This document shows, piece after piece, positions 1 through 64,000 of a DNA stretch of 64,000 nucleotides. The translations under genes were made by a program, and so were the position numbers. Source of the stretch: Clostridia bacterium (GTDB lineage Bacteria > Bacillota > Clostridia > RUG12999); the NCBI GenBank assembly GCA_022801925.1, contig JAAWTG010000004.1, positions 19,590 through 83,589 of the forward strand, in the 5' to 3' direction. The notes below the pieces were generated by a model. The model saw only the letters and a program-made list of their open reading frames with translations. It was not told where the DNA came from and did no database searches. Numbering within the stretch: position 1 is the stretch's first letter; each line of letters opens with the position of its first letter.

Positions 1-2
1 TA

Positions 3-881
3 GCGCATTTTGAATATGCGCAGGAAGAAGCTTGTATTGCCGGTATCAAACAGCTTCTGAGTTACTTACCGTCCAACAATCTGGAAGACGCACCGGAATA
101 TGCCTGCGATGAAGCGGACCTCAACCGTATCAGTGAAAAACTGATGACGATTGTACCGGATGATGCAGGCAAGGCATATGACATGAAAGAAGTGATTGCA
201 GAAATCGTAGATGCAAACAGTTTCATGGAAATTCAGGAAGCGTTTGCGAAAAATATTATTGTTGGATTTGCGCGCATGAACGGACGCACGGTTGGTATCG
301 TGGCAAACCAGCCTAAGGTGGCGGCAGGTTCTTTGGACGTGGACTCCTCCGACAAAGCGGCGCGGTTTATCCGGTTCTGCGATGCGTTTAATATTCCGCT
401 GGTGACTTTGACAGACGTGCCGGGCTATCTGCCGGGCGTAGACCAGGAGCACCACGGTATTATCCGTCACGGTGCAAAACTGCTGTATGCATACAGCGAA
501 GCAACTGTGCCGAAAATCAATGTGATTGTACGCAAAGCATACGGCGGTGCGTATATTGCAATGAGTTCCAAACATGTCGGCGCAGACATGGTGTTTGCAT
601 GGCCGACCTCTGAAATTGCTGTGATGGGACCGGACGGCGCGGCAAATATTGTATTCAAAAAAGACATTGCAGCGGCGGACGACCCGATGGCAATGCGCCA
701 GGCGAAAATTGAAGAATACAGAAATGAATTTGCCAATCCGTATGAAGCGGCAAAACGCGGTTATGTTGACGATGTGATTGAACCTGATTCCACGCGTCCA
801 CGTATCATCAGCGCATTGGAAATGTTGATGAGTAAACGCGAAACGCGTCCGTCCAAAAAGCATGGAAACATCCCGCTATAA
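3..881 (+). CDS. mmdA: Acyl-CoA carboxyltransferase (methylmalonyl-CoA decarboxylase alpha / propionyl-CoA carboxylase beta family), 5'-truncated by the window edge
   Basis: Frame is open from nt 3 (AHFEYAQEE...LLSYLPSNN). Motifs KAARFIRFCDAFNIPL, GIIRHGAKLLYAY, RKAYGGAY and C-terminal KKHGNIPL. Confidence 0.9.
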   Translation, partial: AHFEYAQEEACIAGIKQLLSYLPSNNLEDAPEYACDEADLNRISEKLMTIVPDDAGKAYDMKEVIAEIVDANSFMEIQEAFAKNIIVGFARMNGRTVGIVANQPKVAAGSLDVDSSDKAARFIRFCDAFNIPLVTLTDVPGYLPGVDQEHHGIIRHGAKLLYAYSEATVPKINVIVRKAYGGAYIAMSSKHVGADMVFAWPTSEIAVMGPDGAANIVFKKDIAAADDPMAMRQAKIEEYRNEFANPYEAAKRGYVDDVIEPDSTRPRIISALEMLMSKRETRPSKKHGNIPL

Positions 882-927
882 TGCGAAAAGAAAAGCATTT
901 AGATGAAAGGCGAATGGAGGGAATGGA

Positions 928-1296
928 ATGAGTTCAGAACAACTGATGGAAATGCTGGTTATTTGCGTACAGGGAATCTTGACTGTTTTTGCAGTTTTGA
1001 TTATTCTCTGGGTAGCAATTATCATCATGCATAAATGTGCTGTGCTGGGGCAGGGAAAAGAAAAGAAACAGGAGAAGCCGGCAGCAGCACCCGCACCGGC
1101 AGCAGTTCCCAAAGCCGCTCCGGTGGCAGCGGAAACAGATGACGATGAACTGATTGCTGTTTTGACAGCGGCAGTGGCAGCGTCATTGAATACATCAACA
1201 TATAATTTGAGAATTAAATCTTTCCGGCGAATCGGACAAAATGCTCCGGCATGGAACGCTGTTTCGCGGAAAGAACAACTTGAAAATCAATTATAA
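928..1296 (+). CDS. OadG-family (gamma/delta) subunit of Na+-translocating decarboxylase
   Basis: N-terminal TM helix, Ala/Pro linker, ELIAVLTAAVAA motif; position in the operon. Confidence 0.85.
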   Translation: MSSEQLMEMLVICVQGILTVFAVLIILWVAIIIMHKCAVLGQGKEKKQEKPAAAPAPAAVPKAAPVAAETDDDELIAVLTAAVAASLNTSTYNLRIKSFRRIGQNAPAWNAVSRKEQLENQL

Positions 1297-1316
1297 GATA
1301 GAGGAGGAAAAGAGAC

Positions 1317-1712
1317 ATGAGAAAATTTAAAATTAACGTAAACAATAAATCCTATGAGGTTGAAGTAGAAGAAATCGGCGGCACACCCGTAGCAACTCCT
1401 GCACCTGTGGCAGCACCGGCAGCTCCGGCTGCGGCGGCTGCGGCTCCCGCACCTGCGTCGGCTCCGGCTGCAAAACCGGCAGCAGCGGCACCGGCGGGCG
1501 CAACAAAAGTGAATGCGCCAATGCCCGGTACCATTGTAAGTGTGAATGTGTCCAATGGTCAGAGCGTGAAAAAAGGCGATGTTCTCTGCATCCTGGAAGC
1601 AATGAAAATGGAAAACGAAATCGTAGCGCCAAGTGACGGTACGGTTGCGGCAGTTCTGGTGGACAAAGGCGCGTCTGTCAACAGCGGCGATGCACTGATT
1701 GCGCTGGGCTGA
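1317..1712 (+). CDS. mmdC: Biotin carboxyl carrier protein
   Basis: EAMKM biotinylation motif; Ala/Pro linker; RBS GAGGAGG. Confidence 0.92.
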   Translation: MRKFKINVNNKSYEVEVEEIGGTPVATPAPVAAPAAPAAAAAAPAPASAPAAKPAAAAPAGATKVNAPMPGTIVSVNVSNGQSVKKGDVLCILEAMKMENEIVAPSDGTVAAVLVDKGASVNSGDALIALG

Positions 1713-1759
1713 TAGTGGACTGCGAATCCGAAAAATAAACACAGAAAGGGTGTAGAGGT

Positions 1760-2968
1760 TTGAACGATTTTTTGATGGGGATTCAAAACTTTGCTGCCAA
1801 ATCAGGAATCGCACAAATCCTGGCGGGAGACTGGAAAGTGCTGATTATGATTGCAATTGCCTGTGTGCTGCTCTATTTGGCAATTGTGAAAAAGTTTGAA
1901 CCATTACTGTTGCTGCCCATTGCGTTTGGTATGCTGATTGCCAATCTGCCGCTGGGCGGTGTGATGCATAAAGAATATTTTACGGCGGAAGGCATTAATT
2001 TTGCCAAAATGATAAAAGAAGGCGGGCTGATTGACTGGCTCTATTTAGGCGTTAAGCTTGGCATTTATCCGCCGCTGATTTTTCTTGGTGTGGGCGCAAT
2101 GACGGATTTCGGTCCGTTGATTGCAAACCCCAAAAGTATTTTGCTGGGCGCGGCAGCGCAGCTTGGTATTTTTATTGCTTTTATCGGCGCAATGCTGCTG
2201 GGCGGATTCTTTCCGGAACAGTTCGCGCAGTTTGATATCAACGGCGCGGCGGCAATCGGTATCATTGGCGGTGCCGACGGGCCGACAGCAATTTACGTAA
2301 CCAAAACGCTGAAACCGGAACTGCTGAGTATGATTGCGATTGCAGCATATTCCTATATGGCGTTGATTCCGATTATCCAGCCGCCGATTATGAAGTTGTT
2401 GACAACGAAAAAAGAGCGCGTTATTGTGATGGAACAGCTCCGTCCGGTATCCAAAACGGAAAAAATCATTTTCCCGATTGTGGTAACGCTGGTTGTGGCG
2501 TTGATTATTCCGGACGCGGTTCCGTTGGTCGGTATGCTGATGTTAGGTAATTTGATGAAGGAAAGCGGCGTTGTATCGCGTATTTCCAACACAGCGCAAA
2601 ATGAACTGATGAACATTATCACCATTTTCTTAGGGATTTCCGTTGGCGCAACGGCAGACGCAGAAACGTTCCTGACGCCCGCAACGCTTGGTATTGTGGT
2701 GCTGGGACTATGTGCGTTCTGCTTGAGTACGGCGGGCGGCGTTCTGTTTGGAAAAATCATGTGCAAACTCAGCGGCGGCAAAATCAATCCGCTGATTGGT
2801 TCCGCCGGCGTATCTGCCGTACCGATGGCGGCGCGTGTGTCTCAAGTGGTGGGACAAAAAGAAAATCCGGCAAACTTTTTGCTCATGCACGCAATGGGGC
2901 CGAATGTGGCGGGCGTTATCGGTTCCGCTGTGGCGGCGGGCGTGTTCTTGTCAATGCTGGCAAACTAA
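1760..2968 (+). CDS. oadB: Na+-translocating decarboxylase beta subunit
   Basis: [46 protein letters not shown]; TTG start. Confidence 0.95.
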
Positions 2969-2998
2969 TAAACTGACGATGAATGGAGGGAAATCATC

Positions 2999-4426
2999 AT
3001 GGCGAATGAAGCTAAGAAAAAAGTCGGTATCACCGAAACCGTCCTGCGTGACGCGCATCAATCACTGATTGCAACACGTATGACAACGGAAGAAATGCTG
3101 CCGATTATTGATAAAATGGATGAAATCGGATATCACTCTCTGGAAGCGTGGGGCGGCGCAACGTTTGATTCCTGCCTGCGTTTCTTAAACGAGGACCCGT
3201 GGGAAAGACTGCGGAAAATCAAAGATAAAGCGAAGAAAACACCGCTGCAAATGCTGTTCCGTGGACAGAATATTCTGGGATACAAGCATTACGCAGATGA
3301 TGTTGTGGAATATTTTGTGCAGAAATCTTTGGCAAACGGAATGGATATCATTCGTATTTTTGATGCGCTTAATGATATCAGAAACTTGAGAACAGCCATT
3401 GAGGCAACGAAAAAATATGCAAAACAAGAGGGGCGCGGACATGTACAGGCAACCCTGTGTTACACGACCAGCCCAGTGCATAATGTGGAATCTTTCACAA
3501 AATTGGCAAAAGAACTGGAAAGCATGGGCGCAGATTCTATCTGTATCAAAGATATGGCTGCATTACTCACACCATATACGGCGTATGATTTAGTGAAAGC
3601 AATTAAGAGTGAAGTGAAAGTGCCGGTACAACTGCATACGCATTTCACCAGCGGCGTAGGCGATATGACCTATTTGAAAGCGATTGAAGCGGGTGTTGAC
3701 GTGATTGATACGGCAATTTCACCCATGGCAATGGGAACCTCCCAGCCGGCAACAGAGCCGATTGTGGCAACGCTGCAGGGAACAGAATATGATACCGGTC
3801 TGGATTTGGTGAAACTGAATGAAATTGCAAACTATTTTAAACCGCTGAGACAGAAATATCTGGATTCCGGACTGATGAAACAGAAAATGTTGGAAGTGGA
3901 TATCAACGCATTGATGTATCAGGTGCCGGGCGGAATGCTGTCCAACCTGTATTCTCAGTTGGAACAGCAGGGTAAAACTGATAAATTTGAAGAAGTGTTG
4001 CAGGAAGTGCCGCGCGTGAGAGAAGATTTCGGTTATCCGCCGCTGGTAACACCATCTAGCCAGATTGTTGGTACGCAGGCGGTTCTGAACGTATTGGCGG
4101 GCGAACGCTATAAAATGATTAGTAAAGAATCCAAAGGCGTTGTCCGTGGGGAATACGGAAAAACACCGGTGCCGATTAGCGATGAAATCCGCAAAAAAAT
4201 CATTGGGGACGAGGAACCTATCACTTGCCGTCCGGCAGATTTAATCAAACCGGAACTGCAACAGATGGAAAGCGAAATGAAAGAATGGAAAGAACAGGAT
4301 GAAGACGTTTTGTCCTATGCACTGTTTGGTCAGGTCGCTGAGAAATATTTTGAATTCAGACGGGCACAGAAATATAAAATTGACGGCGATATGGTCGACA
4401 TGGAAAACATGACGCACCCCATCTAA
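2999..4426 (+). CDS. oadA: Oxaloacetate decarboxylase alpha / pyruvate carboxyltransferase subunit (no fused biotin domain)
   Basis: LRDAHQSL, WGGATFD, IKDMA, HTH metal ligands, VPGGMLSN, PPLVTPSSQIVG. Confidence 0.9.
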   Translation: MANEAKKKVGITETVLRDAHQSLIATRMTTEEMLPIIDKMDEIGYHSLEAWGGATFDSCLRFLNEDPWERLRKIKDKAKKTPLQMLFRGQNILGYKHYADDVVEYFVQKSLANGMDIIRIFDALNDIRNLRTAIEATKKYAKQEGRGHVQATLCYTTSPVHNVESFTKLAKELESMGADSICIKDMAALLTPYTAYDLVKAIKSEVKVPVQLHTHFTSGVGDMTYLKAIEAGVDVIDTAISPMAMGTSQPATEPIVATLQGTEYDTGLDLVKLNEIANYFKPLRQKYLDSGLMKQKMLEVDINALMYQVPGGMLSNLYSQLEQQGKTDKFEEVLQEVPRVREDFGYPPLVTPSSQIVGTQAVLNVLAGERYKMISKESKGVVRGEYGKTPVPISDEIRKKIIGDEEPITCRPADLIKPELQQMESEMKEWKEQDEDVLSYALFGQVAEKYFEFRRAQKYKIDGDMVDMENMTHPI

Positions 4427-4439
4427 TAAGAAATAGAAT

Positions 4440-4469
4440 AAAAGGCAGGAATTCATTCCTGCCTTTTTT
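4440..4469 (+). terminator. Intrinsic terminator of the decarboxylase operon
   Basis: aaaggcaggaat-tc-attcctgccttt followed by a T run. Confidence 0.85.
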
Positions 4470-4619
4470 GTATATTGGCAGAAAAAAATATGGAACAAAG
4501 GAATATGTTGGAACAGTAGATTTCTTGACAATTTGTTTTTCTTGTGTTATCATATTTGAATAGCAGGGGTGTATATTGGAAATTTTCGCCAGCGAGCAAC
4601 AAGATTGGGGGCTACTGAC

Positions 4620-6458
4620 ATGCAGCGGTTTATCAGCAATATTTGGACAAACATAAAATATAAAAAGCAATTTAGAAATTGGGTAGCCAGTTATGTGTTG
4701 GTCGTTTTGGCAATTGTGCTCGTGACAATCATCGGACAGGGGATTACGGCTTCCATCTTGCGGCGCGAGGTGGTAAAAGCGAATAGCAGTCTGGTGGCAC
4801 AGGTGCAATTATTGTGTGATGGTTATTTGAAAGATATGGAGATTGCCACAAGGAGACTGATTAATACTTCGGCAGTAAAAACAATATATAACCGGTATTT
4901 TGATTCCAAGCCGGACAAAGGAGCCTACTATACAACGGTAATGACGGAAGCAAAAATGGTGATGGAATCTAATAAAATGTTGTCGGAAGTCTATGTCATT
5001 TTTCGTGATAGAGATATTTGTATTTCAAATGATTCTGTGTTTGACAAACGAATTTTGCAGGAAGCCTATTTCGGAAATTATTTCAATTCTGTGGAGGAAT
5101 GTGTGAACACGATTTTTGATACAAATGTCCGGCAATTTAAATTGCTACAAGATGGGCAGGGTGGAACAAAGTTTCTATTTATTTATACCTTTATATCTGC
5201 GGCGTCTTATGTGGAGAATGACAAGCCTGTTGCGGTGATGTTTGAAATTGATCCCAGTAAATTGTTGGGCGTTTTGCAGGAGGGGACAGACGGACAATTT
5301 ATATTATTAGACCAGGCGGATAATGTTATCTATGCAGATAAAGGGCAGACAGGATATTATGAATTGATTATGGGCGCCCAGCCACAGACGGAATTTCGGT
5401 TTGAAAAAGTGGATTATATCGCAAACTATCTGCCATCTACCCAATTTGGTGGAAAATATGTTCATGTGATTCCCAAAACAATTTATGCGAAAAGCATCAC
5501 CCGCAGCTATCGAATCATTGTCATCATTTGTTTTCTATGTCTGTTGTTTGGAGTTTTGCTGTCGCTTTTCTTTGCAAGCTATCACTATGTGCCGATGAAA
5601 AAGTTGCTTGACAAAATTAAACTGGATCAGGTAGAAGCCAAAAAGCGAGAGAAACAAATCAGTGAAATGTATCTGGCAAATTATCTGTTGGGACAACATG
5701 ACTATGATAAACAGCAATTTGAAAACCATTCAATTCGGTTGGAACAGGATTATTTTGCATTGGCAGTGTTTAATATTACAGAGTTTGGTTTGGATGATGA
5801 TGTGCAGCACGAAACGACACTGTTTAGCATTGAAAATATATTCAGTGAGTTAATGCACGACAGCGCTGCAACCTATTATTGTGTGGCAGGTGGTTTTTTT
5901 GTCTGTCTTATTAATTTTAATGACAAGGCTCTGGAAGAAATAGACATTCATGAAAAAGCAATATTTACCAACGAGTTTCTCAATCGGCATATGGGAATCA
6001 ACTTTGTCAGTGCGATTAGCACGATTACAGAAGATGCCGCTATGCTGCCGAAACTCTATCAGCAATGCGTTGAGATTCTTGCTCATAAATTTATTTTTAA
6101 TGAAATAACGGCGGTAAACAGTGAAGAAGTGGATGAGCGGTGTGTCAAAATTAAGAATTATATTGAACAAAATTATAGCGATGGGAATTTAAGCGTGAAA
6201 GCGATTGCAGATGAATTTCAAATGTCTTTTAACTATATCTCTAAATATTTTAAGGAGCATACCGGAGAGGGCATGGCGAAATATATTATTGATATTAGAA
6301 TTGAAAAAGCAAAAGAATTGTTACTGGATACTCATGAAACAGTTGCAAAAATCGCCGGAAAAACAGGATTTTATAGTTCTAATGTATTTATCCGCACATT
6401 CAAGAAAGTGGTTGGCGTCACACCGGGACAATATCGGGAGCAAAATAAGTCTTTTTAA
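4620..6458 (+). CDS. Membrane-anchored AraC-family regulator (TM, extracellular sensor, TM, C-terminal AraC HTH)
   Basis: Two hydrophobic helices flank a ~270 aa loop. C-terminal YISKYFKEHTG...RIEKAKELL...GFYSSNVFIRTFKKVVGVTPGQYR. ATG 4620 preferred over GTG 4569. Confidence 0.88.
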   Translation: MQRFISNIWTNIKYKKQFRNWVASYVLVVLAIVLVTIIGQGITASILRREVVKANSSLVAQVQLLCDGYLKDMEIATRRLINTSAVKTIYNRYFDSKPDKGAYYTTVMTEAKMVMESNKMLSEVYVIFRDRDICISNDSVFDKRILQEAYFGNYFNSVEECVNTIFDTNVRQFKLLQDGQGGTKFLFIYTFISAASYVENDKPVAVMFEIDPSKLLGVLQEGTDGQFILLDQADNVIYADKGQTGYYELIMGAQPQTEFRFEKVDYIANYLPSTQFGGKYVHVIPKTIYAKSITRSYRIIVIICFLCLLFGVLLSLFFASYHYVPMKKLLDKIKLDQVEAKKREKQISEMYLANYLLGQHDYDKQQFENHSIRLEQDYFALAVFNITEFGLDDDVQHETTLFSIENIFSELMHDSAATYYCVAGGFFVCLINFNDKALEEIDIHEKAIFTNEFLNRHMGINFVSAISTITEDAAMLPKLYQQCVEILAHKFIFNEITAVNSEEVDERCVKIKNYIEQNYSDGNLSVKAIADEFQMSFNYISKYFKEHTGEGMAKYIIDIRIEKAKELLLDTHETVAKIAGKTGFYSSNVFIRTFKKVVGVTPGQYREQNKSF

Positions 6459-6525
6459 TGGACATGCTCTATAGAAAGTAGTAGACATAAATAATAGAAT
6501 ACCATTTTTAATTTCATAGAACAAC

Positions 6526-6556
6526 AAGGCGCAGGACAAAGTTCCTGCGTTTTTTT
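6526..6556 (+). terminator. Intrinsic terminator after the AraC gene
   Basis: gcgcagga...tcctgcgt followed by a T run. Confidence 0.7.
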
Positions 6557-6579
6557 ATGTGTAGAAACTATGCACTATT

Positions 6580-6662
6580 TTCGCTATTCATGCGGGATAG
6601 CGAAAATGGTATATCAATAGCGAACATAGGCGATTGCCAAAAACGAACCCTCTTGTTATACT
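6580..6662 (+). promoter_or_regulatory. Sigma-A promoter with upstream repeated operator (ATAGCGAA)
   Basis: TTGCCA(6634)-17 nt-TATACT(6657) with TG extension. ATAGCGAA at 6597 and 6617, inverted copy TTCGCTAT at 6580. Confidence 0.65.
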
Positions 6663-6704
6663 GAGATTGTATCAAACGAATCTAAATATGAAGGAGGGAG
6701 AACG

Positions 6705-7658
6705 ATGGAACGAGTACTTATGGCGACCAAACTGGAAACACCGGGACTGGGTGCGAGAATTAAACGGGAACTGGTAAAAAATAAGTATATTTATCTTTTA
6801 GCACTTCCGGTAATTGCTTACTATATTATTTTCTGTTATTGGCCGATGTTTGGACTTGTCATCGCATTCAAACAGTATGAACTAGGGAAAGGCATTTTTG
6901 ACAGTAAATGGGTGGGCTTAAAATATTTTATGGAATTTTTTAAAAGCCGTAATTGTTTGAGGTTGATTGGTAATACGCTGGGCATCAGTTTATATGACCT
7001 AATTGCAGGATTCCCGGCACCTATTATTTTTGCACTATTGCTCAATGAAATCAGAAGTTCTAAATTTAAACGGACTGTGCAAACCATTACCTATTTACCA
7101 CATTTTATTTCTTTGGTTGTTTTGTGTGGGATGATAACAGATTTTTTTGCGGCAGAGGGAATTATTACAAAGATACTGATGAAATTCGGCGGTTCGCAAA
7201 TTAATTATTTAGGCGCGCCGAAATATTTCAAAACAATTTATGTCACAACAAATATTTGGCAGGGCGTAGGCTGGGGCAGTATTATCTATTTAGCAGCGCT
7301 GTCGGGAATTAGTCCAGAACTTTATGAAGCAGCGACTGTAGACGGCGCCGGGCGTTTCCGGCAACTCCTTGCTGTTACACTTCCTGGAATTGCGCCTACG
7401 ATTGTAATTATGCTAATCCTGCGGATGGGGCAGCTCATGAGCGTGGGATTTGAAAAAATCATTTTGCTCTATAATCCAGGCACCTATGAAACGGCGGATG
7501 TGATTTCCAGCTTTGTTTACCGGCGTGGTATTGGCGAATCTGCACAGTATAGCTTTTCATCGGCGGTCGGTATGTTTCAGTCCGTTATCAATCTGATACT
7601 GCTACTGGGTGCAAACTTTTTAAGTAAACGTTTTAGTGGAAACAGCTTATTTAAATAA
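6705..7658 (+). CDS. Carbohydrate ABC transporter permease 1 (LplB/YteP-like)
   Basis: QTITYLPHFIS and EAA loop ELYEAATVDGAGR. Confidence 0.92.
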   Translation: MERVLMATKLETPGLGARIKRELVKNKYIYLLALPVIAYYIIFCYWPMFGLVIAFKQYELGKGIFDSKWVGLKYFMEFFKSRNCLRLIGNTLGISLYDLIAGFPAPIIFALLLNEIRSSKFKRTVQTITYLPHFISLVVLCGMITDFFAAEGIITKILMKFGGSQINYLGAPKYFKTIYVTTNIWQGVGWGSIIYLAALSGISPELYEAATVDGAGRFRQLLAVTLPGIAPTIVIMLILRMGQLMSVGFEKIILLYNPGTYETADVISSFVYRRGIGESAQYSFSSAVGMFQSVINLILLLGANFLSKRFSGNSLFK

Positions 7659-7677
7659 GAGGAAAGGAGTGAAAGTG

Positions 7678-8562
7678 ATGAAAATACGGAAAAGCAAGGG
7701 AGAAGTCATTTTTGATATTTTGATTGTATTGTTTATGTTATTGATGATTGTAATCACGCTATATCCTTTTTGGTATGTCATTACCTGTTCACTTTCTGAC
7801 AGTAACCATTTGATTGGGGACAAGGGATTGATGCTGCTGCCACAAGGATTTAGTTTTTCGGCATATCAATCGGTGTTGAAAAATCCTAACATTGCAGTGG
7901 GATACCGCAATACGTTGTTTATTGTGGTAGTTGGAACGACAGTGAATGTATTTATGTCATCGTTGGCGGCTTTTGTGCTGACAAGAAGACAATTTGCCAT
8001 AAAAAAAGTGATGATGACGATGATTATTATCACGATGTATTTTGGCGGCGGATTGGTGCCGACCTATTTGGTGGTTTACAAATATTTAGGACTTGGTAAC
8101 ACATTATGGGCATTGATTTTACCAGGTGCAATCAATACATATAACATGATTATTATGAAAACCAATTTTGCCAGTATTCCAAGCAGCATTGAAGAATCTG
8201 CTCAAATAGACGGTGCAAATGAAATTGTGCTGTTGTTTCGTATCGTATTGCCGCTGTCCATACCGATTATTGCAGTCATGGTATTGTTCTACGGCGTGGC
8301 ACACTGGAATTCCTGGTTTAATGCAATGATTTATATTCGCAAACCGACGCTCTATCCGCTTCAGCTTCGGCTGCGGGAAATTCTCTTAATTAATGATACG
8401 TCCACAATGACAGCCGGCTCGGATGCCAGCGATAAATATAACATTGGGGAAAGCATCAAGTATGCAACCATTATGGTGGCAACCGTTCCCATTCTTGTGG
8501 TTTATCCATTTATTCAGAAATATTTTGTGAAAGGCATGATGATTGGGGCGGTAAAAGGTTAA
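7678..8562 (+). CDS. Carbohydrate ABC transporter permease 2 (LplC/YtcP-like)
   Basis: EESAQIDGA, HWNSWF, YPFIQKYFVKG; RBS AAGGAG before ATG 7678. Confidence 0.92.
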   Translation: MKIRKSKGEVIFDILIVLFMLLMIVITLYPFWYVITCSLSDSNHLIGDKGLMLLPQGFSFSAYQSVLKNPNIAVGYRNTLFIVVVGTTVNVFMSSLAAFVLTRRQFAIKKVMMTMIIITMYFGGGLVPTYLVVYKYLGLGNTLWALILPGAINTYNMIIMKTNFASIPSSIEESAQIDGANEIVLLFRIVLPLSIPIIAVMVLFYGVAHWNSWFNAMIYIRKPTLYPLQLRLREILLINDTSTMTAGSDASDKYNIGESIKYATIMVATVPILVVYPFIQKYFVKGMMIGAVKG

Positions 8563-8591
8563 TAACAAAGGTGAAAAAGGGAGGTAGTATT

Positions 8592-10151
8592 ATGAAAAAA
8601 GGGTTTATGATGATTCTGGCGATGGCGCTGCTATGTACCGCATTAGGAGGATGCGGAGAAAAACAGGTATCAGAAGGCGGACAAAAAGAGTTTACGTATT
8701 GGGCGGATTTACCCACGAGCGGTGCGTCCCAAATACAGTCCATGAACGACATGACAATGTATCAGGAATTGGAAAAACGGACGGGTGTGAAAATATCTTT
8801 TATTCATCCGCCGGTAGGACAGGGAAAAGAGCAGTTTAATCTGCTGGTTGCATCCGGCGCTTCGGAGCTGCCTGACATGGTGGAATTTGCTTGGCCGGAC
8901 TATCCGGGCGGACCGGATAAGGCGGTAAGTGACGGCATTATTTTGGATTTGACGGATCCCATTGATAAACATGCGCCAAATTTGAAAAAACTGCTGGCAG
9001 AAAATGAAATCTATCAAAAGCAGTCCGTAACAGACTCCGGTATACTTTATGGATTCCCATCTTTGAATGTCGGCAAGTACCGCACCTTTGGCGGACTTAT
9101 TATCCGTAAGGACTGGCTGGACGATTTGGGACTGGGAATGCCGGAAACGTTAGATGAGTGGGAAAATGTGCTGCGTCAGTTTAAAGAAAAGAAAGGCGCC
9201 AAAGCGCCGCTGACTTTTATGAGCAACAACATGAATACATCATTTCATTTTAACAACATCTATGACGTCGGAGTTTCCATGTATGTAGATAACAAGACCA
9301 TTAAATTTCCGCAAATGGAACCGGGCTACCGCGACTATTTGGAACGGATGCATAAATGGTATGAAGAAGGACTTTTGGATGCGGAATATGACACCAACAA
9401 CCAAACCGTGGTAGACGCGAAAATGACAAACGGTACGTCGGGTGTTACCTATGGATTCATCGGCGGAACCATTGGACGGTATGTCAATGCGATGAAAGAA
9501 AAAGACCCCAAATATAAATTGGCAGCAGCACAGTTTCCGGTAAAAAATAAAGGCGACGAGCCGCGTTTTCTGGAATGCCAGAAAGAAGCAAATACACCGT
9601 TTGTTGCAGTGACTACAAATTGTAAAGACCCGGAAGCAGCGGTCAAATGGCTGGACTATCTCTATTCTGAAGAAGGTATGATTCTGAAGAATTTTGGTGT
9701 AGAAGGTGTGACTTACAACGAAGTAGACGGACACTATGTATATACCGATGAAATTCTGCACAATCCGAACGGGCTGAGCATTGCGGAAGCGATGGGAATT
9801 AACTTCAGAGCAAACCAGCCGTCGCCGGGATTCAATCAGCATGAAGATTATTTGAAACAATACTATGAATTGCCGGAACAACTGGAAGCGCTGGACGTTT
9901 GGACAAAATATACGGATAATGCCAAAGAAACCGTATTGCCGCCCATTACGCCGACAATGGAAGAAAACGAAGAACTGATTGCATTAAAGAGTGAAATTGA
10001 TACCTATACACAGGAAATGACATTGAAATTCATCAAAGGGATTGAACCGTTGTCAGGCTATGACAAATTTATAGAAGAATTGAAACGTATGGGCGTGGAA
10101 CGATACATTGAAATTCATCAGGCAGCATTAGACCGTTACTATCAGCGGTAA
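8592..10151 (+). CDS. Carbohydrate ABC transporter substrate-binding lipoprotein
   Basis: Lipobox LGGC; IRKDWLDDLGL-PETLDEW; RBS GGAGG before ATG 8592. Confidence 0.92.
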   Translation: MKKGFMMILAMALLCTALGGCGEKQVSEGGQKEFTYWADLPTSGASQIQSMNDMTMYQELEKRTGVKISFIHPPVGQGKEQFNLLVASGASELPDMVEFAWPDYPGGPDKAVSDGIILDLTDPIDKHAPNLKKLLAENEIYQKQSVTDSGILYGFPSLNVGKYRTFGGLIIRKDWLDDLGLGMPETLDEWENVLRQFKEKKGAKAPLTFMSNNMNTSFHFNNIYDVGVSMYVDNKTIKFPQMEPGYRDYLERMHKWYEEGLLDAEYDTNNQTVVDAKMTNGTSGVTYGFIGGTIGRYVNAMKEKDPKYKLAAAQFPVKNKGDEPRFLECQKEANTPFVAVTTNCKDPEAAVKWLDYLYSEEGMILKNFGVEGVTYNEVDGHYVYTDEILHNPNGLSIAEAMGINFRANQPSPGFNQHEDYLKQYYELPEQLEALDVWTKYTDNAKETVLPPITPTMEENEELIALKSEIDTYTQEMTLKFIKGIEPLSGYDKFIEELKRMGVERYIEIHQAALDRYYQR

Positions 10152-10209
10152 GAAAATAAGAGTGAACATGAAGACGACCGGATAGGACAAACAAAAGGGG
10201 GGGAAAGAT

Positions 10210-13200
10210 ATGTGGAAAAAATGGGTCTGTTTTACATTGGTTTTCAGTGCAATGCTGCTTTGTCTGACAGGAGTTTTTGCCGCAGGAGCAGCAGAAGATA
10301 CAAATGACATTGTATTTGAACGGGATTTTGAAGATGGATATAACTATCCTTGGAGTTATTCTGAGGCTGCTACCGGGCAATCGGCAAGCAACTCTCCATG
10401 GTATAAAAATATAGATGGAAAACTTGTTTTTGATACGGAGGAATACAAAGGGCAAGAATATCCGATAAAGAAAGCAGGTACACCATCTTATGCCAGAGCA
10501 AATTTTGGCGATAAAATTCAGGACGCCGAACAATATCAATATTTATATCAAGCGGAATTGAAATTTGAACGGGGATTTTCGCAAGTAGTTTACCAGCTTC
10601 GTTATGGAGCCTCCAATTGGGATGGTAACAAGACGAGAGATGTGACGCTGTTTGACACTACGGCAGACGGGAAACTTCGTTTCGGAAATTATTCTCAGCA
10701 GTTAGAACTTGGTGAGACTTATGGAATCAGTGTGCTGGTAGATGTGCGCGGAGAAACACGAAGCCGGACGTTATATATTGACGGAGAAGCTGTGTCAGAA
10801 AATCAGAGTACGGACGTAGGATTGAATCCGGATACGCAGCCGGACGCCAAAACTGTTTTTTCACAGGCATTGGTGATTCGACCCTATCAAGGTTCCGGTG
10901 AGAGCTATACATATTTGGATACTAAGATAACAGTGGATAATCAAAGATTGATAAGGATTCGGAATATAGACGCCATGATGGTGCAGGGAAAGAACCATTT
11001 GATTATTCCGCGCGGCGGCGAAGTGACAGAACAATATCAGGCAAACACTGTTTTTGCTAATAATATAGCTGCACAGTGGGAAGTAACACCGCAGGGGCAA
11101 GGCGTATCAATTAATGAAAACGGACTGCTGACCATATCTACAGAAGCGGTGGAAGGGAACTATCAAGTCACGGCAACAGAAGGCACAAAGAGTGCAGCAC
11201 TTGCAATTCATGTGGAAGCAATCAAACTATTCATCAGCGGCGAAAGTCGAATTATGCTGCCGCAGGGTGGAATCTACAGCATGATGCAATATGCGGTGCA
11301 GGACACGCTTGGGACGGACTATCCGGCGGAATTTGCTTTAGCAGCGGAACGTGATGGCATTTATATGTCACAGGACGGCACGCTGAGAATTTATAAACCG
11401 GATCTTTCCAATATGGATCCTATTCAGATAACAGCACAGGCTGAGGGTGAAACGATGACCCAAACGGTAACGCTTGCTACAGGATTTTTTGAGGATTTTT
11501 CTACGACTAACAGTTGGGGCAGCGTGCAGGTGGCAACGGAAGAAAACGGCAATCGGTATCTGAATGCAAACGGAACACGGTGCGATTCGCCTACGATTTC
11601 CGAAGCGGCTGATTTGGACGTCATCACAATGGAATACCGTTATCGGGTAGGCGAGGTGGCACGCGATGTTTCGCTGGGCGGCGCTTCGGCTTATAAACCG
11701 GACGGAACTGTGGATAACGGGAAATGGTGGCTTGCTTTTAATGCGCTGCAAAACGGCGATAAAGCGACGGTAACGCTGAAAGCAGATGCGAATAAAATTT
11801 ATAATAATGATGTTCCGCTGCAAGACGGAAATTGGATGAAGGTAAAATATGTTATTTCATGTCTTAATAAAACGATAGACTTATATCTGGATGACAAACC
11901 GATGCTGCAAGACGGCTCCTTGAATAACGATTTTTTCAATTATCGTATTCGCAGTATTATTAATACTGCACCGATAGATGACATTAAAATTTATTCAGGG
12001 AAAAAATTTGAAGCAAAAAAAGATGTTAAGGTTCAGATAGACACAGCGTCTAATCAGCCCAAAGCCGGCGTAGGCGGACAAACTACCGTGGAATTGGCAG
12101 CCAAAGTGCTGGATGCAGACGATAATGAGCTTAGCGGACATGATATCACATGGAGCGTTGCAGGCGCACCGGAAGGGGTTACGCTTTCAGGACAAAAGCT
12201 GCTGATTAACGAAAACGCACCGTCGGCATTTTTGCTTGGCGCTGAGATTAAAACGGCGCCGGATACATTGGTGCAAAAAGAAATCTGCCTGGTAGAAGCG
12301 GATGTATACATCGCGCAAAAAGACAATGTATTGACATTTACAGGGCAGCCGAATGCGAACTTTATTGTAACGGTATTCAGACCGAAGGATACCAGCAGTA
12401 TGACAACGTCTTTCTTGGCAAGTTATGATAAAGACGACGCCGGTGACAGCACGACTTTCTTTAAGCAGACACTACAAGCTGATGGAAGCGGAAAAGCGAC
12501 ATTAGATATGTCCAGCCATGCGCCGGGACTATATAAAGTTTATGCAAAAGATTCAGAAGATGGTGTAGATAATGCAATGAATATCTATCATCGAATGCAG
12601 GAATTGTTTACGACAAATGCGGCAGAAAACATAGCAGACCCGGCGTTTAAAACATTGCTGCTTGACTGTACAAATCAGCCAAAAGCGACAGTGGATGCGG
12701 CATGGGATACCTATCAGGGATTGAGCCGTAAAGAAGAGGCAGCAATGCTATGTGCTAAAGATATCAATGATTTTTATATCGCATGTGCGCTGATGGAGGC
12801 ACTGGACGGTAGTGCGTATAACAAAAATAAAACAGAAGCGTTGGCACAGACGTATTCCCAATATGATTTTGCAGGCGTTAAGCTGCTGGAAAAGAATATT
12901 GATTTCGGCGAAGTGGTTGATGCGGCAGCAGGAAAAAAAGCAAATAATGTGGCACAATTTTTAGAGGATATCAAAGAGCAGTCTATCTTGATAGGACTGA
13001 AAAAGCTGCCCAATGTGAACAATGCGAAAGTATTTTTAGCAGAATTGGATAATGCAAAATATAACGGTGCAACACCGGAACAAAAGAGTTATATTGCGGA
13101 GCAGGTGGGCAATAAAACATATGATTCCCTAGCGGAGGTAAATGCGGCAATTGACGCACTCACGTTGCCGACGGGTGGCAACACAGGGGATAACACAGGC

Positions 13201-13896
13201 GGCAATACGGGTGGAAATACAGGTGGCTCAGGCAGCGGCGGCGGAAGCGGCAGCCGACCGGGCGGCACAGGAGGAACTGCTTCCGGACGGCCCATAACTT
13301 CCGGAACGATTTATCCGGTCAATCCAGGTACCATGCCTCCAAGCCAAGGAACATCTCAAGGCGTACAGTTTACGGATGTAGGGCAAGTACACTGGGCATA
13401 TCCCTATATTCAAGGATTGGCAAAGAAAAGCATTGTCAATGGAGAAGGCGGTCGGTTTCGGCCGGAAGATAACTTGACAAGAGCGGAATTTGTAAAGATA
13501 TTGATGAGCGCATTTGCTCTGCCCACAGGCGGAACAGCCAATTTTGACGATGTATCGCAAGCAGATTGGTTTGCGCCCTATGTAGCGGGCGCACAGCAGG
13601 CGCAGCTTGTCAACGGCACCGGAAGTAATTTCCTGCCAAATGCCGCAATTTCACGGCAGGATGCAGTGGTGATGGCATACCGGTTTGCACAGGCGGCAGG
13701 TCGGTCATGGCAGTCTACAGCAGTGAACTTTGCAGATAGTGCGCAAATTGCAGATTATGCCAAGGAAGCAGTGTCAGCATTTGCATCAAATGGTATTGTG
13801 CAAGGTGTAGGTGAGGGAATGTTTATGCCGGAAGCAGCGGTGACGCGTGCGGAGGCGGCAAAAATTGTTTGTGGGATCATAGAAGGAGGCGTATAA
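10210..13896 (+). CDS. Large secreted protein with beta-rich (lectin/Ig-like) regions, Gly-rich linker and C-terminal SLH domains
   Basis: Signal peptide; three SLH repeats (FTDV..HWA..TRAE, FDDV..WF..SRQD, FAD..TRAE). No catalytic motif recognised. Confidence 0.8.
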   Translation: MWKKWVCFTLVFSAMLLCLTGVFAAGAAEDTNDIVFERDFEDGYNYPWSYSEAATGQSASNSPWYKNIDGKLVFDTEEYKGQEYPIKKAGTPSYARANFGDKIQDAEQYQYLYQAELKFERGFSQVVYQLRYGASNWDGNKTRDVTLFDTTADGKLRFGNYSQQLELGETYGISVLVDVRGETRSRTLYIDGEAVSENQSTDVGLNPDTQPDAKTVFSQALVIRPYQGSGESYTYLDTKITVDNQRLIRIRNIDAMMVQGKNHLIIPRGGEVTEQYQANTVFANNIAAQWEVTPQGQGVSINENGLLTISTEAVEGNYQVTATEGTKSAALAIHVEAIKLFISGESRIMLPQGGIYSMMQYAVQDTLGTDYPAEFALAAERDGIYMSQDGTLRIYKPDLSNMDPIQITAQAEGETMTQTVTLATGFFEDFSTTNSWGSVQVATEENGNRYLNANGTRCDSPTISEAADLDVITMEYRYRVGEVARDVSLGGASAYKPDGTVDNGKWWLAFNALQNGDKATVTLKADANKIYNNDVPLQDGNWMKVKYVISCLNKTIDLYLDDKPMLQDGSLNNDFFNYRIRSIINTAPIDDIKIYSGKKFEAKKDVKVQIDTASNQPKAGVGGQTTVELAAKVLDADDNELSGHDITWSVAGAPEGVTLSGQKLLINENAPSAFLLGAEIKTAPDTLVQKEICLVEADVYIAQKDNVLTFTGQPNANFIVTVFRPKDTSSMTTSFLASYDKDDAGDSTTFFKQTLQADGSGKATLDMSSHAPGLYKVYAKDSEDGVDNAMNIYHRMQELFTTNAAENIADPAFKTLLLDCTNQPKATVDAAWDTYQGLSRKEEAAMLCAKDINDFYIACALMEALDGSAYNKNKTEALAQTYSQYDFAGVKLLEKNIDFGEVVDAAAGKKANNVAQFLEDIKEQSILIGLKKLPNVNNAKVFLAELDNAKYNGATPEQKSYIAEQVGNKTYDSLAEVNAAIDALTLPTGGNTGDNTGGNTGGNTGGSGSGGGSGSRPGGTGGTASGRPITSGTIYPVNPGTMPPSQGTSQGVQFTDVGQVHWAYPYIQGLAKKSIVNGEGGRFRPEDNLTRAEFVKILMSAFALPTGGTANFDDVSQADWFAPYVAGAQQAQLVNGTGSNFLPNAAISRQDAVVMAYRFAQAAGRSWQSTAVNFADSAQIADYAKEAVSAFASNGIVQGVGEGMFMPEAAVTRAEAAKIVCGIIEGGV
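13174..13227 (+). repeat. Degenerate 12-nt tandem repeat encoding a (GGNT/GDNT)x4 linker
   Basis: ggtggcaacaca-ggggataacaca-ggcggcaatacg-ggtggaaataca-ggtggc. Confidence 0.75.
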
Positions 13897-13897
13897 A

Positions 13898-16570
13898 ATG
13901 AAAAAGAGAGTCTTCTCTATCATTCTGTGCGTCGTCATGGCAATTTCGATTGCCATGACGTCCGGTGCAGAAGATTCATTTGAAGCGGCTCCCTATGGTC
14001 AGGAAATACAGGTATTGCAAGATTTAGGTATCGTTGTAGCCGGAGAAGGTCAGGAGAATGGCAATAGTATCACGCGCGCTGAATTTGCGGCCGTTGTCAT
14101 GCGTGCGGTAGGTTATGGAGAATTAGCGTCAGCCGGCACAGCGGACACGGTGGCATATACGGATGTGCCGGAAAATCACTGGGCATATTCCTATATTATG
14201 TATGGCACAAAATTTGGATTTTTCAGAGGCGTTTCGGAAACGGAATTTGCACCGGACGAAGAGGTGCGGATGGATCAGGCAGTTTCCGTTTGTGTGAATA
14301 TGATTGGATATGGCAGAATGGCGGAAGCGCAAGGAGGGTATCCTGCCGGACACCTCTCTGTAGCAAGCAGCAAAAAACTTTTGAACGGTGTGCGTTCGAC
14401 AGACAGCAGCAAACCGGCGCGGCGCTCTGATGTATACCGTATGATTTATAATACGATACATGCCGATATGTTAATCTATACCAGCATAGGCAGCGAACTG
14501 ACTTATGAGGTATATCGGGACAGAAATCTGCTCACGGAAAACCATGGAATTTATCAGATGAATGGCGTTGTAACAGCAGATGATACGCTGGCGATTGAGG
14601 GCAGTAAAACGGATAAAGCCGGCACATTTCGTTTGCAGGGAATAGAGATTGATTCTGAACTGCCGCAGTCGAAAGGAAAAGTTGGACGCAATGTTAAATG
14701 TTACTATAAGACAGACGGCAACGAATTATATCAGGCGGTTGCCATATATGATAGGGACAACAACATTGTAACGCTCACACCGGACAATGTTTTGCAGTTT
14801 GACTATGGAAATGGTATTTATCAAGTAAATGACGGCAGCAGAAAAACGAATTTGTATATTGGGTCTCATTATGCGCTTGTCTATAACGGCGACCGGATAG
14901 AAATTAGCGATAAGACAATGATGCAGCCGTCTACCGGCAGCATTACGTTGATTGACAACAATACCGATGGTACCTATGATGTCATTTTTGTAGAGGAATA
15001 CTATAATTTGCTTGTTGGTTCTTATGACGCTTATAAGAATATTCTCTATGATAAAAAACCGGAAGAACCTGTGCCGGGTGAAAAATTTGAACGCAACGCG
15101 GTATTGGAACGCTATAGAACGATAGAAGGGAATGTGAATCCTGAAAAATTGGCGACCGGAACCATTGTTTCTGTGTATAAAAGCCCCAGTAAAGAAAAAA
15201 TACGGATGGAGGCTTCGTCCCAAACGGTAACAGGGTGTATCACGAGTACCTATTCCGATGCGAACGGGAATTTTCTGGAAATTGACGGCACTGCGTATAA
15301 AGTGTCCGGCGATGCACGATTTGCCTATGAAAGTTTGTCCGCAGGTAGCGATGTGAAATTGGTATTGGACGCAATGGGGCTTGCGGCATATGCAGAATTG
15401 TCAGTAGGACAAAAACAGGGATATTTTATTGAATTTAAGGCTTCGGCGGGTATGGAACCGTGCTGGACAAATGTCCTGCTGTCATCAGGTAAAGTGCGCG
15501 ATTATGCACTACGCTCCAAAGTGCGGCTGGAAACCAGTCAGGGAAGCGAATCTATTGCGGATAAAGAAGTTGCCAGACGTATAGGACAGTATGGAAGAGG
15601 GCTTATGCTATTTGAAACAGACGACCAGCAGCAAATCAGCAAAATTATTTTGCCGTGGGAAATCAATACGGCAGAGGAATATGCCAATTTGCCGCAGTAT
15701 CCGATTTTGAAAATGAACTATCTACTGGAAGCATGGCCAAATAAAACAAGTCAAAAAACATTCAAACGGTATATCAATGGGTTTGAAAACTGGTTGATTT
15801 TTGACCAGAATGCTATGATTTATACCGTGCCGGGTGAGCAAGAATCCTATGATAAAGACAATGTTTCTGTAACGGGAATTGATACATTTGAAGATAATGC
15901 AAGAGTTTCCGTGCCGGTGAGTACAACGGCGGCAAGAGTGGTGAATAACATTGACGTCTATAAAGTGGGAAATAGCAGTCCACTGCCTAATATTATGATT
16001 CATTATGCAAAAGCCACTGCAGCTATTGTAGAAGATAGAGAACCGGCGGTGGTGTCAAAGATAACAAAAGTAGTGGATGAGAAAGAGGGCGTTCCAACTA
16101 CGGCATTGACGCTGATTGCAGGTGGTAGGGAAGCGCAATACCAGATGATAGATAGCGGACTGCTTGTGCAAAATGGCGTCACAGTGCAAGTAGGAGACAT
16201 CGTGAAATATGGTCTGGACAGTAACGGAAAAATTACGTCGCTTCAGCTTCATTATTCCAGCAAAATACATGAAAATCTCTATAATGCGGCAACCAGCTTT
16301 AATAGTTCCGATATCATATACAGACTGGCGTGCGGAACTGTTACACGGGCGGAAGGAACCTATTTTGAAGTGGAGTTGCAAAACGGTGCGAACAAAAAAG
16401 TGGAACGCTATTTGTTTAACAATATGCGTGCAGTCGTTTGCGACATGCGGTGGGATAAAACGATAAAAACAGGTTCAACCGCAGATATTGCGGTGGGAGA
16501 CAAGGTTGTTCTATATTCCCGCTATCTACAGCATAAAATGGCAGTCATCTATAAGGAGGGAAATGAATGA
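13898..16570 (+). CDS. Secreted S-layer-like protein with N-terminal SLH domains
   Basis: Signal peptide; ITRAEF, YTDVPENHWA, FAPDEEV; beta-rich remainder with a DNNTDGTYD acidic loop. Starts 1 nt after the previous stop. Confidence 0.8.
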   Translation: MKKRVFSIILCVVMAISIAMTSGAEDSFEAAPYGQEIQVLQDLGIVVAGEGQENGNSITRAEFAAVVMRAVGYGELASAGTADTVAYTDVPENHWAYSYIMYGTKFGFFRGVSETEFAPDEEVRMDQAVSVCVNMIGYGRMAEAQGGYPAGHLSVASSKKLLNGVRSTDSSKPARRSDVYRMIYNTIHADMLIYTSIGSELTYEVYRDRNLLTENHGIYQMNGVVTADDTLAIEGSKTDKAGTFRLQGIEIDSELPQSKGKVGRNVKCYYKTDGNELYQAVAIYDRDNNIVTLTPDNVLQFDYGNGIYQVNDGSRKTNLYIGSHYALVYNGDRIEISDKTMMQPSTGSITLIDNNTDGTYDVIFVEEYYNLLVGSYDAYKNILYDKKPEEPVPGEKFERNAVLERYRTIEGNVNPEKLATGTIVSVYKSPSKEKIRMEASSQTVTGCITSTYSDANGNFLEIDGTAYKVSGDARFAYESLSAGSDVKLVLDAMGLAAYAELSVGQKQGYFIEFKASAGMEPCWTNVLLSSGKVRDYALRSKVRLETSQGSESIADKEVARRIGQYGRGLMLFETDDQQQISKIILPWEINTAEEYANLPQYPILKMNYLLEAWPNKTSQKTFKRYINGFENWLIFDQNAMIYTVPGEQESYDKDNVSVTGIDTFEDNARVSVPVSTTAARVVNNIDVYKVGNSSPLPNIMIHYAKATAAIVEDREPAVVSKITKVVDEKEGVPTTALTLIAGGREAQYQMIDSGLLVQNGVTVQVGDIVKYGLDSNGKITSLQLHYSSKIHENLYNAATSFNSSDIIYRLACGTVTRAEGTYFEVELQNGANKKVERYLFNNMRAVVCDMRWDKTIKTGSTADIAVGDKVVLYSRYLQHKMAVIYKEGNE

Positions 16571-19500
16571 TGAAAAAATGGATTGTATTCGGTGTTCTGA
16601 TATGCATGTTGCTGGGCTGCCTGCCATCTGCTGCCGCGGCGGGAAATATGGTAGTGGCTGATTTGACACAGATGACAGTATGCCAAGATGCCGGACTTCC
16701 GGCATCGGGAGAATATGTCAAATCAGGAAACTATACCATGAAATGGGCGGGAAGCGATTTGTTTCGCAATATTAGCATCAAAACGCAAAGACAAGACTTA
16801 TCTGCCGGTAATTATCTGGAAGTTTGGGTCTATTCCAAAACAAAAAGTGATGGCAGATTTACCATTGCGATGATAAGTGATGACAGCAGTACGGTATGTA
16901 CGGACTACTATTATACGACTGTTACTGCCAATTGGGCAGGATGGAAGCTGTTGTCCCTCAAATATACGGGGGAGGACAGCGATTTTCAGGTGGAAAGCAA
17001 ACCGGTCGGTTTAGAAAATATCAGTGAAATCCGGTTATGGCCTAACTACGGCGGCGCTTCTATGAAGGAAGATGCGGCGTTGTATTTTGACAAAATCACC
17101 TGTTCTGCTGAAAAAGGGGAGTCAGGTTCAGCGGGAGAGACGACCGGCAACATCTATATGATTGGAGATTTTTCCAAAGAAGAGAATGTGGCAAAAACAG
17201 GTTTTCCATCGTCAAGTGAACAAACACTGTCCGGTGAAGTGACGCTGAAATGGGCGGGCGCTTTCTTGGAAAAAGCGCCGAAAATGACCGCTCCTACAGA
17301 TTGGACGCCCTATACAACGCTTGTAATGGATATCTACTCAGAAAAAAATACAGGGTCAACATTTCGGATAGCCGCTATTTCCGACAATCCCGAAACAGAC
17401 GGTCAGGACTACTATATGTCGTCTTTTGCAGTGGACTGGACAGGGTGGAAAAAGCTTGTCTTGGTGACAGGAGAAGAGGCGAGTGATTTCACAAAAAGCC
17501 GTACGCCGCTTGGCTGGAATCAGATATCAGACGTTATTTTTTGGCCGGTATATGGCGGTGTTGGTCCGGACCCATCAACGGTATTGTATATAGATAAAAT
17601 CTATTTGACAGATCAGGAGGTAGAAAAACCGGTGTTTAATAATGATACAGACTATATTTTGCCAAGTCAGACAAAACCGGATTTTGAAGATGCGGTTGGA
17701 CTGATAAAGCAAAATCATCCAAACCAGTCGCATCCACGGCTGCTGCTGAATGCGCAGGACTTTGAAAATTTAAAAGAATTGGTGAAAACAGAACCGTATC
17801 TCATGCGCACCTATCAAAGCGTTATGGCAACGGCGGATGCGGCGCTAAAAGCGGACGTATTAACGTATGGAACGCCTGACGGCAAGCGGTTGCCCAGAAC
17901 AGCGCCAAATATGATGCCGCCGCTGGCAATGGCATATAAGCTGACGGGAGAAACAAAATATAAAGACCGTCTATGGCAGGAACTGGAAGCAGTTAGCGCC
18001 TTTCCGGACTGGAATCCCAGCCATTTCCTAGATGTGGGAGACTTTGCACGTGGTATGGCATATGCCTATGACTGGTTATATGATGACTGGACACCGCAGC
18101 AGCGGCGGATTATGCGTAATGCAATGGTGCGGCACGGCTTTGGACCGTCCATCAATTTGCTGCGTGGTAAAAGCGGATTTGCAGGACAGGTCAACAACTG
18201 GAACGAAGTCATCAATTCGGGACTGGGACTTGCGGCATTGGCATTTGGTGATGAGCCGGGTTATGAAGAATTGTGTAATGAAGTGATTAATTTAACGGTG
18301 GATAGTCTGCCGATTGGTTTGGCGCCTTTTGCGCCGGACGGCGCTTGTCCGGAGGGTCCGGGATATTGGAACTATGCAATGGAAACTTTTTTCCAATATA
18401 ATAGCGCTATGTTTACAGCTATGGAAACAGACTTTGGATTGACACAAATGGAAGGGATTGGGAAGACAGGATATTTTCCAGTATCGTTAATGGGACCAAC
18501 CGGACAAACATTCAATTTTGCAGACGGTGGTGCTGGAGCAGTACGCAATGGCGTGTTTTTCTGGATTGCGCAGTTGTTTGATCAACCGGAACTCGGCGGT
18601 TATCAGATGGAAACAGGTACGACAGGCACTTGGGCGGATTTGGCAATGTATCGACCGGATGAACGTCAAAAGGATTTTAGTAAAAATATGCCGCTGGACA
18701 ACATTTTCCGCGGAGAACAGGAAATTGCGACATTGCGCAATTCTTGGGCGGACAAGAATGCGCTGTATGTTGCTTTCAAAGGCGGTTCCAACCAAGCAAG
18801 CCATTGCGACTTAGATATGGGAGATTTTGTCATTGACGCGTTGGGCGTCCGTTGGATTTGTGAAATGGGTGCGGAATATTATGAAGCGCCCGGCATGTGG
18901 GATTTTGGAGCAGACGGCGGACGGTGGCTCTACTACAGAAAAAATCCGGAAGGACAGAACACGCTGGTGATTAACCCAACTGATAAGGTGGCGCAGAATG
19001 TTTATGCAACAGCACCCATTGAGACGTATGAAACCAGCGATGCCGCAGCATATGGCATTGTTGATTTGACAGAGGCATATAAGGACTATGCTAGGGAAGT
19101 GAAACGTGGCGTGGGACTGGTGAATAACCGCGGTACCGTTTTGGTACAAGATGAAATTAAAACTATGTCGCCATCGGAAATCTATTCGTTCTTCCATACG
19201 ACAGCAGATATTGAAATTGCAAATAGCAAAACAGCGTTTTTGAAAATCAATAATAAAAAAATGCGGGTAGATTTGTTGTCTAAAGACGGAAGCTTTGAAG
19301 CAATGGACGCAGCGCCGCTGCCGACCTCCAAACAACCGGATTATCCGCAGATGGACAATTCCGGCACACGGAAACTGGCAGTGCATCTGTTGAATGCAGT
19401 CAATCCTACGATTTCCGTGATGTTTACGCCTGTTGTGGAAGGACAGCCGGAAGGACAACTCCCGACGGTGCTGCCACTGTCAAACTGGGAACAGTATAAA

Positions 19501-20715
19501 AACGGCAGCGCGGCTTTGACCTCGCTGGCAGTAGACGGAATACCGGTGAATGGATTCTCACCGTATAATTTGCTGTACCGTGTTAGCACAGGAATTTCGG
19601 GGAAAGTTACCGCAACGGCAGATGCGGACATTGCCATTGATATCCGGCAGGCGGAAGGCGATGAATCGGCGGCGTTTGTAACGGCGAAATCCAAAAGCAC
19701 CGGACTGCAATCCATCTATTCGGTTTCGTTTGAAGCATATGAACCCTCTTTGTTTACAAAAGGGGTAAGAAAATATGAAATCAAGTCTGTCAAAGCGTCG
19801 GCAGTGCCGGAGGCGGTGAATATACCGGACAATACTATAGACGGAGACTATGATACTAAATGGGCGGCAGAAGGAGAAGAATGGATTGAATGGGATCTTG
19901 GGGAACCAAAACAAATTGATACGGTATCGCTTGCATTTATGAATGGTGACACACGTATTGCAAAATTCCGTTTGGAAACTTCGCAGGACGGCAGCATGTT
20001 TACGCCGGTGTTTGAAGGAACTTCCAGCGGAACCACCAATTATTTGGAACCATATTCCTTCCCGAAAACAACTGCCCGCTATATCAGATTTGTGAACCTA
20101 GGAAACAGCGTAAACAATTGGGTATCGCTCACAGAAGTGAACATTCCGGAAATCGTGGAGAGGTTTGCGGACGCGGCAAACCACTGGGCAAGCGAAGATA
20201 TTCAACTGTTCAATACATTAGGTATTGTCAATGGTGTAAGCGCAACAGAATTTGCGCCGGAAAATCCGGTGACGCGTGCAGAATTTTTGGCGATGGTAAC
20301 GAGGATTGCTTCCATGTCGCCCGGAAGTACATATCAGAATCAATTTAGTGACGTAGCAGCAGATGCATGGTATGCAGGAAATGTTCAGGCAGCAATGGAA
20401 CAAGGTATTCTGCCGGCAGAAATGGTGCAGGATGGAATGTTTAAACCAGAACAGAGTATCACCAGAGAAGAGATGGTTTCTATTATTGTTAAGACATATG
20501 CGGCAATAACAGGTCTAAACACTGCATCTGCTTCGCTGGATGGATTTACTGATGCAGCTTCCATCAGCGACTATGCGAAACCCTATGTACAACAGGCGTT
20601 AGCGTTGCATATTGTCAAAGGGCTTTCAGAAAATATGTTTGGACCAAAAGAACACGCAACGCGTGCGGAAACTGTTGTGATTGTCAAACGTCTGGCGACA
20701 CAAATATTAGAGTAG
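16567..20715 (+). CDS. SLH-anchored heparinase II/III-superfamily polysaccharide lyase with two tandem N-terminal modules and an F5/8 type C (CBM32-like) module
   Basis: HPRLL, WNPSHFLDVG, NNWNEVINSG, EGPGYWNY, HCDLDMGDF; NTIDGDYDTKW...WIEWDLG...ARYIRF; three C-terminal SLH repeats. ATGA overlap with the upstream gene. Confidence 0.85.
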   Translation: MMKKWIVFGVLICMLLGCLPSAAAAGNMVVADLTQMTVCQDAGLPASGEYVKSGNYTMKWAGSDLFRNISIKTQRQDLSAGNYLEVWVYSKTKSDGRFTIAMISDDSSTVCTDYYYTTVTANWAGWKLLSLKYTGEDSDFQVESKPVGLENISEIRLWPNYGGASMKEDAALYFDKITCSAEKGESGSAGETTGNIYMIGDFSKEENVAKTGFPSSSEQTLSGEVTLKWAGAFLEKAPKMTAPTDWTPYTTLVMDIYSEKNTGSTFRIAAISDNPETDGQDYYMSSFAVDWTGWKKLVLVTGEEASDFTKSRTPLGWNQISDVIFWPVYGGVGPDPSTVLYIDKIYLTDQEVEKPVFNNDTDYILPSQTKPDFEDAVGLIKQNHPNQSHPRLLLNAQDFENLKELVKTEPYLMRTYQSVMATADAALKADVLTYGTPDGKRLPRTAPNMMPPLAMAYKLTGETKYKDRLWQELEAVSAFPDWNPSHFLDVGDFARGMAYAYDWLYDDWTPQQRRIMRNAMVRHGFGPSINLLRGKSGFAGQVNNWNEVINSGLGLAALAFGDEPGYEELCNEVINLTVDSLPIGLAPFAPDGACPEGPGYWNYAMETFFQYNSAMFTAMETDFGLTQMEGIGKTGYFPVSLMGPTGQTFNFADGGAGAVRNGVFFWIAQLFDQPELGGYQMETGTTGTWADLAMYRPDERQKDFSKNMPLDNIFRGEQEIATLRNSWADKNALYVAFKGGSNQASHCDLDMGDFVIDALGVRWICEMGAEYYEAPGMWDFGADGGRWLYYRKNPEGQNTLVINPTDKVAQNVYATAPIETYETSDAAAYGIVDLTEAYKDYAREVKRGVGLVNNRGTVLVQDEIKTMSPSEIYSFFHTTADIEIANSKTAFLKINNKKMRVDLLSKDGSFEAMDAAPLPTSKQPDYPQMDNSGTRKLAVHLLNAVNPTISVMFTPVVEGQPEGQLPTVLPLSNWEQYKNGSAALTSLAVDGIPVNGFSPYNLLYRVSTGISGKVTATADADIAIDIRQAEGDESAAFVTAKSKSTGLQSIYSVSFEAYEPSLFTKGVRKYEIKSVKASAVPEAVNIPDNTIDGDYDTKWAAEGEEWIEWDLGEPKQIDTVSLAFMNGDTRIAKFRLETSQDGSMFTPVFEGTSSGTTNYLEPYSFPKTTARYIRFVNLGNSVNNWVSLTEVNIPEIVERFADAANHWASEDIQLFNTLGIVNGVSATEFAPENPVTRAEFLAMVTRIASMSPGSTYQNQFSDVAADAWYAGNVQAAMEQGILPAEMVQDGMFKPEQSITREEMVSIIVKTYAAITGLNTASASLDGFTDAASISDYAKPYVQQALALHIVKGLSENMFGPKEHATRAETVVIVKRLATQILE

Positions 20716-20732
20716 AGAGAATAAAAAAACAG

Positions 20733-20763
20733 AAAAGGCTTGGGAGTTTCCCGAGCCTTTTTT
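20733..20763. terminator. Bidirectional intrinsic terminator
   Basis: aaaaggcttggga-gtt-tcccgagcctttt between convergent genes. Confidence 0.85.
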
Positions 20764-20773
20764 CGATTCATAA

Positions 20774-21565
20774 TTATCGGCGTTTATCATGATATACGCT
20801 TTTGATTTTATTTTTCGATTTCACCCATGTTTCCAATGATTTTCGCAGCCGTGCAGCTTCCTCATGATAGCGCGTCGATTTCAAATACGGAAATGCGTGC
20901 AAAAGGCGGCGGTGGGAAAATGCATGATGATGTTCCAAGGCAAACTGCCGCTCGCGCAGCTGTGCCAGACGTTCCGCAAATTCCTGATGACGCAGCGCAG
21001 ATTTTTCATGGATTTCCTCCAACACACCATGTAGTTGTTTGAGTTTTCCGTTGAACTGCAAAGTAGCATGTACAGAAACAATCAAATCTAACAGTAAAAT
21101 GCCGCATAGTGCACATGCGGCAATAAACAGAGTAGCAGGAGAGAGCATGTTCACCAACTGCCGGACGGGCGGGTGAATGCCGCGCATAAGCAGGACAGAT
21201 AACATACCAAACAAAACGGAGTTCAGCAGACAAACGCGTCCGTGAATGTTGCAGTGTTTGGCAGAATAGTCCCACCATTTCATGTGGAACAGTTTTTCCA
21301 GCAAAAGACTGGTGATATATTCTAGGGCAGACGTCACCAGCAGTCCAAAGAGAAACAACATACCAACATCGCCGGATACCGGCGTCAATATCCAAATGAC
21401 AAGCAACGCGCCAAAGCCATAGACAGGGCAGAGCGGCCCCGTCAGAAAGCCGCGGTTGATAAATTTTCGCGCGGGAATGGAGCAATAGACGCACTCACAA
21501 ACCCAGCCCATGAAACTATAGATGAAAAAGAACAAAATCGTTTTACAAAGGACGCCTGAATCCAT
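20774..21565 (-). CDS. Membrane protein, DUF1113 / putative ABC transporter permease family
   Basis: FFIYSFMGW.E, NRGFLTGPLCPVYGFG, WWDYS...GRVCL; coiled-coil tail. Confidence 0.8.
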   Translation of the reverse strand: MDSGVLCKTILFFFIYSFMGWVCECVYCSIPARKFINRGFLTGPLCPVYGFGALLVIWILTPVSGDVGMLFLFGLLVTSALEYITSLLLEKLFHMKWWDYSAKHCNIHGRVCLLNSVLFGMLSVLLMRGIHPPVRQLVNMLSPATLFIAACALCGILLLDLIVSVHATLQFNGKLKQLHGVLEEIHEKSALRHQEFAERLAQLRERQFALEHHHAFSHRRLLHAFPYLKSTRYHEEAARLRKSLETWVKSKNKIKSVYHDKRR

Positions 21566-21589
21566 AGGGAGTCCTCCTTTTTTCTTGTG

Positions 21590-22921
21590 TTAGTGTGCAG
21601 CCTGCGCCGGTTTGTGGTCGCGTTTTTTGGCAGGCTGTGCAGGATAGGAGGTGACGGACTGAAATTCGGAATCCTGCGCCCGTGCGTTTGCCAGCATTAG
21701 TTTGATACGGTTTTGCTGGTTGACTTCGCTTGCGCCAGGGTCATAGTCAATTGCCACAATGTTTGCTTCCGGATGCACCGCTTTGATTTTATGTATCATG
21801 CCTTTGCCTGCAATGTGGTTGGGCAGACAGCCGAATGGCTGCGTGCATACGACATTGTGTACGCCGCTTTCGATGAGCTCCGCCATTTCTACCGTGAGCA
21901 GCCAGCCTTCGCCCATTTTCATACCTTTACCGATATATTGCTCCGCCAAATCTTTTGTGCGTGAGAACAGCATAGCAGGACGAAATACGCCATGTTGACG
22001 TACTGCACGAATCGCGTCTTTTTGTTTTTTCAGAAAAAAGCGGTAAGCGGTCTGGCTGCCCAGATACCGCATGAGGCCGCCGCCATAAAGTTTACGGTCT
22101 ACAATACCGTTATAGATACAATACATGCAAAAATCCAGCAGTCCCGGGACGACAACTTCCGCGCCTTCGGAAAGCAGGAAATCTTCCAGATGATTGTTTC
22201 CCATGGGAGAATATTTTACATAGATTTCGCCAACAATGCCTACTTTGATTTTATGGGAGTTGCGCTGTTCAATCTGTGCAAAATCGTGCAATATCTCTTT
22301 GTACCATTTGCGAATCGTGCGGTAACGCACTAATTTTTTGCCGTTCCAGCTTTTCACAATACGTTGTGTCCACTGCCACACTAACCGGTCTGTGTTGCCG
22401 GCATTGCATTCATAGGGACGGCATTGGTTTGATACCAGCATGAGAAAATCGCCCACAATCGCGGCATAGAGCATTTTAATTGCCAACGGTACCGTGATTT
22501 GAAAACCGGGATTTTCTTCCAAGCCCAATGTGTTGAGAGAAATGACCGGAACATATCCATAGCCGCTTTTTTCTAATGCTTTACGCAACAGGAAAATGTA
22601 GTTAGAAGCGCGGCAGCCACCGCCAGTTTGTGTGATGATAAGTGCGACTTTATGTGGGTCATATTTGCCGCTGCGCAGCGCATCAAGAAATTGTCCAATG
22701 ACCAGCAGTGCAGGATAGCAAGCATCATTATGAACGCTGCGCAGTCCTTCGTCTACAACACCGTGACCGTCGTTGGTTAAAATATCAACGTTGTACCCTT
22801 CTTGCCGCAGGATTTCCGCCATCAGCGCCATGTGGATAGGCAACATCATTGGCACTAAAATAGTGTGTGTTTTTTTCATTTCCTTAGTGAATACCGGATA
22901 TTCAGTTTGCTTTTGATTCAT
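21590..22921 (-). CDS. 2-hydroxyacyl-CoA dehydratase-like subunit, partner of the CoA activase
   Basis: DACYPA, QTGGGCRASNY, GEIYVK, GEGWLL, QPFGCLPNH, DYDPGAS..NQ.NR. ATG 22921 has an RBS and overlaps the upstream gene end. Confidence 0.82.
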   Translation of the reverse strand: MNQKQTEYPVFTKEMKKTHTILVPMMLPIHMALMAEILRQEGYNVDILTNDGHGVVDEGLRSVHNDACYPALLVIGQFLDALRSGKYDPHKVALIITQTGGGCRASNYIFLLRKALEKSGYGYVPVISLNTLGLEENPGFQITVPLAIKMLYAAIVGDFLMLVSNQCRPYECNAGNTDRLVWQWTQRIVKSWNGKKLVRYRTIRKWYKEILHDFAQIEQRNSHKIKVGIVGEIYVKYSPMGNNHLEDFLLSEGAEVVVPGLLDFCMYCIYNGIVDRKLYGGGLMRYLGSQTAYRFFLKKQKDAIRAVRQHGVFRPAMLFSRTKDLAEQYIGKGMKMGEGWLLTVEMAELIESGVHNVVCTQPFGCLPNHIAGKGMIHKIKAVHPEANIVAIDYDPGASEVNQQNRIKLMLANARAQDSEFQSVTSYPAQPAKKRDHKPAQAAH

Positions 22922-25871
22922 AAGCAGCAGCCTTCCTTTCGCGCGTTCTGTTCCGTTCGTCAATTGCACCAAGCAAACTGCGAATACGGATTTTAACCGT
23001 GCCTAAATTACTGATTTCGTCTATTTTAAGCTGTGTGTACAGTTTGCCTTTCTGTTCTAGGATACTGCGGACTTCATCTGTTGTGATAGCGTCCAGCCCG
23101 CAGCCGAAGGATACCAACTGAATGAGTTCGATATCATCGTGCTGCGTGGCATATTTTGCCGCATTGTAAAGCCTTGCATGATACGTCCATTGGTTGAGTA
23201 CGTTGACTTTTTGCGGTTCCACCAAATCCGCAACGCTGTCCTCTGTCAAAATGACAATACCAAAAGAATGAATCAGCTTGTCAATACCGTGATTGATTTC
23301 AGGGTCAACATGATAGGGGCGACCTGCCAAAATGACCATCTGTGCGCCATGTTCTTTGGCGTAGGCAATTGCCCGCGAGCCTTCCGCTTTGACGTCCTCG
23401 TGCCATTGACGATAGACGGCATACGCTTTGTTTGCCGCGCGTTTCACTTCGCCGCGGGAGATACCGCCAAACTCTCTCAAGAAAAATGCCGCCGCTTTTT
23501 TCACAAAATCGTTCGGACGGTGCAGCCCCAAATAAGGATAGAGAAAACGCACGTCTTTTAACTTGGAAATATTCGCCTGAAGCAGTTCAGGATAATAGGC
23601 GACAACAGGACAATTGTAGTGGTTATCGCCTTTCTTTTCATCAAAATTATAGGTCAGACACGGATAGAAGATAGTAGTAACGCCTTTTTCCAGCAAATCT
23701 TCAATATGCCCGTGTATCAGTTTCGCAGGATAGCAGACCGTATCGGAAGGGATGGAATAACGCCCTTTCCGATAGAGGTCAACAGAGGAAATCTCAGAAG
23801 TGACAACCTCAAATCCCAATTCACTGAGAAAAGTGTGCCAAAAGGGGAGATTCTCATACATGTTCAGCCCCAGCGGCAAACCGATTTTGCCGCGCGTTCC
23901 CGGAATTGGTTTGAGCGCGTTGAGTCGGTTCAGTTTATATTCATATAAATTCGGCGCGTCGTTTTTTGCCATGCGCCCCAGCGGACGTTCACATTTGTTG
24001 CCGGAGATGTGTTTTTCGCCATTTGCAAATGTGTTGATAGTCAAACTGCAGCGATTGGTACACATGCCGCAATTTGCCGCCTTGGAAGTGTGCGTAAATG
24101 TTTTTAATTCATTTGCCGGAAGTGTGGCGGATTGTTTCAGTCCCAGACCGCGCCCGTACAACGCCGCGCCATAAGCGCCCATCAGTCCCGCAATAGAGGG
24201 ACGAATGACGTCATGCCCCAGCAATTGTTCAAAACTACGCAGCACTGCGTCATTATAGAAAGTGCCGCCTTGCACGACAATATGTTCTCCCAGTTCCGCC
24301 GCGCTGTGGGCGCGAATCACTTTATAAATTGCATTTTTAACAACGCTCATGGAAAGTCCGGCGGAGATATCTTCCACGCTTGCGCCTTCTTTTTGCGCTT
24401 GCTTCACGGAAGAATTCATAAAGACGGTGCAACGGGAACCTAAATCGACAGGCGCTTTGGAGAACAAACCGCGGCGGGCAAATTCTTCAATTTCGTAGCC
24501 CATGGATTTTGCAAAGGTTTCGATAAACGACCCGCAGCCGGAGGAACAAGCTTCGTTGAGCATAATGCTGTCAATGGAATTGTTTTTCACATGAAAGCAT
24601 TTGATATCCTGACCGCCAATATCCAAAATAAAATCTACCTCAGGGCAGAAAAACTGCGTTGCCTTGAAATGCGCAACGGTTTCCACAATACCTTCGTCAA
24701 TGTGGAATGCACTTTTAATAAGCTCTTCGCCATAGCCTGTGACAACGCTGGCACGCAAGGTAATATGGTCGCCGCAAATTTCCCAGACCTTTTGTAACTG
24801 CTCGTGAATGACGTCCACAGGATTCCCTTTGTTGGAACTGTAATACTGATATAAAATTTCAGCGTTTTCGCCAATCAGCACCAGCTTGGTCGTGGTGCTG
24901 CCGCAGTCAATGCCGAGATAGGCGCCGCCGTGATAATTGTGCGGGTCGGCTTGCTGTACAGAGGCTTTGGCGTGGCGTGCGCGAAATGCTTCATATTTTG
25001 CTTCGGAAGTGAACAACGGCGGATTTTTATGGCAAACAGCGGATTGGTCTGCTGCGTTTTCCAGCCGCGTGAGCAGTTCACGGTAGGAAAATGTTTCTGC
25101 ATTTGAAACGGAGAGCATTGCCGCGCCATAGGCAACAGCAAATTGGCTGAGTTCCGGAAAAACAGCGTGTTCCGAATCCAATTCCAGCGTGTCCACAAAC
25201 CGTTCCTGCAAACCATGGAAAAAATAGAGTGGTCCGCCCAAAAACGCGATTTTGCCTTCCAAGCGGCGACCTTGCGCCAAACCGGTGATGGTTTGGTCAA
25301 CCACTGCCTGAAAAATACTAGCGGCAATATCCGCCTTGTCCGCGTCTTGATTGAGAAGCGGTTGAATATCTGATTTTGCAAACACGCCGCAGCGGGAAGC
25401 AATGGGATAAATTTTATTGTGCCCAAGACTCAGCGTGTCCAGTTCTTCCAAAGAAACGCCCAGCAGCATTGCCATTTGGTCAATGAACGCACCGGTACCG
25501 CCGGCACAGCTGCCGTTCATGCGTTCCTCCAAACCGCCTGTCAAAAATAAGATTTTGGCGTCCTCGCCGCCCAGTTCAATCACGATATCAATGGAATCAT
25601 CCCAACGTTTGACGGCTTCACCCGTTGCAAAAACTTCCTGCACAAATTCCAGCCCTGCCGCCTTGGCAATGCCCAGTCCGGCAGAACCGGATATGGAAAC
25701 CGTACAATTTCGTCCGCCAATAACGTCTTTTGCCATCGAAAGAACCTCAATGGTTTTTTGACGCACTTTGGACATGTGCCGCTCATAGTGTTTGAATAAT
25801 AATATATCTTGGTCATATACCACCACTTTCACAGTGGTAGAACCGACGTCTATTCCAATATGTAAAGACAA
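22902..25871 (-). CDS. Acyl-CoA dehydratase activase-related protein (two BadF/BcrAD ATPase domains plus DUF2229-like domain)
   Basis: GIDVGSTT and GIDCGSTT, MNGSCAGGTG, NEACSSGCGSF, CGMCTNRC, DTVCYPAK; TTG start. Confidence 0.88.
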   Translation of the reverse strand: MSLHIGIDVGSTTVKVVVYDQDILLFKHYERHMSKVRQKTIEVLSMAKDVIGGRNCTVSISGSAGLGIAKAAGLEFVQEVFATGEAVKRWDDSIDIVIELGGEDAKILFLTGGLEERMNGSCAGGTGAFIDQMAMLLGVSLEELDTLSLGHNKIYPIASRCGVFAKSDIQPLLNQDADKADIAASIFQAVVDQTITGLAQGRRLEGKIAFLGGPLYFFHGLQERFVDTLELDSEHAVFPELSQFAVAYGAAMLSVSNAETFSYRELLTRLENAADQSAVCHKNPPLFTSEAKYEAFRARHAKASVQQADPHNYHGGAYLGIDCGSTTTKLVLIGENAEILYQYYSSNKGNPVDVIHEQLQKVWEICGDHITLRASVVTGYGEELIKSAFHIDEGIVETVAHFKATQFFCPEVDFILDIGGQDIKCFHVKNNSIDSIMLNEACSSGCGSFIETFAKSMGYEIEEFARRGLFSKAPVDLGSRCTVFMNSSVKQAQKEGASVEDISAGLSMSVVKNAIYKVIRAHSAAELGEHIVVQGGTFYNDAVLRSFEQLLGHDVIRPSIAGLMGAYGAALYGRGLGLKQSATLPANELKTFTHTSKAANCGMCTNRCSLTINTFANGEKHISGNKCERPLGRMAKNDAPNLYEYKLNRLNALKPIPGTRGKIGLPLGLNMYENLPFWHTFLSELGFEVVTSEISSVDLYRKGRYSIPSDTVCYPAKLIHGHIEDLLEKGVTTIFYPCLTYNFDEKKGDNHYNCPVVAYYPELLQANISKLKDVRFLYPYLGLHRPNDFVKKAAAFFLREFGGISRGEVKRAANKAYAVYRQWHEDVKAEGSRAIAYAKEHGAQMVILAGRPYHVDPEINHGIDKLIHSFGIVILTEDSVADLVEPQKVNVLNQWTYHARLYNAAKYATQHDDIELIQLVSFGCGLDAITTDEVRSILEQKGKLYTQLKIDEISNLGTVKIRIRSLLGAIDERNRTRERKAAAYESKAN

Positions 25872-26182
25872 TTTGACACCTTCTTCTCATTACATCCATA
25901 CGAAATATGAATGGATGGAAAATGTTTCTTCCTATTTCGTATAGCATGCTATACGTTTTCATTATAGCATATTTCAAAAAAAGTGTCCAGAGTTTGACAC
26001 GCAAAAAAATGCCATAAAGGAACGAAATAATTGGAAGAATAGGGAAAATGGTCTAATAATGCGCGCTGCAAAGGAAACAAGCCCTCCACTATTTTATGTG
26101 TTCAGGGCGTGATTTATGATGGAACGCACATAAATTGAATCGATTTGGAAATGCTATGATTTGGGTGACAAGGAAAGTGAAA

Positions 26183-26557
26183 ATGAAAGAATTTTTAATT
26201 GTGTTTTGCATTGGTGCGGTGGGGTATAGTTTGCTGGAAATTTTGTGGCGCGGATTTACCCACTGGACTATGGCGCTGACGGGCGGTATTTGTTTCTGGT
26301 TTATCTATTCCATCTGTATGCGCTATCCGAATATGCCGCTGCTGGGAAAATGTCTCTGGGGAGCGCTGGTAATAACGGCGGTGGAATTTATTGTCGGTTG
26401 TATTGTCAACAGGGGACTGCATATGCAGGTATGGGATTATTCTAATCAACCACTGAACCTATATGGACAGATTTGTTTGACCTATTCCGCGCTTTGGTTT
26501 TTGCTGTGTATTCCAATCACATACCTCAGCCAAGGCATCAAAAAGTTTATTTTTTAA
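26183..26557 (+). CDS. Small membrane protein, short DUF1113-like family
   Basis: EILWRGFTHWTM, VWDYS..PLNLYGQICL; ATG 26183. Confidence 0.75.
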   Translation: MKEFLIVFCIGAVGYSLLEILWRGFTHWTMALTGGICFWFIYSICMRYPNMPLLGKCLWGALVITAVEFIVGCIVNRGLHMQVWDYSNQPLNLYGQICLTYSALWFLLCIPITYLSQGIKKFIF

Positions 26558-26592
26558 AAAGACCGGAAATTTTTTCAGAAATCCGGTCTTTT
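26557..26592. terminator. Bidirectional terminator
   Basis: aaaagaccgga...tccggtctttt between convergent genes. Confidence 0.7.
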
Positions 26593-26606
26593 GTGCGTCC
26601 AAAGTG

Positions 26607-27275
26607 TTAGGAAAGATTAAAACTCGGCGGCTGTGTTTTGGCAGGGTCAAACGATTGTCCGCCGGGTGTGGAAAGGTCAAAATAAATGCGTGAATCGCCG
26701 GTAACGCCCCAATCCTGCTGAGAACCGGAATCCTGAATACGGTTAAATGCTTCGCGGAACATGGTATTATGCGCCTCTTCACGGTTGAGCAAAAAGTCAA
26801 TGGTTTCTTTCACACCTTTGTCGTCAATCTGACGGTACAAATATTGATAAACCACTTTTGCACGTTGCTCTGAAGCAATGTCGGAAAGTAAATCAGCGGC
26901 AAGGTCGCCGGTTTCATTAACGTAGGCGGCTGTCCAAAGCTGTCCCGAGGCATTTGCCAGCATAGGCGTCAGTCCGGTGAGAACATGTGCTTCAATGGTG
27001 CCGACCGTGGCATGTTCAGCGTCCAGTTCATCACCGTTAAGCAGATTGATGGTGGTTGCCACCATTTCCATATGCCCCAATTCTTCGGCGGCGATATCCA
27101 AAAACAAGTCTTTGATTTCTTTGTCGCGAATGCGCATACTTTGAGACAAATATTGCATGGCGGCCTTGAGTTCTCCCTGTGGTCCGCCAAGTTGCTCTTG
27201 GAGCATTGCGGCGTAAGTCGGATTGGGTTTATCAACTTTCACGCCTCTGAGAAGCTGTTTTTCATGTTTAAACAA
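26607..27275 (-). CDS. Manganese catalase family protein
   Basis: EQLGGPQGELKAAMQY, DIAAEELGHMEM, DIASEQRAK, REEAH; TTG start with AAGGAG RBS. Confidence 0.9.
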   Translation of the reverse strand: MFKHEKQLLRGVKVDKPNPTYAAMLQEQLGGPQGELKAAMQYLSQSMRIRDKEIKDLFLDIAAEELGHMEMVATTINLLNGDELDAEHATVGTIEAHVLTGLTPMLANASGQLWTAAYVNETGDLAADLLSDIASEQRAKVVYQYLYRQIDDKGVKETIDFLLNREEAHNTMFREAFNRIQDSGSQQDWGVTGDSRIYFDLSTPGGQSFDPAKTQPPSFNLS

Positions 27276-27308
27276 AATGTGTATCTCCTTTCAAAATTGA
27301 AGTCAGGG

Positions 27309-27339
27309 TTAGTATGTACAAAAGAAATAGGTGTTATGT
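27309..27339 (-). promoter_or_regulatory. Possible forespore (sigma-G-like) promoter of the Mn-catalase gene
   Basis: Minus strand ACATA-18 nt-CATACTA, compared with B. subtilis consensus GMATR-N18-CATWCTA. Confidence 0.4.
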
Positions 27340-27373
27340 TGGAAATGCTTCTTGAATTGAAACAGCGGACATG

Positions 27374-27410
27374 AAAAAAAGAACAAACGCCTTATGCTGT
27401 TTGTTCTTTT
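27374..27410 (-). terminator. Intrinsic terminator of the aro operon
   Basis: aaaagaacaaac...gtttgttctttt, with a T run on the minus strand. Confidence 0.7.
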
Positions 27411-27417
27411 GGAAAAA

Positions 27418-28089
27418 TTATGAAATTGTAAGAAGCCCACTGCACCAAGCAATCAATTTTTGATAAGCCGCCTCTGTCTCGGCAGGGGAATAACAAGCAG
27501 TTTTATGCCGGTTGATACATAACACTAAAATATCCGCGTCCGTGCCGGAAAGCAGAGCAAGCAGTTCCTGTTTTTGAGAAATATATTGCTGTGTCCGGTA
27601 AAAGTGAAGCGCCTGTAAAATAAAAAAGGTGCCTTTATAGAGCGAAGGCAGTTTTACTGCGGGCGCTTTGTCATATAGATAACTATGACATGCCGCATGG
27701 TAGAGGTTCGCCGCGCCGATATGAATGGCGTCCTGCACGTCTTGCGGTTGGAGCGGCGGAAAAAGACCGGCGGTCGAGCCGTAGAGTACATGCGTGTCAT
27801 GCAGCAATTGAAACAAGTCGTATCGGGGCCAATGCAGCAGTTCCTGTTTGCCGCAGCAAAACCCGCAAGCCTTTTCGGATTCGGGCATGGAAGAGGCGAT
27901 TTCGCGGTAAACCTTCAGGTCGTTGGTATCCAGCGTATCCAAAATAACGACCATATCAATGTCGCTGTCCGCTGTCGCTTCACCGCGTCCATAACTGCCT
28001 TGCAGACCAATCAGGCATAGGCGGTCTGAAAAAGCAGCCGTACATTTTTGAATGAATTGATTTAACCAGTTTTCTATCCCCAAATTCAT
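27418..28089 (-). CDS. Nucleotidyltransferase-domain protein (Pol-beta superfamily)
   Basis: GSYGRGEAT.DSDIDMVVI motif; helical C-terminal half. Confidence 0.82.
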   Translation of the reverse strand: MNLGIENWLNQFIQKCTAAFSDRLCLIGLQGSYGRGEATADSDIDMVVILDTLDTNDLKVYREIASSMPESEKACGFCCGKQELLHWPRYDLFQLLHDTHVLYGSTAGLFPPLQPQDVQDAIHIGAANLYHAACHSYLYDKAPAVKLPSLYKGTFFILQALHFYRTQQYISQKQELLALLSGTDADILVLCINRHKTACYSPAETEAAYQKLIAWCSGLLTIS

Positions 28090-28091
28090 GA

Positions 28092-29243
28092 TTATTCTCC
28101 TTTGAAAGTGGAAGAAACGCCTGTATAATTGCCCAGCAAAAAGAAATCCTGCGTTTGCGTTTGCAGTAGGGAAATGGTCTGTGCAATACGGGACTCGGAA
28201 AGATGTCCTTCAAAATCTGCATAGAATAAATATTTCCATTTGCTGGCAGGATAGGGGCGTGACTCCAATTTTATGAGATTCAAATTATGTTTTGCAAAGA
28301 CGCTTAAAGTATGATATAAACTGCCGCTTTCGTTGTTCAAAGAAAATGCAATGCTGACCTTGGACGCGCCGGGACAAATCAAAAGGTCTTTTGACACAAT
28401 CGCAAAGCGCGTATAATTATTGGGATTATCCTCAATTTCAGATTGTAAAATTTCAAGACCATAGAACGCCGCGCTGCTGGCGCTGCCGATGACGCCGCGC
28501 GTTTTATCGCCGGAGGCCGCCACCATTTTTGCGCTGGCGGCAGTGTTATAATAGGGCGTCAGCTTCACATCTAACGAGGATAAAAAGTTTTCACACTGCA
28601 TGAACGGTTGGGGATGGGAGTAGATTTCCTTTAAATTCGCGGTTTTAGCGCCCGGCAGTCCCATTAAATTATGACTGATACGCAAATTGGTCTCACCCAC
28701 GATATGGTAACCGTATTCACAAAACAATTCGTAAGAGTCAAAAATAGAACCGGTGGATGAATTTTCAATGGGGACGATACCATAGTCCGCTTTACCTTGT
28801 TTCAAAGTTTCAAAAACATCGCGGAAGGTAGCGGCGGGAAGTGTAGAGATGCCATCGAAACAGGACTTCATGGCTTCCCAGGTATAGGAACCTTCCGCGC
28901 CGTAGAATACCACTTGTTTTGCACTCGGCAGTACCGGCGGATACGCCGCGTCCGGCTGCATAGGTGAGTCGGCCGTGACAATATTCAGTTGATACATTTT
29001 GCTTAGGTTCATCAACGTGCGGAACATTTCCACTGTTTCAAAACGGTAGTTTTCGTTCGCGCCCGCTGCGACATTTTGCAGAATTTCCGCTTCACGCGTT
29101 TCGTCCAGTATCGGCAGCTCGTGTGCCGCCTTATAACGCGCAATATCGGCAGAAACCTCCATTCGCTGACTGAACAAGTCCAGCATTTGCTGGTTGATTC
29201 TGTTGATTTGTTCCCGTAACTCTTTCAACTCCATAGTTTGCAT
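28092..29243 (-). CDS. pheA: Chorismate mutase / prephenate dehydratase
   Basis: N-terminal AroQ domain (LREQINRIN..RE), PIENS..G, SHPQ, TRF, ACT domain with KLESRP. Confidence 0.93.
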   Translation of the reverse strand: MQTMELKELREQINRINQQMLDLFSQRMEVSADIARYKAAHELPILDETREAEILQNVAAGANENYRFETVEMFRTLMNLSKMYQLNIVTADSPMQPDAAYPPVLPSAKQVVFYGAEGSYTWEAMKSCFDGISTLPAATFRDVFETLKQGKADYGIVPIENSSTGSIFDSYELFCEYGYHIVGETNLRISHNLMGLPGAKTANLKEIYSHPQPFMQCENFLSSLDVKLTPYYNTAASAKMVAASGDKTRGVIGSASSAAFYGLEILQSEIEDNPNNYTRFAIVSKDLLICPGASKVSIAFSLNNESGSLYHTLSVFAKHNLNLIKLESRPYPASKWKYLFYADFEGHLSESRIAQTISLLQTQTQDFFLLGNYTGVSSTFKGE

Positions 29244-29252
29244 ATCTCCTAT

Positions 29253-30344
29253 CTATATTGACTCAGGATATTCGTCCAGCCATAAATCCATCAGGGAAAT
29301 TGCCAGCGCTGATTCGACAACGACAACAGCGCGCGGAACAATACATGGGTCGTGCCGCCCTTTGCCTGCCAAAACACCCTCCTGCATGGTGTGAATATCG
29401 AATGTCCGTTGTTCCTTGCCAATGGTTGGCGTGGGTTTAAAAGCGGTGTGCACCACAATCGGCATACCGTTTGTGATACCGCCCAGAATGCCGCCGCAGT
29501 GATTGGTGTGCGTTTTCACGCCGCCGTCCAGATAATAGGTGTCGTTGTTTTCTTCTCCGGTCATGCATGTGCAGTCAAATCCGCTGCCGAAAGAAACGCC
29601 TTTGACTGCCGGAACGGCATAAAGAAATGAAGAAACCACGCTTTCTGCATTGCGGAACATGGGGGAACCCAGACCGGCAGGAACGCCTACCGCAATGCAT
29701 TCCACTGTTCCGCCGACTGAATTGAGATTTTGTTTTGCGTCCAGAATAGCAGTTTTCATTTTTTTGCCTTGAGTATCGCTTAAAGCAGCGAACTCTTTTT
29801 GCCGCAAAACAGCCAAAGCGGCCAGGTCAGGCTGTACCCAGTCGGTTGGCGCGTCATTGATTCCTGCAATGGCGGAAATATGCGCATAGACTTCAATGCC
29901 TTTTTGCCGCAGAAACTGGCGGCAGATGCTTCCTGCCGCCACCATAGGCGCAGTGAGCCGACCGGAAAAGTGACCGCCGCCGCGGATGTCGTTATGCCCG
30001 TTATATTTCACCTGCGCCGGATAATCACTGTGTCCAGGGCGCATAAGCGATGCCATTTCATTGTAGTGATGCGACTTGGTATCAGTGTTTTTGAAACAGA
30101 TACAAAGCGGCGCGCCGGTGGTGATATCGTTTAAAATGCCGCTCTTGAAAATGGGTTCGTCTGCCTCTTTGCGCGGTGTGGACAGAGCAGATTGTCCAGG
30201 TGCGCGGCGGGACAAGTGATGACGGATTTCCGCCATATCAAGTTTCAATCCTGCCGGAAGTCCGCTGATAATTACGCCGATTTCAGGACCATGGGATTCA
30301 CCGAAGATAGATAACTGAATGTTTTTTCCCCAGGTAGAACTCAT
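29253..30344 (-). CDS. aroC: Chorismate synthase
   Basis: FGESHG, RPGHSD, GGGHFSGR, FKPTP, GRHDPCIVPRA; ATGA overlap with the aroA stop. Confidence 0.96.
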   Translation of the reverse strand: MSSTWGKNIQLSIFGESHGPEIGVIISGLPAGLKLDMAEIRHHLSRRAPGQSALSTPRKEADEPIFKSGILNDITTGAPLCICFKNTDTKSHHYNEMASLMRPGHSDYPAQVKYNGHNDIRGGGHFSGRLTAPMVAAGSICRQFLRQKGIEVYAHISAIAGINDAPTDWVQPDLAALAVLRQKEFAALSDTQGKKMKTAILDAKQNLNSVGGTVECIAVGVPAGLGSPMFRNAESVVSSFLYAVPAVKGVSFGSGFDCTCMTGEENNDTYYLDGGVKTHTNHCGGILGGITNGMPIVVHTAFKPTPTIGKEQRTFDIHTMQEGVLAGKGRHDPCIVPRAVVVVESALAISLMDLWLDEYPESI

Positions 30345-31588
30345 TGTTTCTTCAACCTTTCTAATTCCTGCCAAAAGGCGGGATAGGATTTTTGTACGGC
30401 GTCCGCGCCGTCAATGACAATGGGTGCGGTGCTTTTTTGCGCTGCGATAGCAAGCGCCATGGCAATACGGTGGTCGTTATGGGAGGAAACCTGTCCGCCG
30501 TGCAGTGTGTCCACATGACGAATGACAAGACCGTCCTCCAGTTCCGTGATGTCTGCGCCCAGCCGGTTTAATTCGCCGGCAGTTGCTGAGAGCCGGTCGC
30601 TTTCTTTCAGCCGCAGCCGCGCTGCGCCGGTGAGATGCATTTCAGAGCAGCAAAAACTGCCCAAAACGGCAAGAATGGGCACCAAATCGGGAATATCAGA
30701 GACGTCAATGCATAATTTTTCCGTACCGATTTTTCTGGTAGGGCGTACCAAATACTGTTCTGACACAGAAAAGCCGCATTGTTTCAAAATGGCGATAATT
30801 TGACTGTCACCCTGCGCTGTTGTGGGGGAGAGATTGGAGACGGAAATTTCGCCCCCCAAGGCGTTTGCCACCAGCCAAAAAGCAGCATTAGACCAGTCGC
30901 CTTCACACATAAATTTGCCGGGCGAATGATAGGTTCCGCTGACAGAAAAAGTGCGGTAATTTTCGTGCGAACAGGTGATACCAAACTGTTTCATAATGTC
31001 TAGAGTAATATCCACATAGGGACGGGATTCCAAAGGCGTAGTCACTTCCAAAACGGAATCGCCGAGCAGCGGCAAAGCAAGCAGCAGTCCGGTGATAAAT
31101 TGGGAACTGACGTTACCACGAATGCGAAGCGTTCCGGACGCCAGTTTGTCTTGCAGCGTAACCGGAAGATTGCCCTGCGCCATATAAGAAAAGCCGTTTT
31201 GGTCAAATAGTTCAAATAAAGGTGTAAGAGGGCGCTGCGGCAGCCGCCCTTCGCCTGTGAAGGTCACATGTGCACCAAGCGCTGCGGCAACGGGCAGGAA
31301 AAAACGAATGGTGGAGCCGGATTCGCGGCAGTTTACCGCCGCCTGTTCCGGCAAGGAGTGCCGCCCTGTAACCGTGATAGAATCACCGATATGAATGTTG
31401 GAAAGCAGCGTTTGGCAAGCGGAAAGCGTTGCCTGAATGTCCTCGGAGAGCAGCAGGGGAGACAGTTCTGTCACGCCACCCGCCAAAGATGCACAAATCA
31501 GCGCGCGGTGCATGACGCTTTTGGAGGGCAGCATAGAAACTTCTCCGCGCAGCGATGCAGCGCTGACTGTCGTTGAAGTTGCCATCAC
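30341..31588 (-). CDS. aroA: EPSP synthase
   Basis: PSKS..HR, ESGSTIRF, SSQFITG, RLKESDR, DHRIAM, KSYPAF. Confidence 0.96.
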   Translation of the reverse strand: MMATSTTVSAASLRGEVSMLPSKSVMHRALICASLAGGVTELSPLLLSEDIQATLSACQTLLSNIHIGDSITVTGRHSLPEQAAVNCRESGSTIRFFLPVAAALGAHVTFTGEGRLPQRPLTPLFELFDQNGFSYMAQGNLPVTLQDKLASGTLRIRGNVSSQFITGLLLALPLLGDSVLEVTTPLESRPYVDITLDIMKQFGITCSHENYRTFSVSGTYHSPGKFMCEGDWSNAAFWLVANALGGEISVSNLSPTTAQGDSQIIAILKQCGFSVSEQYLVRPTRKIGTEKLCIDVSDIPDLVPILAVLGSFCCSEMHLTGAARLRLKESDRLSATAGELNRLGADITELEDGLVIRHVDTLHGGQVSSHNDHRIAMALAIAAQKSTAPIVIDGADAVQKSYPAFWQELERLKKQ

Positions 31589-32646
31589 ATACCCGCCTTT
31601 CCCAGCGCTGCACAGATGTCGGAAACAAAGTCCGTTGTCGGGACAATGACCCCGTTGCCGATTTCATCTAACATGACAACATGCAGCGTTTTGCCGATGT
31701 TCTTTTTGTCGTTTTGTATCAGCGGTAGCAGTTCCAGCAAATCCGCTTGCGCAATTTGATGAGGAAGATGATAGGCTTCCACCGCGTCCAGCACTTTTTG
31801 CGCCGTTCCCGCTTTTGACGGTCCTATCTGTTCGCTGAACTGTGTCATGAGCACCATACCTAACGCTACCGCTTCGCCATGTGTGAACTTGGTGAATTGA
31901 TAATATTTTTCAATGGCATGTCCAATGGTATGCCCGAAATTCAGCAGCATACGCAGACCGGTGTCGTTCGCGTCCACTGCCACGACGTCGCGTTTGATGG
32001 AAACGCATTCATAAATCAAATCTTCGCGGCTGATAGAGTGGTTTAAAATGGCGTCAAACAACGCTTTGTTGCGGATACAGCCATATTTAATCGCCTCCGC
32101 CATGCCGTCATAATAAAACCGCTGCGGCAGCGTGTCCAGACAGGTGGGGTCAATCAAAACCAGCTTGGGGTGATAGAAAGCGCCGACCATGTTTTTGCCA
32201 AACGGCATATCGATTGCCACTTTGCCGCCGACAGAGGAATCAATCTGCGCCAAAAGGGAAGTCGGCACCTGCACCAGTCCGATGCCGCGCAGGTAAGAGG
32301 CTGCGGCAAAGCCGGCAAGGTCGCCGGTAACGCCGCCGCCAAGCGCGATGATGAAATCGCCGCGGTTAATATGCTGCTCCGCCAGAAATGCATATATTTT
32401 TTGCAGCGTATCATTGCATTTGCTCTGTTCACCGTGAGGAAAGACATATTTACATGTTTCCACACCGGCGCGCTGCAAAGACTGCATCACGGTTTCGCCA
32501 TAAAATTTGTCCACATTGTCGTCGGTGATGACGGCAGCTTTGCCGTGATAAATGGTACGGACAAATTCACCCAGCCGCGCTAAACAGCCATCCTCAATAT
32601 GAATGGGGTATGAAATGGAATCAAAAGCCACTGTTAATGTTTTCAT
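31585..32646 (-). CDS. aroB: 3-dehydroquinate synthase
   Basis: GGGVTGDLAGF, PTSLLAQIDSSVGGK, LNFGHTIGHAIE, HGEAVA. Confidence 0.96.
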   Translation of the reverse strand: MKTLTVAFDSISYPIHIEDGCLARLGEFVRTIYHGKAAVITDDNVDKFYGETVMQSLQRAGVETCKYVFPHGEQSKCNDTLQKIYAFLAEQHINRGDFIIALGGGVTGDLAGFAAASYLRGIGLVQVPTSLLAQIDSSVGGKVAIDMPFGKNMVGAFYHPKLVLIDPTCLDTLPQRFYYDGMAEAIKYGCIRNKALFDAILNHSISREDLIYECVSIKRDVVAVDANDTGLRMLLNFGHTIGHAIEKYYQFTKFTHGEAVALGMVLMTQFSEQIGPSKAGTAQKVLDAVEAYHLPHQIAQADLLELLPLIQNDKKNIGKTLHVVMLDEIGNGVIVPTTDFVSDICAALGKAGM

Positions 32647-32672
32647 GCTGCGCCTCCCACTGCGTTATTTTT

Positions 32673-33692
32673 TTATATCGTACGGTCTTCCACTGCCGCG
32701 ACTTTGCGCAGACGTTCCATGGTACCTGCAAATTCGGCAGGAGTAATGGACTGTGCGCCGTCTGACAACGCTTTTTTCGGATTGTTATGCACTTCAATCA
32801 TCAGACCATCTGCACCAGCCACAATTGCTGATTTTGCCAGCGGTTCCACCATCCAGTTAATGCCTGCCGCATGGCTGGGGTCAATGACAATGGGAAGGTG
32901 GGACAATTTTTTCAGTGCCGGAACTGCACTGATGTCAAGCGTGTTGCGCGTATATGGCTCAAAAGTACGGATACCGCGTTCGCACAGAATAACCTGTTCA
33001 TTGCCGCCCGCCATGATATATTCCGCGCTCATGAGCAGTTCCTCCAGTGTGTTTGCAAGTCCGCGTTTGAGCAAAATAGGACGGTTGATTCTGCCGAGTT
33101 CCTTCAGCAATTCAAAGTTTTGCATGTTGCGCGCACCCACTTGAATCACGTCCACATCAAATTTCTCGAAAATTTCAATATGAGCAATATCCATCAATTC
33201 TGTCACAATGGGCAGTCCTGTTTCTTTTTTTGCAATGTCCAGAAGTTTCAGTCCGTCGTTGTGCAGCCCCTGGAAAGAGTAGGGGGAAGTGCGTGGTTTG
33301 AATGCGCCGCCGCGTAAAAACGTTGCGCCTGCTTTTTTGATGTCCTGCGCGATTCCTACAATCTGTTCCTCGGATTCCACGGAACAGGGTCCTGCCATGA
33401 CTACTAATTTCTGTTTGTCGCCGATTTTGATACCTTTCACATCATAGACGGAATTTTCAGGATGAAATTTCCGGTTTGCTTTTTTGAACGGTTCTTGTAC
33501 GCGCGTCACTTTTTCCACTGCGTCATTGGCATTCAGCGCGTCAATATCGACCGCGGAAGTATCGCCGACCAAGCCCAATATACGGGCGCCCACGCCGGAA
33601 ATACCCTGCACATCCAAACCTAAATCCTGCACATCAGCGATAAGCTTTTGTACCGCTTCCTCCGTTGCTCCTTGATTGATTACAATAATCAT
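32673..33692 (-). CDS. aroF: DAHP synthase type I-beta with N-terminal regulatory domain
   Basis: AGPCSVES, RGGAFKPRTSPYSFQG, GARNMQNF, DPSHA. Confidence 0.96.
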   Translation of the reverse strand: MIIVINQGATEEAVQKLIADVQDLGLDVQGISGVGARILGLVGDTSAVDIDALNANDAVEKVTRVQEPFKKANRKFHPENSVYDVKGIKIGDKQKLVVMAGPCSVESEEQIVGIAQDIKKAGATFLRGGAFKPRTSPYSFQGLHNDGLKLLDIAKKETGLPIVTELMDIAHIEIFEKFDVDVIQVGARNMQNFELLKELGRINRPILLKRGLANTLEELLMSAEYIMAGGNEQVILCERGIRTFEPYTRNTLDISAVPALKKLSHLPIVIDPSHAAGINWMVEPLAKSAIVAGADGLMIEVHNNPKKALSDGAQSITPAEFAGTMERLRKVAAVEDRTI

Positions 33693-33733
33693 AATCCTTC
33701 ACTCCTTCATATCCTACAAAATTTTTTTATATC

Positions 33734-33766
33734 AAAAAAAGCGGCTCGTGATACCACGAACCGCTT
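33734..33766 (-). terminator. Attenuator terminator in the aro operon leader
   Basis: Minus strand AAGCGGTTCGTG-GTAT-CACGAGCCGC followed by T7, about 40 nt before the aroF start. Confidence 0.88.
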
Positions 33767-33798
33767 GATTTGCAACTATACCGAACTCACAGGGCAAA

Positions 33799-33927
33799 TT
33801 AGCCCAGAGCCGGACGCTTCAAACGCATGGTATCACTTTTTTTGCAGCAAAAATAGCCAGTGCTAAAGTAATAATAGCCTGGAAAGTAAAAGAAAAATTC
33901 TTTTGCTGTCATGCTGCGAGACGCCAT
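33799..33927 (-). CDS. Phe/Tyr-rich leader peptide (42 aa) of the aro operon
   Basis: Hand translation MASRSMTAKEFFFYFPGYYYFSTGYFCCKKSDTMRLKRPALG*; AAGGAG RBS 8 nt upstream; 6 Phe and 5 Tyr within 16 codons. Confidence 0.85.
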   Translation of the reverse strand: MASRSMTAKEFFFYFPGYYYFSTGYFCCKKSDTMRLKRPALG

Positions 33928-33960
33928 GGTAAAAACTCCTTATCAATAATGATTGTTACT

Positions 33961-33990
33961 ATTTTATCATAGGACGGGTTTTTATGTCAA
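33961..33990 (-). promoter_or_regulatory. Sigma-A promoter of the leader/aro operon
   Basis: Minus strand TTGACA-18 nt-TAAAAT with TG extension. Confidence 0.72.
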
Positions 33991-34194
33991 GGGAAATCTG
34001 CACAAAATTTGAAATGCCGGAAGGAAAATTTTTATATGTGCTGGTGTTGATTTAACATGGGAACCTATGTTACATGCTCAAAAATATGCATTCTATCCAA
34101 ATACTGAAGGGGGAAAATATGGAATATTACTATTGCATAAAAAAAACTACGGATTTATAATAGAAATGTAAGAAACTATAATAGGAGGTCATGT

Positions 34195-35979
34195 ATGATG
34201 ATAGATGAATTGATTGGAAGATTGCCCAAAGTGGGAATCCGTCCTGCGATTGACGGACGCCGAATGGGCGTGCGGGAGTCGCTGGAAGAAAAAACAATGG
34301 AAATGGCGAAGGCAGCGGCAAAATTGATTGCAGACAATTTGAAATATCCAAACGGTAAGCCGGTGGAAGTTGTTATTTCTGATTGCACCATTGCGTGTGC
34401 GGCGGAATCTGCAAAATGCCAGGAGAAATTTGACAGAGAAGGCGTGAAAGTGTCTCTGACGGTTACGCCGTGCTGGTGCTACGGAACAGAGACCATGGAT
34501 CTTACGCCCAACACCCCCAAAGCAGTTTGGGGATTTAATGGAACAGAACGTCCCGGAGCAGTATATCTGGCGGCGGCGTTGGCAGCGTATAGTCAGAAAG
34601 GACTACCGGCGTTTGGTATCTATGGAAAAGACGTGCAAGATGTAGATGATAACAGTATTCCGGAAGATGTGCAGGAAAAAATCCTGCGCTTTGCCAAAGC
34701 AGGTATTGCGGTGGCATTGATGGAAGGAAAATCCTATCTGTCTTTTGGTAACGTTGCAATGGGTATCGGCGGTTCTGTTGTGGACAACAATTTCTTCTAT
34801 GACTATCTGGGTATCCGCAATGAATATGTAGATATGGTGGAATTCATGCGCCGCATGGATTTGGGTATCTATGATAAAGAAGAATTTGAAAAAGCGCTTG
34901 CTTGGGCAAAAGAAAACTGCAAAGAAGGATTTGACAAAAATCCGCAGCCGCACAGCCGTGAGCAGAAAGACCAGGAATGGGAAACCGTTGTAAAAATGAC
35001 AATGATTATGCGCGACATGATGATTGGCAATCCCAAACTGGCGGAAATGGGATATGTGGAAGAAAGCAACGGCAGAAATGCAATCGCTGCCGGATTCCAG
35101 GGACAGCGTCAATGGACGGACTATATGCCCAACGGCGATTTCTCGGAAGCAATTTTGAACTCTTCTTTTGACTGGACAGGAAAACGCGAACCCATGACAG
35201 TTGCGACAGAAAACGACAGCCTTAACGGCGTGGCAATGCTGTTTGGAAAATTGTTGACAAACACGGCGCAGGTGTTCTGCGATGTGCGTACATATTGGAG
35301 TCCCGACGCGATTGAACGCGTTTCCGGAAAACTGCCGGAATCCGCGAAAGATGGCGTGATTCATTTGATTAACTCCGGTGCGGCGGCGCTGGACGGTTCG
35401 GGACAGGCGGAAATTGACGGAAAACCGGCAATCAAACCGTTCTGGGAACTGGACGACAAAGAAGTGGATAAATGCCTCAAAGCAACAGATTGGTGTCCGG
35501 CTGATTTGTGCTATTTCCGCGGCGGCGGATTCTCTTCGCATTTCTTCACACGCGGCGGTATGCCGATGACAATGATTCGTTTGAACCTGGTGAAAGGATT
35601 GGGACCGGTGCTGCAAATTGCAGAAGGCTACAGTGTAGATTTGCCGCAAGATGTGTGCGAAATATTGGATAAGAGAACAGACCCGACATGGCCGACCACT
35701 TGGTTTGTACCGCGTCTGAACGGAAAGAATGCGTTTACCGATACTTACCATGTGATGGCAAACTGGGGCGCAAACCATTGTGCACTGTCCTATGGACATA
35801 TTGGTGCAGACCTCATTACCATGGCATCCATGCTGCGTATTCCGGTTAGTATGCACAACGTGGAAGAAACGGATATTTTCCGTCCGAGTGCATGGAGCGC
35901 ATTTGGCACCAAAGATTTGGAAGGCGCTGATTACCGCGCTTGCATGAACTTTGGTCCGGTTTATAATAAATATAAATAA
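34195..35979 (+). CDS. fucI: L-fucose isomerase
   Basis: [53 protein letters not shown]; AGGAGG RBS. Confidence 0.96.
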
Positions 35980-35993
35980 TGCATGACAACAAA

Positions 35994-36026
35994 GGCGGCA
36001 GAGAAGTTCTCTGCCGCTATTTTTTT
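35994..36026 (+). terminator. Intrinsic terminator after fucI
   Basis: gcggcagag-aagtt-ctctgccgc followed by a T run. Confidence 0.8.
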
Positions 36027-36093
36027 GCAGGAAATTTCTTGTCATATAAGAGGAATTTTGTTATAATGGAAAACAAGGGAAGGGGGGAGCTAT

Positions 36094-37830
36094 ATGAGAC
36101 AAAAACGGGAAACGCATGGGGTGCTTTGGGCAATGCTGCGCTATGTGGGAAATGGGAAACTAATAGCAGCAATGATGGTGAGTTCGGTGCTGCAAAATGC
36201 GCGTGACTTGGCTTGTATTGTCGCTTTAGCCTATGCAACAGACCAAGTGCTGCTGGGCGGGAATATTGGTCTGGCGGTGCTGCTGATGTTGATTACCATG
36301 TTTTGCGGCGCGCCTACTTGTGCATTGAGAAAGTATTTGGGAGCAACATATCATTTGAAAAGCCAGAAAAAGTTGCAACGCGGTATGGCGCAGCGGATAG
36401 CAGGGCTTCCTTTGGGGTGGGTGGAATCGCATAAATCAGGAGAGATATTAAGTACCTATACGGCGGACATGGAACTGATATGCGGCTGGATGAGCGGCAC
36501 ATTTCCGGCAGAGGTGCATTTTGTGACTTATATGATTGGAGCATTGGCATATTCTCTGTCGCAAAGTGTTTTGCTGACCATAGCAGTGTTTCCGGTGATT
36601 ATTTTGATTGTGCCGTTTTTGACGAAATTGGCGAAACCGCTTCAAAAAACGTCTGACGTACAGCGGACGGCAGCAGCGGATTCCATTGCGGACATGCAGG
36701 AAGTATTGGCAGACCCTGCGTATTTGAAGGCATATTGTCTGGAAAATGCAATGGAACAACGGATAGAAACAGCGCTGGAGACCAAAAAGCGGGCGGAACA
36801 AAAAGGCGGTTTCTATTTCGGCATGGTACAGGCATTGGGGATTTTGGGCAGTTATCTGCCCGGATTTGTAGCCGCGGCAGTCGGCGTACTTTTTCTCAGA
36901 AAGGGTATGATTACAGCAGGTTTTTTGGTCGGATTTGTTCAGATGGTAGTGCAGCGGTTTGGACAAACGCTGCCGCAGGTTGGTGAATTTGCAACTGCGA
37001 ACAACAAAGCGGGAGCCAGTGCAAAACGGGTTATGGAATTGCTGAACTTGCCGCAGGAACGAAAAGATGGAGAAAAAAACATACCGTCAGCGAACATCGT
37101 TTTGGCACTGGAGGACGTTACATTTTGCTATCAAGAAGAAAAATCTCCGGCGCTGCGTCATGTGAATTTGAAGGTGGAGCAAGGGGAGACGGTCGCATTG
37201 GTCGGCAGCAGCGGCAGTGGAAAGTCAACGGTGATAAAACTGCTCATGGGGCTATATGAAGTGCAGCAGGGCAGCGTGAACGTGTTGGGACGCGACGTGA
37301 AACAATGGAAATTGGAGACGCTGCGTGGATTGATGGCGCCGGTGTTTCAGGAAGCGGCACTGTTCCCTGCGTCAGTCCGTGACAATATTGCGGGGGAGAC
37401 GGTAGCTGATGAACAGATTTGGGCGGCGCTGCAACATGCGGACTTGAAGGAATTTGTCGCATCATTGCCGGAGGGATTGGATACGCCGGTGGGAGAACGC
37501 GGCGTAACGTTGTCAGGAGGACAGCAGCAGCGATTGACAATTGCGAGAGCGCTGGTAAAAGATGCACCGGTGATTTTGCTGGATGAGCCGACCAGTGCGC
37601 TGGATACGGTGACAGAAAATGAATTCCAAAAAGCGTTTGAACAGTTAAAGCAGGGGAAAACAACTGTGGTGGTGGCGCACCGGCTGCAAACCATTCGCAG
37701 TGCAGACAGAATATATGTGTTTGACCATGGAATGGTTGTGCAGGAGGGGACGCACGCGTCTTTGATTGCACAGCCGGGCGCATACCGCCGATTGTACCAG
37801 TCTCAGCTGGAAGAAAGCGGGGTGCGGTGA
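36094..37830 (+). CDS. ABC exporter, fused permease/ATPase subunit 1
   Basis: TMD plus GSSGSGKST, LSGGQ, ILLDEPTS, VAHRL. Confidence 0.92.
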   Translation: MRQKRETHGVLWAMLRYVGNGKLIAAMMVSSVLQNARDLACIVALAYATDQVLLGGNIGLAVLLMLITMFCGAPTCALRKYLGATYHLKSQKKLQRGMAQRIAGLPLGWVESHKSGEILSTYTADMELICGWMSGTFPAEVHFVTYMIGALAYSLSQSVLLTIAVFPVIILIVPFLTKLAKPLQKTSDVQRTAAADSIADMQEVLADPAYLKAYCLENAMEQRIETALETKKRAEQKGGFYFGMVQALGILGSYLPGFVAAAVGVLFLRKGMITAGFLVGFVQMVVQRFGQTLPQVGEFATANNKAGASAKRVMELLNLPQERKDGEKNIPSANIVLALEDVTFCYQEEKSPALRHVNLKVEQGETVALVGSSGSGKSTVIKLLMGLYEVQQGSVNVLGRDVKQWKLETLRGLMAPVFQEAALFPASVRDNIAGETVADEQIWAALQHADLKEFVASLPEGLDTPVGERGVTLSGGQQQRLTIARALVKDAPVILLDEPTSALDTVTENEFQKAFEQLKQGKTTVVVAHRLQTIRSADRIYVFDHGMVVQEGTHASLIAQPGAYRRLYQSQLEESGVR

Positions 37831-37831
37831 C

Positions 37832-39571
37832 ATGGAAAAAAGAAAACAAGGACGCTTTGGATTTGAGAGTATCGCATTCATGATGCAGTTTTTGAAAGGT
37901 CACCGTCTGGTATTTTGGATAGGCACGTTGATGACAGCGAGTTTTGCATTTTTGCAGAATATCTTTACAGGTCAATTATATCGCGTCGTTGCCATGATAG
38001 GACAAGGTGGAAACGCGTTTTTCGGGCAACTGCTGCAAGTGTTTGGGCTGTTGCTTTTGATAGTTGCGGTAGTTGGTATTGGTTTTTGGATTTTTACCTG
38101 TGCGGCGGCTTGTGGTGACAAGGCGCTTTGGCAGCAATTGGCGCATAAGATGAGTCATATGCCCATGAAAAACTGGTATGAAAAGCACAGCGGAGAATGG
38201 TTGACCATGCTGGGAAAAGATGCAGAAAACGCCGCCAATAGCTATAAACAATTGGTGACGCGGTTTGTGTCTCTGTTCATAGAATTGGCGGGCGGCGGTT
38301 TGGTTTTAAGTTTTGGATCGCCTGTTTTGCTACTATATGCAGCAATCAGCGGAATTGTGTATTTTGGTATCGGCGTACTGCTGCGCAAAAGAAACAAAAA
38401 GTATGCGGCAGGAAATCAACAGGCGGTGGGGGCCGCCGCGTCGTATGTTGCAGATATTTTCAATGGATTCATTGTGATGCGGCTGTATCATTTGCTGCGA
38501 CTGCTCATGAAAAAGCAGCAAGCGGCGATTGAAGAAGGCTATGACTATGGAAAAAAGCTGGCGCGCGTCAGTGTTTTCAATGGCGCATTAGGGCAAATTG
38601 GCTATACATTAGCCTATTCCGGTGCGTTTGTGGTGGGGCTTTTGCTGGTATATGCCGGAAAGCTGGAACTTCCCATGATGCTGGCATTATGGCCCATTTC
38701 TATGGGCGTGTCGTTTAGTATCATGGAATTTGGATTTTTTGTAACGGATATGCAGCCGACGGTTGTAGCTGTGGAACGTATCCGCACGGTGTTGGAATTG
38801 CCGGAGGAAACAGGCGGTGAAGAAAAAAGAGTGCCGGAAAGCGACGTGGTGTTGGAACTGCGCAATGTGACGTTTGCGTATGAACAGGGAAAAAACGTTT
38901 TGCAGGACGTTAATTTACAAATTCGCAAAGGAGAAAAAATAGCGTTTGTAGGAGAAAGCGGCAGCGGGAAAAGTACGATTGTTAAACTCTTGCTGCGTTT
39001 TTATGATGTGCAGCAGGGGCAAGTGCTGCTGCACGGACAGCCTGTGCAGAACTATGCCTTGGAACCCTTGCGCAGCCAGTTTGCCTATGTGCCGCAAAAT
39101 GCCTGTTTGCTCAGCGGAAGCATTTATCAAAATATTGCAATGGTGAAACCGGAAGCGGCGGAACATCAGATAAAAACGGCGGCAGAAAATGCCTATGCTG
39201 ATGAATTTATCCGCACCTTGTCACAAGGCTATGAAACGCAGGTAGGAGAACGCGGCGCACAGCTCTCCGGCGGACAGCGTCAGCGGGTTGCAATTGCCAG
39301 AGCATTTTTAAAAGACGCGCCTATTATGATATTTGATGAAATCACAGCGGCGCTGGACGGCGAATCGGAAGCAAAAGTACAGTGGGCGGTGGAGCGTGCG
39401 CCGGAGGGAAAAACGTTGCTGATGATTACGCACCGTTTGTCGGCGGCTGCCCAGGCAGAACGCATTGTGGTGATGGAAAACGGAAAAATCGCAGAAATCG
39501 GAAGCCATAACGAATTGTTAGCACATGGAACGGTTTATAAAAGAATGTGGGATATGCAGTTTCAAAAATAA
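37832..39571 (+). CDS. ABC exporter, fused permease/ATPase subunit 2
   Basis: TMD plus GESGSGKST, LSGGQ, IFDEITA, ITHRL; ATG 1 nt after the upstream stop. Confidence 0.92.
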   Translation: MEKRKQGRFGFESIAFMMQFLKGHRLVFWIGTLMTASFAFLQNIFTGQLYRVVAMIGQGGNAFFGQLLQVFGLLLLIVAVVGIGFWIFTCAAACGDKALWQQLAHKMSHMPMKNWYEKHSGEWLTMLGKDAENAANSYKQLVTRFVSLFIELAGGGLVLSFGSPVLLLYAAISGIVYFGIGVLLRKRNKKYAAGNQQAVGAAASYVADIFNGFIVMRLYHLLRLLMKKQQAAIEEGYDYGKKLARVSVFNGALGQIGYTLAYSGAFVVGLLLVYAGKLELPMMLALWPISMGVSFSIMEFGFFVTDMQPTVVAVERIRTVLELPEETGGEEKRVPESDVVLELRNVTFAYEQGKNVLQDVNLQIRKGEKIAFVGESGSGKSTIVKLLLRFYDVQQGQVLLHGQPVQNYALEPLRSQFAYVPQNACLLSGSIYQNIAMVKPEAAEHQIKTAAENAYADEFIRTLSQGYETQVGERGAQLSGGQRQRVAIARAFLKDAPIMIFDEITAALDGESEAKVQWAVERAPEGKTLLMITHRLSAAAQAERIVVMENGKIAEIGSHNELLAHGTVYKRMWDMQFQK

Positions 39572-39608
39572 AAAGAGCAGCCGCTGCCGAAAGGCAGCGG
39601 TTGTTTTT
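39572..39608 (+). terminator. Intrinsic terminator
   Basis: agccgctgcc-gaaa-ggcagcggtt followed by a T-rich tail. Confidence 0.85.
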
Positions 39609-39703
39609 CTATTCTCCTCTTTTTTTGCAAACATAAATAGGAAATGGTCTGGGAAAAAGAGTAATTTCCTAAAAAATGGGGAAACTAAGACAAAAAAGTA
39701 GGG

Positions 39704-41125
39704 GTGAAACAGATGAAATTAAGCGGAAATATTGAGCAGGATAAACAGCAAATGCACACACTACTGCAAGTGGAGAAAAGCTTCGATTTGATTGAACGTC
39801 CGCTATTATTTGGCGGCAAAAAAAGCTGCCTTTATTTTGTGGATGGATTTATCAAAGACGAAGTGATGCAGCGTATTTTACAGGCATTTTTTGAGATAAC
39901 CCCAGAGGATATGAAGGATGTCAAATCCGCGCAGGAGTTTATGGAGGCAAAACTGTCCTATGTGGAAGTGACAATAGAGCATCATGTGGAGATTTTAGCG
40001 ACAAATGTTCTATCGGGTCCTAGTGTGCTGCTGATTGACGGCTTTGACGCCGCGATTGTCATTGATATTAGAACCTATCCTGTTCGCGGCATAGAGGAGC
40101 CGGAGAAAGAAAAAGTACTGCGCGGCTCGCGGGACGGATTTGTGGAAACGATTGTGTTTAACACGGCGCTTATCCGACGGCGTATTCGTGACCCGCATTT
40201 GGTGTTTGAAATGTATTCCGTGGGAGCAAGGTCGAAAACAGATGTATCCATTGGATATATTTCTGATTTTGCAGATGAAAAATTGGTGAAAGAACTGCGA
40301 AAGCGGATTCAGGAGCTGCGGGTCAAAGCGCTGGATATGGGCGAGGAAAGCCTTGCGGAATGCATTATCCGCGGGAAATGGCTGAATCCGTTTCCAAAGG
40401 TGCGCTACACCGAACGACCAGACGTTGCCTCCGCCTCATTGCTGGACGGGAAAATCATTGTCATGGTGGACAACAGCCCGTCCGTCATGGTGCTGCCCAC
40501 AACATTGTTCGATTTTGTGCAGGAACCGGATGACTATTATTATCCGCCGCTGGTGGGCGGATATCTGCGGTTTGTGCGTAATGCCATTTTTTTATCGACC
40601 TTAATTTTAACGCCGCTTTGGTTTTTGTTGATTCAAAACAGCGCCGCGCTGCCTGATTGGCTTTCCTTTATCCAAGTGAAAGACGCTGTATATGTGCCGA
40701 TCCTATTGCAACTGTTGATTTTGGAATTGGCAACGGACGGGCTTAAATTAGCGTCGCTGAATACCCCTTCGGCGCTCAGCAATTCCCTTAGTATTATTGG
40801 CGCTTTGTTGCTGGGAGATTTTGCCGTACAGGTCGGTTGGTTTGTACCGCAGACTATTTTATACATGGCATATGTTGCGATTGCAGGATTTGCACAGCCC
40901 AGCGTAGAGCTGAATTATGCTGTAAAATTCATGCGGGTGTTATTGCTATTGCTCACGGCATGGTTAGGCATTTGGGGATTTTTCGGTGGTCTGGTTTTGA
41001 TTGCGTGCATTGTTGCTATGAACAAAACAATAGCTGGGAAAGGGTATCTGTATCCGCTGATTCCGTTTAACTGGAAAGAATTTAAAGTCCGTGTGCTGCG
41101 TATGAAAATTCGTTCTAAATTATAA
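39704..41125 (+). CDS. GerA/SpoVAF-family spore germination protein
   Basis: RGIEEPEKEKVLRGSRDGFVE, LIRRRIRD, FP..RYTERPD, C-terminal TM helices; upstream sigma-F-like GGGAAACTA. Confidence 0.9.
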   Translation: MKQMKLSGNIEQDKQQMHTLLQVEKSFDLIERPLLFGGKKSCLYFVDGFIKDEVMQRILQAFFEITPEDMKDVKSAQEFMEAKLSYVEVTIEHHVEILATNVLSGPSVLLIDGFDAAIVIDIRTYPVRGIEEPEKEKVLRGSRDGFVETIVFNTALIRRRIRDPHLVFEMYSVGARSKTDVSIGYISDFADEKLVKELRKRIQELRVKALDMGEESLAECIIRGKWLNPFPKVRYTERPDVASASLLDGKIIVMVDNSPSVMVLPTTLFDFVQEPDDYYYPPLVGGYLRFVRNAIFLSTLILTPLWFLLIQNSAALPDWLSFIQVKDAVYVPILLQLLILELATDGLKLASLNTPSALSNSLSIIGALLLGDFAVQVGWFVPQTILYMAYVAIAGFAQPSVELNYAVKFMRVLLLLLTAWLGIWGFFGGLVLIACIVAMNKTIAGKGYLYPLIPFNWKEFKVRVLRMKIRSKL

Positions 41126-41301
41126 TCTGAAAGGCAGTTCATGTGCAGGGTGTTAAGAGTGAATTTAAAATGAAGATGCGGCATAGTTAGAATCCTACAA
41201 ATGCGGTTTTGCTTTGTTGTTATAAAAGAAACGGCGCCGATGCAAACCAGCGCCGTTTTGTTTTGCATAGGCATATTCGACTCTCTTATGCCTATGCGTA
41301 T

Positions 41302-42756
41302 TTACTGTCCGTCTGCCACGCAAATCGGATGCATTCCAATGAAGCTGTCCCACAGCATCACTTTAACCGTTCCGTTTGCGTCAAAGTTTTTCGGGGATAT
41401 CGGTGGATTTTCTCCTGTTACAAGCGGTATTGACTCTGCGCTGACGCCTGTTAATTTATTGCCGTCATACGCTGTAAATAATACCGTATAGATACCATCC
41501 TGCGGAACCGTTATGGTAGCTTTTCCGTTTTCGTATTTTAGAATATAATCATCTTTTTCAGTGCCTGTTGCAGGGAGTATATCTGTTTCCACTGCCCCGC
41601 AATTGTTGCGGCAACTACGCGTTCTTTCTCCTGCTTCCGTTGCGGTTGCAGGTTTGGTTACTGTCCATGCGTCCCAATTATGTCCTTTTGGGGGGATTAT
41701 TATATCTGCAATTTCAGTTGTTGCACTTTCGTCTGAGAAATTTTTATGACAACATGCATAAGTCCAATGTGCTATATTTCCCGCTTCCGTACAAGTTGCC
41801 GCTTGCGCCCCACGATAAACCGGTTTATGTTCAAAGGTATAGGGTTTTTGAAATGTGCCGTCGCCGCATATAAATTCAGAGGACGGATTGAGATAGAACG
41901 CCGGGCGTACACCGACATTGCTCGCGTAAGCAGGATAGCTAACAACTTCGCCCGAGCAGAAAGCAATACGGACGAGATAGTCGTGCGTGGACATAGGGGT
42001 ACGAAGCCAGTGGTAAAGTATATGTCCGAGCGGTTCATAATAATCTCCTAAATTACGATACACCGTTTTTAACTGCTGTACATCCAAAAGAAACATGGTA
42101 TCTGTAACCAGTTCAGAATAAGCGTAGTGATAGTTCTGCGCAACTTCTGAAATAGAATCATTATAACGAAGTGTCTCAGAGCCTGCGGCGTCTGTAAAGT
42201 CTTTATCAATGTTCGTTAAAATTGATTTTTGGGTGGCAGTTTTCATGGCTGATTTTTCCGTATCGGTAAAATTGCTTAAAAAGCCTGCTTCGTCTGCATA
42301 TGTCGGCTCGTTGCCGCAAGTGTAGACGACATTGCCCGCTGCTGCGGACGAATTCAGCCAGTCACGGATATTACTGTCCGCCCAATAATTTGAGCCGTTG
42401 GTTGATCTGGTGCTTTCTCTGCCATGAGAGCCGCTGGTGTTGCTGCCGATTGCATCAAAGGGTTTTTGGTCGATAGCATTATCAGCAAGCATAAGCGGCA
42501 GATAGCCGTCCCGATATTCGATTGTGGTATCCGATGAGTCCGTGATAGGATTGCCGTTATCGTCCGTACCTATGATTTTCTCGAATGCCACACAACGCCA
42601 CAGAATAGGGCGTCCATTGTAGGTGCCCATTTGTACATAGCTGCCGCATTGAATGGTTGCGGCAGATGTTGCTGCTTTTGACGTGATAGGTGTTGCACCG
42701 AACAGAATCGTTATCATTGCAGCCGCTATAAACAGCGATGTGATTTTTTGTTTCAT
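41302..42756 (-). CDS. Secreted protein with DUF6273-like domain, Cys/His 'ATCT' repeats and a short C-terminal beta module
   Basis: Signal peptide from ATG 42756 (GGAGG RBS); GSNYWADSNIRDWLN, WLRTP...GVRPAF, ATCTEAG, KPATATEAG. Confidence 0.7.
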   Translation of the reverse strand: MKQKITSLFIAAAMITILFGATPITSKAATSAATIQCGSYVQMGTYNGRPILWRCVAFEKIIGTDDNGNPITDSSDTTIEYRDGYLPLMLADNAIDQKPFDAIGSNTSGSHGRESTRSTNGSNYWADSNIRDWLNSSAAAGNVVYTCGNEPTYADEAGFLSNFTDTEKSAMKTATQKSILTNIDKDFTDAAGSETLRYNDSISEVAQNYHYAYSELVTDTMFLLDVQQLKTVYRNLGDYYEPLGHILYHWLRTPMSTHDYLVRIAFCSGEVVSYPAYASNVGVRPAFYLNPSSEFICGDGTFQKPYTFEHKPVYRGAQAATCTEAGNIAHWTYACCHKNFSDESATTEIADIIIPPKGHNWDAWTVTKPATATEAGERTRSCRNNCGAVETDILPATGTEKDDYILKYENGKATITVPQDGIYTVLFTAYDGNKLTGVSAESIPLVTGENPPISPKNFDANGTVKVMLWDSFIGMHPICVADGQ

Positions 42757-43111
42757 TTTGAAATCCTCCCATAATATAGAATTTTTACGCACATTTTCTG
42801 TCATAAACAAAATGTGAGAGCGCCTAATTGTCCTTTTTCCATAGGCTAAACTATATTGTGCTGCAAATGGATAGGAAACTATCCATTATCTATTATAATA
42901 TAAATAGTAAAAAATTGCAAGTATTTGGGAGGTGTTCATTTGCTGTTTGGCTGTCCGGCAGACAATTTTTGTTTTTGAAACAAGAAAAAATGGCGCTTTG
43001 CGCTGATAAGAAAACTGTTTTGTGAGTAGGTTTCATAAAATAGCACTTGCATGATGATGAAAAAAATGGTATGATAGAGCGGTAAAACATGCATAAGGCG
43101 GAGGACAACAA

Positions 43112-44326
43112 ATGAAGAAATTATTGACGATAGCGCTTATCATAGGATTGGTGGCAGTGGCTGTGTCGGCGATAGCGGAACAGGGTGAAATAGGTTCTGC
43201 CGCCGGCAGTGCACAGGCGGAATTGGAAATTGGATTTGAAACGCAGGAGGACGGCGCGCCGGAAGCGGCACAATTTTTAGCAGAACTGAGACAGTCAGCA
43301 GTTACGGCGGAACTCACATTGCAGCAACTGAATGGCGGACGCATTCTGCGGGCGGAGGTGATACTTCATGCGAAGTTATTCGTGCGGGAGATAGAAACGA
43401 TAGAATGCTGGTATGAAATCGAACGGATGGCAGAGGTGCCGCATATTACCGTCATTGAGAAAAATAAAAAGAAGGATACCTACTATGAACTGGATATTCA
43501 TAAATTGCCGGGAGGCATGGAAGCGGCAAAGGCATTGAACCGTGCTTTGGAAGCGGTCTGGAATCAGAGTACGGCACAAAATGGAGAGGCGCAAAAGATA
43601 CAGGTACCGCCTGAACGTACGGCGGAGTTGCTGGCAGCATGGGTAAATGTAAACCGACCGGGAGAAGGGCAACGAGCAGCGGCGGACTTTGGCGGAGCGC
43701 GCCTGTCCGTAGAATGGAACACCGATGGCAATATCTATAAAATCAATGGTACCTTGGAACTGTCAGCGCAGCAAACGGCAATACTGCTGGGGATGCAGAG
43801 CCGGACGGCAGGAGAAAGCCGTGTCCATATCAATGCAAATATGAAGTTATACGGCAGCGGCAGTGCGGCGGTGAACATGCCGCAAATACCGCAGGAACAA
43901 TGGATAGACGCCAATTTGTTGATTGATAAAAAGCTGTTTGACAGCGACCGCGTTACGGTATTATACAATGGAACTGTTTTGCAATTTGACGCACAGCCAC
44001 GTTTGGAAAACGGTACGACTATGGTGCCAATCCGCGGTATTATGGAAGCGGCGGGCGTGCCACCTGAACAAATTGCATTTGACGGTACACGGGGGACAGT
44101 GACAATCCAAGATGGAAAAAAAGCGATTCTGTTGACGCTAGGCAGCACTACTGCATTCGTAAATGGAAAAGAAGTGCAATTATTGTGCGCGGCATATGAG
44201 GCGGAGGGTCGCACATTTGTGCCGCTGCGGTTTGTATCGGAGGAACTCGGATTTCAGGTAGCGTGGACCGGATTAGACCAGCCCAATGGCATTTGTAATG
44301 GCGGTGTGGTGCGTTTGGAAAGGTGA
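43112..44326 (+). CDS. Secreted protein with C-terminal copper-amine-oxidase-N (stalk) domain
   Basis: Signal peptide; FDAQP..ENGTTMVPIR, GRTFVPLRFVSE.LG..V.W. Confidence 0.82.
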   Translation: MKKLLTIALIIGLVAVAVSAIAEQGEIGSAAGSAQAELEIGFETQEDGAPEAAQFLAELRQSAVTAELTLQQLNGGRILRAEVILHAKLFVREIETIECWYEIERMAEVPHITVIEKNKKKDTYYELDIHKLPGGMEAAKALNRALEAVWNQSTAQNGEAQKIQVPPERTAELLAAWVNVNRPGEGQRAAADFGGARLSVEWNTDGNIYKINGTLELSAQQTAILLGMQSRTAGESRVHINANMKLYGSGSAAVNMPQIPQEQWIDANLLIDKKLFDSDRVTVLYNGTVLQFDAQPRLENGTTMVPIRGIMEAAGVPPEQIAFDGTRGTVTIQDGKKAILLTLGSTTAFVNGKEVQLLCAAYEAEGRTFVPLRFVSEELGFQVAWTGLDQPNGICNGGVVRLER

Positions 44327-44330
44327 GACA

Positions 44331-44957
44331 ATGAATTGTGAAGTATATGAAGCAGGAAAGCTGCGTGACTGTGTCTTGCAGGCTGTGCAGCAAGATATAG
44401 CAGTCAGCGGTTTTGTGTTTGAGCAGCAGGAAACGTTGCTGGAAGCAGAACGGCTGGAACTGAAACAATGTCTGTTAAAGCAGGCGGCAATAAGAGAAAG
44501 TAAATTGGCGCGGCCGGATTGGTCAGAAGTGGTGCTGGAAGACTGCGACTTGTCGGGGGCAGTGCTGCGGGACGGTTCTCTCTATAAAGTGACGCTGCGG
44601 CGCTGCAAACTGGTGGGAACAGATTTGTCAGGAACTTTTTTGCGGGAGGTTACATTGGAAGACTGTGTCTGCCGCTATGCAAATTTGTCATTCGGACAGT
44701 GGCGGGATGTAATCATGCAAGGGTGTGATTTTTCACAGGCAAGTATGGACGGAGTGAAACATAAACATTGGACGATAACAGACTGCAATTTGCGGCAGGC
44801 GAATTTGTCGCAGACTGCACTGCAAAAGATAGATTTTTCCACGAGTGAAATCGGCGGCATTGTTCTGCAAGGCGAAGAACTGCGCGGCGCCGTGGTGTCG
44901 GAATGGCAAGCGCCGGAATTGCTGCGCTTTTTAGGCGTTAGCATAAAAGAAACATAA
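44331..44957 (+). CDS. Pentapeptide repeat protein
   Basis: Continuous pentapeptides (CDLSG AVLRD, TDLSG, ANLSF, CDFSQ, CNLRQ ANLSQ); ATG 44331. Confidence 0.88.
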   Translation: MNCEVYEAGKLRDCVLQAVQQDIAVSGFVFEQQETLLEAERLELKQCLLKQAAIRESKLARPDWSEVVLEDCDLSGAVLRDGSLYKVTLRRCKLVGTDLSGTFLREVTLEDCVCRYANLSFGQWRDVIMQGCDFSQASMDGVKHKHWTITDCNLRQANLSQTALQKIDFSTSEIGGIVLQGEELRGAVVSEWQAPELLRFLGVSIKET

Positions 44958-44984
44958 AAAGGTGCGGTAATTTTGTATGCTATA

Positions 44985-45023
44985 AACAAACAGGCGGAAC
45001 CGAAAAGGTTCCGCCTGTTTGTT
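44985..45023. terminator. Bidirectional terminator
   Basis: Perfect 17-bp stem aacaaacaggcggaacc-gaaaa-ggttccgcctgtttgtt. Confidence 0.85.
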
Positions 45024-45057
45024 GCGCAATCAATTCACGCATGGTGATGTCAAAAAA

Positions 45058-46032
45058 TTATTTGCATTTGCAGTTACAGTTGCAATTGCAATTTCCACCG
45101 TTGTCATTATTATCCTTATCACAATCTTTATCAGTATCGACAACATTTAAAACAACTCGTTTATCAATCAGCGTTTCAATGGTGTTGGTCGGATTGATAA
45201 TCAATGTGCCAGTCAGGCTTATCTGTCCATTTTCATCAACATAGATTTGCGGTGCGATGAGTTGAGCACTGTAGCAGTAGTCAAACGTCATTAGACCGGT
45301 ATCCTGGCAGGACAAGTAAGGAATACAGATGTCGTTTGTGAAAATGCTGGTCGGGTGTGTTGTTGTGGCATATTCAGCGTTGCGGATTAACATTTTGAAG
45401 CTATATGCGCCGCGGGCAGTTGTGACTGTACCGCACAGGATGTATTCTGCGATATAGTTAACCGTTGTACCCTGAGGTTCTACGACAATAGCAACTTTAG
45501 AACCTTCTTTGTTGTCCTGGCAAGCTGCATTAAGAGAATTCACGTTCAAATCTTCCAGTGCAATAGAAAATTTGTTTTGGTTGATAACATTCACAGGACC
45601 GTTATAAGGAACATTATTAATCAGGATATCGCCCGCCGACGGCATAGTAGTCGGATATGCGTCCAGAATGGAAGCACTGTAGGACTGGATGGAGAAGCAG
45701 GAGTTTTCATCAATGACAGGGTCTCCGGCACAGCAGCAGCCGCCTCCGCCGCATGGCGTATATTCTGTGATAATGCTACAGCCTGTAGGCGTCAGGTTCA
45801 ACGGCTGATTCACGCTACAGCCGGATACAACCTTGCTGTCAAAAATTTGCTGTATGTTTGCATAGATAGAACGCGCGTCAGCATTGTTGAATTTCGGTGC
45901 GCTCATTCCGGTGCAGCAAAAACATTTTGCCGGCGGACAGTGGATTGGTTCGCAGCCGTTTGCGATAGGTCTTACCGGCTGGCGTCCGTTTGTATCGTTT
46001 GGATAACAATTGTTGTTGCAATTACAATTCAT
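45058..46032 (-). CDS. Cys-rich hypothetical protein, probable spore coat/exosporium protein
   Basis: MNCNCNNNC start, NCNCNCKCK end, CFCC and GCCC clusters, no signal peptide, sigma-K-like promoter. Confidence 0.6.
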   Translation of the reverse strand: MNCNCNNNCYPNDTNGRQPVRPIANGCEPIHCPPAKCFCCTGMSAPKFNNADARSIYANIQQIFDSKVVSGCSVNQPLNLTPTGCSIITEYTPCGGGGCCCAGDPVIDENSCFSIQSYSASILDAYPTTMPSAGDILINNVPYNGPVNVINQNKFSIALEDLNVNSLNAACQDNKEGSKVAIVVEPQGTTVNYIAEYILCGTVTTARGAYSFKMLIRNAEYATTTHPTSIFTNDICIPYLSCQDTGLMTFDYCYSAQLIAPQIYVDENGQISLTGTLIINPTNTIETLIDKRVVLNVVDTDKDCDKDNNDNGGNCNCNCNCKCK

Positions 46033-46080
46033 TGAAATTTCATCCCTTCAAAATTAAATTCAATAATAGAACTACAATAA

Positions 46081-46110
46081 CATGATATGCAGGAAAAAAC
46101 TTATGTGTGA
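46081..46110 (-). promoter_or_regulatory. Sigma-K-like promoter
   Basis: Minus strand TCACA-16 nt-CATATCATG, matching mACm-N16-CATAnnnT. Confidence 0.5.
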
Positions 46111-46181
46111 CGCCGTAAAAAGTCTTTACTTTTTAGGAATTTTGGTGTATGATTATATTATGAATATTTATGCGTTTTTGA

Positions 46182-46474
46182 TACCATCACTTGACAAAGA
46201 CACACACAGTTTTTCAGACACAAATCCTAAAATTGACGCCCGCTCCTCGTTCGCGGGCAAGAGCTCTGCTCTCTCGTCTTCCTAGTCACTTTCAAAATTT
46301 GTGTCTGAAAAACTCCGTCAGACCTTTCCAAGAAGAAAAATTAGGGCTGGCAAGACCGAGGACGAAGGCTTGCTTTCCTTGGGGTCAAGGACGAGAACGC
46401 TGCTAGCTCTAATTTTCACCTTCCAGGTACGCGTCTCTTGTGAAAGGCGTATGTGCTCTTGTCAAGTGATGGTA
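46182..46474. mobile_element. MITE-like two-armed palindromic element A (293 bp)
   Basis: Perfect 16-bp TIR taccatcacttgacaa (46182-46197 / 46459-46474) with TA ends; internal perfect 18-bp stem 46208-46225 / 46297-46314; second stem ~46335-46352 / 46401-46417. Confidence 0.7.
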
Positions 46475-46510
46475 GGAGTCGTTTGAATAAAGGAATGCGG
46501 AAAAAGAGGT

Positions 46511-48070
46511 ATGATGATGAATCAAATGAAACGGCTGCTTGCAGCAGTGTTAATATGTGCCGGTATTGCAGGGCTGGCAGGGTGCGGAAATACAAAAACA
46601 TATCCGTTAAAAACGGGTGAAACCTTAACATATTGGATGAATTGGCACCGTGTGGGAAAGGCGATTGCGCCCTCTATGCAGGCAACGGAGTTTGGCAAAG
46701 GTCTGGAGGAACGCACAGGTGTTAAAATTGAATATATTCATCCAACAGGCGGCAATGAAGAAGAATATTTTGAGTTGATGATTTCTTCCAATAGTCTGCC
46801 TGATATAATAGAATATGAGTGGGACGGCGTTATCAGCGGCGTTTCCAGACAATTGTCTGCCGGAAAAATAATAGATTTGGCGCCGCTGCTGCCCCAATAT
46901 GCGCCGGATTATAAAGCGTGGCTGGAACGCGATGACGAAGCCCGCAGACTGGCAACGACAGAAAATGGAAAATATCCCTATTTTGTAGGAGCCTATGCAG
47001 ATGACTATCAAACGGTATATTTAGGACCATTTTTTCGGAAAGATTGGCTGGAGGAATTTGGATTACAAGAACCGGAAACAATTGATGAGTGGGAAAACAC
47101 TTTGCGAATATTCAAAGAGAAAAAAGGAGCGCAGGCGCCGCTTTCTTTGACGCAGGAAATGGTGGAGAACAATGCTGTTATAGGCGCATATGGCGTGGGA
47201 TACCTGTTTTATCAGGAAGATGGCAAGGTGAAATACGGGCCCTTGGAGACAGGCTTCCGCGATTATGTGCAGCGAATGGCGAAATGGTACAGGGAAGGGC
47301 TTTTAGATTCCATGTATCCACTGGTGGATCAGGCAAGAATTGAAATGAATTTATTTTCGGGAAAAACGGGCGCGGGATTTGCTTATCTTGGCGCAGATAT
47401 TGGTACTTGGCAAAGAAAAATCAAGGAACAGCAACTGCCGATTGTGTTGACGGGCGTCAAAAATCCATCTCTGCAAAAAGGGGAATCAGCAAAAATTGCA
47501 CCGCGCAACACGAGAGTAATCAGCACTTATGCTGCGGCGGTCAGTACACAATGTAAATCGCCGAAAACGGCGGTCCGGTTTTTGAACTATGCTTACACGG
47601 AAGAAGGAAAACGCTATTTTAATTTTGGAATAGAAAATGTGAGTTATACCATGAAGGACGGTGTGCCGACTTATACGCCGTTGATTACGGAAAATCCCAA
47701 TATGCCGATGGTAAATGCGCTTGCTATGTATACCAGAGCAAGTTATGGCGGACCGTTTATCAGAGATGCGCAGTATACCGCTCAATATTATCAGGACGAA
47801 ATACAGAAAGAGGCGTTGCATAAATGGGCGGACAATGAAGCGGCACGGTATATTTTACCCACGATGACGGTATCAGAAGATACGCAATGGTTCTCCGCAA
47901 GGCTGGAGAAAATGAAAAAATATCAGCGGGAAATGGTAACAAAATTGATGATTGGGGAATTGGATATGAACCAATATGACCAGTTTATACAGACGCTGAA
48001 AGACACTTATGGTATAGAAGAAATGATAGAGGTTTTGCAGCAGTTTTATGACGCTACACAAAGAAATTGA
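46511..48070 (+). CDS. Orphan carbohydrate ABC substrate-binding lipoprotein
   Basis: Lipobox LAGC; FRKDWLEEFGL.EPETIDEW; similar to the 8592..10151 protein. The true start may be a downstream ATG. Confidence 0.88.
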   Translation: MMMNQMKRLLAAVLICAGIAGLAGCGNTKTYPLKTGETLTYWMNWHRVGKAIAPSMQATEFGKGLEERTGVKIEYIHPTGGNEEEYFELMISSNSLPDIIEYEWDGVISGVSRQLSAGKIIDLAPLLPQYAPDYKAWLERDDEARRLATTENGKYPYFVGAYADDYQTVYLGPFFRKDWLEEFGLQEPETIDEWENTLRIFKEKKGAQAPLSLTQEMVENNAVIGAYGVGYLFYQEDGKVKYGPLETGFRDYVQRMAKWYREGLLDSMYPLVDQARIEMNLFSGKTGAGFAYLGADIGTWQRKIKEQQLPIVLTGVKNPSLQKGESAKIAPRNTRVISTYAAAVSTQCKSPKTAVRFLNYAYTEEGKRYFNFGIENVSYTMKDGVPTYTPLITENPNMPMVNALAMYTRASYGGPFIRDAQYTAQYYQDEIQKEALHKWADNEAARYILPTMTVSEDTQWFSARLEKMKKYQREMVTKLMIGELDMNQYDQFIQTLKDTYGIEEMIEVLQQFYDATQRN

Positions 48071-48083
48071 GGAGTACTATCTT

Positions 48084-48923
48084 ATGAAAACAGTATCGGT
48101 AATACCCAATAAAATCAAAGATAAAGATTTTCGTGTTTTGCGCAGTGTCGTGCGTATTTTGGAAAAACAAGTGAAAGTGCTTGTCGACATTGGCAGCTGC
48201 GGGAGAATTGATGGACTGCGCGCGGCGCAGCGGCGCGGGGCGGAACTATATAAACGGGCGGACTGTATCATTGGACTGGGCGGAGACGGTACGTTGCTTT
48301 CCATTGCACCCAAAGCCAGCTTATATGATAAACCCATGTTTGGCGTGAATCTTGGCAGGGTGGGATTTTTGTCCTCTGTGGAAGTGGATACATTTGAAGA
48401 AAAATGGAAGCAAATTATGCGTGGAGAATACCGGATAGAATCGCGGATGATGCTGGAAACGGACTATCAGTCGCGTAAACGTACAGCGCTGAACGATGTG
48501 GTAATCACGAGGGAGAGTTTTTCACGCATGATTGAACTGCAAATTCATGTGGACGGCATCATGGTGGACTCCTATATGGCGGACGGCATTATCATTGCTA
48601 CGCCGACGGGCTCGACGGCATATTCGCTTTCCGCCGGAGGGCCGGTAGTGCATCCGAATATGGATACTATTTTAATTACGCCGATTTGCCCGCACGATTT
48701 ATATGCCCGGCCCATTGTTTTACCGGCAGACCGAACGGTCAGTATTAAGATTGGAAATACCTACCGATACACGGCGAAAATTACGGTGGATGGTCGGCGC
48801 GACAGGGTGATGACCTGTGGAGACGAGTTGTTTGTGACGCGTGCACAGAGCAGTTGTAAACTGATTAAAGTGGACGGAAAAAGTTTTTATGATATTGTTC
48901 GCGAAAAAATTGCGGGTAAATAG
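48084..48923 (+). CDS. nadK: NAD kinase
   Basis: GGDGT, GVNLGRVGFL, LNDVV, DGIIIATPTGSTAYSLSAGGP. Confidence 0.95.
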   Translation: MKTVSVIPNKIKDKDFRVLRSVVRILEKQVKVLVDIGSCGRIDGLRAAQRRGAELYKRADCIIGLGGDGTLLSIAPKASLYDKPMFGVNLGRVGFLSSVEVDTFEEKWKQIMRGEYRIESRMMLETDYQSRKRTALNDVVITRESFSRMIELQIHVDGIMVDSYMADGIIIATPTGSTAYSLSAGGPVVHPNMDTILITPICPHDLYARPIVLPADRTVSIKIGNTYRYTAKITVDGRRDRVMTCGDELFVTRAQSSCKLIKVDGKSFYDIVREKIAGK

Positions 48924-48937
48924 GAGGGCACAAACCA

Positions 48938-49396
48938 ATGGCAAGCAAATATGACAGACATGCAAAAATCATTGAACTGATTGGTGAATATGAAATACAA
49001 ACGCAGGAGGAATTGGTGGAGCGGCTGCGGGCGGAACAGTTTGACGCAACGCAGGCGACTGTCTCCAGAGATATCAGGGAACTGCGGCTGATTAAAGTAA
49101 TGAGCGGAAACGGCGTGTATAAATATGCAACAACGGCGGCGGGGGCGGTAAGCGACACCACCGCCAAACTGCAAATCATTTTTTCAGAAAGCGTCACCAC
49201 CATTGATTATGCGCAAAATATTGTTGTGGTTAAAACGCTGCCGGGTATGGCGCAGGCGGCGGCGTCCGCAATGGATGCAATGGAACATGACGGCGTGATA
49301 GGATGCATTGCGGGAGACGATACGGTAATGGTCGTCATTCGTGACACCAAGGATGCACAGAAATTGACGGCGAAACTGAAACGCCTGGTCAAATAA
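48938..49396 (+). CDS. argR: Arginine repressor
   Basis: TQEEL, TQATVSRDI, GCIAGDDT; conserved nadK-argR-recN order. Confidence 0.95.
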   Translation: MASKYDRHAKIIELIGEYEIQTQEELVERLRAEQFDATQATVSRDIRELRLIKVMSGNGVYKYATTAAGAVSDTTAKLQIIFSESVTTIDYAQNIVVVKTLPGMAQAAASAMDAMEHDGVIGCIAGDDTVMVVIRDTKDAQKLTAKLKRLVK

Positions 49397-49416
49397 GGGA
49401 AGGGAAGTGAAGGCGT

Positions 49417-51120
49417 ATGCTGGCGAATTTAAGTATTCAAAACATTGCCGTCATTGAATCGGTTCAGGTGGAATTTTATGATGGATTTCATGTCCTGACA
49501 GGAGAAACCGGCGCGGGAAAATCCATTCTGATTGATTCCATTGCCATGGTGCTCGGGCAGCGGACACAAAAAGAGTTGATTCGTACCGGCGCCAACAAAG
49601 CAAAGGTCAGCGCGTTGTTCTATGTGTCGGAGGAAGTGTGGAAGCTGCTGGAAGAGCATGGCATAGAGCGCACAGAGGACGGGTCACTGTTGGTGGAACG
49701 GGAATTGGCAGACAATGGTCGCAGCACCTGTAAAATAAACGGTTCTCTGTCCAGCGTCACCATTTTAAAAGAAATTGGAAAGTATTTGATACATATTCAC
49801 GGGCAGCAGGATACCACGTTGCTCTACAGTGCAGAAAAACATATTGATTTGCTGGACGCTTGGGCGGGCGGCGTGCTGAAAACATGTAGCGAAGCGTATC
49901 ATGAGCAATATATAGAATATGGCGCGTTGCGGCACCAATTGGAAAGCCTGCAAATGGACGAAAGCAAACGGGCGCGGGAAATCGATGTGCTGGAGTTTCA
50001 GGTGCAGGAGATTGAGGCGGCAAACTTGTTGCCGGAGGAAGAAAAAGAACTGGAAGAACGCAGAAATATTTTGGAAAATGCGGAAAAAGTCAATGAAGTA
50101 TTGGCATTAACCTATCAGATATTATATGAGCAGGAATCCAGCGCCGCGGAACTGATTGGCGCAGGCAGTGCGCAATTGCAGACAATTGCGGGAATCGGAG
50201 AAGATTTTGCAGAGATATCCGGTCGTTTGGAAGATGTGAAATATAGCTTGGAGGACGTTACCGGCAGTATTGCCGCTTGTTTGGAAGATGTGGACTACAG
50301 CGGTCAGGAACTGGACAGGATTCATGACCGTCTGGACGCCATTCGTACATTGAAACGGAAATATGGACAGAGTATCGAAGAAATATTGCAGTTTCGGGAC
50401 GAAGCGGCGCAGCGGCTGGAAGTGCTGCGCGGCAGTGAGCAGCAGTGCGGGCAGTTGGAACAGCAGCTTTCCCAGACGCGGCAAAAGCTGAAGCAAAACG
50501 CCGCAGAATTATCCCGGCAGCGCCGGAAAGCGGCGGCAAAGCTGGAAAAAGAAATTGAAACGCAGCTTGCGGAACTGCAAATGAAAGGCTGCAAGTTTAA
50601 AGTTGATATACAGGAGACGGAAGGATTCACGGCGAAAGGAACCGACAAGATTGAGTTTTTAATTGCGCCTAATGTTGGAGAAGAACTGCGGGCGTTATCG
50701 AAAATTGCTTCGGGCGGCGAACTCTCCCGTATCATGCTGGCAATCAAATGTATTATGGCAAAAGCGGACAGCAACGAGACCTATGTGTTTGATGAAATTG
50801 ATACCGGAATCAGCGGACAGGCTGCAGAAAAAGTGGCGCAGAAATTGGAAAAGGTGTCTTTGCAAAAACAGACCATTATCATCACGCACAGCGGGACGAT
50901 TGCGGCAATGGCGGATCACCACTATCTGATTGAAAAAAAAGTCAGCGGCGGCAGAACCATGACAGGTTTGCAGATGCTGGACAAAGAAGGGCGTATTCGT
51001 GAGATTGCACGGCTTGGTTCCGGCGGTCAGATTACAGAAACCGCCTGCCGTCACGCAGAAGAATTGCTTTCTTTGGCAGCGGAGACAAAAGCTGGACTGG
51101 TGCGCGCGGAAAAAGCATGA
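49417..51120 (+). CDS. recN: DNA repair protein RecN
   Basis: LTGETGAGKS, IHGQ, coiled coil, ASGGELSRIMLA, FDEIDTGISG. Confidence 0.96.
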   Translation: MLANLSIQNIAVIESVQVEFYDGFHVLTGETGAGKSILIDSIAMVLGQRTQKELIRTGANKAKVSALFYVSEEVWKLLEEHGIERTEDGSLLVERELADNGRSTCKINGSLSSVTILKEIGKYLIHIHGQQDTTLLYSAEKHIDLLDAWAGGVLKTCSEAYHEQYIEYGALRHQLESLQMDESKRAREIDVLEFQVQEIEAANLLPEEEKELEERRNILENAEKVNEVLALTYQILYEQESSAAELIGAGSAQLQTIAGIGEDFAEISGRLEDVKYSLEDVTGSIAACLEDVDYSGQELDRIHDRLDAIRTLKRKYGQSIEEILQFRDEAAQRLEVLRGSEQQCGQLEQQLSQTRQKLKQNAAELSRQRRKAAAKLEKEIETQLAELQMKGCKFKVDIQETEGFTAKGTDKIEFLIAPNVGEELRALSKIASGGELSRIMLAIKCIMAKADSNETYVFDEIDTGISGQAAEKVAQKLEKVSLQKQTIIITHSGTIAAMADHHYLIEKKVSGGRTMTGLQMLDKEGRIREIARLGSGGQITETACRHAEELLSLAAETKAGLVRAEKA

Positions 51121-51269
51121 AAAACGCGAAAAAAAGCAAAAAACAGTGTAAGGTAAAGCAAGAAACGTTCTTTTTTTATGCAGCGCGTTGTAGTATAATA
51201 GGAGGTACATAGATGTTTGATTTGCGTGTCAGGCATCTATGTATTTTGATGTTTATGGGAGGAACCCGT

Positions 51270-51935
51270 GTGGAATTTGCAAACCGAACCATTGTGGTTG
51301 GTCATTACGGCAGTGGGAAAACGGAGTTTGCTTTGAATGCAGCATTACGTCTGCGGGAGGAAGGTAAACCTGTGACCATTGTCGATTTAGATACTGTCAA
51401 TCCGTATTTCAGGACAAACGACGTCAGAAAAAAGCTGGAGACGTTGGGAATCAGTGTGATTGCGCCGATTTATGCAAATACCAATCTGGATTTGCCGGCG
51501 TTGCCGCCGGAGGTATACGCTGCGTTTGAAAGGAAAGAAGACTACGTGATTTTTGACGTAGGCGGTGATGATGAAGGCGCAACAGCGCTGGGGCAATATA
51601 AACCAAGATTTGACGGAGCACCCTACGAAATGCTGGCGGTTGTCAACGCAAAGCGTCCGCTGACAAGGACAGCGGAGGAAATGGCGGACAGTGTGCGGCT
51701 GATAGAGCAGACGTCGCGGCTTAACGTGAGCGCGCTGGTCAACAACACGAATTTGTCCTATGCGACGCAGCCGGAGGACGTGCTGGAAAGCGTCGGTGAA
51801 GTGGAACGTGCGGCAAAAATGCTGAACATTCCCGTGAAATGTACGGCAGTGCGGCGGGACTTGGCGCAGGCGGTGCGGCGGGATGATGTGTTTGCCTTGG
51901 ATTTACAGTTGGAACTGCCGGGCGGCAGGGGATAG
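51270..51935 (+). CDS. P-loop ATP-binding protein upstream of the oxidoreductase operon
   Basis: GHYGSGKTE, DLDTVNPYFR, DVGGDD.GA. Start is either GTG 51270 or ATG 51213; both have an RBS. Confidence 0.8.
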   Translation: MEFANRTIVVGHYGSGKTEFALNAALRLREEGKPVTIVDLDTVNPYFRTNDVRKKLETLGISVIAPIYANTNLDLPALPPEVYAAFERKEDYVIFDVGGDDEGATALGQYKPRFDGAPYEMLAVVNAKRPLTRTAEEMADSVRLIEQTSRLNVSALVNNTNLSYATQPEDVLESVGEVERAAKMLNIPVKCTAVRRDLAQAVRRDDVFALDLQLELPGGRG

Positions 51936-52006
51936 GGAATTGCATAGGGCGTTTTTCCTATGCCGATATAAAAGAAAAGGGAATTTCATGGTGGAGGTGA
52001 AAAGAG

Positions 52007-52210
52007 ATGGCGAAGATTACCATCAATTTGGAAGCTTGCAAAGGGTGTGGCTTGTGTACAACGGTCTGCCCGCTGAATCTGCTTTCCATGGCGGAAAAAA
52101 TGAATAAAAAAGGCTTCCGCCCCGCACAGATTCTGGAAATGGAAAAATGCGTGGGATGTGCGTCCTGTGCAACGATTTGTCCGGACTGTGTCATTGAAGT
52201 GGAAAAATAA
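52007..52210 (+). CDS. 2[4Fe-4S] ferredoxin (delta subunit)
   Basis: Two CxxCxxCxxxCP motifs. Confidence 0.93.
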   Translation: MAKITINLEACKGCGLCTTVCPLNLLSMAEKMNKKGFRPAQILEMEKCVGCASCATICPDCVIEVEK

Positions 52211-52247
52211 AACGAAAAGAACAGAAATAGATTGGAGCGTGAAAGCA

Positions 52248-53315
52248 GTGTCAGAAAAAGTGTTAATGAAAGGAAATGAGGCGCTGGCAGAAGCGGCGAT
52301 TCGCGCGGGCTGCCGGCTGTTTTTCGGTTATCCGATTACGCCGCAGACGGAGGTCTCGGCATATATGTCCAAACGGATGCCGCAGGTGGACGGTTTGTTT
52401 TTGCAGGCGGAAAGTGAAGTTGCAGCAATCAATATGGTCTATGGCGCGGCGGGCGCGGGTGCGCGCGTGATGACATCGTCCTCCAGTCCAGGAATCAGTT
52501 TGAAGCAGGAGGGAATTTCCTATATTGCAGCGTCTGATTTGCCTTGCTTGGTCGTGAATATTGTCCGCGGTGGTCCGGGACTAGGCGGTATCCAGCCGGC
52601 GCAGTCGGACTATTTTCAGGCAGTGAAAGGCGGCGGTCATGGCGATTACCATTTGGTGGTACTTGCGCCGGCGTCCGTGCAGGAATTGGTGGATTTGACG
52701 GCGGAAGCCTTTGATATCGGCGATATGTACCGCGTGCCTGTGATGATTATGGGCGACGGTATGCTGGGACAGATGATGGAACCCATTACGTTCGGCGAAC
52801 CGAAAAAACGGAACTTGCCGGAAAAAACGTGGGCAACGACTGGAACCGCAATGCAGCGCAAAAAGAATGTTGTCAATTCTTTGTATTTAACGCCGGAGGA
52901 ATTGGAAGAACTCAATAATGAGCGTGCGAAACGCTATGCGGCGATAGAAGAAAATGAAGTGAAAGTGGAATTGCAGCAAGTAGAGGATGCAGATTTGGTG
53001 CTGGTGGCATATGGCGTAACCGCCCGTATTGCCAAGACAGCAGCCGCAATTGCACGGGAAAAAGGTATGAAAGTCGGTCTTATCCGTCCTATCACCCTAT
53101 GGCCTTTCCCTAAAAAAGAAATTGCAAATGCTGCAAAAACAGCAAAATGTTTCCTGACGGTGGAAATGAGTCAGGGACAAATGGTAGAAGATGTACGGCT
53201 GGCGGTAAACGGCACCAAACCGGTTCATTTTTATGGACGCAACGGCGGTATCGTTCCTACGCCGGATGAAATTGTGAAAGAAATGGAGAAATTGCTGGGA
53301 GGTGCGAGCGAATGA
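52248..53315 (+). CDS. vorB: 2-oxoacid:ferredoxin oxidoreductase alpha-type subunit (Vor family)
   Basis: MKGNEA, GYPITPQ, QAESEVAA, TSSSSPG, RGGPGLG; GTG start. Confidence 0.88.
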   Translation: MSEKVLMKGNEALAEAAIRAGCRLFFGYPITPQTEVSAYMSKRMPQVDGLFLQAESEVAAINMVYGAAGAGARVMTSSSSPGISLKQEGISYIAASDLPCLVVNIVRGGPGLGGIQPAQSDYFQAVKGGGHGDYHLVVLAPASVQELVDLTAEAFDIGDMYRVPVMIMGDGMLGQMMEPITFGEPKKRNLPEKTWATTGTAMQRKKNVVNSLYLTPEELEELNNERAKRYAAIEENEVKVELQQVEDADLVLVAYGVTARIAKTAAAIAREKGMKVGLIRPITLWPFPKKEIANAAKTAKCFLTVEMSQGQMVEDVRLAVNGTKPVHFYGRNGGIVPTPDEIVKEMEKLLGGASE

Positions 53316-54049
53316 AAAAAGTATTTGAACGTCCTCACGCACTGTCCGATGTAACGCTGCACTATTGCCCGGGCTGTACCCATGGGATTGTGCACCGTTT
53401 GGTGGCAGAGGTCATTGACGAACTTGGCATTGAAGGAAACACGGTGGGGATTGCGTCTGTCGGATGCAGCGTGTTTTCCTATAACTATTTTGAATGCGAC
53501 ATGCAGGAAGCGGCACACGGACGTGCGCCCGCAGTGGCGACAGGCGTGAAACGCGCATTAAAGGATAAAATCGTGTTCACCTATCAGGGGGACGGCGACC
53601 TTGCGGCAATTGGAACGGCGGAAACCGTTCATGCGGCAACACGCGGCGAAAACATTACCGTGATTTTTATTAACAATACGACCTATGGTATGACAGGCGG
53701 GCAAATGGCGCCGACCACTTTGGTGGGACAGGTGACGCAAACCACGCCGTATGGCAGAAAAACAGAAACGCAGGGATATCCCATCAATATGTCGGAAATG
53801 TTGGCGACATTGGAAGGAACCGCATATATTGAACGCGTAGCGGCGGATAGCGTACAGCATATCCGTGCGGCAAAAAAAGCAATTAAAAAAGCGTTTGAAA
53901 CGCAAATCGCAGGCAAGGGATTTTCTATGGTGGAAGTGTTGTCTACGTGTCCGACCAACTGGGGATTGTCTCCGGCGGAAAGTATGCAATGGCTGCGCGA
54001 TAACATGATACCGCAGTATCCGCTGGGCGTATTCAAGGAGAAAGAGTAA
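53312..54049 (+). CDS. 2-oxoacid:ferredoxin oxidoreductase TPP-binding beta subunit
   Basis: YCPGCTHG, HGRA, QGDGD...NN..YGMTGGQ, CPTNW. Confidence 0.92.
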   Translation: MKKVFERPHALSDVTLHYCPGCTHGIVHRLVAEVIDELGIEGNTVGIASVGCSVFSYNYFECDMQEAAHGRAPAVATGVKRALKDKIVFTYQGDGDLAAIGTAETVHAATRGENITVIFINNTTYGMTGGQMAPTTLVGQVTQTTPYGRKTETQGYPINMSEMLATLEGTAYIERVAADSVQHIRAAKKAIKKAFETQIAGKGFSMVEVLSTCPTNWGLSPAESMQWLRDNMIPQYPLGVFKEKE

Positions 54050-54062
54050 GGAGGAGAGAACA

Positions 54063-54602
54063 GTGGGGATGACGCAAATTATTTTGGCTGGATTCGGCGG
54101 ACAGGGCATTTTGTTTGCAGGGAAACAGCTTGCATATGCAGGAATGCTGACAGGTAAAGAGGTCTCCTGGCTCCCGTCCTATGGCCCTGAAATGCGCGGC
54201 GGAACAGCAAACTGCCACGTGATTTTGTCTGACCAGGAAATCGCAGCGCCGATGATTCAATCGCCGGATGTGTTGATTGCACTCAATCAGCCGTCTTTGG
54301 AGAAATTTGAAAAAGCAGTGAAAGCGGGCGGGAAAATCTTTTATGACAGTTCCATGATTGACCGTGCGCCGGAAAACAACGAAGCGCATGTTTTTGCTGT
54401 TCCGGCAACAACAATCGCGGCGTCTTTGGGCGCAAATAATCTGGCGAATATTGTTATGCTGGGAAAAGTGCTAAAGGAATCGGAAGTGCTGACCATGGAC
54501 GAAATCCGTATGGCAATGGAAAAAACCATTTCCGCCAGAAAACAAAATTTGCTGGATTTGAACATGAAATGCTTGCAGGCAGGATTTGAATATCAGGCTT
54601 AA
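54063..54602 (+). CDS. 2-oxoacid:ferredoxin oxidoreductase gamma subunit
   Basis: GFGGQG, PSYGPEMRGG, NIVMLG. Confidence 0.92.
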   Translation: MGMTQIILAGFGGQGILFAGKQLAYAGMLTGKEVSWLPSYGPEMRGGTANCHVILSDQEIAAPMIQSPDVLIALNQPSLEKFEKAVKAGGKIFYDSSMIDRAPENNEAHVFAVPATTIAASLGANNLANIVMLGKVLKESEVLTMDEIRMAMEKTISARKQNLLDLNMKCLQAGFEYQA

Positions 54603-54614
54603 CAATGAAATCAG

Positions 54615-54656
54615 AAAAAGCTTGGGATAGCCCACTGGGAATGCCAAGCTTTTTTT
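54615..54656 (+). terminator. Intrinsic terminator
   Basis: aaaaagcttgg...ccaagcttttttt. Confidence 0.75.
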
Positions 54657-54718
54657 GATATATACCGACGGATAATTGGCGGCGGTATGGCGTAATTGGG
54701 ATATGGGAGGTTGTTACT

Positions 54719-55393
54719 GTGGATATGCTGCATTTATCGGAAGAACAACAAAACAGATTGCTTGATGAAATAGAGGAACATGGCGATTTGACCGAAGCAG
54801 ATAGAAAGATTCTGAAAGTTCTGTCAAAAAGTGAATTTAGCGATATTAAAATTGGTATTGCTCAAATGTTAGTAAATGATGAAACGCCGGAAAGCACTGC
54901 TGTTTTATTGTCTATGATAGAGGATGAGGACGACTTAGTCCGTGTAAACGCGATTGATTCTCTATGCGGCTGTCAGGATACCAACGTGATGAAAAGGTTG
55001 ATGGACATTGCGCAAAAAGATACGAATCATCTGGTGCGCGAATATGCGATTTTATCCACGGTAGATATTGCGAAAAACAGGAAAGAATGCGGTAATACCG
55101 ACATAGTTCCTTTTTTGCAGCAGATATTGAAAAGAGAGTCTGATAGCGGTATTCGTTTGGCATGTTATAGAGGGCTATATCTTTTTGGAGACAAACGTTA
55201 TTTGTCACAATTGGAACAGGGGCTTTTGGAGGAAGATTACCAAAACCGCTGCGCCGCGGTTCATATTTTATCCGAAATAGCAGATGGTAAAAATGTTGAA
55301 CAGATAAGAAATATTTTGGTGAATACACGAAAGAAGGAAAAAATCTATGCAGTTACTGATGCCATTGACCGCGCGCTGTCAGAGATGCAGTAA
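54719..55393 (+). CDS. HEAT-repeat protein
   Basis: Repeated L.D....VR..A...L units (DEDDLVRVNAIDSL, DTNHLVREYAILS, EDYQNRCAAVHIL); GGGAGG RBS. Confidence 0.8.
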   Translation: MDMLHLSEEQQNRLLDEIEEHGDLTEADRKILKVLSKSEFSDIKIGIAQMLVNDETPESTAVLLSMIEDEDDLVRVNAIDSLCGCQDTNVMKRLMDIAQKDTNHLVREYAILSTVDIAKNRKECGNTDIVPFLQQILKRESDSGIRLACYRGLYLFGDKRYLSQLEQGLLEEDYQNRCAAVHILSEIADGKNVEQIRNILVNTRKKEKIYAVTDAIDRALSEMQ

Positions 55394-55515
55394 AAAATGC
55401 AGTTTACTCCAATAAGAAGATTATCTTCCTGCAAGGCGCGTGAAATGATGAAAACGTACTGAGAGAAAATTAGCAGTCGGGGCGCTTAACTTTTGGTTGC
55501 CTAATATATAAAATG

Positions 55516-55556
55516 AAAGGACGCAGAACAAATTCCATACAGTTCTGCGTCCTTTT
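55516..55556. terminator. Terminator-like hairpin between convergent genes
   Basis: aaaggacgcagaac...gttctgcgtccttt, 14-bp stem. Confidence 0.75.
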
Positions 55557-55569
55557 GATATTTTTGGTT

Positions 55570-55847
55570 TAGGCATAAGGGAGTCGAATCTTATACGCCA
55601 TGCAGGGAAAATTTTTCGTAAATGCGCGCCCGCGAACCGCTTTCCATACGTCCAGTATGCAAAGGAACCTTTTCCTTGCCTTACAAAAAATTTTTTCCTG
55701 CATGGTTCTGTGAAGTCCCTAGGAGCAGATTTTTCTGTATGCAAGGAAAAAATACGCAGGAATACTGGCGTATTTCAAGTGTTTTTGACACAGCATACGG
55801 AAAAATCTGCCCTAGAGACCGCATAAGATTTGACTTTTGTTTGCCTA
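55570..55847. mobile_element. MITE-like two-armed palindromic element B (278 bp)
   Basis: Imperfect 25-bp TIR taggca...agtcgaatcttat / ataagatttgact...tgccta with TA ends; arm 1 ccatgcagg..gtaa / ttac..cctgcatgg; arm 2 ctagg(a)gcagattttt..tatgc / gcata..aaaaatctgccctag. Confidence 0.68.
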
Positions 55848-57017
55848 TTTGGAGAGTTCGGAAATGGCGCGCTGCAATTGAATATCTTCTTCCTGTGGAA
55901 TGTCCGCCGGATTGGTTCCTTTCAGATATTCCGGCGTAGGGACTTCAATGTCGGGCGCAATGCCGAGATGATGAATATTATTGCCGTTCGGGGTGAGATA
56001 GCCGGAAGTTGTCAGATATAAGGCGGTTTCGCCCTCTTTTGTTTCGTCAAAGGGGATAATACTTTGTACAATGCCTTTTCCGTAGGTTTTTTCGCCAATC
56101 AAAACAGCGCGTCCATGGTCGTGCAACGCACCGGAGAGTACCTCAGAAGCGCTGGCGCTGCTGCCGTTGATGAGCACAGCCAATGGGATATCATAATAGT
56201 TTGCGTCAGATTTATATTCTGTTTTGCTGCCGTCCTTGTATTCAAAAGAAGTGATAATGCCTTCCGGCAGCAAATAATCGGCAATTTCCTTGGTGGAGGA
56301 AAAAGCACCGCCGGGATTGTACCGCAAATCAATGACCAATCCTTTGAGACTATCTTTGCCAAGTGCGTCTACAGCGCTTTTAAATTCTTGGTCTGTTTTT
56401 AGTTCAAAATTGGTGATTTGAATATAACCAATTTGGTTGGGTAACATTTTGTGTTTCACTGTATGATTCACAATTTTGGCGCGCGTAATATTGTATACCA
56501 CGGCGTCCTGTTGCCCTGCCGGACGAATCAATAGCTTAATATTTTCACCGATACTGCTTTCATCGCCGCGCATGAGTTTGACGGCGTCTTGATAATTGTC
56601 GCCGGAAACCGCCATATCGTTAATCGATAAGATTTTGTCGTTTGGTTTTAGCCCTGCCTGTGCGGCAGGAGAGCCTTCCACGGGTGCAACAACCGTCAGC
56701 AGATTGTCGGTCGGGTCAACGGATACCGTTGCGCCGATGCCGGTAAATTCACTGTTTAAATCGTTTTGCAGTTCTGTGTAATTTTCCGCACCCATGTAGT
56801 AGCTGTAAGGGTCGCCCAATGCCGCAACCATGCCGGCAACCGCGCCTTCATATAATTTTTCTTCATCAATTTCACCATAATAGTTTTTTTGGATGGTGTT
56901 ATACGCCTTTTGTACCATGCCGGGCGGCGTTTGATTTACTTCAAAAAACGCAGTGGAGAGCAGCAGCGTACAGAAAAAGGTAACAATGACTGCGAAAACT
57001 GTTTTGTTGTTTTTCAA
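55845..57017 (-). CDS. ctpA: S41 C-terminal processing peptidase with PDZ domain
   Basis: LGDPYS, GIGA (PDZ), DLRYNPGG, SASASE, TYGKG; probable TTG start at 57017. Confidence 0.9.
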   Translation of the reverse strand: MKNNKTVFAVIVTFFCTLLLSTAFFEVNQTPPGMVQKAYNTIQKNYYGEIDEEKLYEGAVAGMVAALGDPYSYYMGAENYTELQNDLNSEFTGIGATVSVDPTDNLLTVVAPVEGSPAAQAGLKPNDKILSINDMAVSGDNYQDAVKLMRGDESSIGENIKLLIRPAGQQDAVVYNITRAKIVNHTVKHKMLPNQIGYIQITNFELKTDQEFKSAVDALGKDSLKGLVIDLRYNPGGAFSSTKEIADYLLPEGIITSFEYKDGSKTEYKSDANYYDIPLAVLINGSSASASEVLSGALHDHGRAVLIGEKTYGKGIVQSIIPFDETKEGETALYLTTSGYLTPNGNNIHHLGIAPDIEVPTPEYLKGTNPADIPQEEDIQLQRAISELSK

Positions 57018-57222
57018 GAAGAACTCATCCCTTTCACAAAAGTCTGAAAAGGGAATGACCCTGCGGACCATTCCCAATATCAATGCAATTTTATAAGCAT
57101 GGAAAAATCAAAGTTTATATGATTTTGTGCTTTCTGTGCTTATCAAAATAGGAACCGCTGCATGAAAAATGCAGCCGGATTCGGAGATAGAATACCTATG
57201 CCGCATTTTCCCATATGTTTTT

Positions 57223-58599
<1,377 letters not shown>

Positions 58600-58608
58600 C
58601 GGCTGGGT

Positions 58609-58812
58609 TTATTGTTTGCTTAAATAATCGTTAATTTTGCTTACCAGTTCATCTGCATTTGCGCCGTGCACCATACAAGCCTGTTCAATAGATTCGCCGC
58701 TTGCAGAAGGGCAACCTAAACAATGCATACCGATTTCCAGAAAAAACTGAGCTGTGCCTGCGTCCAAACGAAGTGCGTCAGCAATGATTGTATCTTTTGT
58801 AACCTGAGCCAT
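58609..58812 (-). CDS. DUF1858 / hybrid-cluster-associated redox disulfide protein
   Basis: GMHCLGCPSA.GESIEQAC.VHG. Confidence 0.88.
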   Translation of the reverse strand: MAQVTKDTIIADALRLDAGTAQFFLEIGMHCLGCPSASGESIEQACMVHGANADELVSKINDYLSKQ

Positions 58813-59016
58813 AACAAAATACCTCCATGAAGTTCCCGAGCGCCTTTTTCAGATAAAACGCAACGGTCATTTTTAGTGCCTGTTCAGACACCCTATTTAT
58901 TATACAACAATTACCTGCCAAAATGCAAATTTTTTTTAGAAATTAGTTGATTTTTATAAATTTGTATGAATATAGATGGAATAAATAGACGAAACCATGA
59001 AAGAGGGCGGGAAAAC

Positions 59017-59799
59017 ATGAATACACTGTTGTTGGATTTAAGTAGGGAACAGAATAAATGGCACAGGCGTCGGGAAGTATCGCAGCTGGAACTGGATGGA
59101 CAGCGGCAGGTGGTGCGTCTTGGTATACCAGATGACCGTTGGCAAAAACAGACAGATAAAAAGTTGGTTCGTCAAATTGGAAAACTGGCGCGCCGCTGTG
59201 GGGCGCAATACGCAGTTTTGGGCGATGCGCTAATGGGCAGCGGGAAAGGCGGAAAAGCATTGCAGGAAAGCGGATTGACGTTTTGCGATGGAACACCGCT
59301 GCATATGCCGCTCTATCCGGTAGCAGTGCATAAACTGGCGAAAGAGTCAGGGGTGAATCTGATGGAGTCGCCGGTTACCATAACGGGCGATATCAACGAG
59401 ATAGTCGGATTTATTTGGCAGATGAAGGATGAGGTGAAATATTTTGCTGTAGCAGGCGGGGCGGAATATGCCGATTTGATTACCTATCTATATGACGAAT
59501 ATGGAATCAGTGTCCGGCTGGTGGAGGAAGCGCACAGCGGTATTTGTGTGGCGGCGGGCGGACAGAAAGAGCGGCTGGAAGGAAATCTGGTGCTTGATTT
59601 TAGCGGAACAAACGAAAAAGCAATCCGTGTCAGTTTGGATATGGGGCAGTGGAGCCAGAGATTGGGTGAAATGACAAAAGGTAGTAACTTAGGCGCGGCT
59701 GAAGCGCTGCTGCGTATGCTGGGAGAACAACCGGCTGAAGCGCTGCCGCGGTATTGTAAAGGCATTTCGCTGTTGCGGGAGAAACCTGTCCGATTATGA
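59017..59799 (+). CDS. Hypothetical protein
   Basis: 260-codon ORF with an RBS-like element; no family recognised with confidence. Confidence 0.65.
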   Translation: MNTLLLDLSREQNKWHRRREVSQLELDGQRQVVRLGIPDDRWQKQTDKKLVRQIGKLARRCGAQYAVLGDALMGSGKGGKALQESGLTFCDGTPLHMPLYPVAVHKLAKESGVNLMESPVTITGDINEIVGFIWQMKDEVKYFAVAGGAEYADLITYLYDEYGISVRLVEEAHSGICVAAGGQKERLEGNLVLDFSGTNEKAIRVSLDMGQWSQRLGEMTKGSNLGAAEALLRMLGEQPAEALPRYCKGISLLREKPVRL

Positions 59800-59812
59800 C
59801 GGAAAAAACCGA

Positions 59813-59842
59813 TTGACGGATACTTCCATGTTATGGTATAAT
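59813..59842 (+). promoter_or_regulatory. Sigma-A promoter
   Basis: TTGACG-18 nt-TATAAT with TG extension. Confidence 0.7.
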
Positions 59843-59850
59843 ATATTTCC

Positions 59851-60025
59851 AAGAAGGGATTTTCTCCGGCTTACGCCGTCGATTCATCCCCCCTTGGGAA
59901 TTCCCCCTGCCGCCGTCCTTCGCTCTCGCAGCGTGTCTCATACTTCGACACTTGGACGGCGAGAGGTATAAAAACTTCGGTACACGTCCGAAGTTTTTAT
60001 GAACGGAAAGTTTGGGACTCCCTTC
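59851..60025. ncRNA. Candidate structured RNA or palindromic repeat of unknown family
   Basis: Closing stem gaaggga/tcccttc; cggc-ttac-gccg; cgccgtcc/ggacggcg enclosing two short hairpins; perfect 13-bp hairpin 59968-60000. Confidence 0.45.
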
Positions 60026-60179
60026 ATTTTTCTGCATTTTTGACGAAAAAAGTATAGTTATTATAGTGGTATAGGTGCAGAGCATTATCCTCAAGCGTAA
60101 GGACATACAATGTTTTCAATGCCGGAAGAACCGGCTGCATATAGACAATAAGATAAAATACAAGAAGGGGTGCGACAAA

Positions 60180-61523
60180 ATGGGATTGGTAACATTAGAT
60201 TATTCCAGAGCAGTGAAAAAAAGTGAAATGAAAAATGTTTGGGCGCTGGTGGAAGCAGCGCACAAAACGCTGACAGACAAAACAGGCGCAGGCAACGATT
60301 TTTTGGGCTGGGTTGATTTGCCGCTGGACTATGATAAAGAAGAGTATGACCGCATCAAAAAAGCGGCGGCAAAAATTCAAAATGATTCTGAAGTGCTGGT
60401 TGTTGTGGGAATCGGCGGTTCTTATTTGGGTGCGCGCGCGGTGATTGAAGGACTGACAAGTTCTTTTTATAACATGATGGAGAAGCAGCAACGCAAAACG
60501 CCGCAGATTATCTTTGCAGGAAATTCCATCAGCGGAACCTATTTGGCAGATGTGATGGATTTTGTGAAAGATAAAGATTTTTCTGTCAATATCATTTCAA
60601 AATCCGGTACCACAACAGAACCGGCAATTGCGTTTCGTATGCTGAAAAAAATGCTGGAAGAAAAATATGGTGAGGAAGGTGCGCGGGAGCGTATCTATGC
60701 AACGACGGATAAGGCGCGCGGCGCGCTGAAAAACCTCTGTGATACCATGGGATATGAAACATTTGTCATTCCGGACGATGTAGGCGGACGGTACAGCGTA
60801 TTGACCGCAGTGGGACTGCTGCCGATTGCTGCTGCCGGCATTGATACAGATGCGCTGATGGCAGGCGCGGCGCAGGCGCGCGAAGCATATCGGGAACCTA
60901 CTATGGATAACGATTGCTATTTATATGCGGCTGCACGCAATATCCTCTACGCCAAAGGGAGAAGCATTGAAATTATGGCAAATTATGAACCGGCGCTGCA
61001 CTATTTTGGAGAGTGGTTCAAACAACTCTATGGAGAAAGCGAAGGAAAAGATAACAAGGGGATTTTCCCGGCAGCAGTGGATTTGTCCACAGATTTGCAT
61101 TCCATGGGGCAGTATATTCAAGAAGGCCGCCGGCAGATGTTTGAAACAGTGCTGAATGTGGAAAAACCGAAACGGGAACTGGAGATTTTTGAGGACGCCG
61201 ACAATGTGGACGGACTTAATTTTCTGGCAGGAAAAACCGTTGATTATGTCAACAAAAAAGCGTGTCAGGGAACCATGTTGGCGCACACAGACGGCAACGT
61301 GCCCAATCTTTTGCTGAATATTCCGGAAATGGATGCGCATTCTCTGGGCGCAATGATTTATTTCTTTGAAAAAGCTTGCGGTATCAGCGGCTACATGCTG
61401 GGTGTAAATCCGTTTGACCAGCCGGGTGTGGAAGCCTATAAGAAAAACATGTTTGCACTGCTTGGCAAGCCCGGTTATGAAGAAATGAAAAATGAATTAG
61501 AAAAAAGACTGAAAAATGCTTGA
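60180..61523 (+). CDS. pgi: Glucose-6-phosphate isomerase
   Basis: [41 protein letters not shown]; ATG 60180. Confidence 0.97.
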
Positions 61524-61595
61524 ACTATTGTAAAATTTATGTTAAAATAAACCTAAGTTATCGAAACAATACGAAAAATAACGGAGGGATTTGTT

Positions 61596-62006
61596 ATGGT
61601 AAACCTAATTATTGGTAAAAAAGGAACCGGCAAAACGAAACAACTTATAGATAGAGTGAATGCAGCAGTACAGATTGACAAAGGTCATTTGGTGTTCATC
61701 AACAACGGACAGCGTCATGTTTATGATTTAGACCATAAAATCCGTTTGATTGATACGGCTGAATTTAAAATTGATACATATCAGTCTCTGTATGGACTGT
61801 TATGTGGCGTGATGGCGCAGGATTATGATATTTCCAATATCTTTATTGACAGCATTACTAAAATTATTCCGGGTCAGGACATTGCGGATGCAGAATGTGT
61901 ATTTGAGGAATTGGAACATGTTGCGGCAAAAGCAAATGTAAATATCGTTATCACAGCAAGTATTGCTGTGGAGGAAGCGCCGGAATATATTAAAAAATAT
62001 TTATAA
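61596..62006 (+). CDS. Small conserved P-loop protein
   Basis: N-terminal GKKGTGKT and IFIDS; GGAGG RBS. Confidence 0.78.
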   Translation: MVNLIIGKKGTGKTKQLIDRVNAAVQIDKGHLVFINNGQRHVYDLDHKIRLIDTAEFKIDTYQSLYGLLCGVMAQDYDISNIFIDSITKIIPGQDIADAECVFEELEHVAAKANVNIVITASIAVEEAPEYIKKYL

Positions 62007-62025
62007 GGAATATTTGAAACGAATT

Positions 62026-62067
62026 CAAAACGCACGGTGCTTTTTTAACAGCATTCCGTGCGTTTTG
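62026..62067 (+). terminator. Hairpin / terminator
   Basis: caaaacgcacgg...ccgtgcgttttg. Confidence 0.6.
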
Positions 62068-62118
62068 CTTGAAAACGTGTTTCTATAGAAAAGAAAACCC
62101 AGTTTAGGAGGACAATCC

Positions 62119-63612
62119 ATGATTTATCATAGTACAAGAGATACCGGTTTACAGGTTTCTTCCGCGCAAGCAATTGTGAAAGGAATTGCGCCGGACGGCG
62201 GTTTGTTTGTACCAGGGGAGAAACCTAAGATTTCCATTGAGGATATTGCGGGATTGGTAGACAAGAGTTATAGGGAAAAAGCCAAAGGAATTTTGGAACT
62301 GTTTTTGTCTGATTTCACAAAAGAAGAAATTTCAGATTGCGTGGAAAAAGCCTATAATAAAACAAAATTTGAAACGGACAGTATTGCGCCGCTGTATGAA
62401 TTGAACGATGCGGCATATATATTGGAACTGTGGCACGGACCAACTTGCGCGTTTAAAGATATGGCGCTGCAAATTTTGCCGCATTTGATGACAACGTCCA
62501 TGAAAAAAATCGGTATTGATAAACAGGTTGCAATTTTAGTTGCAACGTCCGGCGACACAGGGAAAGCTGCCTTAGAGGGCTTTAAGGATGTGGAAGGCAC
62601 AAAAATTCAAGTGTTTTTCCCAACCGGCGGCGTGAGTGAAATGCAGAAAAAGCAAATGGTGACGCAGGAAGGAAACAACGTTGCTGTGACAAGCGTTAAC
62701 GGCAATTTTGACGATGCGCAGTCCGGTGTAAAAGCGATTTTCGGCGACAAAGAATTTGGCGCGACTTTGGAACAGCGCGGGTCACTGCTTTCTTCAGCGA
62801 ATTCTATCAACTGGGGACGGCTGGTGCCGCAGATTATTTATTATGTTTCCGCCTATTGCGACTTGGTGAAAGCTGATAAAATCAAAGCCGGCGACGCGGT
62901 GAATGTTTGCGTGCCAACAGGAAATTTTGGCAACATTCTGGCAGCGTGGTATGCAAAGGAAATGGGTATTCCGATTCGGAAATTCATTTGTGCGTCCAAT
63001 GAAAACAATGTGTTGACAGACTTCATTCGTACCGGCGTCTATGATAAAAACAGAGCGTTTAAGGCAACGATTTCACCGTCCATGGATATTTTGATTTCCA
63101 GCAATCTGGAACGTTTGTTGTTTGACATCACGGGCGGCGACGAAGGTCGTGTGCGCGAATGGATGCAAGAATTGCAGCAAACAGGACGCTATGAAGTGCC
63201 GCAGGTAACAAAGAATAAATTGAAGGAATATTTCTATGGCGGATTCTGTGATGATGAAGGGACAAAACAGACGATTGCAGAAGTTTGGAAAGAATATAAT
63301 TATCTGATGGATACCCATACTGCGGTCGGATACAGAGTTTACCGTCAATATGTCGAAGAAACTGGCGATACGACCAAGACAATTGTGGCGTCGACCGCAA
63401 ATCCGTTTAAGTTTTGCAGCAGCGTGTTAGAAGCGGTGCAGGGAAAACCGCAAAAGGGAACCGATGAATTTGAGGTTGGGAAAATACTTTCCGAACAGAC
63501 AGGACAAAAGATTCCGGCAGGTTTAGCACAATTGAAAGAAAAAGAAGAACGGTTCAGCGAAGTTTGCGATAAAGACGCAATGAAACAAATTGTAGATAAA
63601 TTTTTGGGGTAA
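62119..63612 (+). CDS. thrC: Threonine synthase
   Basis: Y.STR, APDGGL, HGPTCAFKD, ATSGDTG, SANSINWGR, PTGNFG, SPSMDI..SSNLER. Confidence 0.96.
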   Translation: MIYHSTRDTGLQVSSAQAIVKGIAPDGGLFVPGEKPKISIEDIAGLVDKSYREKAKGILELFLSDFTKEEISDCVEKAYNKTKFETDSIAPLYELNDAAYILELWHGPTCAFKDMALQILPHLMTTSMKKIGIDKQVAILVATSGDTGKAALEGFKDVEGTKIQVFFPTGGVSEMQKKQMVTQEGNNVAVTSVNGNFDDAQSGVKAIFGDKEFGATLEQRGSLLSSANSINWGRLVPQIIYYVSAYCDLVKADKIKAGDAVNVCVPTGNFGNILAAWYAKEMGIPIRKFICASNENNVLTDFIRTGVYDKNRAFKATISPSMDILISSNLERLLFDITGGDEGRVREWMQELQQTGRYEVPQVTKNKLKEYFYGGFCDDEGTKQTIAEVWKEYNYLMDTHTAVGYRVYRQYVEETGDTTKTIVASTANPFKFCSSVLEAVQGKPQKGTDEFEVGKILSEQTGQKIPAGLAQLKEKEERFSEVCDKDAMKQIVDKFLG

Positions 63613-63664
63613 AAAGAGATTGGTCTTTACGTCAAGGCGAAAAGAGCTTGAGGCGTTAGAGCTG

Positions 63665-63698
63665 AAAAGGGATTGACTTTTACGTCAATCCCTTTTTT
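63665..63698. terminator. Bidirectional terminator
   Basis: aaaagggattgac-ttttac-gtcaatcccttttt. Confidence 0.85.
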
Positions 63699-63729
63699 AG
63701 AAAACAACATTTTCAGGAAAATCTAATTT

Positions 63730-63894
63730 TTACTTTTCCTGAAAGGTGTTGCAGCAAGTGTCGCCTGCCTCGTGAGCGTGAGAGCAGTTCACATCAATCG
63801 TCGGTGCAACGCAGTTACAGCCGTTTTCATTATGAACACAAGTTTTTACATTACAGCTTACGCGCGGAATACAGGTACAAGTTTTTTCTTCCAT
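63730..63894 (-). CDS. DUF1540-like small Cys-rich protein (54 aa; not in the ORF track)
   Basis: Hand translation MEEKTCTCIPRVSCNVKTCVHNENGCNCVAPTIDVNCSHAHEAGDTCCNTFQEK*. Confidence 0.8.
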   Translation of the reverse strand: MEEKTCTCIPRVSCNVKTCVHNENGCNCVAPTIDVNCSHAHEAGDTCCNTFQEK

Positions 63895-64000
63895 GCATAT
63901 CAACTCTTTTCTGGAGAATTCTAAATAAAACAGGTTTGCTTATAAAAAACGGCAAATTGCTGCCGGAATATACATGACGATACGATTCATGTACGCACTT

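Follow-up and report, generated by a model that had tools for sequence, protein, structure and literature searches.

A predicted ribosome-mediated Phe/Tyr attenuator upstream of aroF in Clostridia

Upstream of aroF, on the minus strand of the window (the whole stretch of 64,000 nucleotides that was analysed), lies a short open reading frame in which phenylalanine and tyrosine codons are densely clustered; an intrinsic terminator comes after it, and an alternative helix overlaps this terminator. Judging from the sequence, we consider it very probable that aroF-aroB-aroA-aroC-pheA is controlled at this locus by a ribosome-mediated leader-peptide transcription attenuator, which would sense charged tRNA-Phe and tRNA-Tyr. 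Aromatic amino acid synthesis is subject to major control at its first committed step, and about half of the sampled Clostridia (among the matches listed) appear to control entry into the shikimate pathway by such a translated leader, not by a T-box or a protein.

All elements named in a preliminary description of this DNA were found in place on the minus strand, as read from the sequence and from scans (Table 1). The promoter, whose function is predicted, matches 11 of 12 consensus positions in a consensus scan and has a TG preceding its -10 element. The leader ORF is as Phe/Tyr-rich as had been described, with 11 such codons among 16 and no Trp, and its best 12-codon window holds 9 aromatic codons. 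Among 9,300 dinucleotide-preserving shuffles generated from 93 aroF upstream regions, at least 8 aromatic codons were reached in 0.19% and 9 in only 0.01%, so that the aromatic run is not a matter of compositional chance. The product of the first gene downstream matches Pfam DAHP_synth_1 (4.2e-80) and DAHP_snth_FXD as well as NCBIfam NF006421 (2.9e-145), and aroF indeed stands at the head of a series of genes reaching to pheA, in the order aroF-aroB-aroA-aroC-pheA. As the gene ends are close or overlapping, these genes probably form a single operon.

Table 1. Features of the aroF leader and of the genes downstream of it (positions within the window)
Feature	Position	Strand	Description
Sigma-A-type promoter (predicted)	33961..33990	minus	-35 TTGACA 33990-33985, 18-nt spacer, TG-extended -10 TAAAAT 33966-33961
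Shine-Dalgarno sequence AAGGAG	33936..33941	minus	8 nt upstream of the leader ATG
Leader ORF	33799..33927	minus	42 codons and stop; reads MASRSMTAKEFFFYFPGYYYFSTGYFCCKKSDTMRLKRPALG
Putative regulatory codon run	33850..33897	minus	11 of the 16 codons, 11-26, are aromatic (6 Phe, 5 Tyr)
Hairpin inside the codon run, CCAGGC-[UAUUAUUACUUUA]-GCaCUGG	33857..33882	minus	four aromatic codons in the loop; U-rich tract after
Putative antiterminator 5' arm (segment 2), GUGAUACCAUGCGUUUG	33820..33836	minus	within the ORF, codons 31-36
Small hairpin at the stop codon	33783..33811	minus	UAA stop (33801-33799) in the loop; -12.0 kcal/mol
Segment 3 (putative antiterminator 3' arm), CAAGCG-guu-CGUGGUAUCAC	33748..33767	minus	overlaps the terminator
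Intrinsic terminator	33732..33766	minus	12-bp stem 33766-33739, then U-run to about 33734
aroF	32673..33692	minus	DAHP (3-deoxy-7-phosphoheptulonate) synthase with N-terminal ferredoxin-like domain; first gene under the predicted control
Rest of the probable operon	28092..32646	minus	aroB to pheA
aroB	31585-32646	minus	Pfam DHQ_synthase
aroA	30341-31588	minus	Pfam EPSP_synthase
aroC	29253-30374	minus	Pfam Chorismate_synt
pheA	28092-29243	minus	chorismate mutase/prephenate dehydratase; Pfam CM_2 and PDT

Between the leader ORF and aroF, where a strong terminator had been claimed, a 12-bp stem followed by a U-run was located; the stem has 7 G-C pairs and a 4-nt loop, and its energy amounts to -19.7 kcal/mol. 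The proposed 11-bp antiterminator with a single G-U pair was likewise recovered, pairing GUGAUACCAUG (33836-33826), which begins 13 nt past the last Phe codon, with CGUGGUAUCAC (33758-33748). This helix is in fact longer than claimed, since six additional pairs over a 3-nt bulge extend it to 17 bp (33836-33820 with 33767-33748), giving a duplex energy of -22.2 kcal/mol. CGUGGUAUCAC spans the last 4 nt of the terminator 5' arm, the loop and the first 3 nt of the 3' arm. Because segment 3 overlaps the terminator in this way, antiterminator and terminator are mutually exclusive, as the preliminary description had held, and the overlap can be read straight from the coordinates. The 283-nt leader as a whole folds better than 200 of 200 shuffles of itself (z = -3.64).

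We propose the following sequence of events. Transcription would start near 33954, and the 42-codon leader would be translated behind the moving RNA polymerase. Under scarcity of either Phe-tRNA or Tyr-tRNA, the ribosome would stall within codons 11-26, so that segment 2 (33836-33820), lying downstream of it, would remain free and could pair with segment 3 (33767-33748) once the latter has been made; no terminator stem would then form, and the polymerase would read through into aroF. With both Phe and Tyr plentiful, the ribosome would cross segment 2, the terminator (33766-33739) would form and transcription would end. A leader that is left untranslated would presumably also lead to termination, with segment 2 pairing to the region of the Shine-Dalgarno sequence and start codon and the terminator forming.

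In the textbook trp model, the terminating ribosome covers the 5' arm of the antiterminator. The stop codon in this genus lies 24 nt past the segment 2 core and 18 nt past its extension. With the core of the arm ending 24 nt before the stop, a terminating ribosome would therefore not mask segment 2, which in this genus would be masked only during passage of the ribosome. The distance between stop codon and antiterminator arm is mostly 0-5 nt in Clostridium-type leaders and 5-20 nt in sister genera.

When a ribosome footprint was placed on codons 11-26 in equilibrium folding, the terminator formed and segment 2 paired with the start region, and the antiterminator did not appear in the minimum-energy fold at any of the ribosome positions tried. 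As the terminator is kept at every ribosome position, equilibrium folding cannot tell the states apart, and the attenuator model rests on co-transcriptional kinetics. Four metatranscriptome runs yielded contigs (151-355 nt) over the aroF coding sequence, one of them reaching to 33727, and none over 33732-33954; such contigs cannot show transcript ends or levels and are therefore uninformative on promoter, terminator and read-through.

The leader is kept in four other species of the genus together with its ORF, Shine-Dalgarno sequence, codon run and both helices, and the promoter is conserved in the three relatives whose contigs reach that far. Within the codon run the only changes are F11Y, Y14W (two bases) and synonymous ones. 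Codons outside the run change freely, with at least 7 replacements in the species G004 and G002. Segment 2 is identical across the genus save for 2 bases in G002. In the antiterminator 97.6% of cells are paired, compared to 25-45% when the arms are slid against each other; in the terminator all cells are paired, two of the pairs being U-G in some species and U-A in others; and in the GGGC/GCCC core of the stop-codon hairpin 79% are paired, with one pair altered on both sides.

Beyond the genus, blastn with the leader gave no meaningful match, and homologues were reached only via aroF in combination with an ORF scan. The leader peptide matched no family in Pfam or NCBIfam at E-values up to 10, and a single, near-identical cluster was matched in a set of 5.8 billion proteins. 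In a separate scan of the window's own genome for amino-acid-rich short ORFs with a terminator, the aroF leader was the sole aromatic candidate; three Asn-, Gln- and Ser-rich candidates lacked a Shine-Dalgarno sequence, resembled ordinary gene ends and were dropped.

In order to describe the distribution of the leader, we used a family set of 93 aroF upstream regions and counted ORFs with at least 6 Phe, Tyr or Trp codons in 12. Such an aromatic-rich ORF is present in 62 of the 93 regions, and in 60 of these 62 a terminator lies before aroF. The set excludes L040 and L041 (near-identical copies from the genus), L050 (match from residue 32), L053 (132 nt upstream only) as well as L055 and L057-L059 (C-terminal fragments), and L119 (no upstream DNA) and L063 (118 nt only) are counted as leaderless among the 93. 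An in-frame start preceded by a Shine-Dalgarno sequence (match of at least 4 nt, 3-12 nt upstream) was found in 59 of 60 leader ORFs, with ATG as the start in 58. In an even sample of the class, the leader occurs in 59 of 139 regions and 57 of 102 genomes among the matches listed; at a cut-off of at least 7 aromatic codons in 12 it occurs, again among the matches listed, in 51 genomes representing 26 of 44 families. This class sample leaves out five genomes from the window's family, one place with less than 200 nt upstream and five partial matches. Both cut-offs (6 or 7 in 12 codons) were chosen by us, and since several regions scoring 5 (for example L085, L090 and L137) resemble real Tyr-rich leaders, the counts are probably floors; no P-values are attached to the tallies, as genomes that are related do not count as independent observations. 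Among the carriers are C. difficile and butyrate producers, and many of those with a name are Clostridia of the gut or rumen.

Alignment of aroF leaders from related Clostridia had been proposed at the outset as a check for a conserved F/Y-rich ORF and for covariation in both helices. The ORF is conserved in orthologous leaders within the genus and far beyond it. As for covariation, the terminator displays pair-preserving changes, amounting to 6 pairs changed on both sides in the homologous terminators of the Clostridium group. For the antiterminator no covariation was seen at the level of the genus (five species), and support comes instead from comparison between clades, in which the arms are complementary to their own terminators. 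The antiterminator of the Clostridium/C. difficile type pairs UAAUGAGU with ACUCAUUA (93.4% of cells paired, compared to 30-61% when slid), and sister genera carry AAUUUGUGYUGC complementary to the terminator arm. Across 119 leaders, the cognate terminator ranks among the best 10% of all terminators in 42 cases, against 24 in a reversed-arm control, with a median rank of 0.18 versus 0.40.

This distribution bears on the alternative that the 5' terminator is constitutive or otherwise controlled, for instance by a protein antiterminator, and that the ORF arose by chance. Such an arrangement would agree with the equilibrium folds, which favour the terminator in all modelled states, and an effect of Phe and Tyr on read-through is indeed a prediction from sequence. 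However, at least 8 aromatic codons are found in 45 of the 93 regions as opposed to 0.19% of the dinucleotide shuffles, conservation of the leader extends over the 26 of 44 families (among the matches listed), and, unless there is a switch, it is difficult to account for a 17-bp alternative helix lying over the terminator. We regard this alternative as extremely unlikely.

The codon content of the leader is linked to the gene content of the operon that follows. In two genomes with two aroF copies each, a Tyr-rich leader precedes aroF together with prephenate dehydrogenase, and a Phe-rich leader precedes the lone aroF (n = 2). Across the named loci the Phe/Tyr content of the leader trends with the operon genes, Tyr-rich leaders heading aroF-tyrA operons.

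The codon run itself contains a hairpin (-9.1 kcal/mol), whose cells are all paired across the genus, a single pair having changed from A-U to G-U. In the form CUGGgGC...GCgCUGG it is invariant in 19 of 19 leaders of the Clostridium/C. difficile type, and a strict hairpin pattern was matched in 24 of 60 leader regions of the family set and in 8 of 59 of the class sample (the latter among the matches listed), compared to 0 of 80 non-leader regions. The codon run is moreover conserved at synonymous positions (GGC, AGC, GCU), which indicates a constraint at the level of the RNA and leaves room for an RNA-based component. A structured RNA that directly senses a ligand, a protein or a tRNA, with the ORF as a by-product of U/A-rich conserved sequence, would account for this conservation at synonymous positions. 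The invariance of the hairpin in Clostridium-type leaders would fit as well and would account for the seemingly conserved W-G...S-A-G residues, as would locus L056, where the conserved UUGUGUUGC arm lies downstream of the stop codon and thus acts as RNA. A by-product would not be expected, though, to have a Shine-Dalgarno-preceded in-frame start in nearly every leader, nor to be accompanied by a run that diverges between clades and yet stays aromatic in one frame, open until a stop near the antiterminator arm. The Tyr-rich or Phe-rich content that tracks the operon genes, and the lack of a match to any Rfam family, T-box included, also speak against direct sensing, and a strict hairpin confined to the fractions given above cannot be a common sensor. 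We hold direct sensing by the RNA to be very improbable.

The peptide could, alternatively, be active itself, either as a tunnel arrest peptide that senses free Phe or Tyr (compare TnaC, which senses Trp) or as a small hydrophobic protein. The motif [FY]FS[AT]GYF[FC]CKK does recur in distant Clostridia, but the RNA hairpin and the antiterminator arm suffice to explain this recurrence. The leaders are 18-55 residues long and unrelated between clades outside the aromatic run, they match no protein family, and what stays constant is the order of promoter, ORF, terminator and aroF. An active peptide is accordingly judged very improbable, and we retain attenuation by a ribosome translating the aromatic codons as the preferred explanation.

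With regard to the timing that such attenuation would demand, work by Johnson and co-workers from 2020 is said to have found that transcription outruns translation in Bacillus subtilis, a circumstance under which ribosome-dependent attenuation would be more difficult in this phylum. The codon-run hairpin may be a pause site for RNA polymerase that lets the ribosome catch up. A bolder version, in which the so far uncatalogued aroF leader is chiefly responsible for regulating shikimate entry throughout the class Clostridia and its hairpin is a built-in polymerase pause awaiting the ribosome, is put forward here as a tentative possibility that we think rather less likely to hold than to fail. If it were true, the pause would make ribosome-dependent attenuation workable despite transcription being thought to outrun translation. 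The leader thereby offers a natural and widespread test case for the question whether transcription and translation in Clostridia are coupled closely enough for ribosome-mediated attenuation, and its deletion might serve as a handle in metabolic engineering for raising aromatic flux in clostridial hosts.

Current annotations miss the leader, as Rfam, Pfam and NCBIfam contain no entry for it and its ORF is almost always passed over by gene callers. In C. difficile 630, premature termination in an aroF 5' UTR without a known riboregulator has been reported (Fuchs et al., bioRxiv 10.1101/2020.08.10.244764). The C. difficile locus in our collection (L103) carries an aromatic aroF leader, which would explain the termination described there and makes it an experimental hint in favour of the model.

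The leader was also compared with Rfam, for which the preliminary description had suggested T-box and leader-peptide models; neither kind matched the window or the leader, an outcome that, like the conserved ORF, favours the proposed attenuator. No family reached its gathering score in the 64-kb window, no leader-peptide model including Phe_leader gave a hit at E-values up to 10 in 33400-34300, and no family matched the 11 leader-bearing loci scanned. The T-box model (RF00230) does match eight sites elsewhere in the window's genome, before trpE, pheS, leuA, ilvA and others, and T-boxes precede aroF in other Clostridia (L062, L133 and 11 regions of the class sample among the matches listed). 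The T-box thus performs the same job in the same class as the aroF leader; unlike the leader, it senses uncharged tRNA directly and without translation.

The closest mechanistic parallel is to the Proteobacterial attenuators (trpL, pheL before pheA, hisL, leuL and thrL; Phe_leader and Trp_leader in Rfam), the details of which are general knowledge from E. coli. Like the aroF leader, these have a short ORF behind a Shine-Dalgarno sequence, in which end-product codons are clustered, and an intrinsic terminator; the antiterminator that excludes this terminator has its 5' arm immediately past the regulatory codons. The aroF leader differs from them in that it resides in a clostridial, Bacillota host and has neither sequence nor covariance-model similarity to them, in that two amino acids would be read at once, and in that its stop codon follows the antiterminator arm at a distance of 24 nt and a conserved hairpin is embedded in the codon run.

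The mechanism is hence of a known kind, and for the clostridial aroF leader family we found no record in Rfam, Pfam, NCBIfam or the literature searched; this literature comprised openly accessible article texts, and no aromatic leader peptide before aroF in Clostridia was found in it. The background given in the preliminary description, namely that leader peptides are mainly a Proteobacterial device, is dated, judging by the accessible portions of papers describing cases in bacilli, Peptostreptococcaceae, Corynebacterium glutamicum and Acholeplasma. In C. glutamicum, a putative leader peptide of aroF (DAHP synthase) contains Phe-Tyr-Phe (Mentz et al. 2013, PMC4046766). It belongs to the same gene and would likewise read Phe and Tyr together at the entry of the pathway, but is found in Actinobacteria and, as described in the portion available, has three aromatic codons only; comparing the two by description, an independent origin seems likely. 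The uORFC-13-1 motif is located exclusively upstream of aroF and comprises promoter-like boxes, a ribosome-binding site and start codon, U-runs encoding Phe, an adjacent intrinsic terminator and 'another base-paired substructure', and attenuation dependent on ribosome speed has been proposed for it in the accessible text (Brewer et al. 2021, RNA Biol, PMC8632094). That text describes 24 representatives from Acholeplasma and environmental sequences only, speaks of 'at least one' Phe and in its accessible part does not mention Clostridia; on the basis of this textual description alone, the motif and the clostridial leader may be one family. Within Bacillota, bacilli are described as having His leaders (Naville and Gautheret 2010, PMC2965389), as are Peptostreptococcaceae, Erysipelotrichales and the B. 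cereus group (Ashniev et al. 2022, PMC9413887), and an attenuator peptide rich in Leu is known from S. aureus (PMC5794164). These leaders share mechanism class and phylum with the aroF leader, but as described there they serve other amino acids and operons and are patchily distributed, whereas roughly half of the Clostridia sampled carry the aroF leader (among the matches listed).

The aromatic operon on the minus strand comprises, in order, the genes for DAHP synthase, 3-dehydroquinate synthase, EPSP synthase, chorismate synthase and chorismate mutase/prephenate dehydratase, and is preceded by a compact leader (table below). The aromatic run of the leader peptide occupies codons 11-26 and consists of six Phe and five Tyr codons, with no Trp; these counts and all coordinates of the preliminary description, which had proposed a ribosome-dependent Phe/Tyr attenuator, hold. 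The 11-bp alternative helix with one G-U pair described there is likewise present and turns out to be part of a longer one, in which the antiterminator 5' arm within the leader ORF (33836-33820, referred to as segment 2) pairs with a 3' arm (33767-33748, segment 3) over 17 bp with a 3-nt bulge (duplex -22.2 kcal/mol). Because segment 3 spans the terminator loop, three bases of the terminator 3' arm and all but one base of its 5' arm, terminator and antiterminator are mutually exclusive, as had been claimed. On the other side of the aro promoter an L-fucose isomerase gene (34195-35979, plus strand) diverges from it, separated by some 200 nt of shared intergenic DNA, in which a second promoter-like site is located on the plus strand (34154-34182).

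Features of the aroF leader in the window, and arrangements at other loci referred to in the text
Feature	Position or locus	Strand	Remark
Promoter, TTGACA, 18-nt spacer, TG-extended TAAAAT	33990-33985, 33966-33961	minus	11/12 consensus positions
Shine-Dalgarno AAGGAG	33941-33936	minus	8 nt 5' of leader ATG
Leader ORF, 42 codons, MASRSMTAKEFFFYFPGYYYFSTGYFCCKKSDTMRLKRPALG	33927-33799	minus	read from sequence
Codon-run hairpin, CCAGGC-[UAUUAUUACUUUA]-GCaCUGG	33882-33857	minus	-9.1 kcal/mol
Terminator, 12-bp stem then U-run	stem 33766-33739	minus	-19.7 kcal/mol
aroF start	33692	minus	3' of terminator
Tyr-rich leader, aroF, then prephenate dehydrogenase (tyrA) directly	L286, L287		genomes G148/G060
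Phe-rich leader, aroF, no aromatic gene after	L285, L288		genomes G148/G060
T-box before aroF, no leader peptide	L062, L133, L149, L151, L152, L248, L254, L260, L262, L263, L265, L269, L277

The leader is conserved within the genus, where blastn located it in four other species (97, 95, 85 and 80% identity) and returned no match beyond them. The ORF is open throughout the alignment, with one GTG start, and the 16-codon run differs only by Tyr in place of Phe11, Trp in place of Tyr14 (through two base changes) and two synonymous substitutions, so that it changes aromatic-for-aromatic or silently; outside it, the two more distant species show seven and at least nine replacements. All 12 terminator pairs are kept, two of them alternating between U-G and U-A. 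The antiterminator is invariant save for two bases in one species (97.6% of cells paired versus 25-45% with the partner slid), and being nearly invariant it is uninformative at this level, for or against. A small hairpin whose loop contains the UAA stop of the leader (33783-33811, minus strand) shows one compensatory change in the genus; conceivably it influences the release of ribosomes or draws segments 2 and 3 close to each other.

In order to look beyond the genus we used AroF as a handle and read the DNA upstream of its gene in 13 regions from the same family and 80 named public contigs, the latter including Clostridium sensu stricto, a Clostridioides difficile contig, Acetobacterium and metagenome-assembled genomes labelled Lachnospiraceae, Oscillospiraceae, Acutalibacteraceae and Ruminococcus. 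An ORF with at least six Phe, Tyr or Trp codons in 12 is present in 62 of these 93 regions (at least eight in 45), and in 60 of the 62 a terminator-like hairpin with a U-run lies between ORF and aroF. Of the 60 leaders, 59 have an in-frame start preceded at 3-12 nt by a Shine-Dalgarno match, and 58 begin with ATG; leader length varies between 18 and 55 residues (median 40). As these sets are biased towards AroF look-alikes, an even sample was drawn across the class Clostridia, consisting of 150 scored genomes with a completeness of 90% or more; aroF was found in 112, and 139 upstream regions were fetched from 102. An ORF with at least six aromatic codons and a terminator occur together in 59 of the 139 regions and 57 of the 102 genomes, and raising the threshold to seven aromatic codons leaves 53 regions from 51 genomes, spread over 26 of 44 families. 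In one genus of the window's own family (L044, genome G007), aroF is preceded by a promoter-like site and an untranslated leader that is short, and its upstream region holds no aromatic ORF, terminator or Rfam match; the attenuator was either lost or never gained in that genus.

Chance is a poor account of such codon runs, given that among 9,300 dinucleotide-preserving shuffles of the 93 regions a 12-codon ORF window with at least eight aromatic codons arose in 0.19% and one with nine, the value of the window's leader, in 0.01%. The leader's fold is more stable than 200 of 200 of its own shuffles (z = -3.64). Rfam gave no family at the gathering score across the 64-kb window and, for the leader region at E-values up to 10, five weak unrelated matches, T-box and leader-peptide models being absent, in keeping with the earlier reading as something other than a T-box; no family matched in any of 11 leader-bearing loci scanned. 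The leader peptide matched no family in Pfam or NCBIfam, and a set of 5.8 billion proteins contains one near-identical cluster only.

Between clades, the antiterminator 5' arm differs in sequence, yet complements the terminator of the same clade. The arm of the Clostridium and C. difficile leaders is UAAUGAGU (codons Leu-Met-Ser), its partner being ACUCAUUA of the terminator 5' arm and loop (93.4% of cells paired versus 30-61% slid), and variants such as CAAGUGAGU with ACUCCUUG preserve the helix in a shifted register. Sister genera of the window's family carry AAUUUGUGYUGC (codons Asn-Leu-Cys-Cys), which pairs with a terminator arm and loop such as GCUGCACAGAUU, while in the window's genus the arm reads GUGAUACCAUGCGUUUG. 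At the second aroF copy of one genome (L056, G021) the arm UUGUGUUGC lies 3' of the leader's stop codon, and the recurring Cys-Cys of the sister leaders is therefore an RNA element rather than a peptide feature. The L056 leader is Tyr-only (MRNLAAAAAYTYYYYYCKKQ), and its contig ends inside aroF. To assess the pairing more quantitatively, each of 119 leaders was scored against 119 terminators, with reversed arms as control. The leader's own terminator 5' arm ranked in the best 10% for 42 leaders (24 in the control) and in the best 25% for 70 (42 in the control), at a median rank of 0.18 versus 0.40; the test is conservative because relatives share terminators.

Within the codon run itself lies a further hairpin (columns 39-65 of alignment A2), shared by distant Clostridia, the loop of which is made up of three or four aromatic codons and which has a U-rich tract 3' of it. 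It takes the form CUGGgGC-[UUUUAUUUUA]-GCgCUGG in 19 of 19 Clostridium-type leaders, and it accounts for the conserved Trp-Gly … Ser-Ala-Gly (Pro-Gly … Ser-Thr-Gly in the window) and the invariant GGC, AGC and GCU codons. A strict pattern finds it in 24 of 60 and 8 of 59 leader regions, in six families counting that of the window, and in none of 80 non-leader aroF regions; the variants CUGG/CUAG, CUGG/CCGG, CCAG/CUGG and CCGG/CUGG all preserve the pairs. By analogy with the E. coli trp leader and its 1:2 hairpin, we regard it as a candidate RNA polymerase pause site, which would let the ribosome catch up.

Leader conservation, clade-matched arms and the lack of an Rfam match support the interpretation first proposed, and the aroF operon is very probably subject to leader-peptide attenuation reading Phe and Tyr. 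In the minimum-energy fold of the untranslated leader the Shine-Dalgarno/start region pairs with segment 2 and the terminator forms; without translation, segment 2 would be held in this way and transcription would terminate. Were Phe-tRNA or Tyr-tRNA scarce, a ribosome would stall in codons 11-26 and leave segment 2, which starts 13 nt past the last Phe codon, free, the ribosomes behind it would continue to cover the start region, and segment 2 would capture segment 3 ahead of synthesis of the terminator 3' arm, resulting in read-through. With both amino acids plentiful, the ribosome would traverse segment 2 to the stop and the terminator would form. This last state is the model's weak point in the window's genus: the stop codon lies 24 nt past the segment 2 core, so a ribosome waiting there would leave segment 2 uncovered, and termination would have to rest on timing, on trailing ribosomes or on a return of segment 2 to its pairing with the start region. 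In most Clostridium and C. difficile loci the stop codon lies 0-5 nt past the UAAUGAGU arm. Since equilibrium folds with ribosome masks did not return the antiterminator, the model would be a kinetic one.

The codons of the leader track the genes of the operon. In the window, a leader of mixed composition precedes an operon whose last gene is pheA. Two members of a single family (genomes G148 and G060) each hold two aroF paralogues, every copy with its own leader (upstream regions L183, L168, L170 and L195), and in both of them a Tyr-rich leader stands before the aroF that prephenate dehydrogenase follows and a Phe-rich leader before the lone one, the Tyr-rich leaders reading …AEYYYYLYS… and …AGAYYYYLYS…. 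The named loci show a similar tendency: aroB follows aroF in 16 of 26 cases with Phe-rich leaders and tyrA in 20 of 38 with mixed or Tyr-rich ones, a trend rather than a test because the loci are related.

The Rfam T-box model works in the window's genome, as it finds eight T-boxes elsewhere in it, six of which were checked and precede trpE, pheS, leuA, ilvA, a PaaK-like ligase and aspS. With T-boxes before trpE and pheS and none at aroF, the Trp branch and the Phe-tRNA ligase are therefore under T-box control and the common pathway under something else. The T-box at locus L034 (G000:C33:9703-9972, plus strand, 105 bits) precedes the PaaK-like phenylacetate-CoA ligase (gene L144), to our knowledge not a usual T-box target, and may link the breakdown of aromatic acids with tRNA charging. 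Across the class, 16 of 80 leaderless sample regions contain the T-box-like GGTRCCRCG, of which 11 pass the Rfam threshold, and two more T-boxes precede aroF among the named loci (L062, L133). Judged by these matches, aroF appears to be controlled within one class by two different RNA devices, leader peptide or T-box.

Ribosome-mediated leader-peptide attenuation is a textbook mechanism, and it is already known in Gram-positives. Published work describes His leader peptides in bacilli and notes that Firmicutes do possess 'regular' leader peptides (PMC2965389). His leaders are also described for Peptostreptococcaceae, Erysipelotrichales and the B. cereus group (PMC9413887), and a Leu-rich attenuator peptide is reported for S. 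aureus (PMC5794164). Corynebacterium glutamicum has a putative leader peptide containing Phe-Tyr-Phe upstream of aroF (PMC4046766). A premature termination event is reported for the aroF 5' UTR of C. difficile 630, with no mechanism given (bioRxiv 10.1101/2020.08.10.244764); the leader in a C. difficile contig would account for it. Searches of openly available full texts turned up no account of an aromatic leader peptide ahead of aroF in Clostridia. The arrangement of the paired aroF copies in G148 and G060 resembles the way E. coli controls aroF and aroG as individual isoenzymes, with leader peptides as the means here. The uORFC-13-1 motif, with 24 representatives in Acholeplasma and environmental sequences exclusively upstream of aroF, combines Phe codons with a terminator and one more base-paired element (PMC8632094). 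The clostridial aroF leader is an uncatalogued family using a known mechanism, and stands out from these systems not in principle but in its breadth in Clostridia and in the hairpin embedded in its codon run.
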